In this document: piece after piece, positions 1 to 20,402 of the stretch
Position numbering within the stretch: the first letter of the stretch is position 1
Layout: each line of letters begins with the position of its first letter
DNA from: a virus
Direction: 5' to 3' (one strand)
DNA length: 20,402 bases
Virus genome (UHGV): UHGV-0166854
The notes under the pieces: model-generated
What the model was told of the DNA's origin: nothing
What the model saw: the letters and a program-made list of their open reading frames with translations, nothing else
The model's database searches: none
Made by a program: the position numbers and the translations under genes

Positions 1-8342: not shown

Positions 8343-8412
8343 AAACGCCGCCGGTGCTGAAACTTGCTTTCAGTGCTGGCGGGGTTGAACAACTCGCACC
8401 GCGAGGCGCTAG
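8343..8412 (+). repeat. Direct repeat copy 1 (about 70 bp) containing a 15-bp-stem hairpin (8348-8382)
   Basis: Sequence aacgccgccggtgctgaaacttgctttcagtgctggcggggttgaacaa... directly after the DinI-like stop; a second copy lies at 8750-8819. Confidence 0.6.
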
Positions 8413-8536
8413 TTCTTCCTCTCAAAGTTTCTCGATGTTTTATTGGTTACACACCAGTGATGAATGGGACGTTACCTTAGCGGGTTTTATAGTGGCGCTG
8501 TGGCAGCACTAAATAAAATTCATTGAGGGCGATAAT

Positions 8537-8746
8537 ATGCATCGACTACCGGGCGAAATTCCGCAGCACAAAACTAAAAGCATCAAACTGATGGCCATCG
8601 TTCATCGTCTGCAGCAGATAATGGTCAATGAGAATTTGACACCCGCCGAGCTGGTCGGGTGTGCCGAAATAGTCAGGGATAATTACGGCACGCTGGATAG
8701 CATCAGCAAGCCGACATATTACTCACCGCCACCACGTCGACCATAG
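8537..8746 (+). CDS. Hypothetical small protein (69 aa)
   Basis: GAGGG RBS about 7 nt upstream of ATG 8537; followed immediately by repeat copy 2. Confidence 0.45.
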   Translation: MHRLPGEIPQHKTKSIKLMAIVHRLQQIMVNENLTPAELVGCAEIVRDNYGTLDSISKPTYYSPPPRRP

Positions 8747-8749
8747 ATA

Positions 8750-8819
8750 ACGCCGCCGGAGCTGAAACTCGATTTCAGGTCTGGCGGGGTTGAACAACGA
8801 GCTACGCGAGGCGTTAGCC
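8750..8819 (+). repeat. Direct repeat copy 2 (about 70 bp) containing the homologous hairpin (8753-8787)
   Basis: aacgccgccggagctgaaactcgatttcaggtctggcggggttgaacaa... ; about 85 percent identical to copy 1, with one compensatory change in the stem. Confidence 0.6.
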
Positions 8820-8879
8820 GGTCATAGCGTCGCAAATACTTCAACCGTCTGCTGGTTAAATAATTCGAGGTTTTTGGAC

Positions 8880-9074
8880 ATGCAAAATCCCCTTTCATCG
8901 AAAAATGACCCGTTTGCCGATTGGGCAAAGAATCTGACTTTAATGGCTTTAAATAACGATCTGAGCTCTCGCGAGGTGGAAAGCTACACCGCAAAAATGG
9001 TCGAGCAGGCCGGTAAAGATGAGCTATCAGTCGTTATCAAACACCTGTTAAATCACATCAGAATGCGCAAATAA
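8880..9074 (+). CDS. Hypothetical small protein (64 aa from ATG 8880)
   Basis: The track ORF 8790-9074 starts inside repeat copy 2; an internal ATG at 8880 with GAGG about 10 nt upstream is the more plausible start. Confidence 0.4.
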   Translation: MQNPLSSKNDPFADWAKNLTLMALNNDLSSREVESYTAKMVEQAGKDELSVVIKHLLNHIRMRK

Positions 9075-9090
9075 GAGGAACTATATAAAT

Positions 9091-9192
9091 ATGTTATCTC
9101 TCGTTTATGAAAATCCGTGGACGACGATTTTTCTGATGATTGTCGCCAGCATGTGCCTCAACAGTGTTATTGGCGCATTGCGCGGCCATTAA
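9091..9192 (+). CDS. Possible 33-aa hydrophobic peptide (MLSLVYENPWTTIFLMIVASMCLNSVIGALRGH)
   Basis: AAGAGGA about 11 nt upstream of ATG 9091; single predicted TM helix; lies immediately before a strong terminator. Below the ORF-track size cutoff; speculative. Confidence 0.25.
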   Translation: MLSLVYENPWTTIFLMIVASMCLNSVIGALRGH

Positions 9193-9214
9193 TCGCGACA
9201 AAACCAGACTAAAA

Positions 9215-9240
9215 CCGGCACCCTGAATGCCGGTTTTTTT
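9215..9240 (+). terminator. Rho-independent terminator (ccggca-ccctgaa-tgccgg followed by T7) ending rightward transcription before cos
   Basis: 6-bp GC-rich stem, 7-nt loop, run of seven T read directly. Confidence 0.65.
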
Positions 9241-9400
9241 ATGCCATTTTTCCGCGAACTTCCCGTTTTTTAGTCGTGCATGCATCAGGTGCATGGTTTT
9301 GCATGCGTCAGTCTTGCCCGTTCTGTCCGTGCGCCGCCAGAGCTAGCGCGGATCCAGAGTTGTCATGCAACTGCATTAAAACCGACCCATAAAGCGGGCA

Positions 9401-9419
9401 GGCGTGGCGGGGAAAGCAT
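9401..9419 (+). other. cos cohesive-end sequence of 186/P2-family phages (GGCGTGGCGGGGAAAGCAT)
   Basis: Exact 19-nt match to the cohesive-end sequence I recall for coliphage 186 (P2 differs at two positions). Location between the A/tum region and Q is as expected. Confidence 0.7.
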
Positions 9420-9638
9420 TGCGCGCCAGCAGTGATGCGTAATAATAAAAATTATCCTCTGAGCGCGTCGTGATGGCGCTGTCGTGGTCGCTGCTGGTTC
9501 GTTGGTGGTCGGGTGTGTTCGTGCGCGTGAGACGCATCTGATGCGTGATGGTGGTGTGCATGGAAAAGCCACCAGGAGCAGCGGCTTTACAGGAGTGGCA
9601 GGATTCAAACTGCTAATTATGTTTCTACTATGATTAAA

Positions 9639-10643
9639 CTAATTTACATGTATGTAGAGTTCACCGTCGCCAGACCAATCGGGACACTCTAAAACAAGCC
9701 CAAACTGCTTGAATATTTCATCAATGATTATTGTTATCTCCCGAAAATCACCAAAACCTGTAATGTGCTGGTCATTAAACTTCCCATAAAGATTCTGAAA
9801 AGCAATGCCTAATTCTGATAATTGATATCTTATATTTGAGTTGGATAGTGTAAGGGATAGCTTTGGATCGTATTCTTTAATATTGATGTTTAGAGAATGG
9901 ACATAACCCATCGCATAAGCATAAGAGTTGATGATTAGCCTGATACGTTTTTTTACTTCGAGATACATGTCATTCAGAGAAATATTACCGTACTTATAAC
10001 CCCAGATGAGTTTTTCAATCTCGTCAGATACTTCATTTACAACAGTGTCAAGATTCTCTAAAAATAAATCGATAGTTTCTTGAGGGGCAGACCCCGAAGA
10101 CATGTAATTAGCGAGATATTCAGACCATGCACGCGTGGCTGAGATAAGAAGCGCGCTACCATACTCGTTGACTGTAAAGTTTTGGGCTAAGCATGTTAGT
10201 AAGTTTTTTTCATGTACGTGCACTAATTCATGGTGAATGCGATGGATGACTGCGAGGTATCCTTCTTCTTTCAGTTTTAAGAAGCTACCATCATTGAAAA
10301 GCTCAACAAAAAAATCAATCGATAGCACAAGGGTATATTCTTCACATAGCCCATCATTGCCAATTTTTGTTACTAACTGCCCGACGGCTGCGCCCTGTTT
10401 GCTATTGGTAAATGAACTAGGGGATTTGTGTTGGTAAGAGGATGTTACCTTTTGAAGAGCTTCACTGAAGTTATAGGAAACAATCACGCATTTTAATTTG
10501 GAGATATCAAGATTGAGATTTTTTGTTAAAGCTCGGATAGCTTCTAGTGTGAAATTACCGATATTATTTGCTTCTTGCTCAGTAGCGAAACCTTCGAGGG
10601 TTATTTTAAAATCAGTTTCCAAAATATTAATCTCCGCGCCCAT
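9639..10643 (-). CDS. AT-rich cargo protein (334 aa) with HExxH zincin-like motif (HRIHHELVHVHE); candidate phage-borne defence/exclusion gene
   Basis: Uninterrupted ORF with low-GC, Asn/Ile/Lys-rich composition unlike the flanking phage genes; HELVH encoded at 10218-10232 (checked on the minus strand). Inserted between cos and Q, where P2 and 186 have no gene to my knowledge. Confidence 0.8.
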   Translation of the reverse strand: MGAEINILETDFKITLEGFATEQEANNIGNFTLEAIRALTKNLNLDISKLKCVIVSYNFSEALQKVTSSYQHKSPSSFTNSKQGAAVGQLVTKIGNDGLCEEYTLVLSIDFFVELFNDGSFLKLKEEGYLAVIHRIHHELVHVHEKNLLTCLAQNFTVNEYGSALLISATRAWSEYLANYMSSGSAPQETIDLFLENLDTVVNEVSDEIEKLIWGYKYGNISLNDMYLEVKKRIRLIINSYAYAMGYVHSLNINIKEYDPKLSLTLSNSNIRYQLSELGIAFQNLYGKFNDQHITGFGDFREITIIIDEIFKQFGLVLECPDWSGDGELYIHVN

Positions 10644-10661
10644 TGTTTTGATATTCGATGC

Positions 10662-10690
10662 ACTATAGCTTTCGCAGATTGCATCTTCAA
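10662..10690 (-). promoter_or_regulatory. Candidate sigma70 promoter for the cargo gene (minus strand: TTGAAG, 17 bp, TATAGT)
   Basis: Hexamers read on the minus strand in the 77-bp gap between the Q stop and the cargo gene ATG. Confidence 0.3.
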
Positions 10691-10720
10691 TAATGAGCGC
10701 AGAGATTGTGGCGGCCTAAG

Positions 10721-11767
10721 TTATTCTGGGTTGTCGAGGGTGTACTCTTTGAATCTGATGACCTCCATGCCGAGCCAGTCATTTACCTCCCTGAACCTGT
10801 CCTGTAGCGGCGACAGCTCGTTGCGCACAAATACCTTTGCCACCTTCTCAACATCACCGAGTGAACCGATATTCTCGGGCTTGCCGCCCATGAGCTGGAA
10901 CGGTACGCGGTGCGCGTCCATCAGATCGGCGGCACTGGCCTTCTTGATGTTGAAAAAGTCATCCTTTGTGGCGACCTCGCTCAGTGGCACGATTTTGATG
11001 CCGTCCGGTTTTCCGCCGGGAGCGTAGAAAAACAGGTTCTTAAAGTTGCCGAGCCCTTTTGAGTTGCGCATCGCCTCGCGCAGCGATTCGACGTCGGTCG
11101 CGCTCTGCGCCGGGTCAGTCACATACATGATGTAACCCGCGTGCGCGCCGTTCTGATAATACTTGCGGCGGAACAGCGTCGCGGATTCATTCAGCCAGGC
11201 GGAATTTAGCGCGCTGAGATATTCGGGCAGGCCGTAAATCTCCTGATTAATGTCGGGCTCCAGCAGGTGAAACACGGTATCAGGCGCGAACTCGTGCGGC
11301 TGGGTGAAGTTTTCCACAAACCAGAAAATCGAATCGTCGACTCCGCGTCGGGTGTATTTGGCTGGCGAGGCCAGCAGTTTGATTAACTGGCCGGTGACGC
11401 TGTGGCGCTGCTCAAGAAAGGCGTTACCGAACACCAGATAATCGAGCGCAAAGCGGCTGAAATCCTGACGGGATAACAACGGGTGCGGAATGTAGGTGCT
11501 CGCGAGCACGTTACGCTTAACATAAATTGGCGAGCTGTGATGCACGGCAGAGCGCAGGCTCTTTGCCAGCCCTGAGAAGCTGACCGGCGGCTCGTACCAT
11601 TTGCCGTTACTGATGCACTCGACGTAATCCAGAATGTCGCGCTTATCGAGTACCGGCACCGGCTCGCCGAAGGTGAACGCTGTCGTTTTTGGCGGTGTGC
11701 TGGCGGTCAGTTGTTGTGGTTTGCTGGCCTTTTGTGCGTTGGCTTTACGGGATTTTTGTTTACCCAT
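10721..11767 (-). CDS. Q: Portal protein (P2 gpQ family)
   Basis: 348 aa; size, position next to the terminase ATPase and sequence (for example YQNGAHAGYIMYVTDP) fit P2 gpQ. Confidence 0.9.
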   Translation of the reverse strand: MGKQKSRKANAQKASKPQQLTASTPPKTTAFTFGEPVPVLDKRDILDYVECISNGKWYEPPVSFSGLAKSLRSAVHHSSPIYVKRNVLASTYIPHPLLSRQDFSRFALDYLVFGNAFLEQRHSVTGQLIKLLASPAKYTRRGVDDSIFWFVENFTQPHEFAPDTVFHLLEPDINQEIYGLPEYLSALNSAWLNESATLFRRKYYQNGAHAGYIMYVTDPAQSATDVESLREAMRNSKGLGNFKNLFFYAPGGKPDGIKIVPLSEVATKDDFFNIKKASAADLMDAHRVPFQLMGGKPENIGSLGDVEKVAKVFVRNELSPLQDRFREVNDWLGMEVIRFKEYTLDNPE

Positions 11768-11768
11768 T

Positions 11769-13538
11769 TTAGTTGAACTCCAGAATAGATTTAGGCTGCA
11801 TGCCGCTACCGGCAGAAAGCGGTTCGTTTAACAGGGCGTGCATGGTCGCCCATGCGATATCGGCGTGGCTGGCTTCCTCGGTGCGGCTGGCCTCATAGGT
11901 GGCGCTGCGCCCGCTGCTGGTCATGGTTTTGCGGATGGACATAAACGACTGCGTGACGTCGGTTGCTCCGGCGTCGTACTCCAGACAGCCACGGCGAATG
12001 GTGTCTTTCGCCTTGAGTACCATTGCGGTTTTCATTTCAGGTGTGTAACGGATGCCGCGTGCCGCCGGGTAAAATGAGCGCACCAGCTGGAACACGCCGA
12101 GACCGAGGCCGGTTGCGTCAATGCCGATGTATTCGACGTTGTATTTCTCGGTCAGCTTGCGGATGCCCTCTGCCTGTGCTGCAAAATCCATGCCCTTCCA
12201 CTGGTGGCGCTCCAGCATGCGGAACTTGCCACCAGAGACCACCGGCGGCGCGAGCACGACGCACCCGGCACTGTCGCCGGTGTGTGACGGGTCGTAGCCA
12301 ATCCAGACAGGACGAGAGCCGAACGGATGGTCGGCGAACGGGGCAAAGTCCTCCCATTCCTCCATCACATCGACCATGCAGCGCTGCAGCTCCTCGAACG
12401 GGAATACCGACGCTTTATCGTCGACAAACTCGCACATAAACAGGTTCTTAAAGTCCTCATCACTGTTTTCGCGTTTGAGCTGGTCGAGGTCGAACAGGGT
12501 GCAGCCACCCGCAAGGGCGTCCTCAATGGTGACAATCTGCCGCCACTGGCCATCGTCGCAGAGCTGGCCACCGGCGAGCGCGCTGTGACTGATGTCGATT
12601 TCGATGCGGTCGGCAATCCGGCTGCGCCCCTTGTTGAACAGCTCGCCAGACCAGAAGGGGTAAGCGCCGTGCGCCAGCGTGGAAGGTGTCGAAAAATAGG
12701 TCGAGCGCAGGTGCTTTTGCGAGGCCATGCCCGAGGCGACTTTGCGCAGTTTCTGAAAATTCGGGATCCAGAATATTTCATCGACATACAGATCGCCGTT
12801 ATGGCTCTGCGCGGTGTTGGAATTGGTACCGAGAAAAATCAGTTTTGCGCCGTTGTTACCGATGACAATCGGGTCGCCAGTCAGGTCAACGTCGACCAGT
12901 CGCGCAAACTGGATGATGTATTCGCGGAACACGTAAGCCTGCGTTTTACTGGCTGATAAAAATATCTGGTTATGGCCGGTTTTGAGTGCGCGCAGCAGTG
13001 CCTCGCGGGAGAAATAGAATGTCGCGCCAATCTGGCGGGATTTGAGAATGTCACGAATACGGTGCTCCAGTCCTGCGCGGTACCACTGCAACTGGTACTC
13101 GAAAGACTGGTCGAAAAATAATTCCTCTAGTTTATCGATAGCCTCGTCGCTGAAAAAATTCTTTTTCGGCTTTTTGCGCTCCCCTTTGTTGCGGTTGGCG
13201 ACGTTGGGGTTAAGGTCGGCTTCGTTGCCGGTCTGGCTGTAGCGGTTGACTCGCGCCAACCGTTCAATCTGCCGTCCGAGTAGGTCAATCTCTTTGAAAT
13301 CACCCCCTGTCTTTTGCGGCTTGGCGATGAGCTGAATCAGCCTAGCCTCAAGGCTGCTTTCAACGCGGGAAATCGGCGCGATGCCGTCCCAGCCGTCGCG
13401 CTGCTTCCAGCTCTGCACGGTCGGGCGCTTGACCTGCAGCATTTCGGCAATCTGTGGCACGGAAAAACCCTGCCAGTAAAGCAGCGATGCCTGCCGTCGC
13501 GGGTCATGCAACAAGGTTGTATCGGTGGAATTGGTCAT
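11769..13538 (-). CDS. P: Terminase large (ATPase) subunit (P2 gpP family)
   Basis: 589 aa, matching P2 gpP in length; N-terminal LYWQGFSVPQIAEMLQVKRPTVQSWKQRDGWD is characteristic. Confidence 0.92.
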   Translation of the reverse strand: MTNSTDTTLLHDPRRQASLLYWQGFSVPQIAEMLQVKRPTVQSWKQRDGWDGIAPISRVESSLEARLIQLIAKPQKTGGDFKEIDLLGRQIERLARVNRYSQTGNEADLNPNVANRNKGERKKPKKNFFSDEAIDKLEELFFDQSFEYQLQWYRAGLEHRIRDILKSRQIGATFYFSREALLRALKTGHNQIFLSASKTQAYVFREYIIQFARLVDVDLTGDPIVIGNNGAKLIFLGTNSNTAQSHNGDLYVDEIFWIPNFQKLRKVASGMASQKHLRSTYFSTPSTLAHGAYPFWSGELFNKGRSRIADRIEIDISHSALAGGQLCDDGQWRQIVTIEDALAGGCTLFDLDQLKRENSDEDFKNLFMCEFVDDKASVFPFEELQRCMVDVMEEWEDFAPFADHPFGSRPVWIGYDPSHTGDSAGCVVLAPPVVSGGKFRMLERHQWKGMDFAAQAEGIRKLTEKYNVEYIGIDATGLGLGVFQLVRSFYPAARGIRYTPEMKTAMVLKAKDTIRRGCLEYDAGATDVTQSFMSIRKTMTSSGRSATYEASRTEEASHADIAWATMHALLNEPLSAGSGMQPKSILEFN

Positions 13539-13703
13539 TGATGCCTCGCCGTAGTGGATTCAGGGCAAGGCTACTTAATGGCCGTCAGTGATTCGCTAAG
13601 GTGCTGTTGTGTGGGCGGTTGTCCAGTCGTCATTGGTGGTCTGGCGTGTCCTGAGTCTGGAAACTGGCGGTGACCAGTAACCTCAACCTCAGGACTCCTG
13701 ACA

Positions 13704-14558
13704 ATGGCAAAAAAAGTCTCAAAATTCTTTCGCATCGGCGTCGAGGGTGACACCTGCGACGGCCGCATTATCAGCGGCAACGATATTCAGGAAATGGCCG
13801 AATCGTTTGACCCTCGCGTCTACGGTTGCCGCATTAACCTTGAGCATATTCGCGGTCTCTTTCCTGATGGCGACTTCAAACGCTTAGGCGATGTGGTTGA
13901 ACTGAAAGCTGAAATAATTGACGACGATTCTGCGCTTAACGGCAAATGGGCGTTGTTCGCCAGAATCACCCCAACCGACGACCTGATTGCGATGAATAAA
14001 AAATTGCAGAAGGTCTACACCTCAATGGAAATTCAGCCGAATTTTGCCAATACCGGCAAATGCTACCTCGTCGGCCTTGCTGTCACCGATGACCCGGCGA
14101 GCCTCGGCACTGAATACCTCGAATTCTGCCGCAACGCGAAGCACAACCCTCTGCAGCGCTTTAAGGCCAACCCTGAAAACGTCTTTTCCGCTGCCACGCT
14201 GGCCGAACTGGAATTTGAAGACGTTCCCGATACGGTGCTAAACAGCCTGGCAGATAAGGTGAAAGCCATTTTCAGCCGTAAGCAGGTCAGCGACGATGCG
14301 CGCCTGAATGATGTGCATGAAGCGGTGACCACCGTCAGCGAGGATGTGCAGACCAACCTCACTGCGCAGGATAAGCGTCTTTCCGCTATGGAAGCCGCGC
14401 TTACCACCTTTAAACAGGAACTGACCGGCAAGATTGAAGAAACCAGCCAGGCATTTTCCGCCCTGAAAGCCACCCTCGACAAAACCGAAAGTTTCAGCCA
14501 GCCGCGACGCACGAAAGCCAGCGGCGGTGGTGGCGATGAGCTGCTGACCGACTGCTGA
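13704..14558 (+). CDS. O: Capsid scaffolding protein (P2 gpO family)
   Basis: 284 aa, same length as P2 gpO; first gene of the rightward late operon, divergent from P. Confidence 0.9.
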   Translation: MAKKVSKFFRIGVEGDTCDGRIISGNDIQEMAESFDPRVYGCRINLEHIRGLFPDGDFKRLGDVVELKAEIIDDDSALNGKWALFARITPTDDLIAMNKKLQKVYTSMEIQPNFANTGKCYLVGLAVTDDPASLGTEYLEFCRNAKHNPLQRFKANPENVFSAATLAELEFEDVPDTVLNSLADKVKAIFSRKQVSDDARLNDVHEAVTTVSEDVQTNLTAQDKRLSAMEAALTTFKQELTGKIEETSQAFSALKATLDKTESFSQPRRTKASGGGGDELLTDC

Positions 14559-14634
14559 TAAACCGCAGACCAGAAACCGGGCGGTAACTCCGCCCGATGC
14601 AGTGACTAACCGATAAATTCAAACAGGAAATACT

Positions 14635-15702
14635 ATGCGCCCGGAAACCCGTTTTAAGTTCAATGCCTATCTGACCCGCGTCGCTGAGCTGAACGGCATC
14701 AGCACTGATGACGTCAGTAAAAAATTCACCGTCGAGCCGTCCGTCACGCAAACGCTGATGAACAAAGTGCAGGAGTCATCCGCGTTTCTGCAGACGATTA
14801 ACATTCTGCCGGTCGCAGAAATGAAGGGTGAGAAAATCGGCGTCGGTGTGACCGGTACTATCGCCAGCACGACCGACACCTCGGGCGATGATGAGCGTAA
14901 GACCGCAGACTTCACCGCGCTTGAGTCCAACAAGTACGAGTGCGACCAGATTAACTTTGACTTCCATCTGAAATATAAAACCCTCGACCTGTGGGCGCGT
15001 TTTCAGGACTTTCAGCGCCGCATCCGTGACGCCATTGTTAAGCGTCAGGCGCTCGATTTCATCATGGCCGGTTTTAACGGTACCACCCGCGCCGCCACCT
15101 CTGACCGCACCAAAAATCCGATGCTGCAGGATGTAGCCGTCGGCTGGCTGCAGAAATACCGCAACGAAGCCCCGACGCGTGTGATGAGCAATATCACCGA
15201 TGCTGACGGTAAGGTCGTTTCGGCAGTGATTCGCGTCGGTAAAAACGGCGACTATGAGAACCTCGACGCGCTGGTGATGGATGCTACCAACAACCTGATT
15301 GACGAGGTTTATCAGGATGACCCGAAACTCGTTGCCATCGTTGGCCGTAAGCTGCTGGCCGACAAATATTTCCCACTGGTGAACAAGCCGCAAGAAAACA
15401 GCGAAGCGCTCGCGGCAGATATCATCATCAGCCAGAAGCGAATCGGCAACCTGCCTGCTGTGCGTGTGCCGTACTTCCCGGCGAATGCCGTGTTAGTGAC
15501 AACGCTGGAAAACCTCTCTATCTATTTCATGGATGAGAGCCACCGCCGCAGCATTGATGAAAACCCGAAAAAAGACCGCGTGGAAAACTACGAGTCAATG
15601 AATATCGACTATGTGGTCGAGGCGTATGCCGCCGGGTGTCTGCTGGAAAACATCACCCTGGGCGATTTCACCGCACCTGCAGCACCGGAAAGCGGAGAGT
15701 AA
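14635..15702 (+). CDS. N: Major capsid protein (P2 gpN family)
   Basis: 355 aa; follows O; CAGGAAA RBS upstream of ATG 14635. Confidence 0.92.
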   Translation: MRPETRFKFNAYLTRVAELNGISTDDVSKKFTVEPSVTQTLMNKVQESSAFLQTINILPVAEMKGEKIGVGVTGTIASTTDTSGDDERKTADFTALESNKYECDQINFDFHLKYKTLDLWARFQDFQRRIRDAIVKRQALDFIMAGFNGTTRAATSDRTKNPMLQDVAVGWLQKYRNEAPTRVMSNITDADGKVVSAVIRVGKNGDYENLDALVMDATNNLIDEVYQDDPKLVAIVGRKLLADKYFPLVNKPQENSEALAADIIISQKRIGNLPAVRVPYFPANAVLVTTLENLSIYFMDESHRRSIDENPKKDRVENYESMNIDYVVEAYAAGCLLENITLGDFTAPAAPESGE

Positions 15703-15706
15703 GCCC

Positions 15707-16456
15707 ATGACGAGCCCCGCACAGCGTCACATGATGCGGGTCTCGGCCTCTCAAGCCGCGCAGCGGGAACAAGCCCCGCTGCGCCATGCAACCGCCTACG
15801 AGCAGATGCTGGTAAAGCTGGCCGATGACCGCCGCACGTTGAAAACCATCCGTTCAAACGAACTGAAAGCCGCGAAAAAGCGTGAGCTGCTGCCGTTCTA
15901 TGCGCCGTGGGTCGCCGGTGTGCTGGCTGATGGCCGTGGTGCGCAGGATGACATTCTGATGACAGTCATGCTGTGGCGTCTCGATGCCGGTGATATCGCT
16001 GGCGCGCTGGAAATTGCGCCATACGCGCTGAAGCACGGCCTCACCTCTGACTATCGCCGCACGACACCTTACATGCTGGTTGAGGAGGTGGCGCTTGCCG
16101 CGCTGCGCCTGCGCGATGCCGGTGAGCCTGTCGACCTCGCATTACTGCTGACCCCCCTTAGCCTGACCGACGGCGCTGACGTTCCCGATATGGTGCGCGC
16201 TCGACTGCATAAGGTGACCGGTCTAACCCTGCGCGATGCCGGTCAGAGCGCCGAAGCACTGGCACAGTTTCAGCGCGCGATGCAGCTCGACCGCAATGCC
16301 GGTGTGCGCAAAGAGATTGAGCGACTGGAGCGGGCATTGAAGCCTAAGCCCGATGCCGCGCCCCGTAAAACGACTAAACCGCGCACGCGCAAACCTGCCA
16401 CCAAACCGGCGGCAAAGCGCGGGCGTCCACCAAAGGCGGTAAAAACCGCCGGTTAA
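15707..16456 (+). CDS. M: Terminase small (endonuclease) subunit (P2 gpM family)
   Basis: Start set at ATG 15707 (GGAGAG RBS 7 nt upstream, 4 nt after the N stop); the track start 15611 overlaps N and is rejected. Basic Pro/Lys-rich C-terminus. Confidence 0.85.
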   Translation: MTSPAQRHMMRVSASQAAQREQAPLRHATAYEQMLVKLADDRRTLKTIRSNELKAAKKRELLPFYAPWVAGVLADGRGAQDDILMTVMLWRLDAGDIAGALEIAPYALKHGLTSDYRRTTPYMLVEEVALAALRLRDAGEPVDLALLLTPLSLTDGADVPDMVRARLHKVTGLTLRDAGQSAEALAQFQRAMQLDRNAGVRKEIERLERALKPKPDAAPRKTTKPRTRKPATKPAAKRGRPPKAVKTAG

Positions 16457-16472
16457 CTGAACGCTCCCCGAG

Positions 16473-16520
16473 CCGGTCGCCGTCAGGGTCAAAGCGGGTT
16501 TTGACCCTGACGGCGACCGG
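16473..16520. repeat. Perfect 21-bp-stem inverted repeat (ccggtcgccgtcagggtcaaa ... tttgaccctgacggcgaccgg) in the M-L intergenic region
   Basis: Read directly; loop about 6 nt; no T-run on either side. Confidence 0.7.
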
Positions 16521-16549
16521 CGTCCACCGCCCAACCTAATGAGGTTGTC

Positions 16550-20402: not shown

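Follow-up and report, generated by a model that had tools for sequence, protein, structure and literature searches.

A candidate phiX174-type primosome assembly site, present twice in a P2/186-like prophage and shared with F-like plasmids

Two similar sequences, each able to form a long hairpin and each lying directly after the stop codon of a small gene, are present in the virus genome UHGV-0166854. The question raised by this locus is whether these hairpins operate in the transcript or in the DNA itself, and for what purpose. The window examined here is the whole stretch of 20,402 nucleotides, which is a P2/186-like (Eganvirus-type) prophage. Its gene A (5586-7808, plus strand) is an open reading frame for a replication endonuclease, the rolling-circle initiator, whose homologous records carry the description "nicking at origin of replication". 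Within this gene, the plus-strand sequence GTCCCTCG/GAGTTCTGTCAA (7407-7426, with the slash marking the presumed nick) agrees with the P2 nick site at 17 of 20 bases; the P2 annotation places the origin nick at 29892, inside GCGCCTCG/GAGTCCTGTCAA, also on the plus strand. Further along are a perfect LexA box, TACTGTATAAATATACAGTA (7883-7902), tumA (7922-8104), a tumB-like gene of the DinI family (8108-8341, plus strand; Pfam DinI match, E = 7e-24) and an orf37/orf92-like small gene of phrog_11386 (8537-8746, plus strand). Two small ORFs separate the orf37-like gene from a t95b-like terminator at about 9211-9240. The cos sequence GGCGTGGCGGGGAAAGCAT occupies 9401-9419, and past it a cargo ORF, the portal gene and the terminase gene are encoded on the minus strand.

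A repeat search aligns 8344-8412 with 8749-8817 as direct repeats of 69 nt that are 86% identical and spaced by 405 nt. A covariance model, R1, recovers each as a plus-strand unit of 71 nt that resembles a primosome assembly site (pas), with copy 1 at 8342-8412 (79.1 bits) and copy 2 at 8747-8817 (84.4 bits), and detects none besides these two anywhere in the window. The units lie 0 and 5 nt past their respective stop codons, namely the TAA at 8339-8341 that closes the dinI/tumB frame (8108-8341) and the TAG at 8744-8746 that closes the orf37-like frame (8537-8746). The first-pass annotation, which described direct repeats of about 85% identity that start within a few nucleotides of a stop codon, was accurate on these points. 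Its coordinates, 8343-8412 and 8750-8819, are off by 1-3 nt, and its placement of the repeat end at GGCGGGGTTGAACAA does not hold, as the repeat runs about 22 nt further.

In both copies a 30-nt tail follows a 19-bp hairpin. The hairpin of copy 1 (P1, 8344-8386, plus strand), which folds as RNA and as DNA, comprises an AAC/GTT clamp (8344-8346 with 8384-8386), a G.G mismatch and a 15-bp stem (8348-8362 with 8368-8382) that includes four G.U pairs and is capped by the loop CTTGC (8363-8367). The hairpin of copy 2 (8749-8791, plus strand) has the same architecture, with a stem formed by 8753-8767 and 8773-8787 and the loop CTCGA, but it has 14 pairs and one G.G mismatch, located where copy 1 has the G.U pair adjacent to U8355.G8375. 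The earlier statement that each copy folds into a 15-bp stem is therefore correct for copy 1 and slightly generous for copy 2. The compensatory change from a U-G to an A-U pair that it listed is real, with U8355.G8375 replaced by A8760-U8780. The tails, GGTTGAACAACTCGCACCGCGAGGCGCTAG in copy 1 (8383-8412, plus strand) and GGTTGAACAACGAGCTACGCGAGGCGTTAG in copy 2 (8788-8817, plus strand), share an invariant GGUUGAACAAC directly 3' of the hairpin. Copy 2 matches the consensus of its family perfectly, with no tail mismatches, and the tail of copy 1 departs from this consensus at three positions (T8394 and C8395 in place of G and A, and C8409 in place of T).

The two strands are not equivalent in folding. 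RNA folds of copies 1 and 2 have energies of -39.4 and -37.7 kcal/mol for the plus strand, versus -33.2 and -30.1 kcal/mol for the minus strand, with z-scores of -4.1 and -4.5 versus -2.6 and -2.5. The plus-strand preference expected from the G-U pairs is thus borne out, and DNA parameters give the same order (-21.2 and -24.4 versus -18.2 and -15.4 kcal/mol). Neither hairpin is followed on its 3' side by a U/T run and a terminator scan flags neither copy, in agreement with the earlier view that these are not classical intrinsic terminators. An intrinsic terminator on the plus strand was rejected for lack of the U run; on the minus strand the flank is U-rich, but the wobbles turn into A.C mismatches.

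The unit is not peculiar to this prophage. It is present at more than 300 P2/186-like phage loci across Enterobacterales; 66 Peduoviridae records carry it, as do 479 of 5426 E. coli genomes, with one or two copies in each. Pattern scans of IMG/VR and GTDB add more than 230 loci, which yield 130 distinct variants. All organism-labelled matches, which come from GTDB genomes, belong to Enterobacterales, and the hosts span Enterobacteriaceae, Erwiniaceae and Yersiniaceae. An unbiased set of 80 loci, picked via DinI and hence independent of the element, carries it in 78 of 79 cases. Throughout the family a stop codon is followed after a few nucleotides by AAC, the hairpin, and a tail of the form GGTTGAACAACGAGC-NNN-GCGAGGCGTTAG, and the hairpin itself is hypervariable in sequence, with an A/T-rich top and a loop that is mostly of the CUNG type. 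Because the unit is conserved in hundreds of other replicons, the resemblance of the two window copies is far beyond chance. Where a locus has two copies, the tail of the upstream one is decaying (two to five changes, compared with three in copy 1 of the window) and the downstream one is perfect. Phage 186 has its copy between orf97 and t95b, at 1.8 kb downstream from the annotated ori, and these 72 nt are the only stretch over which the window and 186 are homologous. In phage P2 itself no copy is present, so that the element is accessory, and dispensable for the P2 mode of replication. The reference records of 186, PSP3, WPhi and R100 leave it unannotated.

Comparison of 41 non-redundant copies provides strong evidence for the hairpin. 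Compensatory double changes occur at 13 of the 17 pairs, and 91.4% of cells are paired, compared with 36-50% when partners are slid by one to three columns; none of 500 shuffles reached the observed pairing. The pairing is thus conserved in homologs, as the first-pass annotation had proposed to establish, and further copies exist in other replicons. The hairpin is also specific to one DNA strand. Among 123 distinct hairpins the plus strand is the stabler in 105 (means of -23.3 versus -16.8 kcal/mol), with 200 G.U pairs as opposed to 27 A.C mismatches. For the DinI-anchored set, pairwise identity of the hairpin is 64%, equal to that of dinI third codon positions (64%), and identity of the tail is 95%, equal to that of dinI codon positions 1 and 2 (95%). 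The hairpin sequence therefore drifts at about the synonymous-site rate while its pairing is kept. The presence of the element in 78 of 79 DinI loci, the near-identity of the tail and the range of three host families together imply that a host factor is involved.

The genes that surround the element in phages are diverse. ORFs upstream belong to seven unrelated families, with DinI accounting for about three quarters (165 of 216), and those downstream fall into 28 unrelated clusters. Across all seven upstream families, a stop codon lies 41 nt 5' of GGTTGAA in 162 of approximately 220 instances. A gene of the phrog_2100 family often starts 2-3 nt past the tail, whose GAGG is then its ribosome-binding site and lies 8 nt 5' of the ATG in 44 of 158 distinct contexts. 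The invariance of the tail also extends to loci that lack the phrog_2100 gene or any following ORF, and a terminator is found within 120 nt of the element in 58 of 186 contexts. The orf37-like gene and copy 2 form a single unit with sharp ends that is about 80% identical in P2-type phages. The element sits at sharp mosaic boundaries in the Tum/DinI region, where a duplicated module boundary had been offered as one reading of the repeats. The frame antisense to dinI is open, which renders a crude classifier of the upstream coding strand uninformative for the phage contexts. The phage region around the element is a known P2 defence hotspot (PMC9122126), and the literature on that hotspot does not mention the element.

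A clue to function comes from phiX174. Model R1, although built from P2-like phage copies only, matches phiX174 at 2306-2371 on the plus strand, in the F-G intergenic region, with a score of 45.4 bits and an E-value of about 1e-11. We take this segment to be the mapped n' (PriA) primosome assembly site; Shlomai and Kornberg reportedly found in 1980 that the F-G intergenic hairpin is recognised by protein n' (PriA). Phage G4, which is primed by primase, reaches at best 7.4 bits with R1, and its origin is annotated as primase-only, so that it serves as a natural negative control: sites of the G4 type need primase alone and go unmatched by the model. An alignment of the phage copies with phiX174 (A4) reveals the common frame ATAACGCCG...hairpin...GGGGTTGA(A/C)CAA...GCG..AGG, and the tail is common to copy 2 of the window, F-like plasmids and phiX174. 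In phiX174, as here, (A/T)AACGCCG leads into a hairpin of about 16-19 bp with an A/T-rich top, GGGGTTGA(A/C)CAA...GCG..AGG follows, the unit measures about 66-71 nt, and the structured strand is one that exists as single-stranded DNA. There are also differences. The phiX174 tail is shorter and diverged, with GACCAAGCGAAGCGCGGTAGG in place of the GAACAACGAGCNNNGCGAGGCGTTAG seen here, and the unit begins 22 nt past the upstream stop codon rather than 0-5 nt. Furthermore, the phiX174 site serves conversion of an infecting single strand to the replicative form, whereas the role proposed here concerns the displaced strand of a double-stranded DNA phage.

Other primosome assembly sites can be compared with the element in the same manner. 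The hexamer AAGCGG, reportedly common to n' sites and of doubtful diagnostic value, is present in phiX174 as GAAGCGG within the 5' arm; it is absent from both window copies and occurs in only some family members, as GAAGCGAGG. ColE1 contains a weak relative at 1533-1605, whose R1 score of 11.7 bits is not significant alone. Its second, small hairpin is fully Watson-Crick (GCCC-GTCA-GGGC), which supports the existence of a small second hairpin in the tail. Known plasmid sites of the n'-pas/ssi class include rri/ssiA and ssiB of ColE1 and pBR322, and ssi signals of F and R100 were reportedly described by Nomura and colleagues in 1991. Like the present element, n'-pas/ssi sites are strand-specific hairpins of single-stranded DNA that become exposed by displacement or transfer and start complementary- or lagging-strand synthesis (PMC3167613, PMC7690428). 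The Frpo-type ssi sequences (ssiD and ssiE) constitute a different class, since they are 300-nt promoters for RNA polymerase. On phiX174 DNA coated with SSB, pas hairpins bring PriA, PriB and DnaT to load DnaB (PMC5778457), and the n'-pas of ColE1, exposed by leading-strand extension, initiates lagging-strand synthesis (PMC3167613).

F-like plasmids carry true copies of the window element. A blastn search of PLSDB with copy 2 matched 1610 plasmids, mostly via the tail alone, and a search with the R100 version returned at least 5000 plasmid records with 7734 places, mainly in conjugative IncF plasmids. Two complete copies are found in R100. The first follows traT (65.5 bits), and the second (56.3 bits) abuts the stop codon of a DUF2726 gene just upstream of repA2. 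The IncF copies occupy fixed backbone positions and are not cassettes. In eight plasmid contexts (the two copies of R100 and those of pO157, pTZSL81-KPC, pEA35_1, pB-4548_1, pCys-1 and pCY16A), all flanking genes, namely traT, traD, finO, hha, repA2 and repA, run antisense to the structured strand, without an exception among the eight. The plasmid hairpins covary too, and their G.T wobbles lie on the element's own strand, the one antisense to the genes. Genes of the leading region are transcribed from the incoming single strand (bioRxiv 10.1101/2023.02.15.528439). Since psiB and ssb, which belong to the leading region, are encoded opposite to the element, and the element shares its strand with a nic-like TGTGT/GGTGCT located between the SLT gene and traM, the element's strand on the plasmids is the T-strand.

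The structured strand is thus the T-strand in 8/8 plasmid contexts, the virion strand in phiX174 and the strand bearing the nick sequence in the window. It tracks single-strandedness and not transcription, which indicates a DNA signal rather than an RNA signal. We therefore consider that each repeat is probably a primosome assembly site of the phiX174 type (an n'/factor Y/PriA recognition site, also known as a single-strand initiation signal) that acts as single-stranded DNA and not as RNA. The plus-strand preference, which appears as G.U pairing when the sequence is folded as RNA, is best read as marking the strand that is single-stranded in replication, because each G.U is equally a G.T in single-stranded DNA. 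The first-pass annotation was right to regard the element as structured and strand-specific. Its suggestion that the element works as plus-strand RNA (a processing site, an attenuator or a protein-binding motif) is not supported, given the antisense plasmid copies and the phiX174 match. Most likely, this is a known kind of element in a new place, with copies in P2/186-like phages and on the T-strand of F-like plasmids.

How such sites might be used by the prophage can be outlined from its replication genes. From the nick-site sequence at 7407-7426, the distances downstream to the two copies, which share its strand, are 0.93 and 1.33 kb. We take gpA to nick the plus (coding) strand, as the P2 literature and the parallel with phiX174 gpA suggest; plus-strand nicking by P2 gpA was reportedly described by Liu and Haggard-Ljungquist in 1994. 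In the window, the gpA nick in the plus strand would fall within gene A, near 7414/7415, and rolling-circle synthesis would displace this strand rightwards, such that the region 0.9-1.3 kb past the nick becomes single-stranded and coated with SSB. The hairpin and the conserved 30-nt tail might remain folded as a fork-like structure to which PriA could bind and, with PriB, DnaT and DnaC, load DnaB, whereupon DnaG would prime lagging-strand synthesis on the displaced strand. These predicted sites would then engage PriA, load a primosome and take part in phage replication in a way analogous to the exposure of the ColE1 n'-pas by leading-strand extension. Copy 2 is best read as an intact site and copy 1 as one that has kept its hairpin while its tail decays, as would be expected if a replicon needs only one good site. 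Two features are not explained by this model: DNA priming does not obviously require the constant spacing of about 0-5 nt from the stop codon across seven ORF families, and it gives no account of why the tail supplies a ribosome-binding site.

These two features leave room for a role in mRNA. The element could be a plus-strand component of the transcript of the SOS (tum/dinI) operon or an early operon, as its sole or second function, with the hairpin located at the point of ribosome termination to act as an exonuclease barrier, an RNase site or a pause hairpin, and with the single-stranded tail bearing a Shine-Dalgarno sequence for the next cistron. The fixed 41-nt distance from stop codon to GGTTGAA and the position of GAGG before phrog_2100 genes fit this scheme, as does the orientation of the phage elements, which is always sense, although in phages the sense strand is confounded with the displaced strand. 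In addition, the change of GA to UC in elements of the copy 1 type converts a tandem G.A mini-hairpin (CGAGC-NNN-GCGAG) to a fully Watson-Crick one, and the tail fits what we take to be the consensus pause register, GG-N8-YG. Nonetheless, an RNA function does not account for plasmid copies that are antisense in all eight contexts and whose wobbles still favor that strand, or for a homolog that acts in the single-stranded virion DNA of phiX174. The tail is invariant even where no ORF follows and a terminator is often close by, t95b of phage 186 still ends the p95 transcript downstream of the element, and Rfam holds no match to it. REP/BIME sequences, T7 RNase III sites and lambda sib are likewise stable hairpins, repeated and located right after stop codons in operons, and act in the transcript; the present element differs from them in being antisense to plasmid genes and homologous to a DNA replication signal. 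We thus regard the mRNA reading as unlikely. Somewhat less doubtful, though still tentative, is dual use, whereby a PriA assembly site on displaced or transferred single-stranded DNA might also serve as a fixed-geometry mRNA module in the SOS-operon transcript. Such a module, possible but far from assured, would combine a hairpin at the terminating ribosome with a tail that offers a ribosome-binding site to any next gene. If true, dual use would explain the stop-codon spacing in seven families and the cassette-like edges at the entrance of the P2 defence hotspot, and would link SOS induction, the start of the lagging strand and the expression or exchange of cargo in one sequence.

Other explanations draw on the mosaic setting or on the hairpin alone. 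The element might chiefly link modules for recombination or mark their boundary, as a homology anchor through which ORF-plus-element cassettes and cargo are swapped at the P2 hotspot near cos. The restriction of window-186 homology to the element, the sharply bounded orf37 and copy 2 unit of P2-type phages, the 28 unrelated downstream gene clusters and the location in a defence hotspot (PMC9122126) are all consistent with this idea. It is nevertheless very unlikely as the selected function, because it leaves unaccounted for the compensatory evolution of the hairpin, the strand-specific wobbles, the nonsynonymous-like conservation of the tail, the fixed, non-cassette positions in IncF plasmids and the phiX174 homolog; homology anchoring is a plausible by-product of the conservation. 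A terminator of non-canonical or partial type, or an antiterminator site resembling put, nut or ops, is suggested by the strength of the hairpin, by its position in phage 186, which is that of the partial terminator t95a, and by GGCGTTAG, which is one base off the ops sequence GGCGGTAG. This we find hardly credible: the hairpin lacks a U tract, termination in 186 occurs downstream at t95b, the element is often at the ends of operons, its plasmid copies are antisense to the flanking genes, and the ops mismatch falls at what is presumably the base contacted by RfaH. Integron attC sites are likewise strand-specific folding sites of single-stranded DNA directly after cassette ORFs, with a GTTRRRY-like 3' motif, and the element shares with them the ORF-plus-hairpin units, a hairpin that begins at the stop codon, a variable sequence with a conserved structure, and GTTGAAC, which agrees with the GTTRRRY core. 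Yet the 5' inverse core RYYYAAC is reduced to AAC, with AAC/GTT as the only pairing, the top strand folds and is favored by the wobbles whereas attC sites fold as bottom strands, no IntI-type integrase is present, a long invariant tail (28 nt) follows GTT, and the IncF copies hold fixed backbone positions. An attC-like site for the capture of ORF cassettes is scarcely conceivable.

Additional candidates were considered and set aside. At the gathering score, Rfam yields no matches in the window, and an E-value search of 8300-8900 gives only a chance match to mir-998 (E = 0.53). By-eye comparison of the element with boxA, ops/RfaH, put-like antitermination sites, the DnaA box and IHF sites found no match, nor did the same comparison with Ter, Chi, hammerhead and K-turn motifs. 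The RfaH ops element, GGCGGTAG(NN)TG in the leader of long operons, was rejected since GGCGTTAG has T for G5, and the boxA of rrn and lambda (GCUCUUUAACAA) since its CUCUU core is missing. Protein coding through the tail is incompatible with indels of 6-8 nt in the variable block that break all frames, and stop-codon read-through with a downstream frame that is unconserved. A sigma-70 promoter in the tail would have TTGAAC followed after 17-18 nt by no -10 element, and a scan found no promoter-like site. A pseudoknot between the P1 loop (CUNGN) and GCGAG is non-complementary in about 20% of loops, and CUNG is better seen as a stable loop type. No convincing pairing partner for the tail was found within the window, and complementarity of the tail to the immunity RNA of satellite P4 scores no better than shuffles. 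Readings of the element as a stabiliser of mRNA or an RNase target, as a site of pausing or antitermination, as a 3'-UTR sRNA or as an attC-like DNA site were each judged not compelling.

The reassignment of a putative RNA motif to a DNA replication signal illustrates that strand-specific "G-U" evidence can mislead. The comparative data provide what is apparently the first family-level definition of this pas type, as a freely covarying hairpin joined to a nearly invariant 30-nt 3' tail, and they make the old question of which features PriA recognises in a pas directly testable. A DNA covariance model could be used to annotate the element in replicon records. On F-like plasmids, the copies that follow traT or directly precede the RepFIIA control region are candidate starts for complementary-strand synthesis in recipients. 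Initiation of the lagging strand in the P2/186-like family is usually ascribed to the phage protein B together with DnaB and DnaG. Many P2/186-like phages, P2 itself not among them, appear to bear a PriA-type pas approximately 1-2 kb past the gpA nick, and for these phages the prediction is that DnaB loading for lagging-strand synthesis would be PriA dependent.

A perfect LexA box (TACTGTATAAATATACAGTA, positions 7883-7902) lies within a promoter of the p95 type, ahead of tumA and tumB, and therefore both copies of the element in the window reside within an SOS-induced operon. The final open reading frame of this operon, ahead of its terminator, is a plus-strand ORF of 33 codons at 9091-9192 whose predicted product (MLSLVYENPWTTIFLMIVASMCLNSVIGALRGH) is strongly hydrophobic. 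No match to this ORF was found in Pfam or PHROG, and its product is a possible toxin or small membrane peptide.

Among 79 loci selected by the presence of dinI, only one (L320, IMGVR_UViG_3300029067_000006) lacks the element after the dinI stop codon, with unrelated sequence taking its place. In many loci (L316, L306, L310, L315, L161 and others), a conserved gene family of 85-88 codons, phrog_2100, is positioned directly 3′ of the element, and encodes a protein with the motif MGxKDxNYQVVYRG...GGWVFFQRPKECGGGYW. Its ATG begins 2-3 nucleotides past the conserved tail, such that the GAGG of the tail serves as the Shine-Dalgarno sequence. The gene is frequently truncated or missing after the element, and none is present in the window. 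In some loci (L101 and relatives) a UmuD-like gene is found 3′ of the element, while Klebsiella elements adjoin retron-type reverse transcriptases, located either before the element (L006) or after it on the opposite strand (L328). The UmuD-like gene and the reverse transcriptases exemplify cargo swapped precisely at the 3′ boundary of the tail.

An ORF of 334 codons on the minus strand of the window (phrog_11743, 9639-10643) is flanked by cos and the portal gene, at the site known as the cargo and defence hotspot of phage P2; searches of Pfam and PADLOC returned no match for it. An invariant octamer of the tail, GCGAGGCG (8401-8408 and 8806-8813), recurs without mismatch within the P2/P4 cohesive end, GGCGAGGCGGGG... 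(position 2 of L326). The cos of the window carries GCGTGGCG instead of this octamer, and the identity is probably due to chance. Elsewhere in the window, a G+C-rich hairpin between two late-gene ORFs (16478-16515) matches the hairpin portion alone of our covariance model at 16 bits; it probably represents a terminator or intergenic hairpin that has no relation to the element.

A weak relative of the element (11.7 bits) occurs on the minus strand of ColE1 (L339, 1533-1605), in the region of a ColE1/pBR322 factor Y site. Its layout is a hairpin followed by GACAA, GCCC-GTCA-GGGC and GCGTCAG. All pairs of this second mini-hairpin are Watson-Crick, which supports the presence of a small second hairpin in the tail of the family.

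At least 5000 PLSDB records match the element. F-like plasmids (R100, L330; also L331-L336) carry two full copies on the transferred strand, which in R100 map to the minus strand at 28295-28366 and 41010-41084 of the locus (75295-75366 and 88010-88084 of the record). One of the two is positioned after traT. The other directly follows the end of a DUF2726 gene, whose stop codon it adjoins, a short way upstream of the control region of RepFIIA. If priming occurred at this latter copy, the repA2-repA-oriR region would become duplex first.

Follow-up and report, generated by a model that had tools for sequence, protein, structure and literature searches.

What is an AT-rich gene doing between the cos site and the portal gene of a 186-like prophage, and what might its product do there? 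The gene lies in the UHGV virus genome UHGV-0166854, a stretch of 20,402 nucleotides referred to here as the window. An earlier note, made from the letters and their open reading frames alone, had singled it out as a horizontally acquired single-gene cargo with a zincin-type HExxH motif and had proposed for it a defence, exclusion or abortive-infection function. The sequence features on which that proposal drew are all present: a low-GC open reading frame of 334 residues lies between cos and the Q stop and runs in the same direction as Q and P, and the motif HRIHHELVHVHE, with HELVH inside it, can be read at residues 134–145 of its translation. The features on which the analysis turns are listed here with the source of each assignment.

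9401–9419, plus strand: cos cohesive-end site of the 186-like prophage, equal to the annotated cos of 186 (U32222, 1–19)
9560–9590, minus strand: Rho-independent terminator, hairpin and T-run, counterpart of 186 tW and P2 tQ (alignment, terminator scan)
9591–10706, no strand: inserted AT-rich cassette of about 1.1 kb (alignments to 186 and to the E. coli CX21 empty site)
9639–10643, minus strand: cargo ORF, 334 aa, predicted gluzincin-like zinc metallohydrolase, PHROG 11743 (ORF list)
10119–10121, minus strand: codon of E175 in the WSEY motif, candidate third zinc ligand (alignment conservation and model helices)
10218–10232, minus strand: HExxH codons, H138-E139-L-V-H142 (direct sequence reading)
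10620–10635, minus strand: alternative start, with GGAG at 10635–10632 lying 9 nt upstream of TTG at 10622–10620, residue 8 (sequence)
10662–10690, minus strand: candidate sigma-70 promoter-like site, TTGAAG-17-TATAGT, matching 9 of 12 consensus positions (promoter scan)
10707–10716, minus strand: orphan copy of the terminator 5' arm, AGGCCGCCAC, by the Q stop (junction comparison with CX21)
10721–11767, minus strand: portal gene Q, homologue of 186 W, directly upstream of and co-oriented with the cargo gene (ORF list)

Insertion of an AT-rich cassette into the late-operon terminator

Positions 9400–10800 of the window (a 1401-bp query) are 100% identical to the chromosome of E. coli FDAARGOS_1253, where a 186-like (Peduoviridae) prophage is integrated beside yfiB. 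The order in the prophage is int, CI, cII, fil, A, tum, DinI, two small ORFs, cos and the cargo gene, followed by portal Q, terminase P and then the capsid genes. Against this backbone the cargo gene stands out in composition, with a GC content of 37.5% and a GC3 of 36% compared with 55.6% and 71% for portal Q; the cassette as a whole has a GC of 0.34–0.41, and the flanking Q/P genes 0.55–0.61. A gap of 77 bp separates the Q stop (10721) from the cargo ATG, and the interval end of 10690 in the earlier note denotes the ORF plus the promoter-like site. Rfam and tRNA scans of the window gave no match.

In phage 186, cos occupies positions 1–19, the terminator tW 164–187 and the portal stop 196; the corresponding positions in P2 are 1–19 for cosL, 160–181 for tQ and 187 for the Q stop. 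The portal stop of both phages thus lies ~170–180 bp from cos with the terminator alone between them, in keeping with the earlier note's statement that no gene intervenes there, and old and tin of P2 are at the opposite genome end, between A and cosR. A closer comparison is offered by a prophage of E. coli CX21, which shares its left-flank genes with the window prophage down to identical protein accessions; here 196 bp separate the portal stop from the point where the cos match begins, with no cargo gene. On the transcribed strand, the empty junction of CX21 reads TAA-TCCCCCTC-AAGCCGCCATCATGGCGGCTTTTT and that of the window TAA-CTT-AGGCCGCCAC-cassette-AAGCCGCTGCTCCTGGTGGCTTTTCC. The cassette, at ~9591–10706, therefore sits inside the terminator hairpin, and the hairpin has been rebuilt behind the cargo gene: the end of the cassette supplies the 5' arm, the phage backbone supplies the 3' arm with the T-run, and the resulting stem (9582–9568, minus strand) closes the cargo gene transcript. 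The orphan AGGCCGCCAC and its counterpart AAGCCGCTGC at the far cassette end make up a direct repeat of 10 bp, though an imperfect one, which we treat as an observation alone because the repeat is so short.

Comparison of the cos-to-Q interval with 186 and P2 confirms the insertion, and the same gene does not occur at this slot in either canonical phage. It is likewise missing from the near-isogenic CX21 prophage and from 36 of 37 matching phage records, and is found in 26 of 5,426 complete E. coli genomes. Horizontal acquisition of the cargo gene, as the earlier note had it, is supported by these absences.

That note had also called the slot atypical, and here it needs correcting. The cargo hotspot of P2 has been defined as running from gpA to gpQ (PMC9122126, PMC13586616, PMC9519451); it contains cos, and the cargo gene therefore lies inside the published hotspot, on the side of cos opposite old and tin. 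The slot was surveyed in IMG/VR with the cos 19-mer and the portal stop, which gave 93 P2/186-like loci among the matches listed, an unsystematic sample. Within this sample the slot is empty (160–179 bp) in 79 loci and occupied in 14, where it measures 374–3,208 bp with a GC of 0.34–0.47; inserts of at least 930 bp among the matches listed have a GC of 0.34–0.37. One of the 14 occupied slots among these matches holds the cargo gene itself. The occupants of the others include Drt2 (E = 5e-205) with a membrane protein, a PD-T4-4/HEC-02-like ATPase with a 205-aa partner, PDC-S02-like gene(s), a weak ApeA-like HEPN protein and an NA37-like protein; a small DUF2188 ORF occupies the cos-Q slot of five loci among the matches listed. 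Within the hotspot, then, the cos-Q slot forms a minority arm, and one that holds recognised defence systems. As a real but less-used cargo slot, the Q-proximal side of cos is worth scanning when P2-like prophages are mined for defence genes.

Two routes of expression may serve the cassette. Its place inside the terminator hairpin, upstream of the rebuilt terminator and co-oriented with Q and P, means that transcription by late P-Q read-through is to be expected, besides any promoter of its own. The candidate own promoter of the earlier note stands in part: the site is present, and both of its hexamers are intact in five orthologous cassettes, but promoter-like sites of this kind are no rarer in this DNA than chance allows (5 here versus 3.0 ± 1.7 in shuffles). 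The conservation of the hexamers is not significant either, because the orthologous cassettes are too similar, with ~10 of the 77 gap positions varying. From its sequence, an own promoter for the cargo gene is plausible, though the statistics lend it no support. As regards translation, the Shine-Dalgarno sequence ahead of the annotated ATG (10643) is poor, most homologues begin at a Met aligned with cargo residue 8, and residues 1–7 are disordered in the structural model described below; the TTG at 10622–10620 may be the true translation start.

Fold, conservation and selection of the cargo protein

The cargo protein matches PHROG 11743 (function unknown) with E = 1e-156. Searches elsewhere returned little: Pfam gave no significant match (best sub-threshold DUF4907, E = 0.12), NCBIfam no match at E ≤ 1, PADLOC-DB v2.0.0 no family (0 at E ≤ 1), and sequence searches of the PDB with the single sequence and with two profiles no relevant match. 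Neither Pfam nor NCBIfam therefore places the protein in a curated peptidase family. Full-text searches, by RefSeq accession and for defence or Abi proteins of the zincin, gluzincin or HExxH kind, found no mention of the family in the searched literature, and the supplements of Rousset 2022 contain neither the RefSeq accession nor metallopeptidase terms. The earlier statement that no described family fits thus holds for characterised families, but the protein had already been catalogued: the family is uncharacterised and outside PADLOC-DB v2.0.0, though known as PHROG 11743.

Close homologues share 42–99% identity and are without exception annotated as hypothetical; they are found in Escherichia, Salmonella, Citrobacter, Klebsiella, Pectobacterium, Serratia, Enterobacter, Yersinia, Kosakonia, Shewanella, Psychromonas and other genera. 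The Salmonella form appears in >3000 blocks of a contig collection index and is very common in that genus. A related-locus search with a narrower alignment gave 12 loci, and word-indexed searches with broad profiles returned mostly close relatives, or two proteins only, which limits the number of distant contexts described below. An exhaustive profile search yielded 352 clusters at 50% identity, nearly all of 310–330 aa and matching end to end. The family extends to Vibrio, to Brucella and to sequences from metagenomes; a Bacillus and a Blastocatellia MAG give matches that are weaker and partial.

Conservation within this family centres on the putative catalytic site. Across 62 superfamily sequences at ~20% identity, E139, H142 and A178 are invariant, and at least 90% of the sequences share H138, W173, E175, Y176, G246 and G315. 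An alignment of the distant members alone gives the same overall picture, with E175 invariant there. The helix bearing HExxH and the helix bearing WSEY are the segments of lowest entropy and highest conservation in the family, and both motifs persist through the 352 clusters as well as the 62 sequences. Comparison with the orthologues of Citrobacter, Salmonella and Pectobacterium gave dN/dS ratios of 0.22–0.34, which indicate purifying selection. Two superfamily members match Peptidase_Mx1 weakly (E = 0.0025).

The AlphaFold2 model of the cargo protein is of high confidence (pLDDT 90.8, pTM 0.90) and consists of an N-terminal alpha/beta subdomain, a helix at residues 126–148 that carries HExxH, a helix at 160–181 that carries E175, and a C-terminal part made up of a helical domain and a final beta-hairpin. 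Its top structural matches are all peptidases. The scores run from 9.1 to 7.6 for M1 aminopeptidases, 8.1 for the M30 enzyme lugdulysin and for the putative hydrolase 3cmn, and 7.6–6.2 for M9 collagenases, followed by thermolysin and the botulinum neurotoxin light chain (6.5 each) and anthrax lethal factor (6.2). The best match in BFVD is a viral protein annotated as a peptidase (E = 7.5e-3), and an IrrE-like phage protein in the same database resembles the model weakly. Foldseek against the PDB, a check of the kind that the earlier note had put forward, returned nothing significant.

The predicted structure shows hallmarks of a gluzincin, with HExxH on an alpha-helix and a thermolysin-like fold by model comparison; the glutamate E175 of WSEY, on the helix that follows the HExxH helix, is a candidate for the third zinc ligand. 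HExxH and the downstream Glu are conserved throughout the superfamily, and the fold that the model matches is that of gluzincins, which supports the assignment to the zincins made from the motif alone. In the predicted site, zinc would be bound by H138, H142 and, as third ligand, E175, and the general base would be E139. A C-terminal helical domain would follow the thermolysin-like core and appears more variable among close homologues; its helices at 252–313 are the most variable part in the close clade, and our guess is that they form a specificity or sensor region. The protein has no transmembrane segment or signal-like N-terminus (maximum Kyte-Doolittle hydropathy over 19 residues, 1.19), and a secreted virulence protease is accordingly unlikely. 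We conclude that the cargo gene encodes a functional, cytoplasmic and remote gluzincin-like metallohydrolase, for which the zinc site and catalysis are predicted.

Homologue neighbourhoods and competing explanations

In Salmonella and Pectobacterium the cargo gene keeps its position 77 bp after the portal gene, and the cargo beyond cos varies, from AAA_23 with MC5 and CTD9 to DinI with hypotheticals. The more distant homologues are solitary genes in defence islands or on mobile elements. Among them, the Psychromonas marina homologue lies in an island with type I R-M, VspR and a helicase, that of Shewanella adjoins a NERD gene, that of Kosakonia sits at the edge of a P2-like remnant and adjoins YafO, and that of Serratia fonticola is found by a resolvase, a HEPN protein and a pPIWI-associated nuclease. 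The Enterobacter ludwigii homologue is on an integrase-borne island, and the Brucella anthropi one is ICE cargo by a Gabija-like pair of AAA_21 and UvrD. A Vibrio sp. homologue comes after a TPR-GreAB-C-PIN system and a STAND-like ATPase, the Vibrio harveyi homologue is near an AAA and S8 protease pair and a filamentous prophage, and the Colwellia homologue is by a PycTIR-like TIR protein; on a forest-soil metagenome contig, the gene stands between CBASS, Abi_alpha, an R-M system and a PLD nuclease. A weak relative in Marinarcus adjoins putA. No partner gene is conserved across the family in the contexts examined.

Two distant members carry an N-terminal DUF2971/PDC-S31 fusion. DUF2971/PDC-S31 is an ART-like domain, and Aristaios, a single-gene system that contains it, has been validated as Abi (PMC11381338, PMC12522546); through the fusion the zincin-like domain is tied to one with a validated role in defence. 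Members of the family are repeatedly found with defence loci and on mobile elements. A defence or exclusion role fits the homologue contexts as far as gene neighbourhoods can speak, and position and neighbours together suggest a new single-gene anti-phage defence. The neighbourhood association is alike compatible with defence, counter-defence and other conflict functions and cannot separate them.

The position of the gene in the late operon, upstream of the terminator, would suit a function in lytic growth as well. Its product might then be the phage's own counter-defence or anti-satellite protease, made with the late P-Q transcript and cleaving host immune proteins or those of a P4-like satellite that hijacks the phage, for example Sid, Psu or Delta. 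Co-orientation with Q and P ahead of the operon terminator agrees with such a role, as do the tight linkage to the portal gene in Salmonella and Pectobacterium, where the cargo past cos changes, and the presence of several homologues on mobile elements (ICE, prophages). However, many homologues reside in chromosomal defence islands without recognisable phage or conjugation genes, where an anti-defence gene would be of little use, and the cassette has a sigma-70-like promoter of its own. We also know of no precedent for a zincin anti-defence protease, which counts against this reading, and on balance we consider it unlikely. A conflict or fitness function apart from phage defence, such as an interbacterial toxin, a stress protease acting on an antitoxin or regulator, or a selfish addiction-type function, would be in keeping with T6SS genes near two of the loci (Hcp in Serratia fonticola, a Tlde1 domain in Kosakonia) and with toxin-antitoxin parts nearby (YafO, Xre_MbcA_ParS_C); prophage proteases that act in stress have been reported (PMC10846083). 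Yet the protein comes without a secretion or trafficking domain, a signal peptide or an adjacent immunity gene, and in the window the terminator and cos lie directly 3' of it. The recurrent neighbours, moreover, are defence systems rather than T6SS loci, and we give a function of this kind a low probability.

Two further explanations concern the protein itself. The zincin fold could serve another chemistry, as in a YbeY-like nuclease or a different hydrolase, or act as a non-catalytic sensor, in either case still within a conflict role. YbeY is characterised by the motif HxxxHxxxxxH, not HExxH, and the cargo protein keeps the full gluzincin signature of HExxH, general-base Glu and downstream Glu on the next helix; with its closest structural matches all peptidases, a departure from peptidase chemistry seems improbable to us. 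The ORF might also be a decaying or functionless passenger, as split or partial copies (PHROGs 30021 and 28537, and partial proteins) and the poor Shine-Dalgarno sequence ahead of the annotated ATG could suggest. The second of these points is met by the TTG start with GGAG at hand, and the gene is full length in E. coli, Salmonella, Citrobacter, Pectobacterium, Klebsiella, Serratia and other genera. Given the dN/dS ratios of 0.22–0.34 and a conservation pattern that peaks at the catalytic motifs, we reject a pseudogene and regard a passenger ORF as very improbable.

Proposed role and comparison with known systems

The explanation that we prefer over these alternatives is that a single-gene cassette inserted in the hotspot encodes a latent zinc metallopeptidase for phage exclusion, to which we assign a probability of about one half. 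The cassette of ~1.1 kb entered the terminator hairpin of the late P-Q operon, on the side of cos that faces Q. Its product would be a cytoplasmic protein of ~330 aa with a thermolysin-like (gluzincin) zinc-metallopeptidase core, expressed in the lysogen from its weak sigma-70 promoter and during lytic growth by read-through of the late operon. The protease would remain in a latent state in the lysogen until infection brings in a phage component that opens either a phage protein or an essential host protein to cleavage, whereupon the infection would abort.

A bolder form of this proposal, which we put forward tentatively and doubt more than we trust, takes in the whole family. The ~350 clusters at 50% identity would constitute a widespread and hitherto unrecognised family of stand-alone gluzincin-like immune proteases, with the cargo gene as its enterobacterial representative. 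It would be a second and independent invention of Lit-type Abi, in which the protease is latent and a component of the phage licenses it to cleave a phage protein or an essential protein of the host; the lysogenic promoter and late read-through would both operate, and the cos-Q arm would be a distinct cargo slot. If true, a protease-based single-gene immune family would be added to the known repertoire, in which, to our knowledge, there are few metalloprotease effectors apart from Lit. Many Salmonella strains and some clinical E. coli strains have the cargo gene, which could therefore affect the host range of typing and therapy phages. As a candidate it is compact and easily tested, because four point mutants are already defined (H138A, E139A, H142A and E175A).

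The field has come to expect defence candidates among the AT-rich unknown genes of this hotspot, and the precedent for a protease is Lit. Like the cargo of the P2 hotspot (old and tin; Rousset et al. 2022, Vassallo et al. 2022), the cargo gene is an AT-rich moron with a promoter-like site of its own, located between A and Q next to cos, foreign in composition and polymorphic in presence and absence. It differs from old and tin, which are on the A side, in lying on the Q side of cos within the late-operon terminator, and no known or candidate defence model of PADLOC-DB v2.0.0 matches its product at the E ≤ 1 threshold.

Compared with the gluzincins of clan MA(E) (M1, M4 thermolysin, M9 and M30), to which it has a sequence identity of 7–13%, the cargo protein has a spacing of 33 residues from the second His to the Glu and is a stand-alone, cytoplasmic protein encoded on mobile elements. 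ImmA/IrrE (M78) and CapP, found in prophages, ICEs and CBASS operons, are likewise HExxH zincins on mobile elements; these are small, whereas the cargo protein is larger and has another C-terminal domain. There is no HTH repressor adjacent to the cargo gene, its flanks being the portal gene on one side and the terminator and cos on the other, and no M78 match in Pfam, and we rejected an ImmA/IrrE identity on these grounds. The DUF2971/PDC-S31 domain of Aristaios, present on two distant relatives, has no match in the cargo protein itself in Pfam or PADLOC-DB.

The closest parallel is Lit of prophage e14 (Peptidase_U49), which is also prophage-borne, single-gene and cytoplasmic, of the HExxH zinc-protease type and of ~300 aa. 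Lit sets the precedent for a protease that is latent and then aborts infection: it cleaves EF-Tu in the presence of the Gol peptide of T4. Homology between the two proteins was considered and rejected: hhalign of the family profile against K-12 Lit gave a probability of 15% over 17 columns that cover the HExxH helix only, and Pfam gave no Peptidase_U49 match for the cargo protein even at E ≤ 1. The best reading of the likeness is that the cargo protein would be a functional analogue of Lit that is unrelated to it in sequence.

Accessory genes elsewhere in the prophage

Apart from the cargo gene, the 334-aa ORF between cos and portal gene Q, three further genes in the window bear on the accessory content of this 186-like prophage:

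19570-20316 (-): pentapeptide-repeat protein of 248 aa (ORF call) or 278 aa (RefSeq annotation)
291-1136 (+): 281-aa ORF, GC ~0.31, with the integrase of the prophage on one side and the yfiB side of the chromosome on the other
2316-2726 (-): DUF2511 protein gene, with the integrase to one side and the CI repressor to the other

The pentapeptide-repeat gene sits in an island of GC 0.30 that has baseplate gene V on one side and the virion-morphogenesis gene on the other; like the cargo gene it is an AT-rich moron, the second in this prophage. The DUF2511 gene is another small accessory gene. The 281-aa ORF, for which no Pfam match was found, may represent cargo of the element's int-att end.

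Start codon of the cargo gene and the adjoining spacer

Two features concern how the region around the cargo gene is annotated:

10620-10635 (-): alternative TTG start at residue 8 of the cargo ORF, with GGAG 9 nt upstream
9376-9561 (-): 61-aa hypothetical protein (RefSeq annotation) spanning the cos-terminator spacer

The majority of cargo-gene homologues start at a Met aligned with residue 8, and residues 1-7 are predicted to be disordered in the AlphaFold2 model. The 61-aa ORF is probably spurious, because the equivalent DNA is annotated as non-coding in phage 186.

Neighbours of distant homologues

In Enterobacter ludwigii (L029 5116-6984) and Serratia fonticola (L024 6042-8011), a divergent resolvase/invertase gene of ~189 aa adjoins the homologue, as does a DUF2188 gene in E. 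ludwigii; this may be a mobile or invertible module. Tightly linked, co-oriented ORFs of ~160 aa lie downstream of the homologue in Brucella anthropi (L025 9099-9599) and upstream of it in Vibrio harveyi (L034 7502-7984). These ORFs, neither of which has a Pfam match, may be partners of the homologue in some clades.

The cos-to-portal slot in other P2/186-like elements

Among the matches listed, the interval between cos and the portal stop carries cargo in 14 of 93 P2/186-like elements (IMG/VR loci L039-L158), including:

L068: Drt2 and a TM protein
L051: PD-T4-4/HEC-02-like ATPase and a 205-aa ORF
L061: PDC-S02-like gene and a TM protein
L124: ApeA-like HEPN protein (weak match)
L154: NA37-like protein
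Five loci among the matches listed: small DUF2188 ORF, in inserts of 374-488 bp
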